In this document: positions 1-64,000 of the stretch, one piece after another
Position numbering within the stretch: the first letter of the stretch is position 1
How the letters are laid out: each line of letters begins with the position of its first letter
Source: Gemmatimonadales bacterium
GTDB taxonomy: Bacteria; Gemmatimonadota; Gemmatimonadetes; Gemmatimonadales; GWC2-71-9
Assembly: GCA_037189525.1 (NCBI GenBank)
Contig: JBBCJC010000003.1
Coordinates: forward strand, 608,001-672,000
Length of the DNA: 64,000 bases
Direction: 5' to 3'
Translations under genes and position numbers: made by a program
The notes under the pieces: generated by a model
The model's input: the letters and a program-made list of their open reading frames with translations, nothing else
The model's database searches: none
Told to the model about the DNA's origin: nothing

Positions 1-296
1 AGGAAAGCGCCGAGGGCTACTTCTTCTACGCCGAGCAGCTGCTGGATTCGGTCAACAACCTGCAGAGTCTCCACGTGTCGCTGGCGTCGCAGCGCGCCGG
101 CGAGGTGATGCGGGTCCTCACCGTCTTCTCGGCGTTTTTCCTTCCCCTGACGTTCATCGTGGGGATCTACGGGATGAACTTTCACTGGATGCCGGAGCTC
201 CAGCATCGGTGGGGGTACCCCGGGGTGCTGATCCTGATGGCCGGAGTCTGTGTTGCGATCGCGCTCTGGTTCCGGCGCCGGGGGTGGCTCGGATAG
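1..296 (+). CDS. corA: CorA-family Mg/Co transporter, C-terminal part (truncated by window edge)
   Basis: Ends LTVFSAFFLPLTFIVGIYGMNFHWMPEL...GYP: GMN and MPEL signatures and two TM helices; frame is open to the window start. Confidence 0.9.
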   Translation, partial: ESAEGYFFYAEQLLDSVNNLQSLHVSLASQRAGEVMRVLTVFSAFFLPLTFIVGIYGMNFHWMPELQHRWGYPGVLILMAGVCVAIALWFRRRGWLG

Positions 297-397
297 CCGT
301 TCCTGGTTCACATGCCACATGAAGTGAGCCGCGTAAGTTATTGTAGTGTTTGTGCTTGTTGTGTATCTGTTGACGGGATCGTTGCCTTTTGGTGAAT

Positions 398-406
398 TGT
401 TATTAT
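398..406 (+). promoter_or_regulatory. Candidate extended -10 promoter for ssrA
   Basis: TGtTATTAT in an AT-rich stretch 22 nt upstream of the mature tmRNA 5' end. Confidence 0.4.
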
Positions 407-428
407 CGTTGATCTGTTGGGCCCTTTC

Positions 429-791
429 GGGGGCGACTGGTTTCGACGGGTTAGTTGAAGGTGGAGACGCGTGTCCAGGTTCCAAGCACCTGGTAAAACC
501 CTTGGAAAACATTATCTGCCAACACTGAATTGGCGATGGCTGCCTAAGCTGAGCTAAGCTCGCTTACGCACCACCGGAGAAAGGAGCCCTGCCTGGGGCG
601 CCCCAACCCGGACCGAAAATCCAGGCTGGCCCGTAGCGACGCTCTCGCGATGCGGGTGAGATTCAGGAGAGCTCGGGTCGACGTAGGCTGGCCGGTAGCC
701 GGCGTCGGGCTAGGGTAAGAAGATCGGCCTACACACGTAGTGGCTCTGCTGGAAGCTGATTCGGACCAGGGTTCGATTCCCTGCGCCTCCA
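429..791 (+). ncRNA. ssrA: tmRNA (one-piece)
   Basis: 5' GGGGGCGAC..GGTTTCGACGGG; 3' T-arm CAGGGTTCGATTCCCTG then CGCCTCCA; acceptor stem with G3-U; pseudoknot 1 (CCAGGT/ACCTGG and TTCCAAG/CTTGGAA); tag frame 518-547 GCC AAC ACT GAA TTG GCG ATG GCT GCC TAA = ANTELAMAA*; CCA end not encoded. Confidence 0.97.
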
Positions 792-794
792 TGA

Positions 795-830
795 CCAAGC
801 GGTCGGCCGTGAATACGGCTGGCCGCTTGG
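795..830 (+). terminator. Hairpin after tmRNA
   Basis: CCAAGCGGTCGGCCGT-GAAT-ACGGCTGGCCGCTTGG, 16-bp stem with G-U pairs; weak U tract. Confidence 0.6.
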
Positions 831-998
831 GTCGTTTGAGCAGGAACGTTTAAGCAAGAAACTGGGGTCCGGCAGCAGACGGCGCCGAGGTCTCGGTTCG
901 TATTTGGGGGAAGATCGGAGAACGCGGTCCGCGCGCCCTTTGCTCAACCGCGCCTGGCTTCGCCAGGGCGGCTAGCCGGAATCAGGTCCAGGGCCCGA

Positions 999-2129
999 TC
1001 AGGCGCTCTGGAGGCGCCGAAAGGCCTCTTCGGCCAGGGCTAGTGCGGCTGCGGGAGTGGGGGCCACGCAGTTGAGGTGACCCATCTTCCGGCCCGGTCG
1101 AGGGGTCTTCTTGCCGTAGAGATGCAGGGTCACACCCGGCAACGCCAGGGCGCGATGCCAGAGCGGCGGACCATCGGACCAGAGGTCGCCAAGCAGATTG
1201 ATCATGGCGACCGGTGTGAGCAGTCGCGGGTCGCCCAAGGGCAGCCCGGCCAGGCAGCGCACCTGCTGCTCGAATTGGTCGGTGGCACAGGCGTCCATGG
1301 TATAGTGGCCCGAGTTGTGGGGCCGGGGCGCCAACTCGTTGACGAACAGTTGACCGCCCTCCGCTACGAACAGCTCGACGCCCATTACACCGACATATTC
1401 GAGTTCCGTCGCGACCCGGCGGGCGAGTTCGAGCGCCTGTGCCGTGAGCCGAGCGTCGATTGCAGCGGGAACGACCGTGGTGTGGAGGATGCCGTTCCGG
1501 TGCACGTTCTCACCGACCGGGAAGGATGCGACCGTACCATCGGTGCCGCGCGCCAGGACCACCGACACCTCGAGTTCGAGGGAGAGTCGCCGTTCGAGCA
1601 CGCAGGGCACTCGGCCGAACCGTTCGAACGCAGCCGCGGCGTCCTCGAACGAATCGACGACGGCCTGGCCTTTCCCGTCATAGCCCATCCGGCTGGTCTT
1701 GAGCAGGGCCGGCGCGCCAAGCCGTTCCCACGCTCCGGGCAGATCCGCGGCGACTTCGATCGATTCGAACGGGGCGGTCGCAATCCCGTTGGCGCGCAGA
1801 AACGACTTCTCGATCAGCCGATCCTGGCAGATCGCTACCGCCGTTCCGGACGGGCGACACTCGATCTGTTCTGCGAGCCAATCGAGCGTGGTCGCCGGTA
1901 CGTTTTCGAACTCGGTGGTCACGGCGGCGACCGATCGCACCAGCGATTCCAGCGCTTGGAGGTCGTCGTAGGGCGCGGCCAGGTGACGGGTGGCAACCGC
2001 CCCCGCAGGGCTGTCCGGATCGGGCTCGAGCACCACGACCTCGTACCCCATGTCGCGGGCCCGCTGCGTGAACATCCGCCCCAGCTGCCCTCCGCCCAGG
2101 AGGCCGAGGGTACTGCCGGGTGAAATCAT
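999..2129 (-). CDS. purK: N5-CAIR synthetase (ATP-grasp)
   Basis: GLLGGGQLGRM, TTEFEN, GYDGKGQ, NELAPRPHNSGH, RPGRKMGH; start reassigned to ATG 2129. Confidence 0.96.
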   Translation of the reverse strand: MISPGSTLGLLGGGQLGRMFTQRARDMGYEVVVLEPDPDSPAGAVATRHLAAPYDDLQALESLVRSVAAVTTEFENVPATTLDWLAEQIECRPSGTAVAICQDRLIEKSFLRANGIATAPFESIEVAADLPGAWERLGAPALLKTSRMGYDGKGQAVVDSFEDAAAAFERFGRVPCVLERRLSLELEVSVVLARGTDGTVASFPVGENVHRNGILHTTVVPAAIDARLTAQALELARRVATELEYVGVMGVELFVAEGGQLFVNELAPRPHNSGHYTMDACATDQFEQQVRCLAGLPLGDPRLLTPVAMINLLGDLWSDGPPLWHRALALPGVTLHLYGKKTPRPGRKMGHLNCVAPTPAAALALAEEAFRRLQSA

Positions 2130-2139
2130 TCGGACAAAA

Positions 2140-2631
2140 TCATTCGGGTGGAAGCGTCGCGGCGAGGACGGTGGCCGTCTGCTTGGCACGGAAGGCCTCG
2201 AGACGCTCTGCCAGTGCCGGATCATGACGGGCCAGGATCGCCACGGCGTAGAGTCCGGCGTTATGGGCGCCGGCTTCGCCGATCGCGAAGGTTGCGACCG
2301 GCACGCCCGCGGGCATCTGGACGATCGAGAGCAGGGAATCGAGTCCCTTGAGGTGCCGGCTCGGTACCGGCACGCCCAGGATGGGAACGGTCGTTTTGGA
2401 GGCGAGCATCCCCGGCAGGTGCGCAGCGCCACCCGCGCCCGCAATGATGCAGGCCAGCCCGCGCGCGGCGGCCGACTCGGCGTACTCGAACAGAAGATCC
2501 GGCGTTCGATGCGCCGAGACGACCCGGGTCTCGTGGGGCACGGCAAACTCGGTCAGCCGCGCCGCGGCGTGCCGCATCACCTCCCAGTCGGAGGTGGAGC
2601 CCATCACGACGCCGACCAGGGGAGCTGTCAT
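2140..2631 (-). CDS. purE: N5-CAIR mutase
   Basis: [34 protein letters not shown]. Confidence 0.97.
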
Positions 2632-2632
2632 C

Positions 2633-5296
2633 TCAGAGAGTGCCTCGGGTCCGGTCCATGGTGCCGCGTTCGGCCAGCGCAGCCTGCGCCGCTGCCAGCC
2701 GCGCAATCGGCACGCGATAGGGTGAGCAGGAAACGTAGTTCATTTTCTGCTTCTCGCAGAAAGCGACCGCATTCGGTTCGCCGCCGTGCTCACCGCAGAT
2801 GCCGACTTTGAGATCCTGACGGGTCTTCCGGCCCAGTTCCACGGCCATCGAGAGCAGGCGGCCGACCCCGACGGTGTCGAGTTCCTGGAATGGGTCGAAC
2901 TCGATGATGTTGCGCTCGAGGTATGCCGGCAGGAAGTAGCCCGAGTCGTCGCGCGACAGGCCCCAGGTCGTCTGGGTCAGGTCGTTGGTGCCGAACGAGA
3001 AGAACTGCGCTTCGCGCGCAATCTCGTCGGCGGTCAGCGCGGCGCGGGGCAGCTCGATCATGGTGCCCAGCAAGTAGGGCACCGTGATCTGCCGCTCCCG
3101 GAAGACCTCTTCGGCCACCTGGCGGACAATGAGCGCCTGTTTCCGGAACTCGACCACGTGCGCCACCAGCGGAATCATCACTTCCGGCTGAACCCGGCCT
3201 TTCCGTTCGGCAACCGTGCAGGCCGCTTCGAAGATGGCCCGGGCCTGCATGGCCGTGATTTCGGGGTACATGATGCCCAGCCGGCAGCCGCGCAGGCCGA
3301 GCATCGGGTTGACCTCGTGCATCGAGTCGATGATGCGCTGGACGTCCTTGACCGACTTCCCGATCTCCTTGGCCAGATCGGCCAGTTCGCTCGCGTCGTG
3401 CGGCAGGAACTCGTGGAGCGGCGGGTCGAGCAGCCGGATGGTGACCGGGTAGCCTTCCATGGCGCGGAAGATGCCCTCGAAATCCGCGCGCTGCATCGGC
3501 AGCAGCTTGGCAAGCGCTTTCTTCCGTCCGATCTCGTCCTCGGCGAGGATCATTTCCCGCATGCTCGTCAGGCGGTCGCCTTCGAAGAACATGTGCTCGG
3601 TCCGGCAGAGCCCGATGCCCTCGGCGCCGAAGTCGCGGCCCCGGTGCGTATCGGCCGGGGTGTCGGCATTGACGCGGACGCGCAGGTGCCGCATCCGGTC
3701 GGCCCATACCATCAGCCGGTTGAAATGCTCATCGAGTACCGGCGTGACCAGTTGCGCCTGGCCGGCGTAGACCCGGCCGGTGCTGCCGTCGACGGAGATC
3801 CAGTCGCCCGCCGCAATCGAGCGCCCGTTGACGCGGAACAATGCCTCGGGTTCATCGACATCGATGTCCTGGGCGCCCGCAACGCACGGGGTGCCCATGC
3901 CGCGCGCCACGACGGCCGCGTGCGAGGTCATACCGCCGCGTGCCGTCAGAATCGCCTTGGCGGCGACCATGCCGTGGAAATCCTCCGGACTGGTCTCGCG
4001 CCGGACCAGGATGACCGGGCCCTTCTTGCTCAGCTCGGCCGCGACGTCCGCGTCGAAAACCACGGTGCCGCTTGCTGCGCCTGGAGATGCGGGCAAGCCG
4101 GTGGTGAGCAAGTCCAGCTGGGCAGTCGGATCGATGGTCGGATGCAGCAGCTGGTTCAGGTCGTTGGGAGGAATGCGGGCAACGGCTTCCTCTTCGCTGA
4201 TCGACCCCTCGTCGACCATCTCCACCGCGATCCGGACGGCGGCCTGACCGGATCGCTGGCCGCGCCTGGTCTGCAGCATGTAGAGCCGGCCGCGCTCGAT
4301 GGTGAACTCGAGGTCCTGGACGTCGCGGAAATGACGCTCCAGCGTTCGGGCGACCCGTTCGAGTTCGCCGTACGCGTGCGGCATCTGATCCTTCAGCTCG
4401 GCAATCGGGGCCGGCGTGCGGGCGCCCGAGACGACATCCTCACCCTGCGCATTGAGCAGGAACTCGCCGTAGAGCGTATGCTCACCAGTCGAAGGATTGC
4501 GGGTAAAGGCTACCCCGGTGCCGGAGTCTTCGCCCATGTTGCCGAAAACCATCGCGACCACGTTGACCGCCGTGCCCATGCTGTCCGGGATGTCGTGCAG
4601 CTTCCGGTAGTCGATGGCGCGTCGGGTATTCCAGCTTTCGAAGACGGCCTCGATGGCGCCCCAGAGCTGATCAACCGGTTCCTCGGGAAATGGCTTATTG
4701 GTTTCGCGCTCGATCAGCTCTTTGAACTCGACCACCGTGGCGCGCAGTTCGTCGATCGGCATGTCGATGTCGCGGGCCACGCCGAGCCGGTGCTTGCGCG
4801 CTTCGAGGCGCTCCTCGAAGAGCTTCTTGGGCAGGTCGAAGACGACCGCGCCGAACATCTGGACGAACCGCCGGTAGGAATCCCAGGCAAAGTGGGGGTT
4901 GCCGCTCAACCGCTCGAGCCCGGCGACCGTGGTGTCGTTGAGGCCCAGGTTGAGGATGGTTTCCATCATGCCCGGCATCGACAGGGCAGCCCCCGACCGG
5001 ACCGAGACCAGGAGGGGATTGTCCACCCCCCCGAACTGCTTGCCGGTGGCGGCCTCCAACCGTTGCAGCCCTGCCTCAACCTGGGTGCGGAGCCGCGGCG
5101 GGAACTGCCGCATGCCGAGGTAGGTGCCGCAGACGGTCGAGGCGATCGTAAACCCCGGCGGGACCGGGATGCCCAGGTTGGTCATCTCGGCCAGGCCGGC
5201 GCCCTTCCCACCGAGCGTCTCCTTCATGGCCGCTGTGCCGTCCGCGCGGCCCTGCCCGAAGAAGTAGACCAGCGGTTGGGTCAGGTGATCCGTCAT
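2633..5296 (-). CDS. ppdK: Pyruvate, phosphate dikinase
   Basis: [36 protein letters not shown] (phospho-His), [20 protein letters not shown] 5296 overlaps purF stop. Confidence 0.97.
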
Positions 5297-6690
5297 GCCG
5301 TGCTCCCAGCGAGGGTTTGGGGTCGCCCGAGCTGCATCAGCTCGTCGGCCACGTCTACCAGGTAGTGGCCCGAAAAGCAGGCGTGGCAAAAGCTGTTCCG
5401 CGCCCCGCCGGCCTTGATCATCCCGTCCAGGGAGAGGTATCCCAGGGAGTCGACCCCGAGGTAATCCCGAATCTCGGCCAGGGAATGGTTGGCGGCGATC
5501 AGCTCCGCCCGGTTCGGCGTGTCGATCCCGTAATGGCACGGCCCGGTAATGGGCGGCGACCCGAGCCGGAGGTGGACTTCCCGGGCGCCCGCCGCCCGGA
5601 TCATCGATACCAGGCCCTTGCTGGTGGTGCCGCGCACCAGGCTGTCGTCGACCACCACCACCGAGCGGCCTTCGATGACGTGGCGTACCGGGTTGAACTT
5701 GATCTTGACCTTGGCCACCCGGAGGGCCTGGGTCGGGTTGATGAAGGTCCGGCCGATGTAATGGTTCCGGATCAGCCCGTGCTCAAGCTTGAGCCCTGAT
5801 TGGTCCGCATAGCCCAGCGCCATCATGTTGGCACTGTCGGGTACACTGAAGACGACGTCGGCATCGGGCACCGGATGCTCGATGGCCAGCTGGCGGCCGA
5901 TTTCTCGGCGGACCCGGTCGACCGACTCGCCGAAGACGGTGCTGTCCGGCCGGGCAAAGTAGACCAGTTCGAAGACGCATCGCTGCGCAATCGGTGCTCG
6001 GCCGATCGGCGCGAGATCGCGCACCATGCCGTCGTCGATTTCGACGAAATCGCCGGGTGTGAGTTCACGCTCCAGGGTCGCGCCGACCAGATCGAGTGCG
6101 CAGGTTTCGGAAGCCGCGACGACGCCCTGGCCCAGCCGGCCGAGCACCAGCGGCCGAAATCCGTGGGGATCGACGGCGCAGTACAGGGTGCGCCCGACGG
6201 CGATGACCAGACTGAACGCCCCTTCGACTCGGGACAGCGCTTCGCGGATCCGGCCTTCGACCGTCGGAGCGCGCGAGCGGGCGATCAGGTGGACGATGAC
6301 TTCGGAATCCGATGACGTCTGGAAGATGGCGCCCTGGGCCACCAGTTCCTGCTTGATCGTCATCGCGTTGGTGAGGTTGCCATTGTGCGCCAGCGCGAGC
6401 GGCCCGCCCTGGATATCGGCCAGGCAGGGCTGCGCATTGGCCAGGACCGACGAGCCGGCCGTGGAGTAACGGGTGTGCCCGACGGCCACCGATCCGTCGA
6501 GCGACCGGAAGTCGCCCTCACGGAAGATGTCGCCGACCAGGCCCATTCCGCGGACCGCGTGCGGGGTGCCGTCGTCGTCCACGGTGACGATCCCGGCGCT
6601 CTCCTGCCCGCGGTGCTGGAGGGCATAGAGGCCGAGATACGCTGCCCGAGACGCATCAGGCAGGTTGGAGACACCGATCACACCGCACAT
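5293..6690 (-). CDS. purF: Amidophosphoribosyltransferase
   Basis: MCG Ntn N-terminus, LQHRGQESAG, GHTRYST, VDDSLVRGTT, Fe-S cysteines CHYGID and CHAC. Confidence 0.97.
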   Translation of the reverse strand: MCGVIGVSNLPDASRAAYLGLYALQHRGQESAGIVTVDDDGTPHAVRGMGLVGDIFREGDFRSLDGSVAVGHTRYSTAGSSVLANAQPCLADIQGGPLALAHNGNLTNAMTIKQELVAQGAIFQTSSDSEVIVHLIARSRAPTVEGRIREALSRVEGAFSLVIAVGRTLYCAVDPHGFRPLVLGRLGQGVVAASETCALDLVGATLERELTPGDFVEIDDGMVRDLAPIGRAPIAQRCVFELVYFARPDSTVFGESVDRVRREIGRQLAIEHPVPDADVVFSVPDSANMMALGYADQSGLKLEHGLIRNHYIGRTFINPTQALRVAKVKIKFNPVRHVIEGRSVVVVDDSLVRGTTSKGLVSMIRAAGAREVHLRLGSPPITGPCHYGIDTPNRAELIAANHSLAEIRDYLGVDSLGYLSLDGMIKAGGARNSFCHACFSGHYLVDVADELMQLGRPQTLAGSTA

Positions 6691-6693
6691 GGT

Positions 6694-8967
6694 TCAGGCC
6701 GCCATTCGTCGAGGAATTGCATCAAAGTAGGTCCGCCGCAGTTCGACCGTCTGCCAGGTGTGCAGCGCGGTCCCGACCGTAATGCGGAGTTCGGCATTGG
6801 GGTCGGTGACCGTACCGGCCACGGTGAAGGGCACGCCATGCGCAGCTGCCAGGTCGCGCACGGCCTCCACACTGGCCGGGTCGAACGATACCACGGCCCG
6901 GGCGCCGTCTTCTCCGTAGAAGAACGCTGCCGGGTCCATGCCATCCGGGACGGCAAACTGGACGCCGGCACCGAGGGTGTGGCGGGCGTAGGGGTCGCCG
7001 ATGCACGCTTCGGCCAGGGCGACGGCCAGGCCGCCATCCGACAAGTCATGCGCCGAGCGGAGCAGGCCCTGCTGGGCCGCGGCGACCAGGAAGCGCTGCA
7101 GTCGGACTTCCGCGTCCAGATTGCAGGGCGGCGGCGGTCCTCCCAGGAAATCGCGGACGATCCACCAGTACATCGATCCGCCGAGATGCCCGGTGGTGTC
7201 GCCGAGCAGCGCGATCAGGTCGCCGGGGTTTCGGAAGCTGCTCGGGACCCGGTTGGTGACATCCTCGAGCAGGCCGACCATGCCCACGGTCGGGGTCGGG
7301 TCGATCGCGCCGGTCGGATTCTCGTTGTAGAGCGAGACGTTGCCGCCGGTGACCGGAGTTCCGAATGCCAAGCAGGCGTCGCCCATGCCGCGGACGGCTT
7401 CGCGAAACTGGAAGAACACCTCCGGCTTGTCGGGGTTGCCGAAGTTGAGGCAGTTGGTGATCCCGAGCGGTACGGCGCCGGTGCAGGCGACATTTCGGGC
7501 CGCCTCCGCCACCGTCATCTTGCCGCCTTCGTACGGATCGAGCACCACATAGCGGTTGGGGCAGTCGACCGAGACCGCCAGGCCGAACTTGGCGTCCTCG
7601 ACCATCAGGACGCCGGCATCGCCGCCCGGGCCGAGCACGGTGTTGGCCTGGACCGTCGAGTCGTACTGTTCGTAGACCCAGCGCTTGCTGGCGATGGTCG
7701 GATCGTCGAGCAGGCGGGGCAGGGCGTCGGTCGCATCGACCACCGGCGCTGCCGTCGGCGTGGCTGCGCGCCGAGCGATGGCCTCGGGAGCCTCCAGGGC
7801 CTCGGGATGGTAGATCGGAACGCCGTTGACGAGGCGTTCACCCGGAATCGCAGCGACCGTAACACCGTCGTGCACCACGCGGAACAGACCGTCATCGGTG
7901 ACCTGGCCGATCGGGGTCCCGACCAGCTCCCACTTGGCGCAGATGGCCTGCACCTCGGCCACCCGGTGCGGCTCGACCACTACGAGCATCCGTTCCTGCG
8001 ATTCGGAGAGCAGGATTTCGTAGGGCGTCATCCCGGGTTCACGGAGCGGAACCTTGCTGGTGTCGAGTTCGACCCCGACTCCGCCGCGCGCCGCCATTTC
8101 GGCCGATGAACTGGTCAGGCCGGCCGCGCCCATGTCTTGAATCGCGACGATGGTGCCCGAGGTGATCAGTTCGAGGCTGGCTTCGAGGAGCAGCTTCTCG
8201 GTGAAGGGGTCACCCACCTGAACCTGAGGACGACGCGCTTCGCTGGCTGCGGAGAGATCCTCCGATGCGAAGCTGGCGCCGTGGATGCCGTCGCGTCCGG
8301 TCCGGGCGCCGACATTCATCAGGATGTTGCCGACACCATGCGCTCGCGCCCGAATCAGGTCTTTGGCCCGGAGAATGCCGACGCACATGGCATTGACCAG
8401 CGGGTTCCCGGCGTAGCCCGGCGCGAAGGTGACTTCGCCGCCCAGCGTCGGGACGCCGACGCAGTTGCCGTAGTCGCCGACGCCCTTGACCACGCCGCCG
8501 AAGAGGTAGCGGTTCCTCGCGTCGTCGAGCGTCCCGAAGCGGAGGCTGTTGAGCACCGCAATCGGGCGGGCGCCCATGGTAAAGACGTCACGCAGGATGC
8601 CACCTACGCCGGTAGCCGCGCCCTGATACGGTTCGACGGCCGACGGGTGATTGTGCGATTCGATCTTGAAGGCTACGGCCCAGCCGTCGGGCAGTTCCAG
8701 CACGCCGGCATTCTCACCGGGACCCTGGAGGACCTGCGGCCCCTCGGTCGGAAAGGTCTTGAGCACCGGTCGGGTGTGCTTGTAGGAACAATGCTCCGAC
8801 CAGAGCGCGCTGAAGACGCCGAGCTCGGTCAGCGTGGGCGTCCGACCGAGGATATCGAGAATGACCTCGTACTCCTGCTCGGTGAGTTTGTGCTCCCGGA
8901 CCAGGGCGTCGGTGACAGCGGGTTCTCCGGCAAACGGACTGGCGGCAACGGCGCGGGCCATGGTCAC
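6694..8967 (-). CDS. purL: FGAM synthase subunit PurL (small type)
   Basis: [46 protein letters not shown]. Confidence 0.97.
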
Positions 8968-9275
8968 GCTTTCTTACGATTCGAGAAGAGGCCGCCGAAG
9001 AAACGCCCGAAGTACCCGGGATCCTGCTGCTTGGCGAGCGTTTCGAGTTCACCGTCGTCGAGCCAGATTCCGTTACAGTCGGGGCAACGGTCGATTTCGA
9101 CGCCGCCGACGGCCTGGTGCTCCAGATGGCCGCCGTCTTTGGGACAGCGCATGTAGTGCGTCTTCCGCTCCGCCAGGTCGGCCTCTTTCTGCTGCGCGAG
9201 ACGCTGCGTTTCGAGCAACTCGGCATTCTGGCGAGCGAAGTATTCGTCTTCGTTCTGACTGGGCTTCTCGGTCAT
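8964..9275 (-). CDS. zf-TFIIB-like zinc-ribbon protein with N-terminal helix
   Basis: [22 protein letters not shown]; in operon, overlaps purL start. Confidence 0.8.
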
Positions 9276-9300
9276 CGGGAACCTCGCAAAAGGGCGGTGG

Positions 9301-10011
9301 TCAGGAGGAAGCCGGCGCGACCGAGGCTCGCGTCCAGCGCATGAGCGATGTAAAGGTGCGGCGCCCTGCCGAGCTGCCGAGCATGTCGTCGGCCAGGCGT
9401 TCGGGATGCGGCATCATGCCGACGACGGTGCCGCCGGGGCTCGAGATGGCCGCAATGTCGCGCACCGCTGCGTTGGGATTGGGATGCACGTCCGGCATGC
9501 CGGTCGCGACGTATCGCATCACGATTCGGCCGGTGGACTCGAGCTGGTCGAGCGTCTCTTCCGATGCAGTAAAGCGTCCGTCGCCGTGCCCGACCGGAAT
9601 CCGGATGATTTCACCCTGGCGGTAGTCGCCGGTAAACGGAGTGTCGGTTCGCTCGATCCGGACATCGACCGGGCGCGAGACGTAGCGCAAGCTTTCGTTC
9701 CGGACCAACCCGCCGGGCAGCAATCCTGCTTCGCACAGGATCTGGAACCCGTTGCAGATGCCGAGCACCGGCTTACCGTCCGCGGCGTGGCGCTCGACCG
9801 CCGCCATGATCGGGCTGAACCGCGCGATGGCGCCGGCCCGCAGGTAGTCGCCGTAGCTGAAGCCACCGGGGAGAATCACGGCGTCGGCATCCCGCAGATC
9901 GGTTTCGCGATGGAAGACGTAGAACGCCGTGCCGCCTTCGCGCTCGACCGCCCGGTACGCATCCGGCTCGCAGTTGCTGCCGGGAAACCGGAGAACCGCC
10001 ACCCGTGTCAT
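9301..10011 (-). CDS. purQ: FGAM synthase glutaminase subunit
   Basis: FPGSNC, PGGFSYGDYLRAG, GICNGFQ, MMPHPER. Confidence 0.97.
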   Translation of the reverse strand: MTRVAVLRFPGSNCEPDAYRAVEREGGTAFYVFHRETDLRDADAVILPGGFSYGDYLRAGAIARFSPIMAAVERHAADGKPVLGICNGFQILCEAGLLPGGLVRNESLRYVSRPVDVRIERTDTPFTGDYRQGEIIRIPVGHGDGRFTASEETLDQLESTGRIVMRYVATGMPDVHPNPNAAVRDIAAISSPGGTVVGMMPHPERLADDMLGSSAGRRTFTSLMRWTRASVAPASS

Positions 10012-10259
10012 CGCGCCGTCACCTCGATCTCGTACTCTTCCGTGACGGGGTTGGCGAGCAGCTTTTCACACATGGCAATCGCCGCGGTGCGCGCCGCACT
10101 CTCGTTGTCGGCTTGCAGGTCGAACGCGATGGCGCGGCCGACGTGGACGTTGCCCGCCTGGTCGAACTTGAGCGCGCGGAGCGCCGATTCGACGGCTTGG
10201 CCTTGCGGATCGAGCAGGCCACGGCGCGGCATGACACGGACAAAAACTCGGAAACTCAT
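10008..10259 (-). CDS. purS: FGAM synthase subunit PurS
   Basis: [21 protein letters not shown]. Confidence 0.96.
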
Positions 10260-11080
10260 CGTTCCTCCTCGGGAACGCGATCGACAGAAGAATGGTCACC
10301 GGCGGCCGCGGGGAGCTCGGCCGGTTGGCCGCGCTCGAGCAGATTCAGGACCATGTGGCGGACGATGCCGCCCAGCATATAGAAGATGCCCAGCAGAAAC
10401 AGGAACGAGCCGGGAGCCAGGATGGCGCCCCCGATGATCACGATATGGACCAGCAGGCCGGCAACGCCGGACCAGGTCCGCACCCCGATGCGCGGCCAGC
10501 GGGGATACTTGATGTTGCTCACCATCAGGGCCGCGAGCAGCAGGATCAGGACGGTCACCCCGATGTGCTGCGCATCCCGATCGGCGAATGTCGTCTGGTA
10601 CCAGGCCGTTTCGGTGAACAGGAAAAAGGTGGCCAGCGTCATCCCGGCCGCCGGCGATGGGATCCCGGTGAACCACGACGACGGCGCCCCGTGAGACATC
10701 ACGTTGTACCGGGCCAGCCGGAGTGCCGTCGCAACGACGTAGAGGTAGCAGACCACCCAGCCGAACTTGCCCGCCGTAGTGAACTCGAGAAAGTACATCA
10801 GCAGCGCCGGCGCGACCCCGAAGGACACCACGTCGACCAGCGAGTCCAGCTCGGCGCCGAATTTGGTTCCGGTGTTCGAGAGCCGGGCAATCCGGCCATC
10901 GACCATGTCGAGGATGCCGGCAAACACGATGAAGAATCCGGCCCACCGGAAGTTGCCGTTGAAGGCCATCACGATGGCCCAGAATCCGAAGAACAGATTG
11001 GCGAGCGTGAAGAAACTGGGAACGACGACGACGACGCGCCGAATTCCAGTCTGACGACGCGGCTCCGTCACGTCGGCCAT
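10256..11080 (-). CDS. pssA: CDP-diacylglycerol--serine O-phosphatidyltransferase
   Basis: DMVDGRIAR...[21 protein letters not shown]-alcohol phosphotransferase motif; adjacent to psd. Confidence 0.92.
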
Positions 11081-11697
11081 GTGGCAATCACCGTCTCGCC
11101 CGCTTTGGTGATATCCCCGGCCTTGACGCGGAGCGTGGCGCCAGGCGGGAGGAAGAGATCGACTCGCGAACCGAAACGGATCAGGCCGAGGCGATCACCT
11201 TGGGTTGCCTGATGACCGACCTGGTGATCGGTCACGATGCGGCGCGCGACCAGGCCGGCAATCTGGCGGATCAGCAGCTTGCCACGAGCGGTCAGCAATC
11301 CGATCGTCGCCTGCTCGTTGGCGGTGCTGGCCTTCTCCACGGCGGCGTTGAGGAACGCGCCTTCCGTGTAGCTGCGGAACTCGACGGTGCCGCTAGCCGG
11401 GTATCGGTTCACATGGACGTTGAACACGTTCATGAAGATGGCGACGCGGGTCGCCGGTCCGCCCAGATAGACGGGTTCGTCGATCGGAATGATGCTGACG
11501 ATCTTCCCGTCGGCGGGAGCCAAAACAAGTTCGTCGCCCCGAACCCGGTCACGGACCGGATCACGGAAGAACGCAATCACCCAGATCACGATCGGCAGCC
11601 AGATCAGCGCCGCAACCTGCCACCCCGCGGCCGCGAGCAGCACCAGGATTGCCGCGGCGATCAGGATGAACGGCCAGCCCTCCCGCGCAACTTTCAT
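11068..11697 (-). CDS. psd: Phosphatidylserine decarboxylase proenzyme (short type)
   Basis: [40 protein letters not shown] self-cleavage motif. Confidence 0.95.
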
Positions 11698-12617
11698 GGC
11701 TCGTCCTCAGCAAGTGGGGCACCGGTGAGCAGACGATAGGCCTCGAGGTAGCGCCGGCTGGTGGCATCGACGACTTCGGGCGGCAAAGGCGGAGGCGGCG
11801 CTTCCATGTTCCAGCGCCCGGCCCGCTGGAGATCCTGGAGGTAATCGCGGAGCGGCTGCTTGTCGAAGCTCGGCTGGGCGCGGCCGGGAGCATACCGGTC
11901 TTCGGGCCAGAAACGGGACGAGTCCGGCGTGAGCACTTCGTCGATCAGACGCAAGGTGCCGTCCGGGTCCAGGCCGAATTCGAACTTGGTGTCGGCGATG
12001 ATGATGCCGCGGGTGGCCGCATGATCCCGGCCGGCGCGATAGATCGCCTGGCTCCGCGCTTCGAGCTGCGCGGTAAAGTCGGCGCCGAGCGCTTGCGCGA
12101 CATCCTCGGGCGTCACATTGATGTCGTGGCCCGAGGCGGCCTTCGTAGCCGGCGAAAAGACCGGCGTCGGGAAGGGGTCGCTTTCGCGCAGCCCCGGAGG
12201 CAGTGGCGCGCCGGCCAGCGTGCCGGTTGCTGCGTACTCTTTCCAGGCCGACCCCGAGATGTAGCCACGAATCACGCACTCGAACAGCACCGGCTCGGTA
12301 CGCCGCACCAGCATGGCGCGCCCGAACAGCTGGCGTCGCTCACCGGCCAGGGCCGGAATCTCACGGACGATTCGATCGACATCGGCGGTCAGGAAGTGGG
12401 TCGGACCGAGCGGCGCCAGCTTGGCAAACCAGAAGGCCGAGAGCTGGGTGAGAACGGCGCCTTTCCGCGGAATGGTCTCGTTCATGACGATATCGAACGC
12501 GCTGACCCGGTCGCTGGCGACCAGCAGCAGACGGTCGGCGTCGACTTCATACACTTCGCGTACCTTGCCGCGTCGCAGCAACGGCAGCGGAAGCGAACTG
12601 GCCGTGAGCGCGGTCAT
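11694..12617 (-). CDS. purC: SAICAR synthetase
   Basis: RGKVREVY, SDRVSAFD, IADTKFEFG, DEVLTPDSSRFW, SFDKQ; start reassigned to ATG 12617. Confidence 0.97.
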   Translation of the reverse strand: MTALTASSLPLPLLRRGKVREVYEVDADRLLLVASDRVSAFDIVMNETIPRKGAVLTQLSAFWFAKLAPLGPTHFLTADVDRIVREIPALAGERRQLFGRAMLVRRTEPVLFECVIRGYISGSAWKEYAATGTLAGAPLPPGLRESDPFPTPVFSPATKAASGHDINVTPEDVAQALGADFTAQLEARSQAIYRAGRDHAATRGIIIADTKFEFGLDPDGTLRLIDEVLTPDSSRFWPEDRYAPGRAQPSFDKQPLRDYLQDLQRAGRWNMEAPPPPLPPEVVDATSRRYLEAYRLLTGAPLAEDEP

Positions 12618-14053
12618 ACCGTCACCTCCGGAGCCGGCGCGTCCGCGGCGACGGCGGATGCCCGGTCGAGCAGCGGGAGGAAAAACTCCCGGAGAAATTC
12701 CGCGGTCTGCTCGGGCGCCCGTCCGACGTATCGAGCCGGGTCGAGCTCGGCGCGCAGCTGCGCCACCGGCACCGAGGCAAACTCGGGCGCCACGGCCAGT
12801 CGTTCGAGCAAGTCGTTCGGACCGCCTTCGCTGACCTGCTTGGCAACCGCATGGCTCGCCTGGCGAATCACTTCGTGCAGTTCCTGGCGATCGCCGCCGG
12901 CCCGGACTCCGACCATCATCCACCGCTCGGTGGCCATGAACGGCATCTGATCGGCGACATGCCGCGCGATCACCCCTTCCCGGACTTCGAGGCCGGCCGC
13001 GATGTTGGTCGCCAGAATCAGGACCGCGTCGGTGGCCAGGAACGCCTCGGGCAGCGTGAGCCGGCGGTTGGCGCTGTCGTCGAGCGTGCGCTCGAGCCAC
13101 TGGGTCGCCGCGGTATGCGCGGTATTGCCCGTCAGCGAGATGACGAACCGCGCCAGCGCATTGATCCGCTCGGCGCGCATCGGGTTCCGCTTGTACGCCA
13201 TGGCGCTCGAACCGATCTGCTCCGACTCGAACGGTTCGAGCAGCTCACCTTCGTGCTGCAGCAGGCGCAGATCCGAAGCCATCTTCGAAGCCGACTGCGT
13301 GATCCCGCTCAGCAGATCGAGAATCTGGGCATCGGCCTTCCGGCTGTAGGTCTGGCCGGTCACGGGAAACGACGCTGAGAAGCCGAGCCGGCGAGTGACG
13401 GCGCGGTCGAGCTCCCGCACCTTGTCGTGGTCGCCGTGGAACAGTTCGAGGAAGGAGGCCTGGGTGCCGGTCGTGCCCTTGCAGCCGCGAGTGCGCAGCG
13501 CCTCCAGCCGATGGAGCATTTCTTCGATGTCCAGCGCGATGTCCTGGGCCCACAGGGTGGCCCGCTTGCCGACCGTCGTGAGCTGCGCAGGCTGGAAGTG
13601 GGTGTAGGCCAGACAGGGCAGGGAAGCGTAGCGCTCCGCAAAGCCGGCCAGGGCGCGTCCCAGCGCCACTAGGCGACCCAAGAGGAGGCGCAGGCCGTCC
13701 CGCATCACCATCATGTCCGCGTTGTCGGTCACGAAGGCGCTGGTGGCACCCAGGTGGATGAACGGCCGTGCTGCCGGAGCCTGCTCACCCAGCGCATGTA
13801 CGTGCGCCATCACGTCGTGGCGGAACCGTCGTTCGAATTGGGCCGCCTGAGCCAGATCGCAGTCGTCGAGATGGGCCCGAATCTGTTCCAGCGCCTCGTC
13901 GGGAATCGCGATGCCCAGCTCCCGCTCCGCTTCAGCCAGGGCCAGCCAGATCCGGCGCCAGAGCCCGACTTTGTATCGCTCGCTCCACAGGAGTTGCATC
14001 GCGGGCGAGGCGTATCGGGTTCCCAACGGGGAGTTGTAGCGGGGCTCGGTCAT
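12614..14053 (-). CDS. purB: Adenylosuccinate lyase
   Basis: HDVMAHV, IHLGATS, THFQPAQ, GSSAMAYKRNP, WLERTLDDSANRR. Confidence 0.96.
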   Translation of the reverse strand: MTEPRYNSPLGTRYASPAMQLLWSERYKVGLWRRIWLALAEAERELGIAIPDEALEQIRAHLDDCDLAQAAQFERRFRHDVMAHVHALGEQAPAARPFIHLGATSAFVTDNADMMVMRDGLRLLLGRLVALGRALAGFAERYASLPCLAYTHFQPAQLTTVGKRATLWAQDIALDIEEMLHRLEALRTRGCKGTTGTQASFLELFHGDHDKVRELDRAVTRRLGFSASFPVTGQTYSRKADAQILDLLSGITQSASKMASDLRLLQHEGELLEPFESEQIGSSAMAYKRNPMRAERINALARFVISLTGNTAHTAATQWLERTLDDSANRRLTLPEAFLATDAVLILATNIAAGLEVREGVIARHVADQMPFMATERWMMVGVRAGGDRQELHEVIRQASHAVAKQVSEGGPNDLLERLAVAPEFASVPVAQLRAELDPARYVGRAPEQTAEFLREFFLPLLDRASAVAADAPAPEVTV

Positions 14054-15483
14054 CGGAACGAAAGATCCACGTAAGAGTAGGCGCCGGCCCGTTCGAAGAA
14101 GATCCGGAACAGCGCATTCGAGCCCATCGACTCGAGCATGCCTGCTACCTGCGCTGCCGTCCGGACTTCGGTCCGGTTGATGGCGATCAGGACATCGCCT
14201 TCCATCAGCCCGGTGGCCCGGCTGACTTCCGGAGTAATCCGGTAGATCAGCGCACCCCGGTCGCGGCGGAGCCGGCGTTCCGCCATCACGCTCGGGTTGA
14301 CGGTGATCAGCTCGAGACCGCGGATCACGCTGACTTTGGCGGCGGTGACGCTGGGCAAGTCGCCCGTGACGATCCGACGTGTTTCGAGCGCCGCGGCCGC
14401 GCCGCGCTTGAAGCGCAGCGAGACGGTGTCGCCGACGTGGAGGTCGAGCTTGACGGCTTCCCAATCGAGATAGTTGCGGAGCTGGCGACCGTTCGCTTCG
14501 ACCAGCACCGCCCCCGGCTCGATACCGGCCTTGGCCGCGGGGCCGTCCGCCGTCACATCCACGACGCGCACGCCGCCCGACCGCTTCCAGTCGCGCATGG
14601 TCGAGGCGTCGCCCACCGTAAGACCGGTCCAGGCCCGCCGAACTGCGCCGTTCCGGATGATTTCATCGGCTACCCGGATCACCCGTTCGATCGGAATGGC
14701 AAAGCCGATTCCGGTCGAGCCGGCGGTGGTCGAGAGGATGAACGAGTTGACGCCGACCACTTCGCCAAGCGAATTGGTCAGCGGGCCGCCCGAGTTACCC
14801 TGGTTGATCGCGGCGTCGGTCTGAATCATGTCCAGATAGAGGCCGGACAGGGTGTTGTTCGGCAGCACGTTCCGACCGAGCGCGCTGACGACCCCCGCCG
14901 TCACGGTCGGCTCGGCGTTGCCAAGCAGATAGGTGTAGGGATTACCCAGCGCCACGACCCACTCGCCGATCATCAGGTCGGTACTGCGTCCGATCTGGAC
15001 TGCGGGCAGCGTCTGATCGACCTTGAGCACCGCAATGTCGGTGGTCGGATCTTCACCCAGCAGCGTGGCGGGCAGGTCGGTGCCGTCGGGCAGCGATACC
15101 GTAATCGAGTCGGCGCCTTCGACCACATGCTGGTTGGTGACGATGATCCCGTTCGGCTTGGCGACGAAGCCGGTGCCGTAACCCTGAACGGTTCGTTCGG
15201 TCGTCTGCGGCACGAAGAAGGAGAAGAAATCGCTCGGCTCGCCGGCGGCCACGCGGCGCCGCGAGAGCACGCTGATCGAGACGACCGAAGGAGCGACCCG
15301 CGTCACCGCATCGACGATCGCGGTTTTACGGCTGGTGTCGATGGACGACGAAGACGTCGCCGCTCGCTGGGCACTGGCCTGGTCGCCGAGCGGGGCAGCA
15401 TCCTGTTGCCGATCGGAGCACGCCACGAAGGCGCCTGCGAGCAGCAGGGACGCGATCAGGAAGCGAAGGGAGGCGCGAACCAT
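14050..15483 (-). CDS. HtrA/DegP-type trypsin-like protease with two PDZ domains, probable lipoprotein
   Basis: TNQHVV, TDIAVL, QTDAAINQGNSGGPL; signal peptide ending FVAC. Confidence 0.92.
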   Translation of the reverse strand: MVRASLRFLIASLLLAGAFVACSDRQQDAAPLGDQASAQRAATSSSSIDTSRKTAIVDAVTRVAPSVVSISVLSRRRVAAGEPSDFFSFFVPQTTERTVQGYGTGFVAKPNGIIVTNQHVVEGADSITVSLPDGTDLPATLLGEDPTTDIAVLKVDQTLPAVQIGRSTDLMIGEWVVALGNPYTYLLGNAEPTVTAGVVSALGRNVLPNNTLSGLYLDMIQTDAAINQGNSGGPLTNSLGEVVGVNSFILSTTAGSTGIGFAIPIERVIRVADEIIRNGAVRRAWTGLTVGDASTMRDWKRSGGVRVVDVTADGPAAKAGIEPGAVLVEANGRQLRNYLDWEAVKLDLHVGDTVSLRFKRGAAAALETRRIVTGDLPSVTAAKVSVIRGLELITVNPSVMAERRLRRDRGALIYRITPEVSRATGLMEGDVLIAINRTEVRTAAQVAGMLESMGSNALFRIFFERAGAYSYVDLSFR

Positions 15484-16235
15484 TCCTCTGAATACACCGC
15501 GGTTACGAAGTAGAGACCCTCGGCCGGCGCCGGCGGACTGGTCCGGACGTCGGCGGCCCGAGCCAGCAGCCGGTCGAGATCGTCGAGCGGTCGGCGTCCG
15601 AGTGCGATATCCACCGACGTGCCGACCAGCATGCGCACCATGTGGTGCAGGAAGCGGTTGGCAGCGATGGCAAACGTCACCCCGGCTCCATCCGGGCGCT
15701 CGGTCCATTCGGCCTGGCGGATCTCGCATCGCGTGTGCGGCGGATGCGACCGCAGAACCGAAAGGGCGGCGAAATCATGTTCGCCCGGCAAGCGACTCGC
15801 GCAGGTTCGCAATAGCGCGAGGTCGAGCGGGATCCCCAAGGCCCATTCATAAGGCCGCCGGAACGGGGATCGGGCCAGGCGATCGGTGCCGATCTGATAT
15901 CGATACCGTCGTTCGGTCGCCGAGCGCCGGGCATGAAACCCTTCACGTGCTTCCCGGACCGCGGTCACGAAACAGTCGCGGGGCGCCAGCGCGTTCATGG
16001 CTCGCTCTAACGCAGCCGGGGTCCAGCGATCCGGGAGAGCGAAGCTGATCGCCATTCCCAAAGCGTGGACCCCGGCGTCGGTTCGGCCTGCCGCGTGCAC
16101 GCGCACCGGTTGGCCCGCGAGCCGCTGGAGTACCGCCTCCAGCTCGGTCTGTACCGCGCGTCCTTCTCGCTGACGTTGCCAGCCGACGAAGTCGGTGCCG
16201 TCGAATTGGAGCGTCGCGAGAAACGTTCGCGGCAT
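15456..16235 (-). CDS. truA: tRNA pseudouridine(38-40) synthase
   Basis: FDGTDFVGWQRQ, AGRTDAGVHA, FLHHMVR, APAEGLY. Confidence 0.96.
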   Translation of the reverse strand: MPRTFLATLQFDGTDFVGWQRQREGRAVQTELEAVLQRLAGQPVRVHAAGRTDAGVHALGMAISFALPDRWTPAALERAMNALAPRDCFVTAVREAREGFHARRSATERRYRYQIGTDRLARSPFRRPYEWALGIPLDLALLRTCASRLPGEHDFAALSVLRSHPPHTRCEIRQAEWTERPDGAGVTFAIAANRFLHHMVRMLVGTSVDIALGRRPLDDLDRLLARAADVRTSPPAPAEGLYFVTAVYSEEWFAPPFAS

Positions 16236-16370
16236 CGTCATTAATGTAGCGCAAGACAGGGGGGAAACAAAGCCGGGTGTGGTCCGGAAAACCGGGGTCC
16301 TGGCGACGAAAAACCCCGCGATCGGCCAGCCAGCCGACCACGGGGCACCTGATGATCCGGCGGCGGAGAA

Positions 16371-16979
16371 TCAGTACTTCCGAATGACCCCGACCACCAC
16401 ACCCTGAACCATGACGTCGCTTTCCGGCACCCGAATCGGCTGCATGGTCGCGTTGGCTGGCTGGAGCCGGACCCAGCCGCCGCTTTCCCGGTAGTACCGT
16501 TTGACTGTGGCCTCGGCGCCGTTGACCAGCGCAATGACCATTTCTCCGTTATCGGCGGTTTGCCGTCCGTGAACCACGACGAGGTCGCCGTCGATGACGT
16601 GATCATCGATCATCGAGTTGCCCCGGACCCGGAGAGCGTAATTCGGTCCTCGGCGGCTCAACATCTGATCGGGCACCGACACCATTTCACCATGCACGGC
16701 TGCCTCGATCGGCAAGCCGGCGGCGACCAGGCCCAGGAGCGGGATTTCGGTCGCTCCGGCTGCGCCTTTGGGCGGCAGGACTTCGATGGACCGACTCTCG
16801 TTATAGGTGCGCCGGATGTACCCTTTGCGTTCGAGATTGGTCAGGTGCTCGTGCACCGTCGCCAGTGACTGGAAGGCAAACTGCTCGGCGATTTCCTCGA
16901 AACTTGGCGCATAGCCATACTGGCGAATGTGCTGCTCGAGGTAGGTCAGGATTTCCCGCTGGCGTCGTGTCAGCGCCAT
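16371..16979 (-). CDS. lexA: SOS repressor LexA
   Basis: LTRRQREIL wHTH, VAAGLP Ala-Gly cleavage site, VRGNSM (Ser), ATVKR (Lys); RBS GGAGG upstream. Confidence 0.97.
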   Translation of the reverse strand: MALTRRQREILTYLEQHIRQYGYAPSFEEIAEQFAFQSLATVHEHLTNLERKGYIRRTYNESRSIEVLPPKGAAGATEIPLLGLVAAGLPIEAAVHGEMVSVPDQMLSRRGPNYALRVRGNSMIDDHVIDGDLVVVHGRQTADNGEMVIALVNGAEATVKRYYRESGGWVRLQPANATMQPIRVPESDVMVQGVVVGVIRKY

Positions 16980-17029
16980 AATTGGTCCTCCGGAGGTCGG
17001 CCGCAGTTTCGGAGACCCGAAACAATGCC

Positions 17030-17058
17030 AAAGTACCCGAACGGGTACCGAAGCGCAA
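17030..17058 (-). promoter_or_regulatory. lexA sigma70 promoter with candidate LexA operator in the spacer
   Basis: Minus strand TTGCGC-17 nt-TACTTT, overlapped by CTTC-N7-GTTC (17053-17039) and the palindrome GTACCCG-AA-CGGGTAC (17033-17048). Confidence 0.65.
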
Positions 17059-17166
17059 GCCGTCCCGATCGGTTCGGCATGCCATTGGCGGCTTATTATC
17101 TTGTGCTGATCGCTGTCCGGGCACGGGGGTGCCGGCCGGCGGGTACCAGATGCCATCGACGACGCG

Positions 17167-18888
17167 TTGCCTTTGGGGGGCCGCCTGACGGATGCTGTCC
17201 GCTCCGCGGGAGATCTCGATCTTCCGCTCCCGCCACAGCAGGTCGAGGAACTGATCCGAACCGTCGTCAAGGCGGTGCGGGCGTTCCAGATGTATCTCCC
17301 CAACAACCCCATCTATCAGCGTTCGATCGACGCGTTGCGCGCCGCTTTCAATCCGATCTGGGCCAACGTTGCGTCCCTGACGCTCAAGGTGGTCGAAACC
17401 GATCTGGTCTGGGAAGACCAGGTGGTCTATCACCAGCCGATTCGGACCGAGAGCTTTGCATGGAGTCTCTATAAAGACGGACTCCGGTTGCTGGTTTTAC
17501 GCCCCGGTGTCGAGGATGAGGAGCTGGCGGTCTTTCTGCAGACCATCGTTCGTGCCCGGCTGCTGGCGCCCGATGCGGGCGACGACCTCCTGACGCTGCT
17601 CTGGGAGCACGACTACACCTTCCTCGACTACCGGTTTGCCGAGATCGTGACGGAAACGCTCACGGTGCTCGATCCGCAGGCAATCGAGATGGGTATCGGT
17701 CCGGATCCCTATCAGCAGACCCAGACCCAGCAGCGGATTCGCGATGAACTGGGCTCGATCGGCCCGGGAATCGTCGATCTCGACGAGTTCGACTCGACTC
17801 TGTACTTCCTCGATGAAGTCGAGATCAACGCGCTCAAGCGTCAGGTCGACGAGGAGTACGAGCGCGACATCCGCACCTCGGCGCTCTCGGCGCTGCTCGA
17901 CATCTTCGAATTGCAGGTCAACACCGCCGTGCGCGAAGAGGTCATCTCGGTGCTCGAGTCGGTCTTTCCCAATCTCCTCAACCGCGGCGAGTTCCGAGTC
18001 GTGGCGTGGCTGTTGCGGGAACTGCGGCTGATCGGACATCGGGTTGCGGCCATCGACCCGGCGGTCCGCGGCAAGCTGGACTCGTTCGAGAATCGGCTCA
18101 GCGAACCGGCCTTGCTCGCCCAGATGCTGCAGGCGGTGGACGAAGCCGTGGGTTCGGTCCAGGACGAAGACATGACCGAGCTGCTCAAAGAATTGCGGGT
18201 GCCGGCGCTCGAACCGCTGCTGGTCCATCTGGGCGGCGTGCGCAACGAGCGGGCTCGCAACATCCTGGAGCAGGCGGCCGATCGGATCGTTCGGGGCCAT
18301 ATCGATGAGTTTCTCGGGTTGCTTCGCCGGCGCGACTTCGCGGCCCTGACGGGCGCGATCGGGATCGTGCGGCGGATCGAACTGCAGCCCGCCATCGGCG
18401 CGCTGGGCGATCTGGTGGGTCATCAGGATCCGGCCGTTCGGCTGGCCGCGGTAGAAACGCTGGGCCAGCTGGGCACGCCCGGTGCTCTCTCGCTGCTCGA
18501 GCGCGGGGTCGACGATGCCGATCGGTCCGTGCGGCTGGCGGCGGTCGGGATCGTTGCGAATCGCGGCTACAAGGGTGCGCTCAAGCGTCTCGAAGCGGTG
18601 GTGCAGGGCAAAGGGCCGCATGAACTCGAGCGCGCCGAGCGGCGTCAGTTCTTCGAAGCGTTTGCGGTGGTTGCCGGGCCGAAGGGGTTGCCGATGCTCG
18701 CGGAAATTCTCGAGCCGAAGGGTATGTTCCGTCGTAAGGAGTCGCCGGACACGCGAACCTGCGCCGCCTATGCCATTGCCAGGATCAAAACCGCCGAAGC
18801 GCGAGACGTCCTCGAACGGGTAGCGGCCGACAAGGAACTGTCGGTGCGGAATGCAGTGACGCGAGCGCTGCGGGAGTGGGACGCGTGA
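17167..18888 (+). CDS. HEAT-repeat protein with uncharacterised N-terminal domain
   Basis: C-terminal HEAT/PBS-lyase repeats (DPAVRLAAVETLG, DRSVRLAAV, LSVRNAVTRAL); exact start uncertain. Confidence 0.85.
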   Translation: MPLGGRLTDAVRSAGDLDLPLPPQQVEELIRTVVKAVRAFQMYLPNNPIYQRSIDALRAAFNPIWANVASLTLKVVETDLVWEDQVVYHQPIRTESFAWSLYKDGLRLLVLRPGVEDEELAVFLQTIVRARLLAPDAGDDLLTLLWEHDYTFLDYRFAEIVTETLTVLDPQAIEMGIGPDPYQQTQTQQRIRDELGSIGPGIVDLDEFDSTLYFLDEVEINALKRQVDEEYERDIRTSALSALLDIFELQVNTAVREEVISVLESVFPNLLNRGEFRVVAWLLRELRLIGHRVAAIDPAVRGKLDSFENRLSEPALLAQMLQAVDEAVGSVQDEDMTELLKELRVPALEPLLVHLGGVRNERARNILEQAADRIVRGHIDEFLGLLRRRDFAALTGAIGIVRRIELQPAIGALGDLVGHQDPAVRLAAVETLGQLGTPGALSLLERGVDDADRSVRLAAVGIVANRGYKGALKRLEAVVQGKGPHELERAERRQFFEAFAVVAGPKGLPMLAEILEPKGMFRRKESPDTRTCAAYAIARIKTAEARDVLERVAADKELSVRNAVTRALREWDA

Positions 18889-20354
18889 CGGGCGACGAGA
18901 ATCGGACCCGCCCGGGCGGGCGCGAAGCCGGCGACGAAGGGTTCATCCGATCCTCGGGCCGGGGCTTGTTGCTCGCGTTGCATTCGGCGTTACGGTCGCT
19001 CAAGCTGTACCCGGTCGAGAACGCGACCGTGCAAAAGTCACTCGACGAGCTGCAGGCGCAGGCAACGGCGTTCGTTGCCTCGGAACAGGAAATCGAGCTC
19101 CGCCTCTCCGGCGACTTCATGTTCCTGAACGGCGTCCGGTTGCGGCTCGAACTCGACAACTTTGCGGCGTTCAGCGGCGTCGTGTCGATCCTGCGAGCCT
19201 TCGACATCGGGGTCCTGCGAGTTCACGGTGGGATCGAGCGGCGCGAGTGGCTCGCCTTCCTGAGCATCATGCTCCACCTCGCTGCGCAGCCGGCGGACGA
19301 TCGCTACGTCATGCTGCTCGAGCGGATGTCGGGCGCGGCGCTGCCGAACCTCGAACTCGAACCGAGCGCCGAAGCGTCGGAAGACATCGGGGGCGAGCAG
19401 GAGGCCAAGGAAGTCGCCAAACGCACCTACGCGCAGGGCGTGGCCGTTACCAAGGAGGTCGTCAACTCGATCCGAATGGGGCGGACGTCGAGCCTCAAGA
19501 AGGTCAAGCGGGCAGTGCAGATGATCGTCGACCAGGTCCTCAACAACGAGACCTCGATCATCGGCCTGACCACACTCCGCGACTATGACGAATACACCTT
19601 CATGCATTCGGTCAACGTCTGCATCTTTGCCGTGGCCCTGGGGCGAAAGATCGGGTTCAGCAAGCTGCAGCTCTACGATCTGGGCATGACGGCGCTGCTG
19701 CACGACATCGGCAAGGCGCGGGTGCCGATCGAGATCACCAACAAGACGACGGGCCTGGAAGAGTTCGAGTGGCGTGAAATGCAGGCGCATCCCTGGCGCG
19801 GCGCCATGACGTTGTTCAGCCTCCGCGGATATGACGAGATACCGTACCGGCCGATCCTGGTCGCCTACGAGCATCATATGAAGATCGACCTGTCGGGATA
19901 TCCGCGCATCGTTCGGCCGCGGGCGCTCGGTCTCTTCTCGCGGATCGTCGCGGTGGCCGACGGTTTCGATGCCGCCACGACGCGGCGCAGCTACCAGACC
20001 ACGCCGATCGAGCCGGACCAGGTTCTCAAGGAGATGTGGAGCAACCCGCGGCGCGGCTACGACCCGATGATCGTCAAGGCGCTGATCAATCTGATCGGGG
20101 TGTATCCGATCGGGACCTGCGTCATTCTCGATACCTTCGAAGTCGGTATCGTGGCGTCGACCGTGACCGATCGCGATCAGCTGAATCGTCCCGAAGTGCG
20201 GATCGCGATCGACGCCAATGGAGGTGTCGTTCCGCCGCCCGGGCTCGCCGTGGATCTGCAGGACGTCGATGCCGCCGGCAACTTCGTTCGCTCGATCGTG
20301 AAGGTGACGAGTCCTGATCGCTACGGGCTCGTGCCCGGCGACTTCTTCGTCTGA
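18885..20354 (+). CDS. HD-GYP-type cyclic-dinucleotide phosphodiesterase
   Basis: DEYTFMHSVNV, LLHDIGK, HPWRG, EHHMKIDLSGYP, VADGFDA..RRSY; GTG overlaps HEAT stop. Confidence 0.9.
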   Translation: MTGDENRTRPGGREAGDEGFIRSSGRGLLLALHSALRSLKLYPVENATVQKSLDELQAQATAFVASEQEIELRLSGDFMFLNGVRLRLELDNFAAFSGVVSILRAFDIGVLRVHGGIERREWLAFLSIMLHLAAQPADDRYVMLLERMSGAALPNLELEPSAEASEDIGGEQEAKEVAKRTYAQGVAVTKEVVNSIRMGRTSSLKKVKRAVQMIVDQVLNNETSIIGLTTLRDYDEYTFMHSVNVCIFAVALGRKIGFSKLQLYDLGMTALLHDIGKARVPIEITNKTTGLEEFEWREMQAHPWRGAMTLFSLRGYDEIPYRPILVAYEHHMKIDLSGYPRIVRPRALGLFSRIVAVADGFDAATTRRSYQTTPIEPDQVLKEMWSNPRRGYDPMIVKALINLIGVYPIGTCVILDTFEVGIVASTVTDRDQLNRPEVRIAIDANGGVVPPPGLAVDLQDVDAAGNFVRSIVKVTSPDRYGLVPGDFFV

Positions 20355-20361
20355 GTAGTCG

Positions 20362-22437
20362 ATGGCCGCCGACATCGAAACGGTCGCGCGCGGATACGCC
20401 AGGGCTCTGGCGTATTTGGGCACTGCCACGGTGGCGGCCATGCTGGTGCTCGATCCGCGCTGGTTCGACGCGCCACTGGTTGCGCTGGCGGTCGCCCTGA
20501 GCTTGTTGGTGCTGCGATCGGCGCCGGTTCGGCTCAGCAAGTTCTCCTATCTGACGCAAACCGGAGTAGCGGCGCTGGTGGCCGCGGTTGCCGCCGCGCC
20601 GTCGACCGCGGTGCTCGGTTTGTTTGCCGGGGTGTTGCTCACCGACTGGGCCGTGCTTCGGAAGACGGCCTGGGCGGCGCTGGTCAACGCGGGGCGGGAA
20701 GTCATTGCCTTTGCAGTGGGTTTCGGCTTCTACGCCCTGGTGCTCGAATCCACCGGGCTCACGGCGATCCACCTCGAGTTCCTCCCCGCCGCCGCGGCGC
20801 TCTGCGCGGCGTACTTCTTTGCCAGCCGGCTCCTGTTCTACTTCTCGCTCCTGCTGCGCAACAAGCTGACGCAGGAGGATCGGTCGTTCCTGCTGCGCTG
20901 GGAAGTGGTCTCGTTCCTGGTGACGGTGCTGGCCACGGCGGTGGTCGTCTGGGCCATTGCCGCGTTGTCACCCATCGGCTGGATTCCCGTTGCGGTTGCC
21001 CTTGGTGTGCTCGGGTATCTGACCCGGTTACTGCTGGAGGAGGCCATTGCGGCCGAGGACCTCAACAAGGTCCATATGATGCAGTCGACCATCACGAGCA
21101 ACGTCAGCCTGCGCCTGTCGTTCGAGCAGTTGGAAGAACTCGCCAATCGCCTCCTCGATTGGGGCGACTTTCGGGTCTATCGAGGCGCCACTGAGCCGGT
21201 GCTCGCATATCGCGCCGAGAACGGTCGACCGGGGCGGCGGGCTCCCGATGCCGGTCTCAATGCGGTGCGGCGGCAGGTGGTCGACACCGGAGAAGCGGCC
21301 ATCATCGACGATACGCGTCAGCGTCCCGGGCTCACCACGTCGCCGGAGATCCGGTCGATCGTGATTCATCCGCTCCGGTTTGCCGATCAGTCGCTTGGCA
21401 CCTTGGAGCTCGAGCACCACAAACGCTATCATTATCGCTCTCGCGACCTTTCGGCCATCGCCGCGATTGCCACGCAGATTTCCACGGCCATCCATATTGC
21501 CGAATTGCGCCGGCCGCTGTTCGATACCGTCGATCAGATCGGCTCGCAGTCACAGGCCCTGGCCCGGGCCGTCAATTCGCTTCGCGCGTCGGCCAATGCG
21601 CTGGCCACGGCGTCCGAGAACATGCGCCGGGAGGCCGCAACCCAGGAAGCGTTTGCCCGGACCGGGCTCGATGCGACCACCCAGCTCTCCTCGCGCGCCG
21701 AGCGGGCAGCCTCGGCCGGCGCCCGGGCGGCGCGGATCAGTCAACGCGCTGCCGGAGACGCCGCCAAGCATCGTTCGGGAATCGAAGAAGCCATCGAACG
21801 CCTGCTCCAGGTGCAGGGCTTCGTCGCCGATAGTTCGCGCCAGGTGGCCTCGCTCGGCGAGACGAACACTCGCATCCAGGGCCTGCTTGACTCGATCCAG
21901 GAACTTGCCGAATTGACCAACCTGATTGCGCTCAATGCCTCGATCGAGGCCACCCGGGCCGGCGACGGCGGGCGCGGGTTTGCCGTCGTGGCCCAGGAAA
22001 TCCAGAAGCTGGCTATCCAGAGCGGTCACACCAGCGAAGAAGCTGGCCGCCTGGTGTCGGATATCGTCCGGAAAACGGCGGGCATCGGCGAGCAGATGGC
22101 TCGCGGGCAGGAACTGGTCGCCGGCGTCGGACAGATGAGCACCGAGGCGGCCCGCGCTCTCGATGCCATCGTCCATGCAACCATCGAGGCCGGTGAGCAT
22201 GCCCGCGCCATTGCCGAATCGGAAGCGGAACAGGAGCAGGGCAGCCGGCGGCTGGCCGATCAGATCCGGCAACTCGCGGAGGCCGCGGTGCGCATGCGCG
22301 GCGAAACGGAGTCGCTGGCGCGCCAGGCTGGCGAAGCGACGCATGGCCAGGCCGACCTCGAGGCCGCGTTGAGCGAACTGCAGCGGGTGGCGGCGGATCT
22401 CAAACAGCTGGCGCGCCATTTCGCGGTGGAGACCTGA
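20362..22437 (+). CDS. Multi-TM + GAF + methyl-accepting signalling domain protein
   Basis: Hydrophobic N-terminal ~220 aa; GAF-like ([15 protein letters not shown]); MCP tip [33 protein letters not shown]. Confidence 0.88.
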
Positions 22438-22440
22438 ATC

Positions 22441-23301
22441 GTGGAACTGGTTCGGACCATCGCACAGCTTCGAGACGCGGTCGGCGGATGGCGCGCCCGC
22501 GGCGAACGCGTGGCATTGGTACCGACGATGGGGGCGCTCCACGAGGGGCACCTGGCGCTGGTCGACGCGGCGCGAGGGCGGACCGCCCGGGTGGTGGCGA
22601 GCGTGTTCGTCAACCCGCTCCAATTCGGACCGACCGAAGACCTGGCTCGGTACCCGCGCAACCTCGAACGGGATCGGGCGCTGCTCGAGGAACGTGGCGT
22701 CGACCTGCTTTACGCACCGAGCGTCGAGGAGATGTACCCCGACTCGGTGCAGGTTACCGTCGAACCGGGTGTGCTTGCCACGTATTGGGACGGTGCGGCC
22801 CGTCCCGCGCACTTTGCCGGCGTGCTGACGGTGGTGGCCAAGCTGTTCAATCAAGTCGGCCCCGACGTGGCGGTCTTCGGCCAGAAGGATTTTCAACAGG
22901 TCACCGTGATCGGCCGGATGATTCGGGATCTGAACTGGCCGATCGAACTGATCGTGGCGCCGACGGTTCGCGAAGCCGACGGCCTGGCGCTGAGCAGCCG
23001 GAATGTGTACCTGACACCGGCCGATCGGATCGAAGCCCGCCGCCTCTCTGCCGCGCTCCGCGAGATGCAGCGGGCATGGGAGGCAGGGGAATCCGACCCT
23101 GGACGGCTCGAAGTACTCGGCCGAGGCGTACTCGAGGCGGGCCAGGGGATCGTGGTCGACTATGTCGCGGTGGTAGATCCGGCCACGCTGCAGCAACCGA
23201 AACGTGCCGACCAAGCGTCCGTCGTGCTGATCGCCGCGCGGGTCGGGACCACTCGGCTGATCGACAACGCGGCGTTGGGTCGCCCGCTGGATCGTCTCTG
23301 A
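22441..23301 (+). CDS. panC: Pantoate--beta-alanine ligase
   Basis: VPTMGALHEGH, FVNPLQF, FGQKDFQQ, GLALSSRN, RLIDN. Confidence 0.97.
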   Translation: MELVRTIAQLRDAVGGWRARGERVALVPTMGALHEGHLALVDAARGRTARVVASVFVNPLQFGPTEDLARYPRNLERDRALLEERGVDLLYAPSVEEMYPDSVQVTVEPGVLATYWDGAARPAHFAGVLTVVAKLFNQVGPDVAVFGQKDFQQVTVIGRMIRDLNWPIELIVAPTVREADGLALSSRNVYLTPADRIEARRLSAALREMQRAWEAGESDPGRLEVLGRGVLEAGQGIVVDYVAVVDPATLQQPKRADQASVVLIAARVGTTRLIDNAALGRPLDRL

Positions 23302-23864
23302 TGTATCACACCGCTACCGATCCGCGTCTTCCTCCCTGGGCTTGCGTCGGCGAACGGCGCCTGGAGCACATTCGGCGAGTCTCGGATCTAGTCGAAAGCT
23401 GGGCCGATGCGATGCGCATCGATCCGGGCGAACGCCTCCGCTGGCTGCGCGCCGTCTGGCTGCATGATGCGCTTCGCGATGCGGACCCGTCGGTTCTGAT
23501 CAACGAAGGTGGAGACGGAGCCGGGGTTCTGTTGCCCGAGGTGCTGCATGGTCCCGCTGCCGCTCATCGGGCCGAGCGGGAGGGTGAGCGCGACCGGGGC
23601 ATTCTCGATGCCGTTCGCTATCACTCGGTCGGCTATGCGGACTGGGAGCTGGTTGGCCGAGTGCTCTATGCGGCGGACTTTCTCGAACCGGGGCGGTCGT
23701 TCGATCGCGCTGAGCGGGCGGCGCTGGCCGAGCGATTCCCGGCCGATCCCGATGGTGTCTTTCGCGAGGTGGTTCGGCGCCGGCTTGCCTACATCGTGCG
23801 CGAGGGTTGGAGCATTCCCGAACCGACCGTCCGTCTCTGGAATCATCTCACCGCATCGGCCTGA
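23301..23864 (+). CDS. yqeK: HD-domain hydrolase, YqeK-like (Ap4A hydrolase family)
   Basis: RLEHIRRV, WLHDALR, LHGPAAA, AVRYHSVG, LYAADFLEPGR; ATG overlaps panC stop. Confidence 0.8.
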   Translation: MYHTATDPRLPPWACVGERRLEHIRRVSDLVESWADAMRIDPGERLRWLRAVWLHDALRDADPSVLINEGGDGAGVLLPEVLHGPAAAHRAEREGERDRGILDAVRYHSVGYADWELVGRVLYAADFLEPGRSFDRAERAALAERFPADPDGVFREVVRRRLAYIVREGWSIPEPTVRLWNHLTASA

Positions 23865-23866
23865 TC
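23769..23866 (+). repeat. Left copy of diverged direct repeat (yqeK 3' end / lytR 5' end)
   Basis: Ungapped match to 32559-32656, 84/98 nt by hand count. Confidence 0.93.
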
Positions 23867-24021
23867 CTCTCGGTCGCGCTCGCCTCAGTTGCTCGCGTCG
23901 TCCGAGGACAGCAGGACATGGTAGGAGCGCGTGGCGGCTCGGCTTGATCATCTCGGCTGCGCTCGCCTCAGTTGCTCGCGTCGTCCGAGGGTAGCAGGAC
24001 ATGGCGGGAGCGCGTGACGTC
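23856..24021 (+). repeat. 83-bp tandem duplication (2 copies)
   Basis: 23856-23938 vs 23939-24021, about 10 mismatches; shared core GCGCTCGCCTCAGTTGCTCGCGTCGTCCGAGG. Confidence 0.93.
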
Positions 24022-24139
24022 GCCAGACCCCCCGGCGACACCAGGGAGGGCCATTGCCCGTAAGGAGAAGTATCGTTCCGGTCTGACGCCTAGTTCCGGG
24101 CAGCCGGGTCCGAACTCACTCGCACTCTCGGGAAAGCTC

Positions 24140-25108
24140 ATGATCCTCCTCGCCGCCGCTCTCACGATGGTGACCGCCGCGACCCCGCAACCCGCCGGAC
24201 CGGTGCTCGTCGTCGTCAACAAGCCTGCCAGCACCGTCTCCGTGGTGGCGCTCACCTCCGGGAAGATTCTGGCGACGCTGCCCACCGGGAACGGACCGCA
24301 TGAGGTGGCTGCCTCCGCCGATGGACGTTGGGCGGTGGTCACCGACTACGGGGCCCAGACGCCCGGTTCGTCGCTCACGGTCGTGGACCTGCGAACCCTG
24401 ACCGTGGCGCGCACGATCCCGCTGCCCGCCAACCCGCGTCCGCACGGGGTCTGGTTCCTTCCCGACAACGTCACGGTCGCGATCTCATCCGAAGCGAGCC
24501 AGTCGGTCGTGCTCGTCGACGCCGCCCGTGGCGCCATCACGCGCACGGTGCCCACCGGGCAGGCGCTGAGCCACATGGTGGCGGTCTCGCGCGACGGGAA
24601 GCGGGGGTATACCGCCAACATCACGCCTGGTACGCTGAGCGCCGTCGATCTCGAGACGCCGGGCGAGCCCAGGGTGCTCAAGGTGGGCACCATGACCGAG
24701 GCGATCAACATCACCCCGGCCAACGATCAGGCCTGGCTGGGCAGCAACAACACCGGCAAAGTGTACGTCGTCGATCTGGCTCGCTGGCAGGTGATCGATT
24801 CGCTGCAGACGAGTGGGTTCCCGTACCGGATCGGCTTCACGCCCGACGGCGCCACCGCGATCGTCACGAATCCGCAGCAGGACGAAGTCCAGGTGATCGA
24901 CGCGAAGACCCGTGCCAAGCTGGCCACCATGCCGGTGAGCGGCGGGCCGATGGGTGTCGCAATCGCGCCGGACGGTTCGGTGGCATGGATCACGCTGGCG
25001 GGCGCGGGCGAGGTGGCCGAGATAGATCTCCGCGCCCACACGGTGCGCCGGCGGTTTGCGGCGGGGGTGGGGCCCGACGGCATCGCGTACGCCGTACCGG
25101 CGCGCTGA
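24140..25108 (+). CDS. Secreted YncE/YVTN-type beta-propeller protein
   Basis: Signal-like N-terminus; repeated blades (TGNGPHEVAASADG, GFPYRIGFTPDG, GGPMGVAIAPDG). Confidence 0.85.
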   Translation: MILLAAALTMVTAATPQPAGPVLVVVNKPASTVSVVALTSGKILATLPTGNGPHEVAASADGRWAVVTDYGAQTPGSSLTVVDLRTLTVARTIPLPANPRPHGVWFLPDNVTVAISSEASQSVVLVDAARGAITRTVPTGQALSHMVAVSRDGKRGYTANITPGTLSAVDLETPGEPRVLKVGTMTEAINITPANDQAWLGSNNTGKVYVVDLARWQVIDSLQTSGFPYRIGFTPDGATAIVTNPQQDEVQVIDAKTRAKLATMPVSGGPMGVAIAPDGSVAWITLAGAGEVAEIDLRAHTVRRRFAAGVGPDGIAYAVPAR

Positions 25109-25121
25109 GCTGCAGCCGGAG

Positions 25122-25157
25122 TCCGCCGGCGCCACCGTGTATCGTGGTGCCGGCGGA
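25122..25157. terminator. Hairpin between convergent yncE-like and DUF4242 genes
   Basis: TCCGCCGGCGCCAC-N8-GTGGTGCCGGCGGA inverted repeat. Confidence 0.6.
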
Positions 25158-25177
25158 TTCGGAACGAGCGGGATCGG

Positions 25178-25444
25178 CTATCGGAACATCGTGGGGTTGA
25201 TCTCGAGGGTCACTTCCGAGATCCGATCGACCGGGAGCCCTGCGCGCCTGGCGTGCTCCAGAACCGATTTCCGGTCCGGCGCGTCATACTCGCAGTAGAT
25301 CTTTCCCTCCGTATCGGACACATAGCTGCGGATCCATACGACGCCCGGCATCTCGCTGATCACCGCGTTGGATTTTCGCCCGGCTGCTTCGAGTTCCTCG
25401 CGTGTCAGGCTGCCGACGGTCCGTTCGATGATGTAGCGGGTCAT
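25178..25444 (-). CDS. DUF4242 (SCO4226-like) small protein
   Basis: RYIIER..GVVWIRSYVS..KIYCEYDAP..VLEHARRAGLPVDRISEV; RBS GAGGAGGGA. Confidence 0.85.
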   Translation of the reverse strand: MTRYIIERTVGSLTREELEAAGRKSNAVISEMPGVVWIRSYVSDTEGKIYCEYDAPDRKSVLEHARRAGLPVDRISEVTLEINPTMFR

Positions 25445-25463
25445 GATCCCTCCTCGCTCAGGG

Positions 25464-28400
25464 TCACCAGGTGGAGATACGGCGCAGTCGCTCGCATGCG
25501 ACGGTTAGTTCCGCGTCTTCGGATTCGTTCGCGATCAGCCCTGCCTGTTCCAACCGTTCCGCCGCCTGTTCGGTCCGGCCGTCCATCAGGCCGGTCTTCG
25601 CGAGCGCATGGAGCATCCAGCCCTCGCCGCGGCGGTCGCCGAGGGCGCGGCGGAGTTCGAGCGAGCGGCCATAGCACTCCTCCGCCCGCCGGACATTTCC
25701 TTGTTCGATCAGGACATCGCCGAGCGCGGCGAGCGCATGGGCTTCGAGGAGGCGTTCGCCCGAGCGCTGATTCACCAGGACCGCTTCGTCCAGCCGCTCA
25801 CGGGCCTGGTCCCACCGCTCCATCGCCGAGAGGGTGACGCCGATGCTGTTGAGGATCAGCCCGGTGTGCGCCGGGTCGTCGCCGTCGCGATACACGGCGA
25901 GCGCGCGCTCGTATTGTTCGAGGGCGGCGGCGTATTCCCGCCGGCTCCACTCGAGGATCCCGATCGTGTTGCGCAGCCGTCCTTCGGCAGGCCGGTCGCC
26001 CAGCGCGAGCGCCAGTTCGAGCGCGCTATGGTAGTGCGGCAGTGCGAGCGACGGCTCCGGCAACTGACGGCGGGTATTTCTGCCGAGCCCTTCCAGTGCC
26101 TCCAGTTCGCCGGCCCGATTGCGGACCTGCCGGGAGAGCGCGGCTGCCTTACTCCAGGCGGTCATTGCTCCAGCGCTGTCTCCCAACTGCTCCCGCGCGG
26201 CGGCGACCTTGCCCCAGACCAGGGCTTCATTCTCGGCGTCTTTGAGCTGGGCAAACACGCCGGCTGCCTCGTCCAGACTTCCCGCCGCGGCGCCGGCGCG
26301 TCCCAGGCCGAGCAGGACTTCGCCCTGGATCCGCAGCGACTGGGCCAGCCCGGGGGCGTACTTTGCCTTGCGGGTCAGGTCGACCGCTTCCTGATAGTAT
26401 CGCAGGCTCTCCCCGATGTCGCCGTCGAGCAGGTGGACGTGCGCAACGGAGGTGTAGTGATAGGAGAGTTGGATCGGGAGCCGCTTCTCGAGCGCGGTTT
26501 CGCCCGCGCGATGGAGGCAGGCGAGGGCCAGGGTGCGGTCGCCCCGCTCGCGATGGATGTTGGCCAGGTGGTGCAACGCATAGACCCGCTTGATCGAGAT
26601 CTCGTCCTCGACTGATCCCGCCTCGCCTGCCGTCGCGTCTTCCGAGTAGCCGAGTGCTTCCTCGAGCGCGGCCTGGGCCGATTCGTGCCGACCAAGCGAC
26701 CTGAGGATCGCGCCGAGATTGGTGAGGTCGCCCACCAGGCCGACGATGTCCTGCCGCTGGCGGTCGATCCGGAGGGTCTGCTCGACCAGCGCGAGCGCGT
26801 CCTCGTTCCGCTCCTCGTGCCAGCGCAGCAAGCCGAGGCTCCGGAGCGTGTTACGCTCGCCGACGGGGTCGCTCAGCGCGCGGCGGATTCGGAGGGAGCG
26901 TTCGAGCGCGGCTTCGGCCTCGTCGAACCGGCGGAGCAGGGTGTAGAGATCGCCCTGGCGAAGATATGTCTCGGCCAGCCGATCCTGGTCCCGCTCGGGC
27001 TCGAGCAGCGCGATCAGCTCGTCGATCAGCTGCTGTTGCCGGGCGCGATGGCCCAAGGTTTCGCAGAGGCGTTCCTGACGGAGCAGAAGGTCGATCTGCA
27101 CGTTGCGCCGTTCGGACCCGCGCGGCAGCTTGGCCAGCCAGCGCTGAGTGCGCTCGAGGATCTGGAGCGCTTCGGGAAACTGCGCCAGCTGGCTGGTCCG
27201 TTCCGCGGCGCGGAGCCCGTAGCGGACCGCTTTCTCCCACACCTCGGCGCGGCTGAAGTGGTGCGCCAGCCGCTCCAGATGCTCCTCGGGCTGATGCTCG
27301 TACAGCGTCTCGATGACCGTGCCCACCTTGCCATGCAGCTCGCGCCGCTGGTGCTCCAGCAGGCTGCCGTACGCAACCTCCTGGGTCAGGATGTGCTTGA
27401 ACCGATAGACCGGCTCTCGGCCGCCCCGCGTCTGCTGGATCACACCGGCCGCCGTGAGCGTGTCCAGCGCTGCGGGCACCGACTCCCGCTCGACCGTGGC
27501 GAGATCGAGGACACCGCGGGTGAACTCCCGTCCCACCACCGAGGCGAGACGCAATACGCCCCGCGCGCTTCGATCGATCCGGTCGAGCCGGGCGCGGATT
27601 ACCGCCTGGACGGAGTCGGGAAGGTCGAGCGTCTCGAGCGGTCCTGCCAGCCGCGCAGCAGCGCCGTCTACGCGGATCGAGCCGTCCTCGAGCAGGGCCT
27701 GGCAGATCTCTTCCAGGAAGAAGGGGTTGCCGCCGGTGCGCTCGTGCAGCAGGGCTCCGAGTTCGTCCGGGAAATGGTCGATGCAGAGGAGTGAACGTAG
27801 TAGCGTCGTCGTGGCCTCGGGCTCGAGCGGACGGAGTGCGATTGTGGTATGCAAGCTCGGGTCGCCCAACGCCACGCCGTAGCCCGGCCGGCTGGTGACG
27901 AGTACCAGGATAGGGTAGCCCGAGACCACATCGGCGAGACCTTTCAGCACCGCGTGCGACGCGTCGTCCGCCCAGTGCCAATCCTCGAGGAGCAACACCA
28001 ACGGCCGAGTCGCCGCGCTCGCGGTGAGGAACTCGACCAGGGCGTCCTGCGTGGCAAGCCGAAGCGCGTCGCCCTGGAGGTGCTTGGGCACCGGGTGGCG
28101 GGGGCTCCGAATAGAGAGCAGGTGGAGGTAGAGCGGGAGAAACTCCTCCAGCTCGGCTGCCAGCTCCCGGATTCTCCCAACGGCTTGCTCGGGCGAGACC
28201 TCCGTGTCGCCCAGGCCGATGGCGCTGCGCAGGATGTCGATGAAGGGCAGATAGGCGGCCGCGCTCCCGTACGATTGGCATCGGCCGGTCAGCACGGTCG
28301 CCTCCCGGTCGTCCAGCTGCTGGTGCAGCTCGTAGAGAAGCCGGCTCTTGCCCATGCCCGGCTCGCCCATGATGAGGACGATCTGGCCCTCGCCGCCCTG

Positions 28401-30260
28401 CGCTGCAGCCAGCGATCGGCGCAACGCCGCCAGTTCCGTCTCACGCCCCGTGTAGGCGGTGAGACCGATCTTCTCCGCAGCTTCCATGCGGGTGCGGAGC
28501 CCGGACTCTCCGATCACCCGATGGGGTACCAGGGTGTGCTTGCGGTCGCGGACGGCGAGCGGAGGTTCCGCCACGGTCTCGAAGAACGGCGCAATCAGAT
28601 GATGGCACTCCGGCGTGATCCAGAGCGCACCAGGCGGAGCCTCGTCGGCCAGGCGCGCGGCGAGTTGTGCCGGCGGGCCGACGATTCGATAGGTGCGGCC
28701 GTCGGGTCCGCCCGGATGCGCCACCACGCGCCCGGTGTCGATCCCGCTGTGGAGCGCGAGAGGCGGCCCGCCTCGGCCTTCCACCTGGCGGCTCAGCTCG
28801 GACACCCGGAGGCTGAGTTCGCGCGCGGCGCGGACGGCACGGACGGCGTCGTCTTCCTGCACCACCGGAATCCCGAAGAGCATCGTCAACTCGGCGCCGG
28901 CCTGGTGGTCGAGATACCCGCCGTGCCGGGTCGCCACCAGCGCTGCATCCTCGTGGACGCGGGCCATCACGGCGTCTACCTCGGCAGGGACCAGGGTCTC
29001 CACCAGGGCGTCGAATCCCGAGAGCACGGCGGCAACGATGGTGAGCTGGCGTCGGTCTCCGTCGGGAGGCGTTTCCGCAGGCGGGCTGTTTGGAGCATCG
29101 GTTGCTTCAGCGATAGGTCGCTTGCTTCGCATCGAGTCGGCCCCGGTGGTCGGCGCGCCGGCGGTTTCGAGCGCATCGGCCATCGCGGCGGCGCTTGGGA
29201 AGCGCTCTCCGGGTGCCTTCGCGAGCGCCCGCATCGTCATCTGCTCGAGTGTGAGCGGGACGCCCGGCTGCGCAGCGCCGAGCGGTACCGGATCGGCGCT
29301 GATGATGGCGTCGAGGAGTGCCCGGTCGGATGGTGCGACGAACGGGCGGCGTCCCGCGAGCATTTCGTACAGCACCACACCGAGCGACCAGAGATCTGTG
29401 CGCTCGTCGATTGCGTCGCCGCGGGCCTGCTCCGGGCTCATGTAGGCCGGCGTGCCGGGCGTGGTGTCCGGGTTCGTGACGCTGACATCCATCAGCTTTG
29501 CCACCCCGAAGTCCACGATCTTGACCAGCCCGCCGGCGGTGAGCATCAGATTCGCGGGCTTGATGTCGCGATGGATGATCCCGCGCGCGTGTGCCGCGGC
29601 CAGGCCGCGCGCCACCTGCCGCGCGATGTCGGCCGCCTGCTCGGCGGGAAGGGGACCGGCAGCGATCCGCTGGTGCAGTGTCTCGCCCTCGTAGTACGGC
29701 ATCGCGAGGTAGAGCTGGCCTTCGTCGGTCTCGCCGATCTCATAGATCGTGCAGACGTTCGGATGGTCGAGCGCCGCGGCCGCCTGCGCCTCCAGCCGGA
29801 ATCGCTCCGCGGCGCGCGGGTCGGCGCCCAGGTGAAACGGAAGGAACTTGAGAGCGACCAGGCGGTCGAGCTGGCGGTCGCGGGCCCGGTACACGACGCC
29901 CATTCCCCCGCCGGCCAGCTTCCCGAGCATCTCGTAGCGCGCGATGCGATACGGCCCCGGCTGGGTCGGTTCGGCGGAGGTGGCAGATGGCGCGAGTGAC
30001 GTCGCCAGCTCCGCGGCGGACCCGTCGAGCAGGCTGGCCCGGTCGTGCGCGGCGAGCAGCGAGACGACTTCATCGCGGAGGCCGGGCTCGTTGCGGCAGG
30101 CGCGCTCGAGAAAGTCGGTTCGTTCGTCGGGCGTAAGCTCGGCAGCGGCGGCAAAGACGCGCTCGACGTCCGGCCAGGCGGGAGCGGGGGCCCGCGGTGC
30201 GGGCCGGCCGATCAGGCGCCCGAGTGCGAGCCAGAGCCGCCGGGCCGCCGAGTCGCTCAC
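25464..30260 (-). CDS. Ser/Thr kinase + degenerate class III cyclase + STAND ATPase + TPR protein (~1598 aa)
   Basis: GGGMGVVY, VALK, HRDIKPAN, DFG, YMSPE; cyclase-like RRQLTIV..EDDAVRAVRAA..GIDTG..LAARL; Walker A GEPGMGKS, Walker B LLLEDWHWAD, GGNPFFLEE; ~500 aa of TPRs; GTG 30260 overlaps the sigma stop. Confidence 0.92.
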   Translation of the reverse strand: MSDSAARRLWLALGRLIGRPAPRAPAPAWPDVERVFAAAAELTPDERTDFLERACRNEPGLRDEVVSLLAAHDRASLLDGSAAELATSLAPSATSAEPTQPGPYRIARYEMLGKLAGGGMGVVYRARDRQLDRLVALKFLPFHLGADPRAAERFRLEAQAAAALDHPNVCTIYEIGETDEGQLYLAMPYYEGETLHQRIAAGPLPAEQAADIARQVARGLAAAHARGIIHRDIKPANLMLTAGGLVKIVDFGVAKLMDVSVTNPDTTPGTPAYMSPEQARGDAIDERTDLWSLGVVLYEMLAGRRPFVAPSDRALLDAIISADPVPLGAAQPGVPLTLEQMTMRALAKAPGERFPSAAAMADALETAGAPTTGADSMRSKRPIAEATDAPNSPPAETPPDGDRRQLTIVAAVLSGFDALVETLVPAEVDAVMARVHEDAALVATRHGGYLDHQAGAELTMLFGIPVVQEDDAVRAVRAARELSLRVSELSRQVEGRGGPPLALHSGIDTGRVVAHPGGPDGRTYRIVGPPAQLAARLADEAPPGALWITPECHHLIAPFFETVAEPPLAVRDRKHTLVPHRVIGESGLRTRMEAAEKIGLTAYTGRETELAALRRSLAAAQGGEGQIVLIMGEPGMGKSRLLYELHQQLDDREATVLTGRCQSYGSAAAYLPFIDILRSAIGLGDTEVSPEQAVGRIRELAAELEEFLPLYLHLLSIRSPRHPVPKHLQGDALRLATQDALVEFLTASAATRPLVLLLEDWHWADDASHAVLKGLADVVSGYPILVLVTSRPGYGVALGDPSLHTTIALRPLEPEATTTLLRSLLCIDHFPDELGALLHERTGGNPFFLEEICQALLEDGSIRVDGAAARLAGPLETLDLPDSVQAVIRARLDRIDRSARGVLRLASVVGREFTRGVLDLATVERESVPAALDTLTAAGVIQQTRGGREPVYRFKHILTQEVAYGSLLEHQRRELHGKVGTVIETLYEHQPEEHLERLAHHFSRAEVWEKAVRYGLRAAERTSQLAQFPEALQILERTQRWLAKLPRGSERRNVQIDLLLRQERLCETLGHRARQQQLIDELIALLEPERDQDRLAETYLRQGDLYTLLRRFDEAEAALERSLRIRRALSDPVGERNTLRSLGLLRWHEERNEDALALVEQTLRIDRQRQDIVGLVGDLTNLGAILRSLGRHESAQAALEEALGYSEDATAGEAGSVEDEISIKRVYALHHLANIHRERGDRTLALACLHRAGETALEKRLPIQLSYHYTSVAHVHLLDGDIGESLRYYQEAVDLTRKAKYAPGLAQSLRIQGEVLLGLGRAGAAAGSLDEAAGVFAQLKDAENEALVWGKVAAAREQLGDSAGAMTAWSKAAALSRQVRNRAGELEALEGLGRNTRRQLPEPSLALPHYHSALELALALGDRPAEGRLRNTIGILEWSRREYAAALEQYERALAVYRDGDDPAHTGLILNSIGVTLSAMERWDQARERLDEAVLVNQRSGERLLEAHALAALGDVLIEQGNVRRAEECYGRSLELRRALGDRRGEGWMLHALAKTGLMDGRTEQAAERLEQAGLIANESEDAELTVACERLRRISTW

Positions 30261-30817
30261 GCCGAGCACTCGCGGTTGAGCCACGCTCTGGCGAGCAACC
30301 AGTCGCGCTTGACCGTGGCGGGTGAGATGCCCAGCAGTTCGGCCGTCTCCTCGATCGTCAGGCCCGCGAAGTAGCGGCACTCGACGATCCGGACCAGGCG
30401 CTCATTGGTTCGCTCCATCGCCGTGAGCGCTTCATCGAGTGCCAGCATCTGGTCCGCCTGCTGGTCGGTGATCCACATGTCGTCCTCGAGGGCCACCTTG
30501 CGCCGCGCGCCCCCTCGCTTCGCCGCCTGCCGAGCAAGCGCGTGGTCTACCAGGACCCGCCGCATCGCCCGGGCGGCGATGGCGAAGAACTGAGCGCGGT
30601 TTTTCCACTCGATGTGATCGAGGCCGCCGAGCTTGAGGTAGGCTTCATGGACGAGATCGCTGGTGGCCAGCGTGTGATCGGAACGCTCCGACCGCAGCTG
30701 GCGGCGGGCGAGGTGCCGCAGCTCGTCGTAGACGATCGGCAGGAGCCGGTCGAGTGCGTCCTTGCCGCCGTGGCCGATGGCGGCCAACAGCTGTGTCACA
30801 TCTCCGGAATCCGGCAT
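30257..30817 (-). CDS. ECF sigma factor, kinase-associated type (TIGR02999 / ECF43-like)
   Basis: VTQLL..LLPIVYDELRHLARRQL..HTLATSDLVHEAYLKL..RAQFFAIAARAMRRVLVD..TVKRDWLLARAWL. Confidence 0.93.
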   Translation of the reverse strand: MPDSGDVTQLLAAIGHGGKDALDRLLPIVYDELRHLARRQLRSERSDHTLATSDLVHEAYLKLGGLDHIEWKNRAQFFAIAARAMRRVLVDHALARQAAKRGGARRKVALEDDMWITDQQADQMLALDEALTAMERTNERLVRIVECRYFAGLTIEETAELLGISPATVKRDWLLARAWLNRECSA

Positions 30818-31225
30818 CGGATGGTTTTCCAGGAGGGGATTGGCAGGTGCAACGCGAAAACCCCCATCGCGAGATAATATAGCTTGGCATCCGAGGGAAC
30901 AACTGAGCCGCTACATCCCAGAACAGGCATGTGTGGCGTGGTGCGAAAGCGGGCGGCGGAGCAGGTCCGACTCGGCACTTCAGCGCTGTCGCGATCCCCG
31001 GCGAGGCTGCCGTCGCGTTGGGACATGACGCAGGTGCAGTGCATGCGCAGATCCTGATCATGGCGCGCCGCGATCGGTGCGCCCCTTATCCGTCAGGTGA
31101 GCCGGGCGCCGATGAGCCAATCCGGCCGTTTTTCCGGCTTCTATCGATGAGCGGGATCACCGACCCTTCCGGTTGTCGGTCCCATTCCCGAATTCCCGAT
31201 ACCCGCAGCTTCGAGGAGACGCCCG

Positions 31226-32467
31226 ATGGAACCCACCGCCGCTCCACCCGCCCACAGCGCCTCGACGTCTCGGCCCGCCGCCCAGAGCGGTTCGCCCTCC
31301 GACCGGTCCCCCTTCACGGTCGAGATGCTGGAGCGTTTTCAGCAACGCTCTGCCGGATACGATCGCGAGAATCGATTCTTCACCGAAGACTTCGAGGAGC
31401 TTCGCGATGCGGGCTACCTGACGTTGCCCGTGCCGCGCGAGTTGGGTGGCCGAGGGTATACACTGGCGCAGGTGGCGCAGGAGCAACGGCGGTTGGGGTA
31501 CTACGCGGCGCCCACGGCGCTCGCGGTCAACATGCATCTCTATTGGGTCGGACTGGTGGCCGATCTGTGGCGGAACGGCGATCGGTCGCTCGAATGGCTC
31601 CTCAAGGAGGCGGCGAACGGCGCTGTCTTCGCGGCCGGTCATGCGGAGAGTGGCAACGACATCCCGGTCCTCCTTTCCACCACGCGCGCCGAGCGGGTGG
31701 AAGGCGGCTACTGCTTCTACGGTCACAAGATGTTCGGCAGCCTGACGCCGGTCTGGACCATGCTCGGGATTCACGGCCTCGACACCAGCGATCCGAGTGC
31801 GCCCAAGGTGGTGCACGCTTTCATGCCGCGCGACAGCAAAGGCTACAGCATCAAGGAGAGCTGGGACGTGCTGGGCATGCGCGCCACCCGGAGCGACGAC
31901 ACGATCCTCGACGGGGTCTTCGTGCCCGACCGGTACATCGCGCGGGTAGTGCCGGCAGGCGCCGCGGGGGTCGACGGATTCGTTTTGGGCGTGTTCGCCT
32001 GGGCGCTGCTGGGATTCGGCAACATCTATTACGGCCTGGCCCAACGAGCCCGCGATCTCATCGTCGAGCACCTGCCGAAAAAGACGTCGATCGGCCTCTC
32101 GCGGCCGATGGCCTATCACGCCGAGGTGCAGCATGCGGTGGCGGAAATCGTGCTCGAGTTGGAGGGCATCGGTCCGCATCTCGATCGTACGGCGCAGGAG
32201 TGGTCGGACGGGGTGGATCACGGGGTGGGCTGGGTGATCAAAATCGTCGCCGCGAAATACCACGCGGTGGAGAGCGCCTGGAAAGTGGTCGATCGCGCGT
32301 TCGAGCTGGCGGGCGGGGCCGGCATCTTCAAGAAGGGCCCCTTCGAGCAGCTCTTCCGCGACGCTCGGCTCGGTCGCATTCACCCGGCCAATTCGTTCCT
32401 GACGCACGAGCTCTGTGCCAAGCTCACGCTCGGGATCAACCCCGACGAAGCGCCGCGTTGGGGGTGA
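31226..32467 (+). CDS. Acyl-CoA dehydrogenase-fold flavoprotein (possibly a flavin-dependent monooxygenase)
   Basis: VPRELGGRG, ALAVNMH, GHKMFGS, WDVLGMRATRS, AGGAGI, FRDARLGRIHP. Confidence 0.85.
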   Translation: MEPTAAPPAHSASTSRPAAQSGSPSDRSPFTVEMLERFQQRSAGYDRENRFFTEDFEELRDAGYLTLPVPRELGGRGYTLAQVAQEQRRLGYYAAPTALAVNMHLYWVGLVADLWRNGDRSLEWLLKEAANGAVFAAGHAESGNDIPVLLSTTRAERVEGGYCFYGHKMFGSLTPVWTMLGIHGLDTSDPSAPKVVHAFMPRDSKGYSIKESWDVLGMRATRSDDTILDGVFVPDRYIARVVPAGAAGVDGFVLGVFAWALLGFGNIYYGLAQRARDLIVEHLPKKTSIGLSRPMAYHAEVQHAVAEIVLELEGIGPHLDRTAQEWSDGVDHGVGWVIKIVAAKYHAVESAWKVVDRAFELAGGAGIFKKGPFEQLFRDARLGRIHPANSFLTHELCAKLTLGINPDEAPRWG

Positions 32468-32558
32468 GGCGCGCCAAGTCCGGGCAACCGCTCGTCGTTG
32501 CGGAGGGAGATGCGCTCGTCGACGGCTCCTGAGGGATTCCGATGGCGCATGGCACCAC

Positions 32559-32656
32559 GTGGTTCGTCGCCGAGTTGCCTATATTGTGCGCGAGGGTTGG
32601 GGCATCCCGGAGCCGACCGTCCGCCTATGGAATCATCTCGCCGCATCGGTTTGATC
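32559..32656 (+). repeat. Right copy of diverged direct repeat; yqeK 3' remnant overlapping the lytR start
   Basis: Encodes VVRRRVAYIVREGWGIPEPTVRLWNHLAASV* vs yqeK VVRRRLAYIVREGWSIPEPTVRLWNHLTASA*. Confidence 0.93.
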
Positions 32657-33079
32657 GTCGCAGGTTCGCTGCTCGCTGTCGCGCTCGTCCTGGCCGGACG
32701 CTGGGCCTTGGGAGCGCGGCAGGGGCGTGCGCCGTTGCCACGTTCGAGCGTCGCGCTCGTCGGGCAGGCGGGCGGTGTCCAGCGCGGTCTGGTCGTCGAG
32801 GTGATCAATGCCACCGGCCGGGAAGGCCTGGCGCGGCAGGTGACCCGGCTGCTGCGGGAGCAGGGCGTCGACGTCGTCTACTTCGGTTCGACCGATCGCC
32901 GGCCGGATTCGACCACCGTCGTGGTGCGCCGCGGGCAGGACCCGGAGCGCGGGCGTCTGATTGCGCGGCTGATGGGGACCAAGCGGGTCACGGTCGAGGC
33001 CGACAGTACCCGTCGCGTCGACCTCACGATCCTGCTTGGTGCGGATTATCGCTTTCCGGCTGATCGCCTGCCGCTCTGA
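32627..33079 (+). CDS. LytR C-terminal domain membrane protein
   Basis: N-terminal TM; VEVINATGREGLARQV, VDVVYFG, VDLTILLGADY. Confidence 0.88.
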   Translation: MESSRRIGLIVAGSLLAVALVLAGRWALGARQGRAPLPRSSVALVGQAGGVQRGLVVEVINATGREGLARQVTRLLREQGVDVVYFGSTDRRPDSTTVVVRRGQDPERGRLIARLMGTKRVTVEADSTRRVDLTILLGADYRFPADRLPL

Positions 33080-34391
33080 GGTTCGGCCGATCGCCGACCA
33101 GTACGACCATGACGTCCATCACGTTCGTGCCCGTCAGGCCAGGGCGGAGCAGCGCCCCGGCGGCGGTCAGGGCGGGGTGGGCGTCGTGCCGAGCCAGGGC
33201 GCGGTCGGGGTCGAGTCCGGCCTCCCGGATAGCGTCCCAGGTGCGTGAGTCGACCACGGCGCCCGCCGCATCGGTTGGACCGTCGCGGCCGTCGGTGCCG
33301 CCGGCCAGTAGGGTGACCCGGCGGCGATTGCGATACGGAGCCAGCTCGCCGGCCGCCGCGAGCGCCAGCTCCTGGCACCGCCCGCCGAGACCATGATCCG
33401 GACCAAGCGATACCGTGGTTTCGCCGCCGCCGATCCAGGCGGTGCCGGGCGTCGGGTCGTCGGCCAGAATCGACCGGATCAGTTCGCGGCCGACCGTTCC
33501 CGCCTCGCCGGTTACCGGAGTCGGATGCCGCCGGACTTCGTAGCCCAGCGCTCGCGCCCGCTCCTCGGCGTGATCGAGCGCAAGGGCATTCGATCCCACC
33601 AGACGCGTCGTCACGCGCTCGAAGACCGGGTCGCCCGGCTTCGGTGTTTCGGGTACGATGCCTCGGATGGTGCGCTCGAGATACCGGAGCGCCGCGTCGG
33701 GGACTCCGGCCTCGCTGCCTAACGCGTCGAGCAGCGCGAGGATTTCCGCGGCCGAACTCGGGTCTGGTGCGCAGGGTCCGGAACCGATATCGGCCGGGTC
33801 GTCGCCGGGGACGTCCGAGAGCAGGAAGACGCGGATCCGGTCACCCCGTCCGGCGGATACCAGGCGGCCGGCTCCCCAGCGCGAGAACCGCTTCCGGGCG
33901 CGGTTGAGCGCGGCAATGGGCAGACCGGCGCGGGCGAGCGCGCGCACCAGCAGGTCGTACTCGATCTCGGACATCCCGTCCACCGGGGCGCCGACCAGAC
34001 TGCTGGTTCCGCCCGAGATGAGCACCCAGACTTCGTCGCGATGGTTAACCGCAGCAAGCGCATCCTGCAGCGCGGCAGCGGCGGCCCGGGAGCGGGTACC
34101 GGGAACCGGATGATCGCCGGTGACGCGCCGCAGCCGGGGGTCGGGGCTGTCGCCGACGTCGGGGGTAACGACGAGGCCACCCTGAATCGGGACCTCGAGC
34201 CGGTCGAAGTGCTGGACCGCGGCCGCCGCCATCGGATAGGCAGCTTTTCCGAGCGCAATGATGTGCGACGGATTCGGCGGCGGGGTGGTCGCAAAGGCGC
34301 GCGTCACGGCCCGGCGCGGTTCGACCCCGGCCACGGCAGCAGCGTAAATTGCGACGGCATCGGTGCGGAGCCGATCGAGGAGTTGACTCAC
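33024..34391 (-). CDS. Glycerate 2-kinase (DUF4147/MOFRL family)
   Basis: ALGKAA, GDHPVP, LISGGTSSL, SDVPGDD..IGSGP, GGETTV, GTDGRDG, TGTNVMD. Confidence 0.93.
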   Translation of the reverse strand: MSQLLDRLRTDAVAIYAAAVAGVEPRRAVTRAFATTPPPNPSHIIALGKAAYPMAAAAVQHFDRLEVPIQGGLVVTPDVGDSPDPRLRRVTGDHPVPGTRSRAAAAALQDALAAVNHRDEVWVLISGGTSSLVGAPVDGMSEIEYDLLVRALARAGLPIAALNRARKRFSRWGAGRLVSAGRGDRIRVFLLSDVPGDDPADIGSGPCAPDPSSAAEILALLDALGSEAGVPDAALRYLERTIRGIVPETPKPGDPVFERVTTRLVGSNALALDHAEERARALGYEVRRHPTPVTGEAGTVGRELIRSILADDPTPGTAWIGGGETTVSLGPDHGLGGRCQELALAAAGELAPYRNRRRVTLLAGGTDGRDGPTDAAGAVVDSRTWDAIREAGLDPDRALARHDAHPALTAAGALLRPGLTGTNVMDVMVVLVGDRPNLRAAGDQPESDNPHQAGS

Positions 34392-34438
34392 CGCGCCAAT
34401 ATATCGCGTCTCCGGTCGATCGCGAGGAGGGAAGTGAC

Positions 34439-35410
34439 GTGACGGATCGTCCCAGGATCTGGTGTCTGCATCGTTTGCCGCGCACGGTCGAAGCCCGGCT
34501 CGATGCCGGATTTCAGATGGAATGGAGCCGCGACGACGACGGCGTGGCGGTCGAGGAACTGGTCGCGCGGGCCGGCGACTTCGACGGACTGGTCACCACG
34601 GTGACAGACCCGGTACCGGCGGCGGTCTTCGCTGCGCCCGGGCGACGGGTCCGCATCGTTGCCAACTACGGCGTCGGTGTCGACCGGATCGATCTCGATG
34701 CCGCGCGCGCGGTCGGCGTCGTGGTCACCAACACGCCCGGCGTGCTGACCGATTGTACGGCCGACCTCACGCTCGGCCTGATCCTGATGACGATGCGACG
34801 CCTGGGCGAAGGCGAGCGCCTGCTCCGCGCCGGCCAATGGACCGGCTGGCGGCCGACCCATCATCTGGGCCGGCGCGTGTCGGGCAAAACGCTAGGCATC
34901 ATCGGGATGGGGCGGATCGGGCAGGCGGTCGCGGCGCGGGCGCGGTACGGATTTGGGATGTCGATCCTCTACGCCAGCCGAACCCCGCTGGCGCCGCAGG
35001 CCGAAGCCGATCTGGGCGCCGTGCGCTGCGACGTCGATGAACTGCTCGAACGGTCCGACATCGTCACGCTGCACGTGCCCGCGACCGCCGAAACGATCGG
35101 AATGCTGGATGCGCGGCGGCTGGGTCTGATGCGGCCGGATGCCGTGCTGATCAATACCGCGCGCGGGAGTCTCGTGGATGAGACGGCGCTGGCCGAGGCA
35201 CTGGCGTCGGGGCACCTCGCGGCCGCCGGCCTCGATGTCTTTTCCCGCGAGCCGGAAATACCCTCGGCGCTGCTCGATCTGGACAACGTGGTCCTGCTGC
35301 CGCACCTGGGAAGCGCGACCGATGAGACCCGGACGGCCATGGGGATGATGGTCGCCGACAATCTCGACGCTTTTTTCAGCGGCAGCCCGCCACCGCATCG
35401 CGTCGCCTGA
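34439..35410 (+). CDS. D-glycerate dehydrogenase / glyoxylate reductase (2-hydroxyacid dehydrogenase)
   Basis: VTNTPGVLT, GIIGMGRIG, LINTARG, GLDVF..EP, LLPHLGSAT; RBS GAGGAGG. Confidence 0.92.
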   Translation: MTDRPRIWCLHRLPRTVEARLDAGFQMEWSRDDDGVAVEELVARAGDFDGLVTTVTDPVPAAVFAAPGRRVRIVANYGVGVDRIDLDAARAVGVVVTNTPGVLTDCTADLTLGLILMTMRRLGEGERLLRAGQWTGWRPTHHLGRRVSGKTLGIIGMGRIGQAVAARARYGFGMSILYASRTPLAPQAEADLGAVRCDVDELLERSDIVTLHVPATAETIGMLDARRLGLMRPDAVLINTARGSLVDETALAEALASGHLAAAGLDVFSREPEIPSALLDLDNVVLLPHLGSATDETRTAMGMMVADNLDAFFSGSPPPHRVA

Positions 35411-35459
35411 ATCGCGTCGTTTTGAATGGGGTCGTTTGACTCGCGTCTTTTGACGTGAG

Positions 35460-36824
35460 CTAGGTGCGCATCGCGGGTTGCCCGTCATTGGCCGGAGGCT
35501 CGCGTTCGAGCCGGCGGGCCAGGTCGAGCAGGTCGCTGCGGAGGAGCGCCCGCTCCTGATGGAGGCGCTGGTAGTGCTCCGGCTCGAAGAGGTGAAATCC
35601 CAGTGCGCGCGTTCCGGTCAGGAAGCGGTCGGATCGTTCGGCCAGCTTGATCGCGGCAAACCCCGCAAATGGGGTGACCAGCGCGGCCAATATCCCGAAT
35701 TCCAATCCTGCCGTCCGCCCGACCAGCCAGCCGACCAGCAGCCAGGTCAACGGGTAGAACAGTGCGGCGCCGATCACTTTGACCGTGGCGCGCGCATCGG
35801 GATGCTCCCGGGTGAGGTAGTGCGCGGTTCGGTCGACCAGCCAGTAGGCGGGCAGGTGGATCAGGAGGCCGGGCAGGGCCAACGGAATGAACACGAGGAC
35901 GCGAAAGATCAGCCACCCGATGGCCTGGGCGAGGTGGCGAGGACGGGGTTTGGGCCGAGTGGTTCCGGACGGGTCGAGGCCGGCAAGCTGGAAGGCACGT
36001 TCGAGCCGATCCAATCGCCGCTCGAATCGTTCGAGCAGTGGGGCATCGTGCGCTTTGAGGGCTCGGTATCCCTCGACCACGCGGCGGCGTACGGTCCAAC
36101 CGTCGTCCAGTCGCCAGGCCTTCGGATCGCTGGACCCTGCGACGATGACCCGTTCGATCCGGCGGGCCAGATGCAGCGCTTCGTGCTCGTCCGCCTGTAC
36201 CACGACCGACGTCAGCCGATCCTCGATGGCACGGGTGAGGGTGGCCACCGCCTCGGTGGTGGGTTCTCCTTCAGCCGGTAGCAGCGCAGCATCCACCAGC
36301 AGCGGCTCGCCGAAATACACCAGGACCGAACTCCGGAACTTCATCTTGTCGCTGTAATCCAGGCCGACGGGCACGATTGCTACCGGCGCCGTCGTGCCCG
36401 CGCCCAGTGCAATCCGGGCCGCGCCGGTCTTGAAGGGGCGGAGCCGGCTTTCACTGTGGCTGGCGCCTTCCGGCGCAATGGCGATGGCGCCGTCGCGCTC
36501 CAGGATTTCGCGGGCCCGCCGGAACGTCGTGCGATTCTTGGACATATCCGCCGCATCCTGGACGCGATAGACCGGGATCGCATCCATGGCCCGGACGAAC
36601 CAGCCGATCACGGGCATTCGGAACAGCGGTTCCTTGGCAAGAAACGAGACTGCCCTTGGTGCGTAGCACAGCACCAGGAGCGGATCGATCAGGGCGTTGG
36701 GGTGATTGATGACGAACAGCACCGGGCCGTGCGCCGGGATGTTGGAGAGGCCGGCGATCTCGATCCGCCGGAAGAACAGCTCCAGCACCCAGGTGAAGAA
36801 CGCCCGCAGGGTGGAGCGGACCAT
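35460..36824 (-). CDS. Lysophospholipid/glycerol-3-phosphate acyltransferase with C-terminal TMs
   Basis: NHPNALIDP (HX4D), FLAK, IAPEGASH, FKTGAAR. Confidence 0.88.
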   Translation of the reverse strand: MVRSTLRAFFTWVLELFFRRIEIAGLSNIPAHGPVLFVINHPNALIDPLLVLCYAPRAVSFLAKEPLFRMPVIGWFVRAMDAIPVYRVQDAADMSKNRTTFRRAREILERDGAIAIAPEGASHSESRLRPFKTGAARIALGAGTTAPVAIVPVGLDYSDKMKFRSSVLVYFGEPLLVDAALLPAEGEPTTEAVATLTRAIEDRLTSVVVQADEHEALHLARRIERVIVAGSSDPKAWRLDDGWTVRRRVVEGYRALKAHDAPLLERFERRLDRLERAFQLAGLDPSGTTRPKPRPRHLAQAIGWLIFRVLVFIPLALPGLLIHLPAYWLVDRTAHYLTREHPDARATVKVIGAALFYPLTWLLVGWLVGRTAGLEFGILAALVTPFAGFAAIKLAERSDRFLTGTRALGFHLFEPEHYQRLHQERALLRSDLLDLARRLEREPPANDGQPAMRT

Positions 36825-36826
36825 GC

Positions 36827-37897
36827 TCAGCTGGCTGGGATGCCTGCCGGTGCCGCGTCCCGCCGCCGTTTGGCTTCGAGCTCCACATAGAGCTGGCCGC
36901 AGGCGGCGTTGATGTCGAGCCCGCGGCTCCGGCGAACCACGGCTTCGATGCCGACGGCGCGAAGCCGATCTGCAAAGGCGCGAATCCGGTTCCCCGAACT
37001 GGGAACCAGTCCCGGCGTACCGCCCGGGTGGAGCGGGAGCAGGTTGACATGCGCAGCAAGTGAGCGTGCCAATCGAGCCAGGGCATCGGCGTCCGCGTCG
37101 CGATCGTTCCTGCCCTGGATCAGGACGTACTCGAAGGTGACCCGTCGCCCGAACTTCCGGGCGGCGTCGAGGACCTCGGGAAGCCGGTACTTCTTCTCGA
37201 TCGGCATCAGGCCGATTCGCTCCTCGGAGTGGGGCGAGTGCAGCGAGATGGCCAGGCGGAATTGTTCGGGGCGCTGGCGCAGTTCCTCCATGCCCGGGAC
37301 GATGCCGACGGTCGAGACCGTGATGTGCCGCGCTCCGATGCCGAAGCCGCGCTCGTCGTTCAGAATCGACAGCGTGGTCGAAACCGCCGGCCAGTTGAGC
37401 AGCGGTTCGCCCATGCCCATGAAGACGATATTGGTCGGCTTGTCGGCCGGATTGCGTAGCACGATCTCTCGCACCTGGCCGGCAATCTCGGCGGGCGTCA
37501 GGTTGCGGCGGAACCCCATCCGGCCAGTGGCGCAGAAAACACAGCCAAGCGCGCACCCGGCCTGCGAGGAAATGCAGAGGGTCCGGCGCGTGCCGCTCGG
37601 AATCAGGACCGACTCCACCGCCTCCTGGTCGGCCAGACGCCAGAGAAATTTCTGCGTGCCGTCCTCCGAAATCTGATGCGAGGCCACGTCGAGCCGCGTC
37701 AGGGGAAGGGCGGCATCGAGCTCGGTTCGCAGGCTGGCGGGAAGATCGGTCGCGTTGGCCCACGCGCCGACCGGGTTGATCCAGAGACGCCGGGCAATCT
37801 GATCAGCACGGTAGCTGGGAAGACCGCGGGCGCGGACCCACTGCTCCACACGCGCGTATCCGTCGGCCGGTGCCAGGTCCAGGATCGAATCTGCCAT
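36827..37897 (-). CDS. rlmN: 23S rRNA A2503 / tRNA radical SAM methyltransferase
   Basis: CISSQAGCALGCVFCATG, FMGMGEP, SLHS, DINAACGQL. Confidence 0.96.
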   Translation of the reverse strand: MADSILDLAPADGYARVEQWVRARGLPSYRADQIARRLWINPVGAWANATDLPASLRTELDAALPLTRLDVASHQISEDGTQKFLWRLADQEAVESVLIPSGTRRTLCISSQAGCALGCVFCATGRMGFRRNLTPAEIAGQVREIVLRNPADKPTNIVFMGMGEPLLNWPAVSTTLSILNDERGFGIGARHITVSTVGIVPGMEELRQRPEQFRLAISLHSPHSEERIGLMPIEKKYRLPEVLDAARKFGRRVTFEYVLIQGRNDRDADADALARLARSLAAHVNLLPLHPGGTPGLVPSSGNRIRAFADRLRAVGIEAVVRRSRGLDINAACGQLYVELEAKRRRDAAPAGIPAS

Positions 37898-38006
37898 GCC
37901 CGAAAGGTAACCGGATCGGGCTCGGCCGGGTCCGATGAAACGAGCTAACTCACCGTCTTGCAATCGCTTGCCGCCGGCCGTGCGGGGGCGTTACGTTTGC
38001 ACGGAT

Positions 38007-39800
38007 ATGGCGAAAGATCCTGCCGTCGAGACGGCCCTGCGAACTCACCGTGCTGGTTCCCTCAATCGATCCCACCTCGGAGCAACCGTTCGTCTGGCTG
38101 GCTGGGTGCATCGCCGACGGGACCTGGGTGGGCTGATTTTCATCGACCTCCGTGACCGGGACGGCGTGGTGCAGCTGTCCCTGAGCCCCGACTGGACTTC
38201 GCCGGAGGTCATGGCGCGGGCCGCCTCGGCCGGGGCGGAGACGGTCGTGCTGGCCACCGGACGGGTCGAGCTTCGCCCCAACCCGGCTCGCGATGAAACG
38301 ATGACGTCTCGGGAGGTCGAGGTCTATGTCACGGATCTCATCATCGTCGGTCCGGCTGAGACGCCGATCATTCCGGTGGCGCGCAAAGAGAACGAGGAGC
38401 TGGCGGCCGAAGATCTCCGGCTCAAGCATCGGGTTCTCGATCTGCGGCGCCCGGAACTCACCGCCAATCTGATCATGCGCCACCGGTTGGCGCAGCGGGC
38501 GCGCCAGACCCTCAGCGATCTGGGTTTTCTCGAGGTCGAGACGCCGATCCTCACCAAGCCCACCCCCGAAGGTGCGCGCGACTACCTGGTGCCGTCTCGT
38601 GTCCACCCGGGGGAGTTCTATGCGCTGCCCCAGTCGCCCCAGATCTACAAGCAGCTGCTGATGGTGGCCGGGTATGATCGGTACTTCCAGATCGCGCGCT
38701 GTTTCCGGGATGAAGATCTCCGTGCCGACCGCCAGCCCGAGTTTACCCAGATCGACCTCGAAGCGTCGTTTGTCGACGCCGAGGACGTGATGGGGTACAT
38801 CGAAGCGGTGCTGGTGGCGCTGTGGGACGAATCGGGGCACACCATTCCGCGTCCGTTCCTTCGGTTGTCGCACGCGGAGGCTATGGAGCGCTACGGCATC
38901 GACAAGCCCGACCTGCGATTTGGCCTCGAGCTGGCGGACTACACCGCGGCGCTCGGGGACGATCGTGCCCCGTTTCTCGCGGACGCCGGCCGGAACGGCA
39001 TCCGTTTCCGCGGCATGCTCGTGCCGGGAGCGGTCGCGCTTGCTCGGAAGGACTTCGACGCTCTGACGGTGGTGGCCAAGAGCGCCGGGGCGACCGGACT
39101 GGTCTGGCTCAAGCGCGGGGCCGAGGGCTGGGAAGGCCAGGGGGCCAAGGCCGTAGGGGCGTCGTTCGCGACGACGCTTGCCGGGCAACCGGGCGATGTC
39201 TTCCTCGCCGCGGTTGGTGCGGATGGGGTGACGTCGCCGGCCTTGCATGCGGTGCGCATGGCCGTGATCCAGCGATTGAATCTCACGCCGACCACCCCGC
39301 ACGCGTTCCTGTGGGTGGTGGATTTCCCGCTCTTCGAGCCCGATCCGGAAACCGGGAAGCACATCTTCGTGCATCACCCGTTCACGTCGCCGCACCCCGA
39401 CGACATTCCGTTTTTGGAAACCGATCCGGGCCGTTGCCGCGCGATTCACTACGACGCCGTGTACAACGGGAACGAACTGGGCAGCGGATCGATCCGTATC
39501 ACGGACCCGGTCCTGCAGGCGCGGGTCTTTGCATTGCTCGGCGTGGATGCCGATGAGCAGCGCCGGCGCTTCGGGTTCCTGCTCGATGCGCTGGGAACGG
39601 GGTCGCCGCCGATGGGCGGTTTCGCGATCGGGTTCGACCGGGTCGCGATGTTGCTGGCTGGAGCGACCTCGCTCCGGGATGTGATTGCGTTTCCGAAGAC
39701 GACCGCTGCGCGCGCGCTGTTCGAAGGCGCGCCGACGCCGGTCAATCCTCGTGATCTGGACGCACTGTCGATCGCCGTCGTCGACTCGGCGCGATCGTAG
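38007..39800 (+). CDS. aspS: Aspartate--tRNA ligase
   Basis: RRDLGGLIFIDLRD, TPEGARDY, LPQSPQ, FRDEDLRADRQPEFTQ, ELGSGSIR, VIAFPKT. Confidence 0.97.
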   Translation: MAKDPAVETALRTHRAGSLNRSHLGATVRLAGWVHRRRDLGGLIFIDLRDRDGVVQLSLSPDWTSPEVMARAASAGAETVVLATGRVELRPNPARDETMTSREVEVYVTDLIIVGPAETPIIPVARKENEELAAEDLRLKHRVLDLRRPELTANLIMRHRLAQRARQTLSDLGFLEVETPILTKPTPEGARDYLVPSRVHPGEFYALPQSPQIYKQLLMVAGYDRYFQIARCFRDEDLRADRQPEFTQIDLEASFVDAEDVMGYIEAVLVALWDESGHTIPRPFLRLSHAEAMERYGIDKPDLRFGLELADYTAALGDDRAPFLADAGRNGIRFRGMLVPGAVALARKDFDALTVVAKSAGATGLVWLKRGAEGWEGQGAKAVGASFATTLAGQPGDVFLAAVGADGVTSPALHAVRMAVIQRLNLTPTTPHAFLWVVDFPLFEPDPETGKHIFVHHPFTSPHPDDIPFLETDPGRCRAIHYDAVYNGNELGSGSIRITDPVLQARVFALLGVDADEQRRRFGFLLDALGTGSPPMGGFAIGFDRVAMLLAGATSLRDVIAFPKTTAARALFEGAPTPVNPRDLDALSIAVVDSARS

Positions 39801-39824
39801 TTGCGGACAGAGAAACGGAGCACG

Positions 39825-40778
39825 ATGGCGGACGAGACCGTACAACGTTTCAATACCGAGGGCGCGGATCCGCTGTTGCTGGCGGGGGTCAATGACGCCA
39901 ACCTCGTCGAGTTGGGTCGCATCCTCGGCGTGCGGGCGGCGCTTCGTGGCGATGTCCTGACGGTCAGCGGACCTGCCGAGCAGGTCGAGCGCGCCGGCGC
40001 GGTCGTTCAGGGGTTGGTCGATCTGGTGCGGATGGGTGAAGCGGTGGCGCCGGACATGCTCGTGCGGATGGTGCAGGACGGTACCTTGCCGGCCGACCTG
40101 GCCGCGCCGGGAGAAGGCCGGATCCTGCTGCCCGGGGTTCGCCGCGCCATCCTTCCCAAAACGCAGGGCCAGCGGGACTATCTCGAGGCCATTGCGCAGC
40201 ACGACATCGTCGTCGGGATCGGGCCGGCAGGTACCGGGAAGACGTACCTCGCGGTGGCCAAAGCGGTCGAGGCGCTGGCGCGGAAGCGGGTTCGCCGGAT
40301 CATCCTGGCCCGGCCGGCGGTCGAAGCGGGCGAATCACTCGGGTTCCTGCCGGGCGATCTGCAGGCCAAGGTCGACCCCTACCTGCGGCCGCTCTACGAT
40401 GCGCTCGAAGACATGATGCCGCACGATCGGGTTCAGAAGGCTATCGAAAGCCGAACCATCGAGATCGCGCCGCTCGCGTACATGCGCGGTCGCACGCTGG
40501 CCGATGCGTTCATCATCCTCGATGAAGCCCAGAACGCGACCGGTGCGCAGATGAAGATGTTCCTCACCCGCCTGGGCGTGAACAGCAAGGTCGTGGTGAC
40601 GGGTGACAAGACGCAGATCGATCTCCCCAAGCGTGAAGATTCCGGTCTGGTGCAGATCGAGCGAATCCTGCCGGGAATCGACGGCCTCGCCTTTTGTTAC
40701 CTGACGGAAGCCGACGTGGTCCGCCACCGCCTGGTTCGCGAAATCATTCGTGCCTACGCGGAAGACCAGAGCGGCTGA
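39825..40778 (+). CDS. phoH: PhoH-family ATPase
   Basis: GPAGTGKT, RPAVEAGE.LGFLPG, MRGRTL, DEAQN. Confidence 0.95.
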   Translation: MADETVQRFNTEGADPLLLAGVNDANLVELGRILGVRAALRGDVLTVSGPAEQVERAGAVVQGLVDLVRMGEAVAPDMLVRMVQDGTLPADLAAPGEGRILLPGVRRAILPKTQGQRDYLEAIAQHDIVVGIGPAGTGKTYLAVAKAVEALARKRVRRIILARPAVEAGESLGFLPGDLQAKVDPYLRPLYDALEDMMPHDRVQKAIESRTIEIAPLAYMRGRTLADAFIILDEAQNATGAQMKMFLTRLGVNSKVVVTGDKTQIDLPKREDSGLVQIERILPGIDGLAFCYLTEADVVRHRLVREIIRAYAEDQSG

Positions 40779-40791
40779 GCCGTCCGCGCCC

Positions 40792-41199
40792 GTGACGGTG
40801 CGGGGCAATTACGCCCCGCTCTCGCTGCGCAGAGTCGTGGCTGCGGTCCGGCTGGTATTGGAGCGGGAGCGGCTACCGGCGGTGGTGGCCGTCACCTTTC
40901 TCGGGCCGACCAGGATGCGGGAGCTCAATCACCGCTGGAAGGGGCACGATCGTCCGACGGACGTTCTGGCCTTTGCCTTGCCGCAGCAGGACGGTAGCCT
41001 GGTTGGTGATATCTACATCTGCCGCGCGGTGGCCCAGCGGGAGGCGGCCGCGCGGGGCCTGCCGCTCCGCGAAGAATTGCTGCGGCTGGTCGTTCACGGA
41101 ACGCTGCATGTCGCAGGCTACGATCACCCGGAAGATGAGCGCCGGGTTCGGTCTCCGATGTGGCGTAGACAGGAGCGATATCTCGCGTGTCTGGTCTGA
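40792..41199 (+). CDS. ybeY: rRNA maturation endoribonuclease
   Basis: PTDVLAF, GDIYI, HGTLHVAGYDH; start uncertain. Confidence 0.92.
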   Translation: MTVRGNYAPLSLRRVVAAVRLVLERERLPAVVAVTFLGPTRMRELNHRWKGHDRPTDVLAFALPQQDGSLVGDIYICRAVAQREAAARGLPLREELLRLVVHGTLHVAGYDHPEDERRVRSPMWRRQERYLACLV

Positions 41200-42395
41200 T
41201 CGCTGCTTTGCAACTCGGTGTCGCTCCGCTGCTCGCGGGGATGTTCACCTTGTGGGCGGCCCTGATCGGCCTCGCGTCCGAGGGCGACATCGGGTTGCCT
41301 CGGTTGCTGGCGCCCAGCGGGACCGCGGAACCGGGTCGGTTGTCGCCGGCGCGGGCCCTGCACGTAACCCACCTGGCGCTGATGATGATCGCGGCGTTCT
41401 TCGCCGGGCTGGCGCTCGCCTGGTGGGCATGGCCGTTCCCGCAGGCGCTGGTCAGGCTGGCGCTCGCCGTCCTGTTCGTTTGGGTCGTCAGTGATCTGTT
41501 GCCGCGCCTCTGGGCCAGCAACGAACCGGACCTGGTCCGGGTCGACGGTCGGATTGCCACCGCAACCTTGACGCTTCTGGCGCCGCTCCTCCGCTTCGTG
41601 GCCTGGGCCGATCGCGGTGGGCGTCCGCTCGACGAACTTCCCTCGGCCCGTCGCTCGGCCACTGATGTCCGCGATCGCCTCTCGGGCGTGTTCAGCTTGC
41701 GTGACATGACGGTCGAAGAGGTGATGACGCCGCGGATGGATGTCTTTACCGTCGATCTCTCGGCCACCGGTGCGCAGCTGCTCGATACCCTCAGGGCTGC
41801 CGAACACTCCCGCCTCGTGGTGGTCGACGGCGACCCGGACAATGTCGTCGGCGTGATCTATGCGAAAGACCTGCTGGCCAGTCCGGGGCATCGCGAGGCG
41901 TCCGATTGGCACTCGCTGGTGCGCCAGGTCGAGTTCGTGCCCGAAGCCAAACGTCTCGATCGCCAGCTGCGCGACTTCCAGCGAGGTGGGGCGCACCTGG
42001 TGGTCGTCGTAGACGAGTTTGGCGGAACGGCCGGGATCGTGACGCTCGAGGACGTACTCGAACAGATCGTCGGCGAAATCCAGGACGAGTACGATACCGA
42101 CGAGGCCGTGCCAATCCAGCACACGCCGGAAGGCGCCTGGATCGTCCAGGGCAGTGTGCCGCTCGCCGAGTTGGAGACGGAGCTGGATCATCAGTTCGAC
42201 CGCGAAGATGTCGGCACGGTGGGTGGGTTGGTCCTCGCCCTGGTGGGTCGTGTCCCTCGCGCCGGCGATTCGCTGGTGGCCGGCGAGTACGTTCTGACGA
42301 TCGATCAGGTGGCCCGGCGCCGGGTGCGGCGGGTGACGGTGCGGAAGATTCTGGCGGCGCCCGCGACGACGCCATCCGAGGAGGCCGGCGCGTGA
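41187..42395 (+). CDS. CorC/HlyC-family CBS-pair membrane protein
   Basis: TM N-terminus, VMTPR, HSRL, VDEFGGTAGIVTLEDVLEQIVGEIQDE, TVGG. Confidence 0.9.
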   Translation: MSGLIAALQLGVAPLLAGMFTLWAALIGLASEGDIGLPRLLAPSGTAEPGRLSPARALHVTHLALMMIAAFFAGLALAWWAWPFPQALVRLALAVLFVWVVSDLLPRLWASNEPDLVRVDGRIATATLTLLAPLLRFVAWADRGGRPLDELPSARRSATDVRDRLSGVFSLRDMTVEEVMTPRMDVFTVDLSATGAQLLDTLRAAEHSRLVVVDGDPDNVVGVIYAKDLLASPGHREASDWHSLVRQVEFVPEAKRLDRQLRDFQRGGAHLVVVVDEFGGTAGIVTLEDVLEQIVGEIQDEYDTDEAVPIQHTPEGAWIVQGSVPLAELETELDHQFDREDVGTVGGLVLALVGRVPRAGDSLVAGEYVLTIDQVARRRVRRVTVRKILAAPATTPSEEAGA

Positions 42396-43597
42396 TCTGG
42401 GCCGTCGTCGCCGTCGGGTTTGTCCTCACCGTGTTCGGAGCGGCCGCCTCGGCTGCGCTGATCACCGTCAGTCGGGCCGATCTGGCCGATGCGGTGTCGC
42501 GCCGGCTTCGTGGGGCGTCGGAATCGCTCGATTGGCTCCGCGATGCCGAGCGGGAACTGGCCGCCGCGACGACCACCACGGGCCTTGGGATTGCCGTGTT
42601 GGCAGTCGGCTTGTCCGGCCTGGTCGATTGGATCACCGGCGACCTGCCGCTCTGGGGCGTCCTGGTCCTGTTGCTGGGCGTCGCGCTGCCGTTCGTGTTG
42701 ATGAGCGGGTATGTGTTGCCCCGCTGGCTTACCGCACAACGCGCCAGCCGCGCAGCCGATCTGTTCCGGCCGATCCTCCGGCCCTGGTCGCGGTTCGTCG
42801 CCTGGGTCCTGCCGGAACTGAAGAAGCGTCCCGTAGCCGATGTCCGCGCGCTCTGGCGTGAAGGCGCGGCGGGAGCGCTCACGGAAACCGACGAGCTGGT
42901 GATGGTCAGTAACGTGATCACCTTTGCGGAGCGACCGATTCGCGAAGTGATGACGCCGCGCACCAATCTTGCCGCGATTCCGGAAGGCGCCCAGTACGAC
43001 GAGATCCACGCTGCCTTCGTGCAGAGCGGTTACAGCCGGCTGCCGGTCTATCGGGGCACCATCGATGACATCGTCGGCATGGTCCACGTCTTCGATCTCT
43101 TCAAGATGATGCCGACCGAGCCGGTCCCGGTGCGTCCGGTCGGCGCCGCGCCGGCCAGTCGGACCTCAGGCGACGTCCTCCTCGACATGCAGCGCGAACG
43201 GCGCCACCTGACCATCGTGCTGGACGAGTTCGGGGGGACGCTGGGCATCGTGACGCTGGAAGATCTGCTGGAGGCCATGGTCGGCGAGATCTTCGACGAG
43301 AACGACGAAACGGGCGAGCGACGGATTCCGTCGGGTGCGCTGCCGCTCGAAACCGACGGCGGCGCGAGTCTCGAACAGATCGAAAGCCGCTTCGGTGTTG
43401 TCCTGCCGGACGGCCCCTCCCGTTCGATCGGCGGCCGGTTGGTCGAGCTCCTGGGACGATTCCCCCGTGCCGGGGAGCGGCTGCGCCTTCGCGGGCTCGA
43501 GTTCGACATCATTGCCGTGTCGCCCACCCGGATCGACCGCCTCGTCGTCCGGCGGATCGGGGCCGATCCCATCACCCTCGACGCCTCTGGATCGTGA
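42392..43597 (+). CDS. CNNM/CorC-family CBS-pair membrane protein (second paralogue)
   Basis: TM N-terminus, VMTPR, YSRLPVY, LDEFGGTLGIVTLEDLLE.MVGEI. Confidence 0.9.
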   Translation: MIWAVVAVGFVLTVFGAAASAALITVSRADLADAVSRRLRGASESLDWLRDAERELAAATTTTGLGIAVLAVGLSGLVDWITGDLPLWGVLVLLLGVALPFVLMSGYVLPRWLTAQRASRAADLFRPILRPWSRFVAWVLPELKKRPVADVRALWREGAAGALTETDELVMVSNVITFAERPIREVMTPRTNLAAIPEGAQYDEIHAAFVQSGYSRLPVYRGTIDDIVGMVHVFDLFKMMPTEPVPVRPVGAAPASRTSGDVLLDMQRERRHLTIVLDEFGGTLGIVTLEDLLEAMVGEIFDENDETGERRIPSGALPLETDGGASLEQIESRFGVVLPDGPSRSIGGRLVELLGRFPRAGERLRLRGLEFDIIAVSPTRIDRLVVRRIGADPITLDASGS

Positions 43598-44931
43598 AGA
43601 ACGCCGCCGAGGAAACGCTGGCGCTCTGGCGCGCGGGCCGGGTCGAGGATTTCCTGGCCCGGGCCGGCGAACTCGACCCTGCGGACCTTGCGGACGTGCT
43701 GGCGGCCGCCGGCGACGAGGAGCGGATCGCGATCGTCAAGCGGTTGCCGGCTTCCCAGTCGGGGTCGGCACTGTGGGAAATGCCGTCGGAGGAGCACGCA
43801 GGGGAGACGCTCGCGGCCCTGGAGCCCGCGCAAGCGGCCGGGATCGTCGAGGAACTGCCGGATGACGATGCTGCCGACCTGCTGGCCGACCTCGAGCCCG
43901 AAGACCGGGCCCGGATCCTGGCGCACGTCGGCGATCCCGAGCAGCGGGATGAAGTCGTCGAACTGCTGCAGTACGATTCGGAGTCGGCCGGTGGTCTGAT
44001 GACGACCCGGGTCGTCACGGTCCTGGAGTCGGCGACGGTGGCGCAGGCGCTCGACGAAATCCGGCAGCAGGCCGAAGAGGTCGAAGAGTTTTCCGAAGCC
44101 TATGTGGTGACGCCGCTCGGGCGGCTGGTCGGCATCATGACCTTCAAACGCCTGGTATTGTCGGCTCCCGGCCTCCCGGTTCGGGAGGCGATGGAAGAGC
44201 AGGAGGTCACGGTTCGACCCGAAACCGACCAGGAGGAAGTCGCGCGGCTGATGGCGCGATACAACGTGTCGAGTATGCCGGTCGTGTCGGCCGACGACCG
44301 GTTGCTCGGACGGATCACCTTCGACGACGTGCTGGACGTCGGCGAGGCCGAGGCCACCGAGGACCTGCTGCGCTTCGGCGGCGTCTCGGCAGACGAAGAC
44401 CTGCGGGCCGGCTGGACGGAAGCGGTGCGGAGCCGACTCCCCTGGCTGCTCGTCAACATGGTCACCGCATACGTGGCGGCCATGGTCCCCCTCTATTTCG
44501 ATCGCACAATCGAGCGGATCAGCTTCGTCGCCGCCTACATGGGCATGGTGGCCGGGATGGGCGGCAACACCGGGACGCAGGCCCTGGCAGTCAACGTCCG
44601 CCGGTTGGCCCTGGGGCTGATCGATTTCAATCAGTTCGGCAGCGTAATCCGCAAGGAACTGGCGGTCGGCGCGGTCAACGGCCTGGTCGTCGGCATTCTC
44701 GCGGGCACCGGGGCCGGTCTGATCCAGCGGAACGCCTTGTTCGGGCTGGCCGTGTTCATCACGATGAACGCGAACCTGATCGTTGCCGGCTTTGCGGGCG
44801 CCTTCATTCCGCTCCTGCTCAAGCGGGTGGGTGTGGACCCGGCGTTGGCTTCGTCGGTGTTCGTGACCACGCTCACCGATATCTGCGGCTTCTTCCTCCT
44901 GCTCGGCCTGTCGACCGCGCTCCTGCTCTGA
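43594..44931 (+). CDS. mgtE: Magnesium transporter MgtE
   Basis: SAGGLMT, CBS pair, RLPWL, MGGNTGTQ, DPALAS..VTTLTD. Confidence 0.95.
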   Translation: MKNAAEETLALWRAGRVEDFLARAGELDPADLADVLAAAGDEERIAIVKRLPASQSGSALWEMPSEEHAGETLAALEPAQAAGIVEELPDDDAADLLADLEPEDRARILAHVGDPEQRDEVVELLQYDSESAGGLMTTRVVTVLESATVAQALDEIRQQAEEVEEFSEAYVVTPLGRLVGIMTFKRLVLSAPGLPVREAMEEQEVTVRPETDQEEVARLMARYNVSSMPVVSADDRLLGRITFDDVLDVGEAEATEDLLRFGGVSADEDLRAGWTEAVRSRLPWLLVNMVTAYVAAMVPLYFDRTIERISFVAAYMGMVAGMGGNTGTQALAVNVRRLALGLIDFNQFGSVIRKELAVGAVNGLVVGILAGTGAGLIQRNALFGLAVFITMNANLIVAGFAGAFIPLLLKRVGVDPALASSVFVTTLTDICGFFLLLGLSTALLL

Positions 44932-45039
44932 CCCGGGGCCGAGCCGGCAAAAAGCGGTTCGCGCCGGGCGAAATTCGCTCGTAATTCGTGGCCTGGCAGC
45001 AACTTGCGGTCGGTCCCCCGGGGTGCGACTTTGCTGGGT

Positions 45040-46077
45040 ATGGATGTGACGCCGCTCCTCGCCGACCTTTCCTTGTCCAGGCCTGCCGTCCTGGCCCGCG
45101 CCATCTCGATCGTCGAAAACGGCCGGCCGGGTTTCGAGCAACTGCTGGGATCGATCCACGCCAAACTCGGCCGGGCCCACCGCATCGGGATCACGGGGCC
45201 GCCGGGAGCGGGCAAGTCGACCCTGACGCATCAGCTGGCGGCGCACTACCGCAAGCAGGGACTGACCGTCGCCATCGTGGCCGTCGACCCGACCAGTCCG
45301 TTCACCGGTGGCGCGCTGCTCGGCGACCGGATCCGGATGGAGCAGGTGGCGCTCGATCCGGGCGTATTCATTCGCTCGATGGCCACGCGCGGTTCGTTAG
45401 GCGGACTCGCCACGACTACGCGGGAAGCGTGTGATGTGCTCGATGCCGCGGGCTTCGATCGGATCCTGATCGAGACGGTCGGTGTCGGTCAGTCCGAACT
45501 CGATGTCGCCAAGATGGCCGATACCACGGTGCTGGTGCTCGTGCCGGAATCCGGCGACGGCATCCAGACGCTCAAGTCGGGCGTGATGGAAATTGCCGAC
45601 GTGTTCGTGGTCAACAAGGCGGACCGGCCGGGGGCAGGGAAGTTGCAGATGGAAATCGACGTGACCCTGGGAATTCGGAAGGGTAACGCGTTCCGTCGCA
45701 TCCGGTCGCACCACGGCGCGTCGCTGCGGTCGGTCGGCGCAGTCGAGCCCGCGCCCGATGCGCCGCCGGCGTGGGAACCGCCGGTGCTGCTCGCCACCGC
45801 GGCGGAGGGCACCGGAATTCCCGAGGTGGCCGAAGCCATTGGCCGGCATCTGACGAACATGGAAACGACGGGGGAATTGGCGACCCGACGACGGCGGCGG
45901 TTGCTGCTGCGCGCGAAGGAGGTCGTCAGTCGCGCGGTCGAACGCTGGATCTGGAACGAATCGGAAACCAACGCCATCATCGAACGGCACACCGACGACA
46001 TGGTGGCCGGTCGGATCAGTCCCTATGACCTGGCGGCCGAGGTGGTCGCCGGGATGAAGGAGGGAGCCCGGGTATGA
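45040..46077 (+). CDS. meaB: MeaB/ArgK G-protein chaperone of B12 mutases
   Basis: GPPGAGKST, VDPTSPFTGGALLGDRIRM, ETVGVGQSE, NKAD. Confidence 0.95.
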   Translation: MDVTPLLADLSLSRPAVLARAISIVENGRPGFEQLLGSIHAKLGRAHRIGITGPPGAGKSTLTHQLAAHYRKQGLTVAIVAVDPTSPFTGGALLGDRIRMEQVALDPGVFIRSMATRGSLGGLATTTREACDVLDAAGFDRILIETVGVGQSELDVAKMADTTVLVLVPESGDGIQTLKSGVMEIADVFVVNKADRPGAGKLQMEIDVTLGIRKGNAFRRIRSHHGASLRSVGAVEPAPDAPPAWEPPVLLATAAEGTGIPEVAEAIGRHLTNMETTGELATRRRRRLLLRAKEVVSRAVERWIWNESETNAIIERHTDDMVAGRISPYDLAAEVVAGMKEGARV

Positions 46078-47789
46078 CGGACACGCATGGACCCTCGGCC
46101 GCGGACCTCGCGGTGCGGCTCGCCGAGCGCGAGCGGGAACTGGCGGCGCTGACGCGCGAAGTGGAGGCCTGGCGCGCCGAGTACGGCCGCTTGCCGCTCA
46201 GGAAAGACGGCAACTTCACCTCGATTTCCGGCCGCAGCGTCGAACCGGTTTACACGCCGGGTGATCTGGTCGATACGCTTGGTTCGGAAGCGACGCTGCC
46301 GGGGCACTTTCCGTTTACCCGGGGCATCCACCCCACGATGTACCGCGGCAAGCTGTGGACCATGCGGCTCTTCGCCGGGTTCGGCACCGCCATCGATACC
46401 AACAAGCGCTACAAGTTCCTGCTGGAGCGCGGTCAGACGGGTCTGTCGGTCGCCTTCGACTTTCCGACTCTGATGGGGTACGACTCCGACCATCCCCGGT
46501 CGGAAGGTGAGGTCGGGAAGTGCGGCGTGGCGATCTCGAGTCTGGCCGACATGGAAACGCTGTTCGACGGGATTCCGCTCGACCAGGTCTCCACCTCGAT
46601 GACGATCAACGGTCCGGCCTCGATGCTCTGGTGTTTCTACCTGGCCGCCGCCGAAAAACAGGGCGTCGACCTCCAGAAGCTGCAGGGCACCGTGCAGAAC
46701 GACATGCTGAAGGAGTATCAGGCGCAGCATGCCTGGCTCTACCCGGTCGAGCACGCCATGAAGATCGTGGTCGACATGTTCGAATGGGGTGCTCGGCACG
46801 CCAGCAAATGGAACACCATTTCGATCTCCGGCTATCACATTCGCGAAGCGGGCGCCACGGCTGCGCAGGAACTGGCGTTTACGCTGGCCAACGGGTTCAG
46901 CTACGTCGAGCACGGGATGGCGCGCGGGCTCGCGGTCGACAGCTTCGCACCGCGTCTCTCCTTCTTCTGGGACGTGCACAACGACTTCTTCGAAGAGATC
47001 GCCAAGATGCGGGCGGCGCGCCGCGTCTGGGCCCGCCGGCTGCGGGATCGCTACGGCGCCCGCGACGATCGCAGCATGAAGATGCGGTTCCATTGCCAGA
47101 CCGCCGGCGTCAGTCTCACGGCTCAGCAGCCGATGAACAACGTGGTGCGGGTTGCCTACCAGGCCATGGCGGCCGTGCTGGGCGGAACCCAGTCGCTCCA
47201 CACCAACGCCTTCGATGAGACGCTGGCTCTCCCGACGGAGGAGTCCGTCAGGATCGCGCTCCGGACCCAGCAGATTCTGGCGTACGAAACCGGCGTCGCA
47301 AACGTGATCGACCCGCTGGGCGGCTCTTACTACATCGAAGCGCTGACCGATGCGATGGAGCGCGAGGCGGAAGGTCTCTTTGCCGAAATCGATGCGCAGG
47401 GTGGCGTCGTCGCGGCCGTCGAGAAGGGCTGGTTCCAGCGCCAGATTGCGGCGTCGGCTTCTCGGTTCCAGGACGAAGTCGATTCGGCGCACCGGCCGGT
47501 GGTCGGCGTCAACACGTTTGTCGAGGAAGAGCCCGATCGCCCACTGGAGTTGCTCCGGATCGGTGCAGAAGCGGACGAAACGCAGCGGGTCCGGCTGGCG
47601 CGGTTGCGCGCCGAGCGGAACACCGAGCAGGTAACCCGCGCGCTCGACACGTTGACGCAGGCCGCGCGCGAGGACCAGAATCTGATTCCGGCCATGCTCG
47701 ATTGCGCCCGCTCCTACTGTACGCTGTACGAGATTCGCTACGCGCTCGAGAAGGTTTACGGCGCCTATCGCGAGCCGGTCTTCTTCTAG
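46074..47789 (+). CDS. icmA: AdoCbl-dependent acyl-CoA mutase large subunit, isobutyryl-CoA mutase type
   Basis: [15 protein letters not shown] (F100), [11 protein letters not shown] (Q218), [12 protein letters not shown]; no B12 domain. Confidence 0.8.
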
Positions 47790-47817
47790 AGGCTTCCTCA
47801 TGCCAGAAGCTGAAACC

Positions 47818-48225
47818 ATGTCCCGACCCATTCGTGTTCTGGTTGCAAAACCCGGCTTGGATGGCCACGATCGTGGCGCCAAAGTCGTCGCGGCCGCGCT
47901 GCGCGATGCCGGTATGGAGGTGATCTACACCGGGCTTCACCAGACGCCCGAGATGATTGCCACCGCCGCCGTGCAGGAGGACGTCGACGTCGTCGGACTC
48001 TCGATTCTGTCCGGTGCGCACATGACGCTCTTTCCTCGGGTGCGCAAGCTCCTGGTCGAGGCCGGCCGCCCCGACATCCTGGTGACCGGCGGCGGCATCA
48101 TCCCCTCCGACGATGCCGACGAACTGCATCGCCAGGGCATCGGCAAGCTGTTCGGCCCCGGTACTCCGTTGTCCGACTTGGTCGACTACATCAACGGCTG
48201 GGCTGCCGAACACCTCGATCGGTAA
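47818..48225 (+). CDS. icmB: Cobalamin-binding small subunit of acyl-CoA mutase
   Basis: [12 protein letters not shown] (DxHxxG), [14 protein letters not shown]. Confidence 0.88.
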
Positions 48226-48267
48226 CTTGCCGATCTCCCCATTTTCCGTCGAATCAGGACGATCGTT

Positions 48268-49932
48268 TTGACCACCAAGCCCTCGAAATCTTCCGGCCAG
48301 GCCGAGTCGGCCAAACGATCCCGGTTGCGGGAACTGACGGCTGAGTACCAAACCCTCGCCGACAAGCTTCGGGCCGGTGGCGGCCCCGAACGCGTGGCCA
48401 AGATGCACGCGCAGGGGAAGCTGTCGCCGCGCGAACGGGTCACGGCTCTGCTGGATCCGGACAGTCCCTGGATGGAGACCGGACTCCTGGTGGCGTACGA
48501 TCGGTATGACGGCCAGGCGCCGGGCGCCGGCGTCATCACCGGGGTGGGTGTGGTCGAGGGTCGGGAAGTGGTCGTCGTGGCCAACGATGCCACCGTCAAA
48601 GCCGGCTCATGGTGGCCGGAGACGATTGGGAAGATCCTGCGAGCCCAGGAAATCGCGATGCGGCAGCGCATCCCGATCATCTATTTGGTCGACAGCGCGG
48701 GAGTCAACCTGCCGTATCAGGGCGGCGTCTTTCCGGGGCAGTACGGCGCGGCGCGGATTTTCTATTACAACTCGATCATGCGGCGCTATCTCCATGTGCC
48801 ACAGATTGCCGCGGTCATGGGGAGTTGCGTAGCCGGCGGTGCGTACCTGCCGGCGCTGTCCGATGTGATCTTCATGGTCGACGGGACCAGCTTCATGGGA
48901 CTGGGCGGCCCCAATCTGGTCAAAGGCGCCACCGGGCAGGTCGTCGACGGCGAGGTGCTGGGCGGGGCGCGAACCCACACGGAAATCAGCGCCGTGGCGC
49001 ACTACATGGCCGCGAATGATCCCGAATGCGTGACCAAGATCCGCGAGTACGTGGCCCGCTTGCCGCGCTTGCCCGGGGTGACTCATCGCCTCCTCGACGC
49101 GGAGCCGCCGGCTCGGCCGGTCGATGATCTCTACGATCTCCTGCCGCAGGATCACCGCATGTCGTACGACATGCGCCAGGTGCTGGATTGCGTCCTGGAT
49201 GGCGGGAAGCTCGACGAGTTCCAGCCGGCGGTTGGCGCGGAAATGATCTGCGGCCATGGCCGGATCGGCGGCTGGCCGGTGGCCGTGATTGCCAACCAGC
49301 GCGGCATCATCAAGGGCAAGGCCGGCGAGCGGCCTAAGTTCGGCGGGATCATCTATACCGAAAGTGCCGAGAAGGTCGCGTACTTCATCGAGACGGCCAG
49401 CCGGGAACGGATTCCCATCCTGTTCGTGCAGGACGTGAGCGGCTTCATGGTAGGCCCCGATGCGGAGCATTCGGGCATCATCCGCGCCGGGGCGCGTTTC
49501 GTTGAAGCCATGGCGACGGCGGTCGTTCCGCGCATCGTTCTGACGGTCAATCACGCCTCCGGCGCCGGCTACTACGCCATGGCAGGCCAGGGCTTCGATC
49601 CCGATTTCATCCTCTCGTGGCCGACCGGTCGGATGGGCGTGATGGAGGGAGAGGCTGCGATCATGGCCGTGCATGGTCCGGCCATCGAAAAAGCCAAGAA
49701 GGCGGGCACACCGCTGCCCGCCGAGGTCGATGCGGCGGTGACCCGGATGCGCGCGGATTACGATCGCGATCTCGATGCGCGCCATGCGGCCGCGCGGGGT
49801 CAGGTCGACGCCATCATTACGCCGGAGGAGACCCGTGACCTGCTCGCCTTCCTGGTCCGCACCTCGGCCAACTTTGCCGGACCCCACATCGGGCCTTTTG
49901 TCCTCCCGCCGCTCGATCATGCGGGTGTCTAG
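48268..49932 (+). CDS. Acyl-CoA carboxylase carboxyltransferase subunit (MCC-beta-like)
   Basis: GKLSPRERV, ANDATVKAG, VDSAGVNL, CVAGGAY, GFMVG, GAGYYAM. Confidence 0.92.
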   Translation: MTTKPSKSSGQAESAKRSRLRELTAEYQTLADKLRAGGGPERVAKMHAQGKLSPRERVTALLDPDSPWMETGLLVAYDRYDGQAPGAGVITGVGVVEGREVVVVANDATVKAGSWWPETIGKILRAQEIAMRQRIPIIYLVDSAGVNLPYQGGVFPGQYGAARIFYYNSIMRRYLHVPQIAAVMGSCVAGGAYLPALSDVIFMVDGTSFMGLGGPNLVKGATGQVVDGEVLGGARTHTEISAVAHYMAANDPECVTKIREYVARLPRLPGVTHRLLDAEPPARPVDDLYDLLPQDHRMSYDMRQVLDCVLDGGKLDEFQPAVGAEMICGHGRIGGWPVAVIANQRGIIKGKAGERPKFGGIIYTESAEKVAYFIETASRERIPILFVQDVSGFMVGPDAEHSGIIRAGARFVEAMATAVVPRIVLTVNHASGAGYYAMAGQGFDPDFILSWPTGRMGVMEGEAAIMAVHGPAIEKAKKAGTPLPAEVDAAVTRMRADYDRDLDARHAAARGQVDAIITPEETRDLLAFLVRTSANFAGPHIGPFVLPPLDHAGV

Positions 49933-52726
49933 GCTCTGGACCGGCGCCGCCGTCCTGGCGCTCGGCTGCGCTTCGGCGCCTGTCGAAGCGCCCCGCCCGA
50001 CGATGGACCCCGGGCGCGTTCCTCCGCCGCGAGTCGAGGTCGCTCCGCCTCCGCCACCTGCGCAGCCTGTCCTGGCGCCGGAAGAGGCGGCTCGGCGCGG
50101 GTTGATGCCGCTGGCCTCCACCAACGCCTGGGCGTATCGGCAGAGTCACCCGAGTTATGACGGGCGCGGCGTCCTGATTGGCATCCTGGACAGCGGCGTC
50201 GACGCCGCGGTGCCCGGCCTGCTGACGACATCGACCGGCGACCGGAAAATTCTCGATCTGCGCGACTTTTCCGCGGAGGGCAGGGTGGCGCTGACGGCGC
50301 CGTCGATCCGAGGCGATACCATCCTCGTCGGCAGTGTCCGCTTGCTGGGCATGCAACGGGTCGCCGGGATGGTGGCGCCGGCAACCGTGCTGGCCGGCGT
50401 ACTCCGCGAGCGGTCCCTGGGCGATCTGCCCGCCGGCGATCTCAACGCCAACGGCAACAACGGTGATACCCTGGCCGTGGTGGTCGGCAAGGCGCCCGAC
50501 GGCTGGGTGCTTTTTGCCGACACGGACGGAGACGGCTCGCTGGCGAATGAACGCCCCGTGCGAGACTTCCTGGCCGCGCGTGAAACGTTCGGCTGGACTA
50601 CCGGCGGTCGAGCCAGCCCGCTGGCGGTCGCCGTGAATTTCTCTGGGACCGATACGGCGCCGATTCTGGATCTTTTCTTCGACACCAGCGGGCACGGCAC
50701 CCACGTCGCGGGGATCGCGGCGGGCCATACCCTGTACGGCGTCGAGGGGTTCGATGGCGTTGCGCCAGGTGCGCAACTGCTCGGTCTCAAGATTGCGAAC
50801 AACGCGCACGGCGGCATTTCCGTAACCGGAGCGATGGTTCGGGCCATCGACTATGCCATCCGGTTTGCCCGCGAACGGCGTCTCCCCCTGGTGCTCAACA
50901 TGAGTTTCGGTGTGGGCAACGAGCGGGAGGGTGCTGCTCGCATCGACGCAATTGTCGATTCCGTCCTGGCGGCCAACCCGGAAGTGCTCTTCGCCACCAG
51001 CGCAGGTAACGATGGTCCCGGACTCTCCACCATGGGGTTCCCGGGGTCTGCCGATCGGGCTCTGTCCGTCGGTGCCACTATTCCGCCAGCCTTTACCGGC
51101 GCGGCGACGGGAGACGTGGTGGCGTTTTTCAGCTCGCGAGGTGGCGAGGTTGCCAAGCCCGACATCCTCGCGCCGGGTATCGCGTTTTCCACCGTTCCGC
51201 GCTGGGACACCGGTTCGGAAGACAAGAGCGGCACCAGTATGGCGTCGCCGCACGTTGCCGGCGCACTGGCACTGCTGCTGTCCGGGGTGGTCCAGGAACA
51301 GCGCACCTGGACCGCTGCGCAGATCAAGCAGGCCGTCCGCGCCACCGGGCGGCCGATGGCGGGTGCCACGCGGCCGGACCAGGGGGCGGGGCTGCTCGAC
51401 GTCGTGGCGGCAGATCAGGTGCTGCGCAAGCTTCCCGCCATGGCTGCGGTGCGCACCGTGGTGGGCGGCATTCCCGGCGGAGGGGTGTTGCGATTCGTCG
51501 AGCCCGGCCGGACGCGGGATACCACCATCGGGGTCGAGATTCGCGGGACGCTCGGTGGACGGGTTCGACTCGTGAGTGATGCGGCCTGGCTGGTGGCGCC
51601 GCCGACGGTCCAGCTGACACCGCCAACGACGCGCTTCGATGTCGCCGTGCGCACCTCGTCGATTCGCGGTGCCGGCGTGATGAACGGCGTCATCACGGGG
51701 TGGGCGACGGATTCGACCATTGGCCCGCTCTTCACCGTGCCGGCCACGCTCGCTTCACCGTTCGTGATTCCGGATACCGGGCTCTTGGTCCGCACTTCGG
51801 TGGCCGCCGGCGCAGCGCAGCGGATCATGGTGCCCGCCGATTCCGGTCGCCCGTTCCGGGTGGATGTCACCACGGCCGCGGCGGGACAGGAAGTGCTGGC
51901 ATTCCTGCACGAGCCGGGCGGGCAGCCGTTTCGGACCGACAATGGACGCCGCGGCGGACCGAGCCCGCAGGCCGCCAGCTACGAACTGGATGGGCGCGAG
52001 GTGGCGACCGGCATTTATGAAGTGATTGCCGTTGCACCTCCCGCCGCAGGGGCTACCGTCGAGATGCGGGTGGTGCGGGCGCCGCTGGCGCTCGGCGCTG
52101 TCCGCCTCCGCGGCGATAGCATCGCGGCCAGCTTGACCAATCCGACCGCGGCCACGGTAACCGGCACGGCCATGTTTGGTCTGGTAGGTGCGGAGCGTGG
52201 GGTGGTCTTCAGCCAGCGCGGGTCGGCCGTCCGCCGCATTCCGGTTCGGATCCCGAGTTGGGCGCGGCGCATGGTGGTGCAGATGCGGATGCCCCGGGAA
52301 CAGTGGCCCGCCTTTACCGATCTCGGTCTCAGTGTGGTCGACCGGGACGGTAGCATCCTGGGCCACGACCCCATGAACTATGCGTTGGGACAGGTCAGCA
52401 TCGAGTTGGACGGCACCGCCGGCGATCGTGATGTCGAGGTCGTGTTGTTGCCCGGTCTGGCGGACCCGGTAGCCGAACCTACCTGGAACGCGGCGATCTC
52501 GATTCGGTTCTATGCCGAGTCGCCCGTGCTGGTCGAGATTCCGGCCGGAGCGGAATTCGGAGTCGAACCCGGTGCCACGAGCTCGATCCGCTTCCCGCTC
52601 GGCACGATTCCGTGGCCGTTGGGCGACGGTTTCTTCCCGCTGGCGCAGCTGGTCGTCGATGTCCGCGGCGAGTTGTGGGGCAACGAGGTGCGTCTGCCCG
52701 TGCCGACCGGGCCGATCATGCCATGA
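49919..52726 (+). CDS. S8 subtilase, tripeptidyl-peptidase-II-like lipoprotein
   Basis: Lipobox LALGC; YDGRGVLIGILDSGVD, HGTHVAGIAAG, SAGNDGP, SGTSMASPH; long insert between catalytic Asp and His. Confidence 0.9.
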   Translation: MRVSRLWTGAAVLALGCASAPVEAPRPTMDPGRVPPPRVEVAPPPPPAQPVLAPEEAARRGLMPLASTNAWAYRQSHPSYDGRGVLIGILDSGVDAAVPGLLTTSTGDRKILDLRDFSAEGRVALTAPSIRGDTILVGSVRLLGMQRVAGMVAPATVLAGVLRERSLGDLPAGDLNANGNNGDTLAVVVGKAPDGWVLFADTDGDGSLANERPVRDFLAARETFGWTTGGRASPLAVAVNFSGTDTAPILDLFFDTSGHGTHVAGIAAGHTLYGVEGFDGVAPGAQLLGLKIANNAHGGISVTGAMVRAIDYAIRFARERRLPLVLNMSFGVGNEREGAARIDAIVDSVLAANPEVLFATSAGNDGPGLSTMGFPGSADRALSVGATIPPAFTGAATGDVVAFFSSRGGEVAKPDILAPGIAFSTVPRWDTGSEDKSGTSMASPHVAGALALLLSGVVQEQRTWTAAQIKQAVRATGRPMAGATRPDQGAGLLDVVAADQVLRKLPAMAAVRTVVGGIPGGGVLRFVEPGRTRDTTIGVEIRGTLGGRVRLVSDAAWLVAPPTVQLTPPTTRFDVAVRTSSIRGAGVMNGVITGWATDSTIGPLFTVPATLASPFVIPDTGLLVRTSVAAGAAQRIMVPADSGRPFRVDVTTAAAGQEVLAFLHEPGGQPFRTDNGRRGGPSPQAASYELDGREVATGIYEVIAVAPPAAGATVEMRVVRAPLALGAVRLRGDSIAASLTNPTAATVTGTAMFGLVGAERGVVFSQRGSAVRRIPVRIPSWARRMVVQMRMPREQWPAFTDLGLSVVDRDGSILGHDPMNYALGQVSIELDGTAGDRDVEVVLLPGLADPVAEPTWNAAISIRFYAESPVLVEIPAGAEFGVEPGATSSIRFPLGTIPWPLGDGFFPLAQLVVDVRGELWGNEVRLPVPTGPIMP

Positions 52727-52893
52727 CGATTCAGAAGTTCCGGATCGGTCTCGCGCTGGCCGGCTTTGCGCTGGCGGCGCTGGGGGTCGCGCTGGGCAAT
52801 CGCATCATTATCTGGATCGCGATGGCGGTACTGATCGTTTCCCTCCTGATCCGCATCTACCTGAGGGGTGAACCGCCGAATCGGCGCCCATGA
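52723..52893 (+). CDS. Small two-TM hypothetical protein (56 aa)
   Basis: ATG overlaps the S8 stop (ATGA); two hydrophobic stretches. Confidence 0.6.
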   Translation: MTIQKFRIGLALAGFALAALGVALGNRIIIWIAMAVLIVSLLIRIYLRGEPPNRRP

Positions 52894-53298
52894 ACCGGCG
52901 CTCCGCTGGCTGACGCTGCATCGGTGGAGCGCCCGGACGCGTAGGCGGCGCCTGTTCTCATATAGCGATCGGCTGCTCGTTCACCCATGGTTTCGGCAGC
53001 GACAATGCCCCACTCACTCGATCATAGAACGTACGTTTGTCGATGATGCGATCGGTATCGCATGACGACGGATGCACCGACTGCATACACCTTCCGCGTT
53101 CTATCTCGAACCATGCTTCGTGATTCCAGACCTCGAAACCCAGCTCCGATCCGACCTGTAGGGGGATGAACCTCCATCCGAGCTTGAACCGTCTCTAGCT
53201 GCGGACAGCCTCCTGAGCCATCAGGTCGATTGTCACGGAACGTGATTTGTGACGGGGCTTCGTGTGACTATCTCGCGGTACCCAGAGTCGTAACACAT

Positions 53299-54165
53299 GT
53301 GAAGGCTCGACCAATCATATGCGAGGCCTGCGGAGCGCCAGTACGTACCGTTCTGCTTGGCACCGAGCGTCTCGAGCGGTGTCCGAGCTGCTCGCATCTG
53401 CAGCGCCCTGAGCCGGCGGCGGCCGCGTCGATCCGGACTCATGCCTGGGGCGGCGATGCCGGGCTCGACGTCGTGCGTCTCGCGCTCTGCTGGTTCCGGA
53501 TGCGGGCGGGGCTCGCGTTGCCGGAGCGGGCCCGCGTGCTCGAAATCGGCTTCGGTGCCGGCGCCCTGCTCGCGCGGTTCCGGCGTGCCGGGTACGAGGT
53601 CGCCGGGATCGAGCCCGGCTGGCTGGGTTGTGAGCTCCATCCCGAGCTCACCGGCATAACCGAGCTGCGCTCGGGACGCGCTGAAGACCTCCTCGACGCC
53701 GCCGCCGCGTTCGATGCGATCTATGGCATCCACGTCATCGAGCACGTCGCCATGCCCGCCGAAGTGTTCCGCCGGTCACTACGTGCCTTGCGGCCTGGTG
53801 GACGGCTCTATTTGCTGACACCCGATGCGGAATCGCAGAGCCTCGCGTGGGCGGGGTGTCACTGGTGGAACCTCGAGGACCCGACGCACATCCGTTTCTT
53901 CTCGGCCAGCTCGATCACGCGCATGCTCGAAGCGGCCGGTTTCCGTGACGTCCGGGTACGCCGTCCTTGGCTCGACAGCGTGATCGTCGAGCCTGCAAGC
54001 CTGGCGCGCGCCATCCTGGCCCGACACCGCACCACCCATGGCATTCTTGGCCACCCGGTGGGCCGCTTGCTCACGGCCTCGTTCCTGCCGGCCACCGTGC
54101 TGGCCCGGCTCGTCCTTCCGCGTTTGCGCCCGACCCTCGAGGTCGTGGCCGAGCGTCCTCGCTGA
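53299..54165 (+). CDS. Class I SAM-dependent methyltransferase with N-terminal Zn ribbon
   Basis: CEACG..CPSC, VLEIGFGAG, HVIEH, LRPGG..TPD, PTHIRFFS; start uncertain. Confidence 0.85.
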   Translation: MKARPIICEACGAPVRTVLLGTERLERCPSCSHLQRPEPAAAASIRTHAWGGDAGLDVVRLALCWFRMRAGLALPERARVLEIGFGAGALLARFRRAGYEVAGIEPGWLGCELHPELTGITELRSGRAEDLLDAAAAFDAIYGIHVIEHVAMPAEVFRRSLRALRPGGRLYLLTPDAESQSLAWAGCHWWNLEDPTHIRFFSASSITRMLEAAGFRDVRVRRPWLDSVIVEPASLARAILARHRTTHGILGHPVGRLLTASFLPATVLARLVLPRLRPTLEVVAERPR

Positions 54166-54284
54166 AGGCCGATGAACATCCCTCGTGCCGCTCCCGAGCT
54201 GGCTCTCGGGAGGCGGCGGTCGACCGGACCTTATTGCGTTCGTTGGGTTACCGCGGACACGTCCGGACGTTCTATGCTGTTGTC

Positions 54285-55667
54285 ATGTCCGCGTCGACAC
54301 TCCATGAAGTGCGCCCAACCCTCGATGCCGCTCGTGCCGTGCTGGAACGGCACTTCGGGTACTCGCAGTTCCGGGCGCCGCAAGAACGGGTCATCCGCTC
54401 GGTGCTCTCCGGTGCCGACACCCTCGGCATCCTGCCGACTGGGGCGGGGAAGTCCGTCTGCTTCCAGGTCCCGGCCATGGTGCTGGGCGGCGTTACCTTG
54501 GTGATCTCGCCCCTGCTCGCGCTGATGCAGGACCAGGTCGACGCCGCGCGGCAGCGTGGGTTACCGGCCCGGTCGCTCAACAGCCTGCAGACGAAGAGTG
54601 AACAGGATGCAACGCGGCGCGAGCTCGCGAACGGGAGCTTGCGCCTCCTCTACGTGGCCCCCGAGCGCGGCAAACGGCTTTTGGAAGAGCTGGCGCAAGC
54701 CGGGCAACATGTTTCGCTCCTCGCCGTCGATGAAGCCCATTGCATCGCCGAGTGGGGGCCCGACTTCCGACCCGCATATCTCGGTCTTGGTAAGCTGCGC
54801 ATCGCACTTGGCAGTCCCCAAGTCGTAGCGCTCACGGGAAGCGCCACGCCCGAGGTCCGTGTCACGATCAGCCGGCTCCTCGGCCTGGGCAGCCGACACG
54901 GTGGCGCCTACGACCGCCACGTGGCTTCGTTCGATCGCCGCAATCTCTGGTTCGGGGTCATGCCGGTGGGCGATCAGCGCGACCGTCTCCGCAGGCTGCT
55001 CGAGCTCATCGCCGGGGCGGGAGGGTCCGCCATCGTCTACGGTCCCACGCGGAATACGGTCGAAGCGCTCGCCCGCGTGCTGCGTGAGCGCGGCTGGCGG
55101 GCGCGAGCCTATCACGCCGGCCTCACCAAGGAACGTCGGGCCGAGGTGCTCGATGCTTTTCTAACGGATACCGTGGACGTCGTTGCTGCGACCTGCGCCT
55201 TCGGGATGGGCATCGATAAGCCCACAGTTCGGCTCGTGGTGCACTGGACCATGCCGCCTACACCGGAGTCGTACTATCAGGAGGCGGGCCGGGCCGGACG
55301 CGACGGCAATCCCGCTCGCTGCATCCTCCTTCACGGCCGGGGTGATGCCGAGCTGCCGACTCGCGCGCTCGAGGTGACCTTTCCGCCGCGCAAGCTGATC
55401 GAGGCAGCCAGTACCCACCCCGCCCGCCTCGCCCGGCTGCCGCGCAACGTCGCGGCATCGATCGAGCGCCTCCAGCGCGAGCTGGCCGGCCGGGACCTCG
55501 CAACCCAGTGGCGCCGTATCGACGGCCGGCGCCGGGCCGCGCTTGCCCGGATCGCAGCCGTCGAAGCCTACGCCCGCCAGCAGCGATGCCGCCGGGCGGC
55601 GCTGCTCGATTATTTCGGTGAGCGGCTCGTCCGTTGCTCCGGATGTGACGTCTGCGCTACCCGATGA
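54285..55667 (+). CDS. recQ: RecQ-family helicase, short form
   Basis: PTGAGKS.CFQ, YVAPER, VDEAHC..WG.DFRP, AFGMGIDK, QEAGRAGRDG, CRR..YFGE..CSGCDVC. Confidence 0.93.
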   Translation: MSASTLHEVRPTLDAARAVLERHFGYSQFRAPQERVIRSVLSGADTLGILPTGAGKSVCFQVPAMVLGGVTLVISPLLALMQDQVDAARQRGLPARSLNSLQTKSEQDATRRELANGSLRLLYVAPERGKRLLEELAQAGQHVSLLAVDEAHCIAEWGPDFRPAYLGLGKLRIALGSPQVVALTGSATPEVRVTISRLLGLGSRHGGAYDRHVASFDRRNLWFGVMPVGDQRDRLRRLLELIAGAGGSAIVYGPTRNTVEALARVLRERGWRARAYHAGLTKERRAEVLDAFLTDTVDVVAATCAFGMGIDKPTVRLVVHWTMPPTPESYYQEAGRAGRDGNPARCILLHGRGDAELPTRALEVTFPPRKLIEAASTHPARLARLPRNVAASIERLQRELAGRDLATQWRRIDGRRRAALARIAAVEAYARQQRCRRAALLDYFGERLVRCSGCDVCATR

Positions 55668-55694
55668 TAGCGTGCCACCGGATCCGGTCGGTCT

Positions 55695-55908
55695 TCAGCT
55701 CGTCGTCGCGAGCAGTCGCTTCGCCAGCCAGTCGGCCGGCAGCCCGAGTGTCTCTTTCTCGACGGCGAACGACGGTAGCTGCGTATGTGGGCCCGGGAAA
55801 CCGTCCCGATCGTACACGAAGAGACGGCTCAGGTTGTCGTTCTTGATCCCGTTTGAAGCTGGAAGGTGAGGATCGACCGCGGTCGTCCATGCGCAGCACG
55901 GCGGTGCC
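55695..55908 (-). pseudogene. Remnant of an alpha/beta hydrolase gene
   Basis: GTAVLRMDDRG in one frame, then in another frame NLSRLFVYDRDGFPG..LGLPADWLAKRL..*; middle of the fold missing. Confidence 0.55.
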
Positions 55909-55917
55909 GCGCCAGCG

Positions 55918-56400
55918 TCACGGCTCCACCCGCCGGGCGAACGTGGTGTCGGGCGGCCCGGCGACCCCGAACTGTATCGGGACGCCGGTGCGCGGCACGA
56001 TCTCGACCCGCGCCGCCTGCACCACGTCGGTCATCCGGAGCGCAGGCCCCCTCGCATCGGATGCGTTGAGGGTAGCGACCGGCTCGCCACGGCCGTTTAC
56101 TAGGAGCAGTCCCGGGACACCGCCGGGTGCGATCCCCACGTCGAGCCGCATCTGCCCGGTCGAGTCGTACATCGTGAGCGCCACGCCGTCGTTGGTCAGG
56201 CCGAACATTCCGCGGGTGCGGCCCTGCTCATCCTTGGCAATCCAGAGCCGGCCCTCGACGATCGGATCGGTCCGGCGGAGCAGGGTATAGCCGAGTGCCA
56301 CGGCGGCTGTGACGAACGAGAGCAGCGTAATGATGCGGAGCCGGACGAGCCGCTGCTCCATTGCCCTGAGACGGGCGTCCAATGCTTCGGAATCGGCCAC
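55918..56400 (-). CDS. Hypothetical membrane-anchored protein
   Basis: Short coiled coil, TM helix, then repeated beta-hairpins (D.QG.TR, DSTGQMR, NGRGEP). Confidence 0.7.
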   Translation of the reverse strand: MADSEALDARLRAMEQRLVRLRIITLLSFVTAAVALGYTLLRRTDPIVEGRLWIAKDEQGRTRGMFGLTNDGVALTMYDSTGQMRLDVGIAPGGVPGLLLVNGRGEPVATLNASDARGPALRMTDVVQAARVEIVPRTGVPIQFGVAGPPDTTFARRVEP

Positions 56401-56566
56401 GACAGCGCTCCGGGTACGGGTTTCCCGAAGCTAACGAGCCCCTGGAGCAAATCCGAGTCTGCCGGCGCTCCAGGTCACCGACGTAGCTATATTTAATCCG
56501 CGCCTCATTTGGCCATTTGGCCAAGAGATGGCAGGCACTGCTTCCGACCCTCATTCGCCCGGACCC

Positions 56567-57787
56567 ATGGACGACTCTCTCTACTTCTCCGAACAGCACC
56601 AGCAGGTTCGCGAAATGGTGCGCGAATTTGCGCAGACGCACGTCGCGCCAGTGGCGCGGGAGCTCGACCGGACCTCGACCTTCCCCTGGGAAAACATCAA
56701 GCGGATGGGCGAACTCGGCATGCTCGGCGTACCGTGGTCGGACGAGCTGGGCGGGGCAGGGCTCGATCAGATTGCCTACTATATCACCATTCATGAAATG
56801 GCCAAGGTCGATGCCTCGCACGGCCTGACCATCAGCGCCCATACCAACCTCGGCACCTCGCCCATCGTCGAATTCGGGACCCAGGAGCAGCGTGAGCGCT
56901 ACGTCCCGCTGCTGGCCTCGGGCACGGTGTTGGGCGGCTTTGGTCTGACCGAGCCGGGTGCCGGAAGCGATGCCGGCGGCACCGCCACCACGGCGGAAGA
57001 CAAGGGCGACCACTTCCTCTTGAACGGTGCCAAGATCTTCATCACCCACGCCGGCGTCGGTGAAATCTTCTCCGTCACGGCGCGGACCGATCCGGGGCAG
57101 GGCCATCGCGGTATCACCAGCTTCATCGTCACCAAGGACACCGTCGATCTCGAGCAGTGTCGCGCGCTCGGCGTGGGACATGCGCCGGATTTGCCGAAGA
57201 TCGAAGGCGTCCGGGCCGGTAAGAAGGAAGACAAGATGGGATGGCGCGCGAGCGACACGCGCGAGTTGCACTTCGACAACGCCGTGATCCCCAAAGAGAA
57301 TATGTTGGGCGAACGGGGCAACGGATTCGTCAACTTCCTGAAGACACTCGACGCAGGACGGATCGGTATCGCCGCGCTGTCACTCGGCATTGCCGAAGGC
57401 GCCTATCAGGCCGCGCTCGAATACGCCGGTACGCGCAAGCAGTTCGGACGCTACATCGGAAGCTTCCAGGGGATCAGCTTCAAGCTGGCCGATATGGCCA
57501 TGGAAATCGAAGCCGGCACCCATTTGCTCTATACCGCCGCACGCCTCAAGCAGGCCGGCAAGCCGTTCAAGAAGGAAGCGGCGATGGCCAAGCTGTTCTG
57601 CTCCGAACTGGCCATGCGCGCCACCACCGAGGCCGTGCAGATCTTCGGCGGGTACGGCTACACCACGGAGTACCCGGTCGAACGGATGATGCGGGACGCC
57701 AAGGTCTGCGAGATCGGCGAAGGTACCAGCGAGATCCAGCGCCTCGTGATTGCCCGTCACATTCTTGGAAAAGTCGTAGACGGCTGA
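56567..57787 (+). CDS. Short/branched-chain acyl-CoA dehydrogenase
   Basis: FGLTEPGAGSD, LNGAKIFIT, KMGWRAS, RKQFG, QIFGGYGY, IGEGTSEIQR. Confidence 0.93.
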   Translation: MDDSLYFSEQHQQVREMVREFAQTHVAPVARELDRTSTFPWENIKRMGELGMLGVPWSDELGGAGLDQIAYYITIHEMAKVDASHGLTISAHTNLGTSPIVEFGTQEQRERYVPLLASGTVLGGFGLTEPGAGSDAGGTATTAEDKGDHFLLNGAKIFITHAGVGEIFSVTARTDPGQGHRGITSFIVTKDTVDLEQCRALGVGHAPDLPKIEGVRAGKKEDKMGWRASDTRELHFDNAVIPKENMLGERGNGFVNFLKTLDAGRIGIAALSLGIAEGAYQAALEYAGTRKQFGRYIGSFQGISFKLADMAMEIEAGTHLLYTAARLKQAGKPFKKEAAMAKLFCSELAMRATTEAVQIFGGYGYTTEYPVERMMRDAKVCEIGEGTSEIQRLVIARHILGKVVDG

Positions 57788-57818
57788 TCGCTTCAACCTG
57801 AAACGTCAGGCTATGAAA

Positions 57819-57860
57819 GACGCCCCCCGGCTCGCACGTAAACCGGGGGGCGTCATATAT
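57819..57860 (+). terminator. Intrinsic terminator-like hairpin
   Basis: GACGCCCCCCGG...CCGGGGGGCGTC followed by an AT-rich tail. Confidence 0.7.
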
Positions 57861-58271
57861 TTAGCTTTATGCGACGCGAGGCGGATCGTTATCTCACCTC
57901 CAGGCCCGGCCGGCTCTCGGCGGGGCTGATCGTCGCTCGCCTGTATCAATTGTTCCTGTGGTTCCTCCGGGTCCGAGTCGTCGATCGGGCCCGCGGCAGC
58001 TGGTCCCCGTTGCGTTTCGAGAACCCGACCGCTGGTCGGACCGAGGCTGAGCCGTCCGTGCTCGCTTGGGTCCGGCGGTGGAGTCGGCGTCTCGTCAACG
58101 GCTTGCTGCCCGGCTCGGCGCGGTCCCCTCGAGGGGACTTCCGCGCGACCGATCCCGGAAGACGTCTAAGCCCCCAAGCGGTTGCAGTCGGGGCATCCAC
58201 CCTTGCCATCGCGATCCCGTGGTCAGACCTGACGGATGACGGTCTTCCGCGGTTCGCAAAGGACCCTTCGC

Positions 58272-59888
58272 GTGAAGCGCGAGATTCTCATCTCCAGTGG
58301 CCCCCGGGAGACCCGTGTGGCCATCCTCGAGGACGACCGGCTCGCCGAGCTGATGTTCGATCGTCCGGACCACCGCCGCATCGTCGGCGACATCTACCTG
58401 GGCCGAGTCGATGCGGTGCTCCCGGGTATCCAAGCCGCCTTCATCGACATCGGTTTGGAGAAGAGCGCCTTTCTCCATGCCTCGGATCTGCTCGAGCCTG
58501 ACGAAGACGAAGAGCCGAGCGACAAGGACGACGCCGACGACATTCCCGATGTCGACGAGGCGCAGGCCGAGGACAACGGTCGCGCCCGGAACAACGGGAA
58601 AAACGGCGAACCGCGGCAGCGGGAGGCCGGTCGCAAGGCCGTTCCCGATATTGCCGAGATCCTGAAAAAGGGCCAGATCCTCCCGGTTCAGGTCACCAAG
58701 GAACCGATCAGCACCAAGGGCTGCCGGGTCACCGCGCAGATCTCGCTGCCGGGCCGCTTCCTGGTGTACATGCCGTACGCCTCGCGGGTCGGGGTCAGTC
58801 GCAAGATCGAAAGCCGCGAGCAGCGCGCCAAGCTCAGGGAACTGGTGACCAGACTGCTGCCCGAAGATGCGGGCGGTATGATCGTGCGCACCGTCGCCGA
58901 AGGGGTCACCGAAGATCAGTTCGAGCGCGAGGTCGAATCGCTGCTCAACCAGTGGAAGAAGATCAAGCGGAAGCAGGGCTACGTCCGCAAGGCGCCGGCG
59001 TTGCTGCAGCGTGAAGCCAGCCTAACGCGCGGCCTGATTCGCGACGTGTTCTCCGACAAGGTCGACGGCCTCTGGATCGACTCCAAGGAGATCCACAAGG
59101 AAATCGAACAGTACCTGGAGCAGGTCGATCCCGAATTGATGGGACGCGCCCGCCTCTACGCCGAGCCGGTGCCGCTTTTCGATAAGTTCGGCATCGAGGC
59201 CGAGATCAAGGGACTCTTCAAGCCGCGGGTCGACCTGCCATCCGGTGGCTCGTTGGTGATCCAGCCGACCGAAGCGCTGGTGTCGATCGACGTCAATACC
59301 GGCCGGTACACCGGCAAGAAGGATCCCGAGAAGACCATCCTCAAGACCAACCTCGACGCCGCGCGCGAGATCGCCCGCCAGCTGCGCTTGCGCGATCTGG
59401 GCGGCATCATCGTCTGCGATTTCATCGATATGGAGTCGCGCGGCAACCGCGATCGTGTCCTGCAGGAGTTACGAACCCATCTCGGCCGCGACCGGGCCCG
59501 CACCAAGGCGCTCGCGGTGTCCGACCTGGGTCTGGTCGAGATGACCCGGCAGCGGGTCCGCGGCTCGCTCTGGTCGACCATGACGACCGAGTGCCACCAG
59601 TGCCACGGCACCGGTCGGGTCTTCACGCCGGAGGTGGTGAGCCGGCGGATCGAACGGTCGCTCAAGCGGGTGGCCAACGAGCAGCGTGAGCGGCAGATTC
59701 GGGTCCGGCTGCATCCCGAGGTCGCGCTGTACCTGAAGGAAGAGGAGCCCAAGCTGGTGGCCGGGCTGACCCGCCTCCTGGGGGTCGAAATCGAGCTCCG
59801 GGACGATCCGACCGTGCATCAGGACGAGTTCCGGCTGGTCAGTCAGCCCGGGGGCAGGGATGTCACCGAGGTGTATGCCGTAGCCTGA
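58272..59888 (+). CDS. rng: Ribonuclease E/G family
   Basis: [19 protein letters not shown] (S1), [32 protein letters not shown], CxxC.GTG; no long C-terminal scaffold. Confidence 0.93.
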
Positions 59889-59898
59889 GTCTGGGGGG

Positions 59899-59927
59899 TT
59901 GCTCTATCCCGTTCGTCCTGATACACT
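59899..59927 (+). promoter_or_regulatory. sigma70 promoter of rplU-rpmA
   Basis: TTGCTC-17 nt-TACACT with a TG extended -10. Confidence 0.6.
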
Positions 59928-59959
59928 TAGGGGCTTTCTCATAACGTGGACCGTCGGCG

Positions 59960-60274
59960 ATGTACGTGATTTTCAAGGCCTTAGGCCATCAATTCAAGGC
60001 GCAGGAGGGCGATACCGTCCGCCTGCCTCTCATGGAAGCCGAGCCGGGCAGCAAGGTCACCTTCAACGAGGTGCTGCTGACGTCGGATGGCGATTCCGTC
60101 CAGGCCGGGACGCCCTTCGTGGCGAACGCGGCGGTCGAGGCGGAAGTCATCGGCCGGGCAAAGGGCGAGAAGATTTACGTCTTCAAGTTCAAGCGGCGGA
60201 AGAACTACCGCCGGAAGACGGGACATCGGCAGAAGTACACCGACGTGCGCATTACCGCCGTCAAGGTAGGCTGA
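59960..60274 (+). CDS. rplU: 50S ribosomal protein L21
   Basis: [27 protein letters not shown]. Confidence 0.97.
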
Positions 60275-60276
60275 TC

Positions 60277-60540
60277 ATGGCACATAAAAAGGGCGCGGGC
60301 TCCTCGAGAAACGGGCGCACCGCCAATCCGAAGTTCTTGGGCGTCAAGCGGTTCGGGGGCGAGCAGGTGGTGGCTGGCAACATCATCCTCCGCCAGCGTG
60401 GCACCAAGTTCCATCCCGGGAAGAACGTGCGCCGCGCCAACGACGACACGCTCTTTGCCGTGGCCGACGGTGTCGTGACGTTCGAGTGGAAGTCCAAGGG
60501 GAAGCAGCAGGTGTCGGTCTACCCGGCGCTCGCGAACTGA
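60277..60540 (+). CDS. rpmA: 50S ribosomal protein L27
   Basis: [28 protein letters not shown]. Confidence 0.97.
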
Positions 60541-60563
60541 ACCGTTCCTGCTCGGGCTTTGCC

Positions 60564-60597
60564 AAGGGGTGACCAAACGGTCACCCCTTTTCATTTT
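60564..60597 (+). terminator. Intrinsic terminator after rpmA
   Basis: AAGGGGTGACC-AAAC-GGTCACCCCTT followed by TTCATTTT. Confidence 0.85.
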
Positions 60598-60669
60598 GAA
60601 ACCGCGCCGTACCTTCCTTCGTTGTTGGGGGCGGGGTTTGACGGTTTGGTATCGCCAAGGAGGCGTGAC

Positions 60670-61026
60670 ATGGCATCGGTGTTCGATCGATTTCGGACCG
60701 AGCTGGATCAGCTCGGCGACCGGGTAAAAGACGCGGTGGCGTCGAGCAAGCTGCACGTCGAGCGCTCGAGCCTCGTCGCCGTCCGCAGCAAGGTGGCGTA
60801 CAAGCTCGGCATGCTGGTCTATCGCAAGGACCGCGGCGGAGAAGTCAATCAGGGCGAGATCGACGCGCTCTACGCGCAGATGGATGATGTCAGCGCGAAG
60901 ATCGCCACGATCGATCGCGAGCTCGACGGGTTGGATGACGACGGCGTCCGGGTCGACGAGCAGCCTGCGCCTGCCGCGGAGACGGCCGAAGCCGAAATCA
61001 TCCCGCCGGATTCGCCACGCACCTAG
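60670..61026 (+). CDS. Hypothetical helical/coiled-coil protein
   Basis: RBS AAGGAGG, ATG 60670, amphipathic helices, acidic tail. Confidence 0.75.
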   Translation: MASVFDRFRTELDQLGDRVKDAVASSKLHVERSSLVAVRSKVAYKLGMLVYRKDRGGEVNQGEIDALYAQMDDVSAKIATIDRELDGLDDDGVRVDEQPAPAAETAEAEIIPPDSPRT

Positions 61027-61098
61027 CGATTCGATTCGTCGGGGCAATGAGACTGCCTCCGGGCCGAGCGATATCTGCTCGGCCCGGAGGCAACGTGT

Positions 61099-63201
61099 TT
61101 ACTGGCCGGTCTGCCGGAACGACTGCAGGCGCGGCTGCAAGGCGTTGAGGGCGAGGTTGGGAGCACCCCCGTTGACGGAAACAGGGTCGCCGGCGTTGGT
61201 CACCATCAGGAACGCGACGCCTGAATCGAGGAAGACCGAAGCCCGCGACCGGTTTCGGTTGTTGCTCCCATCGTGCGTGATGTACCGGTTGTTGGCGGCT
61301 TGCGAGGTAATGACCTCCCAGCCGTAACCGTACGCCCTGTTGGCGGCGCTCGGCGTAGCAGCGCTCGTCAGTAGCCGCGCAGTCTGCTGGGGCATCAGGG
61401 TCGATTGGCCCGCATCGGCCCGCATCACTTCCCGAATGAAGGTGCTCCAGTCGCCCAAGCTCATGTGTACTCTGCCCGAGCCTGATGCCCAGCTGTTGTC
61501 GCACGATTCGCAGATTGCCCATCCGGCTCCACTGGGGCTGTGGCCGCTGGGCTGATTGGTCTGTCCGGCGCCGGTGGTAGGCCCGAATCCGCTGTTGGTA
61601 ATGCCGAGTGGCGTCCAGACCTGGTTCTGGAGGGCGGGCTCGAATGAGGTGCCCCAGGCGCGTCCCAGAATTTCGCCCAGGATCTGGTACGCAATGTTGC
61701 TGTAGAAGTAGCTTCCGCGTGGAGCCTGGGGCGGCTGTTGAACCGCCCACTGATCGACGGCCGCGCGCTGCTGAGCGAGCGTACCGGAGAGGGCAATCGT
61801 CGGATTGCCGACGATGCCCGATTGCATCGTCGCCAGATCGCGAATCGTGATTGGCTGGAGCTCGGCCCGTGCGAGCGGCGCAAGCTGCGGATAGCGGGTG
61901 ACCATCAGATCATCCCAGCCGAGCCGTCCGGCGGCAACCGTGACGCCGGCAAGGAATCCGGTCAGGTTCTTCGTGTTCGACCCGATGTGCCACTTGTCGG
62001 CCTGGGTGACCTGGAACTGGGTCCCCCAGCGCCGCACTCCGGCCACCCCGATGGCCAGCACTCCATGTTCGCGTGAAACGATGGTGGCGCCGAGTGCCGG
62101 CAGGTTGAATGCCGCGCGGAGTGAGTCGACGATGCGGGTCAGGTCGCCGGGGACGACACGGATGCGTGCCGTGGCGGATTTGCCTTCGCTGGTGGCGGTA
62201 ATGGTGACGGCTCCGGGCACCAGACCGGTGACGACGCCGACATCACTGACCGATGCGATGGTTGGTGCGCTCGACAACCAGGTCACCGGGCGTCCCTCCA
62301 ACGGTGATCCGCCTTCGTCGAGCGTCGCAACCGTCAGGGTTCGGGTTCGCAGATATTCGACGTCGGAGCTATCGGGAGTCAGCTGGACCGTGGCAACGGA
62401 CGCCGCCGGCAGTTCCAGAATGGCGTACGTGCTGAACGACGAGGTCTGGCCGGTGACGGTGCGTTCCGTAATATCGACCGTACTTCCGGGGACCTCGGTC
62501 CATGCGGAATTCGTGTAGCGATGGAGCCGGAGTCGATTCGGATCCCTGCTGGCAACCGCAGCGGCACTGTACTGCAGCTTGATCGTCACCGGCTGCGTGA
62601 ACGTGGTGCCCGATGGTCCGAAGTCGTAGACCGTTTCGGCAACCAGGCGATCACTGGCTGGTGGCGTTGTCGTGCGCTTGATCGTGATGGTGGTCGACTG
62701 CCCGAGCGCTCCGGCCGGGACCGTGATCACTGCCGCGCCGGCCGCCGCCGTGACCGTGCCGCCTGCCGCCCCGATCGCGGCGCCGTCGAGCACCGTGACC
62801 GTCGCGTTCGCCGTTCGCCCCTCGGATGTCGCGGTGAGCTGGGTGGTTCCGGCGCCGACCGCCGTTACGAGCCCCGATGTGCCGACGGTGGCCACGGCGG
62901 CCGTCGTCGTTGCCCACGAAACGGTGCGCCCGGTCAAGGTGTTGCCCGCCGCATCGCGCGTCGTTGCGGTAAACTGGCGGGTTCCCCCAGGGACCAGCAC
63001 CGTAGTATCAGGCGCAAGGACAACCGTTGCCACGGCCGCCGGCGGTGGGGGCGGGGGTGGAGGCGGCGGCGGGGGCGGAGGGGGCGTGGGCCCGGTTCCT
63101 CCTCCGCCGCATCCGGTCAGAATAGCGGCCGCAACGATGATCGTACCAAGAGCTGAGCAGGCCGTACGACGGCCATCGGTACACCGACCGCGATCACGCA
63201 T
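61099..63201 (-). CDS. Lipoprotein: Pro15 linker, Ig-like (Big_2), ZU5-like, Ig-like, serine hydrolase (beta-lactamase fold)
   Basis: Lipobox LTGC; two Big_2 repeats (W..VATV..G.VT..G..TATSEG); SNTK (SxxK), YSN, HDG. Confidence 0.85.
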   Translation of the reverse strand: MRDRGRCTDGRRTACSALGTIIVAAAILTGCGGGGTGPTPPPPPPPPPPPPPPPAAVATVVLAPDTTVLVPGGTRQFTATTRDAAGNTLTGRTVSWATTTAAVATVGTSGLVTAVGAGTTQLTATSEGRTANATVTVLDGAAIGAAGGTVTAAAGAAVITVPAGALGQSTTITIKRTTTPPASDRLVAETVYDFGPSGTTFTQPVTIKLQYSAAAVASRDPNRLRLHRYTNSAWTEVPGSTVDITERTVTGQTSSFSTYAILELPAASVATVQLTPDSSDVEYLRTRTLTVATLDEGGSPLEGRPVTWLSSAPTIASVSDVGVVTGLVPGAVTITATSEGKSATARIRVVPGDLTRIVDSLRAAFNLPALGATIVSREHGVLAIGVAGVRRWGTQFQVTQADKWHIGSNTKNLTGFLAGVTVAAGRLGWDDLMVTRYPQLAPLARAELQPITIRDLATMQSGIVGNPTIALSGTLAQQRAAVDQWAVQQPPQAPRGSYFYSNIAYQILGEILGRAWGTSFEPALQNQVWTPLGITNSGFGPTTGAGQTNQPSGHSPSGAGWAICESCDNSWASGSGRVHMSLGDWSTFIREVMRADAGQSTLMPQQTARLLTSAATPSAANRAYGYGWEVITSQAANNRYITHDGSNNRNRSRASVFLDSGVAFLMVTNAGDPVSVNGGAPNLALNALQPRLQSFRQTGQ

Positions 63202-63325
63202 GGCTGGAGCTACCTCAGTGAAAGTGCCGCAGGCGAGCGGCGAGCGTCCGGCCCAAAGGCCACGCCGGAGAATGGAACGGGATCGACTATAAACGCGAAA
63301 TCCGCGTGGAGATTGGATCATCGGG

Positions 63326-63367
63326 AAACCAAACGGAGGGGCCTGAACCTGGTTCAGACCCCTCCGT
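63326..63367 (-). terminator. Intrinsic terminator after amidohydrolase
   Basis: ACGGAGGGG.CTGAAC / GTTCAG.CCCCTCCGT stem, with TTGGTTT following on the minus strand. Confidence 0.7.
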
Positions 63368-63391
63368 CGGTGCCCGAGCGTGCGGGGCGAA

Positions 63392-64000
63392 TTACCGGAC
63401 TGGCGGCACCGTCATGTAGCGGTCGCGCAGTTCATGTTCCCGGGTCCGGAGTGACGTCTCCTGCCCACGGATGAAGACCTTCTCGGCCGCCGACGACAAC
63501 TCGAACGGATCGCCGGACCAGACGACGACATTGCCGACGCTTCCGATGGCCAGAGTGCCGTACTGCGGCAGGCCGAGCGCCTGAGCGGGAGCCTGCGTCA
63601 CCGCCTTGAGGGCGTCATCCCACGAGAGACCGTTCCGGACGGCATTGCCGGCGGCAAAGCGAAGGCCGCGTTCGCCGCCCGGGTCGCTGCCGGCGATGAT
63701 GACCGTGACGCCGGCCTCGCGAAGCAGCGTGATGTTATCGAGGCGCGCACCCAACCCGTCGAAGTTCGGGATGTCCTGGTTCGGGCCCACGATCACCGGA
63801 ACCTTGGCCGTCGCAATCGCCTCGGCCACCTTCCAGCCTTCCACCGCACCAAGCAGCACGATGCGGAGCCGATGCTCGCGAGCGAGTCGGAGGGCGTTCT
63901 CGATGTCGATGCGGCGATTGGCCGCAATCACCACCGGGACTTCGCCGCGGAGCGCCGGAAGCAGCGCCGCGAGTTCGTCGACAGGTGCGCTAAAGGGCTG
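63392..64000 (-). CDS. Amidohydrolase-family protein, C-terminal part (truncated by window edge)
   Basis: ALKAVTQAPAQALGL..GTLAIG..NVVVWSGDPFE..VFIRG. Confidence 0.85.
   Translation of the reverse strand, partial: QPFSAPVDELAALLPALRGEVPVVIAANRRIDIENALRLAREHRLRIVLLGAVEGWKVAEAIATAKVPVIVGPNQDIPNFDGLGARLDNITLLREAGVTVIIAGSDPGGERGLRFAAGNAVRNGLSWDDALKAVTQAPAQALGLPQYGTLAIGSVGNVVVWSGDPFELSSAAEKVFIRGQETSLRTREHELRDRYMTVPPVR

Follow-up and report, generated by a model that had tools for sequence, protein, structure and literature searches.

How might a kinase built into a soluble STAND protein be coupled to a neighbouring ECF sigma factor, and what is a small DUF4242 protein doing behind it? This question is raised by one locus of the window, i.e. 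the whole 64,000-nucleotide stretch of Gemmatimonadales DNA that was analysed. The answer towards which we lean, with some reservation, is a cytoplasmic signal-transduction cassette, in which a sensor made of the STAND-TPR region and the DUF4242 protein would act on the kinase, the kinase on an ECF43-type sigma factor, and the latter on the promoter of a flavoenzyme gene. Three elements go beyond the first-pass annotation of this DNA, namely the dead state of the cyclase-like domain, a promoter motif, and the flavoenzyme gene as a fourth member of the set.

The genes of the locus

25178..25444, minus strand: DUF4242 (PF14026) protein, 88 aa, of a STAND-linked subfamily, with the SCO4226 fold and no nickel ligands
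25449..25454, minus strand: AGGAGG ribosome-binding site of the DUF4242 gene
25464..30260, minus strand: 1598-aa helical domain-kinase-pseudocyclase-STAND-TPR protein, GTG start
25467..27230, minus strand: TPR array, aa ~1011-1598, about 14 repeats (29 helices in the model), putative sensor
27231..28475, minus strand: STAND ATPase core, aa ~596-1010 (Walker A K638-S639, Walker B E759-D760, R791, GGNP)
28491..29069, minus strand: class III cyclase fold, a pseudocyclase, aa ~398-590
29157..29945, minus strand: Hanks-type Ser/Thr kinase domain, aa ~106-368 (K138, E157, D232, N237 and D250 intact)
30006..30185, minus strand: N-terminal helical domain, aa ~26-85, resembling the N-terminal extension of PknS, putative sigma-docking domain
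30257..30817, minus strand: ECF sigma factor, TIGR02999/ECF43-type, 186 aa
31113..31140, plus strand: conserved bipartite ECF-type promoter motif, TGAGCC-N12-TTTCCGGCT-like, predicted sigma target site
31226..32467, plus strand: acyl-CoA-dehydrogenase-fold flavoprotein, 413 aa, fourth gene of the recurrent set and probably its regulated output

The sigma factor is recognised by the PF07638 (E 5e-55) and TIGR02999 (215.6 bits, cut-off 126) profiles, and its gene adjoins that of a Hanks kinase with no anti-sigma gene, as in ECF43 pairs, the label ECF43 being based here on the motif, the gene order and the PknS match rather than on formal ECF-group HMMs. The overlap of its stop with the start of the large protein, noticed in the first-pass annotation, is confirmed, the open reading frames lying on the minus strand at the positions above and the TGA being shared with the GTG as GTGA. 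In its sigma2.2 motif, DxxD is replaced by ATSD, in which Ser53 takes the place of the known phosphosite and Asp54 is retained.

In the 1598-aa protein, profile matches are found for Pkinase (residues 109-315), AAA_16 (604-786) and TPR families up to about residue 1540, together with a weak match to Guanylate_cyc (405-572, E 1e-5). The kinase, previously called intact, is indeed so, and so are the STAND motifs: GEPGMGKS, LLLEDW and GGNP are all found, the activation-loop residues T262 and T270 are intact, and the catalytic residues of both domains are retained in 74-79 of 79 relatives, the kinase being intact in 78. Besides, the layout is that of other STAND proteins, with Walker A, Walker B and the GxP motif, helical and winged-helix domains and, after them, a repeat sensor; among structures, the STAND-TPR protein of PDB 6MFV matches best. 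PknS (PDB 9EED) is, among the PDB matches listed, the only one whose alignment covers the helical domain as well as the kinase. As for the cyclase-like domain, the fold is there but its catalytic residues are gone: neither of the two metal aspartates is present, nor is the transition-state asparagine, the first Asp is kept in 1/79 and the Asn in 2/79 relatives, and an active cyclase was therefore rejected. The claimed absence of a transmembrane segment holds for this protein, whose sensing part is cytoplasmic. Hydropathy revealed no membrane helix in it: the best 19-residue value, reached on a cyclase-fold strand, is 1.85, whereas four paralogues of the ordinary kinase-TM-TPR type encoded by this genome give 2.07-2.79. 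It is not, however, a trait of the family, 22 of the 79 relatives having an N-terminal membrane anchor.

The DUF4242 gene lies, as had been described, 19 nt past the stop of the STAND gene with a strong ribosome-binding site, placed four bases ahead of its ATG, and a scan for sigma-70 promoters and terminators around its end found none. Its product matches PF14026 (E 8e-26) and superimposes on SCO4226 (Z 12.8, rmsd 1.4 Å over 80 residues), while an ESM Atlas search gave PF14026 clusters only. W37, S40, S43, C51, E52 and Y53 are invariant in the subfamily and H64 nearly so. Other DUF4242 subfamilies are encoded alone, or follow a lipoprotein gene that stands opposite BTAD-TPR regulators.

The promoter motif and the flavoenzyme

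The bipartite motif lies 86 nt ahead of the flavoenzyme start. With the window's own site excluded from training, this site is still the top one of the 4.65-Mb genome (31.6 bits, the next reaching 19.4). The motif was detected in 24 of the 27 loci that encode the sigma factor, 12 of which had supplied training sites, and in none of the 10 that lack it; it precedes the flavoenzyme in 21/27 upstream regions, and 183 kb of outgroup loci gave no match. This conservation of an ECF-type promoter motif points to the transcriptional output that had been anticipated, and the sigma factor is predicted to recognise and transcribe the promoters bearing it. The exact motif is also found in 65 of 386 genomes without a sigma-bearing system (25/401 for the reversed control), and one genome, G045, carries it ahead of the flavoenzyme although the system was not found there, which suggests that other ECF43 paralogues may read the motif as well.

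The flavoenzyme itself is restricted to 13 of 401 genomes of the phylum, 10 of which carry the system, and it is linked to the latter in two main gene orders. A canonical acyl-CoA dehydrogenase was rejected, the catalytic Glu being absent and RIHPA aligning to RIGEG of 1ws9; 5z8t/5gj7 and the FAD oxidoreductase 3m9v/4kcf are better matches.

Recurrence of the gene set and alternative readings

DUF4242 is encoded directly downstream of the STAND gene in 18 of the 19 genome loci retrieved with the STAND query and having enough DNA, and in 0/15 more distant cyclase-STAND loci, while a TPR end stands directly upstream in 67 of the 69 metagenome loci of the DUF4242 subfamily with at least 230 nt upstream, these counts overstating independence since the loci are related and partly redundant. 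As this linkage recurs across the phylum, the arrangement is more than chance. The distribution of the system is patchy (22/401 genomes). The co-occurrence of the three genes is widespread, but the sigma factor is not a fixed member, being encoded in 27/37 loci and missing from 10: the fixed core is the STAND protein with DUF4242, not the sigma factor. In one locus (L036), a BTAD domain takes the place of the kinase and DUF4242 is absent. Proteobacteria and Deinococcus contain distant STAND and DUF4242 pairs whose output is an intact cyclase or LuxR. A single-protein pattern scan of the genome contigs returned just two loci, one being a fragment of 107 aa whose contig appears to be chimeric.

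What this linkage means for DUF4242 is the point on which the most serious, if rather unlikely, alternative turns: the protein could be a co-transcribed output of the response, i.e. a small enzyme or a ligand sink, instead of a partner of the STAND protein. The other subfamilies are indeed placed like regulated genes, being solitary or behind a lipoprotein gene, and the seven conserved residues from W37 to H64 could make an active site. However, DUF4242 remains beside the STAND gene where the sigma factor and the motif are missing, whereas the flavoenzyme and lipoprotein targets come and go between loci, and its distant relatives likewise follow STAND genes whose output is a cyclase or LuxR. 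In addition, the identities of the two proteins co-vary (Mantel r 0.65), for which shared descent is a possible cause. The DUF4242 tree, with its few columns and long branches, does not demonstrate a single clade of STAND-linked forms. A complex prediction between one DUF4242 copy and residues 399-1310 of the 1598-aa protein, run without controls, gave no verdict, its score being 0.00. Natural DUF4242-STAND fusions were sought among longer proteins, and the nine inspected of 16 matches contained no convincing full fusion, most of them being read-throughs of a frame, genes with a wrong start or a tandem duplicate, which is weak evidence.

A second alternative, which we regard as unlikely, keeps the same cassette and output and concerns the sigma factor. 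The helical domain would hold an intrinsically competent sigma factor in the manner of an anti-sigma factor, activation of the STAND core or autophosphorylation of the kinase would free it, and phosphorylation of sigma2.2 would be dispensable. In the linked sigma factors, the canonical phosphosite is Ser/Thr in 14/26, Asp in 6/26 and a non-acceptor in 6/26, and the first residue of the motif is acidic (D/E) in 20/26; several of them may therefore not need phosphorylation at that site. This reading also draws on Asp54 of the present protein, on the helical domain tracking the sigma factor (27/27 loci with it, 2/10 without, the domain being of the PknS type) and on the EcfK T51A mutant, still functional according to PMC13147305. 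On the other hand, Thr52, conserved in 24/26, could be the acceptor, EcfK has additional linker sites, and the kinase is preserved almost throughout the relatives. Phosphorylation as the switch, as first proposed, thus keeps an acceptor at Ser53 in this genome but loses the universality of its canonical site.

The STAND-TPR kinase looks like an immune protein by its architecture, yet it stands without a defence context. That the TPRs sense a phage protein, the kinase halting the cell or starting a defence programme as in Avs or NLR-like receptors, would agree with this layout, with the patchy distribution and with matches of the kinase domain to the PD-T4-6 and mad6 models. These matches are nevertheless limited to the generic kinase domain, only 7 of 145 neighbouring proteins match PADLOC and none of them recurs, the recurrent neighbours being flavoenzymes, lipoproteins and OsmC; a search of viral contigs gave a single distant locus with a 38% relative and no member of the close subfamily. 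A phage trigger, suggested by the first-pass annotation, is consequently very improbable. The convergent beta-propeller gene (23972-25108) does not recur, and its involvement was rejected.

The least probable reading is the sensing of nickel or another metal through DUF4242: despite the SCO4226 fold and Cys51 and His64, the SCO4226 nickel ligands H23, D43, S46, E74 and H76 (PMC4186839) align to G22, S43, E46, R74 and S76, the NF033706 score is 33.6 for a cut-off of 125, and no metal-handling gene recurs nearby, so that a nickel sensor was rejected and the metal envisaged earlier as a ligand lost its support.

Proposed mechanism and known systems

In the favoured cassette, the sensor unit would consist of the STAND-TPR protein and its dedicated DUF4242 protein, which may contact it as a co-sensor or inhibitor. 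An intracellular cue, in the light of the target genes most likely a small organic molecule, would bind the TPRs and make the closed STAND core oligomerise through a ligand-induced ADP/ATP switch, by extrapolation from MalT and PH0952. Such oligomers could bring the kinase domains together for self-activation, the dead cyclase fold probably being a structural or dimerising spacer. The helical domain, given its co-occurrence with the sigma factor, might hold the latter, and the kinase would activate it, in this genome plausibly at Ser53/Thr52 by extrapolation from EcfK and EcfP. The activated sigma factor would then transcribe TGAGCC-N12-TTTCCCGCCT-type promoters, here that of the divergent flavoenzyme and elsewhere also those of FAD-linked oxidases, secreted lipoproteins and the sigma operon itself, giving a metabolic or detoxification response rather than cell death. 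More broadly, and only tentatively, the DUF4242 proteins of these clades could be dedicated co-sensors or inhibitors of signalling STANDs across phyla, one STAND-TPR/DUF4242 input module being placed on varied outputs (kinase with ECF43 sigma factor, intact nucleotide cyclase, LuxR HTH, hydrolase-kinase) and controlling flavin-oxidase genes according to an intracellular small molecule.

If true, phospho-activated ECF43 sigma factors, so far shown with membrane receptor kinases, would be extended to intracellular cues, and two otherwise separate bacterial modes, STAND switches and kinase-sigma pairs, would be joined. This would be the first NLR-like switch signalling via a phosphorylated sigma factor and the first regulatory function for DUF4242, which gains a concrete, testable role beside STAND proteins, including in the culturable hosts Rhizobium, Ruegeria and Deinococcus. 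A ready reporter for a ligand screen is provided by the predicted promoter with its target gene.

No description of this system was found in the literature; the architecture could be listed in the survey of ECF43 kinase domains by Iyer et al., in Text S2 of PMC7826278 or in the clade table of PMC13581612. The kinase-cyclase-STAND-TPR order is itself not new: the TOMM kinase/cyclase fusion TIGR03903 has the kinase-cyclase-STAND order and matches residues 134-1092 (E 1e-133). The SWACOS clade of STANDs is likewise close, and a STAND domain is predicted in human soluble adenylyl cyclase. The TIGR03903 score of 447.6 bits is nonetheless below the 705.75 cut-off and no TOMM biosynthesis genes are among the recurrent clusters, so that a TOMM system was rejected; the present protein differs by its extra helical domain, linked sigma factor and DUF4242, and its dead cyclase.

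As in EcfK/PknS of Xanthomonas citri and EcfP/PknT of Vibrio parahaemolyticus, the sigma gene lies directly ahead of a Hanks kinase gene and the sigma2.2 motif is non-DAED. PknS shares the alignable N-terminal helical extension and C-terminal TPRs, but has a membrane helix and periplasmic TPRs where a pseudocyclase, a STAND core, cytoplasmic TPRs and a DUF4242 partner are found here; unlike in ECF43 pairs with a membrane receptor kinase, no membrane helix follows the kinase and the canonical phosphosite varies within the clade. SCO4226 of Streptomyces coelicolor (PF14026) has the ferredoxin-like fold, Cys51 and His64/65 in common with the present DUF4242 protein, which differs by its ~25% identity, its lost nickel ligands, its conserved C-terminal E-I-x-P-x-M-F tail and its linkage to a STAND gene. 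Avs and bacterial NLR anti-phage receptors have a similar N-terminal effector-STAND-TPR layout, whereas here there is neither a toxic effector domain nor a defence neighbourhood, and the output is metabolic and promoter-linked. A precedent for a separate protein controlling the oligomerisation of a STAND, MalT, is given by MalY (PMC10427625), a protein to which DUF4242 is unrelated. Finally, MalT, AfsR and PH0952 likewise combine a STAND core and a TPR sensor with a transcriptional output, but bind DNA themselves through an HTH or SARP domain, whereas the output of the present protein would be a kinase acting on a separate sigma factor.

The gene set and its recurrence

The window carries a real, recurrent four-gene regulatory unit, made of known parts that are joined in an undescribed way; its promoter and target are predictions:

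25178..25444 (-), DUF4242 gene (88 aa, PF14026)
25464..30260 (-), large protein (1598 aa; helical domain, kinase, pseudocyclase, STAND, TPR)
30257..30817 (-), ECF sigma factor gene (186 aa)
31113..31140 (+), ECF-type promoter-like site
31226..32467 (+), acyl-CoA-dehydrogenase-fold gene (flavoenzyme)

The positions of the first three genes, as proposed in the first-pass annotation, were recovered, together with the GTGA overlap of sigma stop and large-protein start and the ribosome-binding site of the DUF4242 gene. The sigma scores above the TIGR02999 cut-off, the large protein matches Pkinase, Guanylate_cyc (weakly), AAA_16 and TPR, and the small protein matches PF14026. The nearest homologues bear names that suggest an origin in Gemmatimonadota. 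This genome holds a single PF14026 gene and seven TIGR02999 sigmas above the cut-off; for four of these the next gene is an ordinary kinase-TM-TPR gene, and the window's sigma alone is followed by a STAND kinase. A secreted YVTN-type beta-propeller gene (23972-25108, +) converges on the DUF4242 gene and does not recur as a neighbour. The literature searched, which did not extend to subscription papers and supplements, yielded no description of a STAND kinase combined with a sigma and DUF4242.

Searching 401 genomes of the phylum with the cyclase-STAND part of the large protein gave matches in 35, of which 22, the window's included, form a close group (the unpublished genome G156 enters only the 401-genome tallies, and some loci are near-duplicates). 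DUF4242 directly follows the STAND gene in 18 of the 19 close-group loci with enough downstream DNA, the sole exception, L036, having a BTAD domain in the kinase's place. For three truncated loci, the same genome has a DUF4242 gene of the subfamily on a separate short contig, behind a TPR end in two of the cases. Fifteen more distant cyclase-STAND loci have neither DUF4242 nor the sigma (0/15 each). In the reverse search, among the best 80 of at least 562 metagenome matches to the DUF4242 subfamily (11 with too little upstream DNA), a TPR end directly precedes DUF4242 in 67 of 69 assessable loci, as a fragment only in L103, and two differ. The subfamily is highly conserved (mean column identity 85%); PF14026 overall is commoner (121/401 genomes), and 37 of 40 further PF14026 stretches fall outside the subfamily, none adjoining this STAND clade and some being fused to a cyclase domain. 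The sigma is directly upstream in 26 of the 37 loci that have sufficient upstream sequence and within the locus in 27. The proposed three-gene co-occurrence is widespread; its fixed core is DUF4242 with STAND, and the sigma is a frequent yet exchangeable output.

In 10 metagenome loci (L080, L083, L087, L090, L096, L098, L106, L108, L111, L120), the gene directly behind DUF4242 is OsmC-like. At L188:5958-9662 (-), two divergent DUF4242 genes in tandem follow a kinase-AAA-TPR gene that lacks the cyclase fold, and protein P0243 is a fused tandem DUF4242.

A plasmid search returned 44 records; in the eight regions examined, DUF4242 stands directly behind a STAND gene in four, behind a TPR gene in one and alone in three. 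Its partner is a SAM-cyclase-STAND gene in Rhizobium, Paraburkholderia and Ruegeria, the proteobacterial cyclases retaining both aspartates, and a STAND-LuxR gene in Deinococcus taeanensis. Since such pairs occur in Proteobacteria and Deinococcus with differing outputs, the pairing crosses phyla; the DUF4242 tree does not establish a single origin. A FAD/BBE oxidase adjoins the pair in Ruegeria and in the viral-collection contig L149, where oxidase, SAM-cyclase-STAND and DUF4242 genes (2379-7990) lie between transposase-like and serine recombinase-like genes, an arrangement suggestive of a copy carried as mobile cargo. A plasmid of Mycobacterium dioxanotrophicus (L206:1903-6273) has a DUF4242 gene of the stand-alone type behind an operon of the methane/ammonia monooxygenase type.

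The large protein and DUF4242

Conservation was counted over 79 aligned relatives, out of 120 homologues listed. The kinase is intact, as had been claimed, K138, E157, D232, N237 and D250 being present and kept in 78-79 of the 79; Walker A and B are kept in 77-79. In the cyclase fold, the first metal aspartate is found in 1/79 and the transition-state asparagine in 2/79, and the window protein also lacks the second metal aspartate. An active cyclase is ruled out by the missing catalytic residues, and the fold is, judged by sequence, catalytically dead. Residues 399-1598 were modelled with confidence (pLDDT 88), and the best match to the model is a STAND-TPR protein (PDB 6MFV). The helical domain (residues ~26-85) aligns weakly, at E 0.05 alone, to PknS's N-terminal extension (PDB 9EED); among the chains listed, PknS alone aligns over both this region and the kinase. 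The absence of a membrane helix holds for the window protein but not throughout the family: 22 of the 79 relatives have one or two helices, at the extreme N-terminus ahead of the kinase, so that part of the family is probably anchored in the membrane, its signalling domains all lying inside the cell.

Among family members, P0016 and P0019 have a second cyclase domain at the N-terminus, and in P0048 BTAD replaces the kinase. L001:1-330 encodes 107 aa that share 93% identity with the STAND core, at one end of a short contig from a Verrucomicrobiota bin. The similarity then stops abruptly and unrelated sequence takes over; the contig is probably chimeric.

The DUF4242 model has the SCO4226 fold (pLDDT 97, Z 12.8). 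In the alignment, the conserved nickel ligands set out in passages of PMC4186839 are replaced, which sets this protein apart from the SCO4226 nickel binders. The invariant W37, S40, S43, C51, E52 and Y53, together with the C-terminal P-x-M-F, may form a pocket and a surface for binding.

Sigma factor, promoter motif and flavoenzyme

The helical domain is present in 27/27 loci with the sigma versus 2/10 without, both of the latter carrying an added alpha/beta-hydrolase domain, which supports a functional link between helical domain and sigma. The canonical ECF43 phosphosite is the third position of QTTA (PMC13147305), Ser53 in the window sigma. Across 26 linked sigmas this residue is Thr in 13, Ser in 1, Asp in 6 and other in 6, the preceding Thr being kept in 24; this variability is the main finding that speaks against a uniform phosphorylation switch. 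In L034:6553-11718 (-), sigma and kinase-STAND gene are read as a single frame of 1721 aa; the final residues of the sigma look frame-shifted, and the case is either a natural fusion or an assembly error.

Clustering all neighbouring ORFs gave one strong recurrent neighbour, the flavoenzyme gene, found in 26 loci including the window: 7 divergent from the sigma, 16 convergent behind DUF4242 and 3 otherwise placed. It occurs in 13/401 phylum genomes, 10 of which have the system. It lacks the catalytic glutamate of acyl-CoA dehydrogenases, and a flavin monooxygenase is the likelier identity.

Upstream of the flavoenzyme, 21 of the 27 regions compared contain a bipartite motif, TGAGCC-N12-TTTCCCGCCT-like, which occurs under either gene order; its pattern had first been spotted by eye in these same regions. 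When the matrix is trained on sites other than the window's, 31113-31140 ranks first in the genome (31.6 bits versus 19.4 for the next); the shuffled window gave a mean of 0.06 matches. The motif scores in 24/27 sigma-bearing loci (12 that supplied training sites, plus the window and 11 others kept out of training) and, by matrix scan, in 0/10 sigma-less loci. The matrix also picked up sites outside the training set, upstream of genes for secreted lipoproteins, cupins and FAD/BBE oxidases and of the sigma gene; in L042 and L102 the gene behind the motif encodes an oxidase of the family seen next to the pair in Ruegeria and L149. The exact pattern occurs in 11/15 genomes with the sigma-bearing system and 65/386 others (reversed control, 25/401). 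The motif is thus not exclusive to this system, and is probably shared by related ECF43 paralogues.

Weaker sites in the window's genome, G000:C2:87953 (+) and G000:C5:1151165 (-), with the same TGAGCC element and a different second element, adjoin two other TIGR02999 sigma-kinase operons. Secreted lipoproteins of ~200 aa, forming a family without a Pfam match, are encoded behind the motif in L047:4553-5149, L045, L052, L089, L109, L117, L125 and L147; genes of this family also precede stand-alone DUF4242 opposite BTAD-TPR regulators (L162, L168, L169, L180, L186, L187, L189).

Proposed mechanism and known systems

PADLOC matches on the large protein cover the kinase domain only; 7 of 145 neighbouring proteins matched, each to a different model set, and no model recurred among these 145 (of 161, from 15 of 17 loci). 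STAND proteins are described as switching from a closed form to an oligomer (PMC6468293, PMC10427625), and ECF43 sigmas as activated by phosphorylation (PMC13147305, PMC8999054, PMC7826278). In the proposed mechanism, an intracellular ligand would be the trigger, STAND oligomerisation would drive kinase activation, and the kinase would phosphorylate the window sigma, which may recognise the TGAGCC-type motif; DUF4242 would contact the STAND protein and have a role there.

The window protein falls outside TIGR03903. The name SWACOS appears in PMC7159879 and PMC13581612, in passages that do not mention DUF4242. Finally, the system does not belong to the membrane-receptor form of ECF43 pairs; it resembles PknS/EcfK at its output end and MalT/MalY at its input end.
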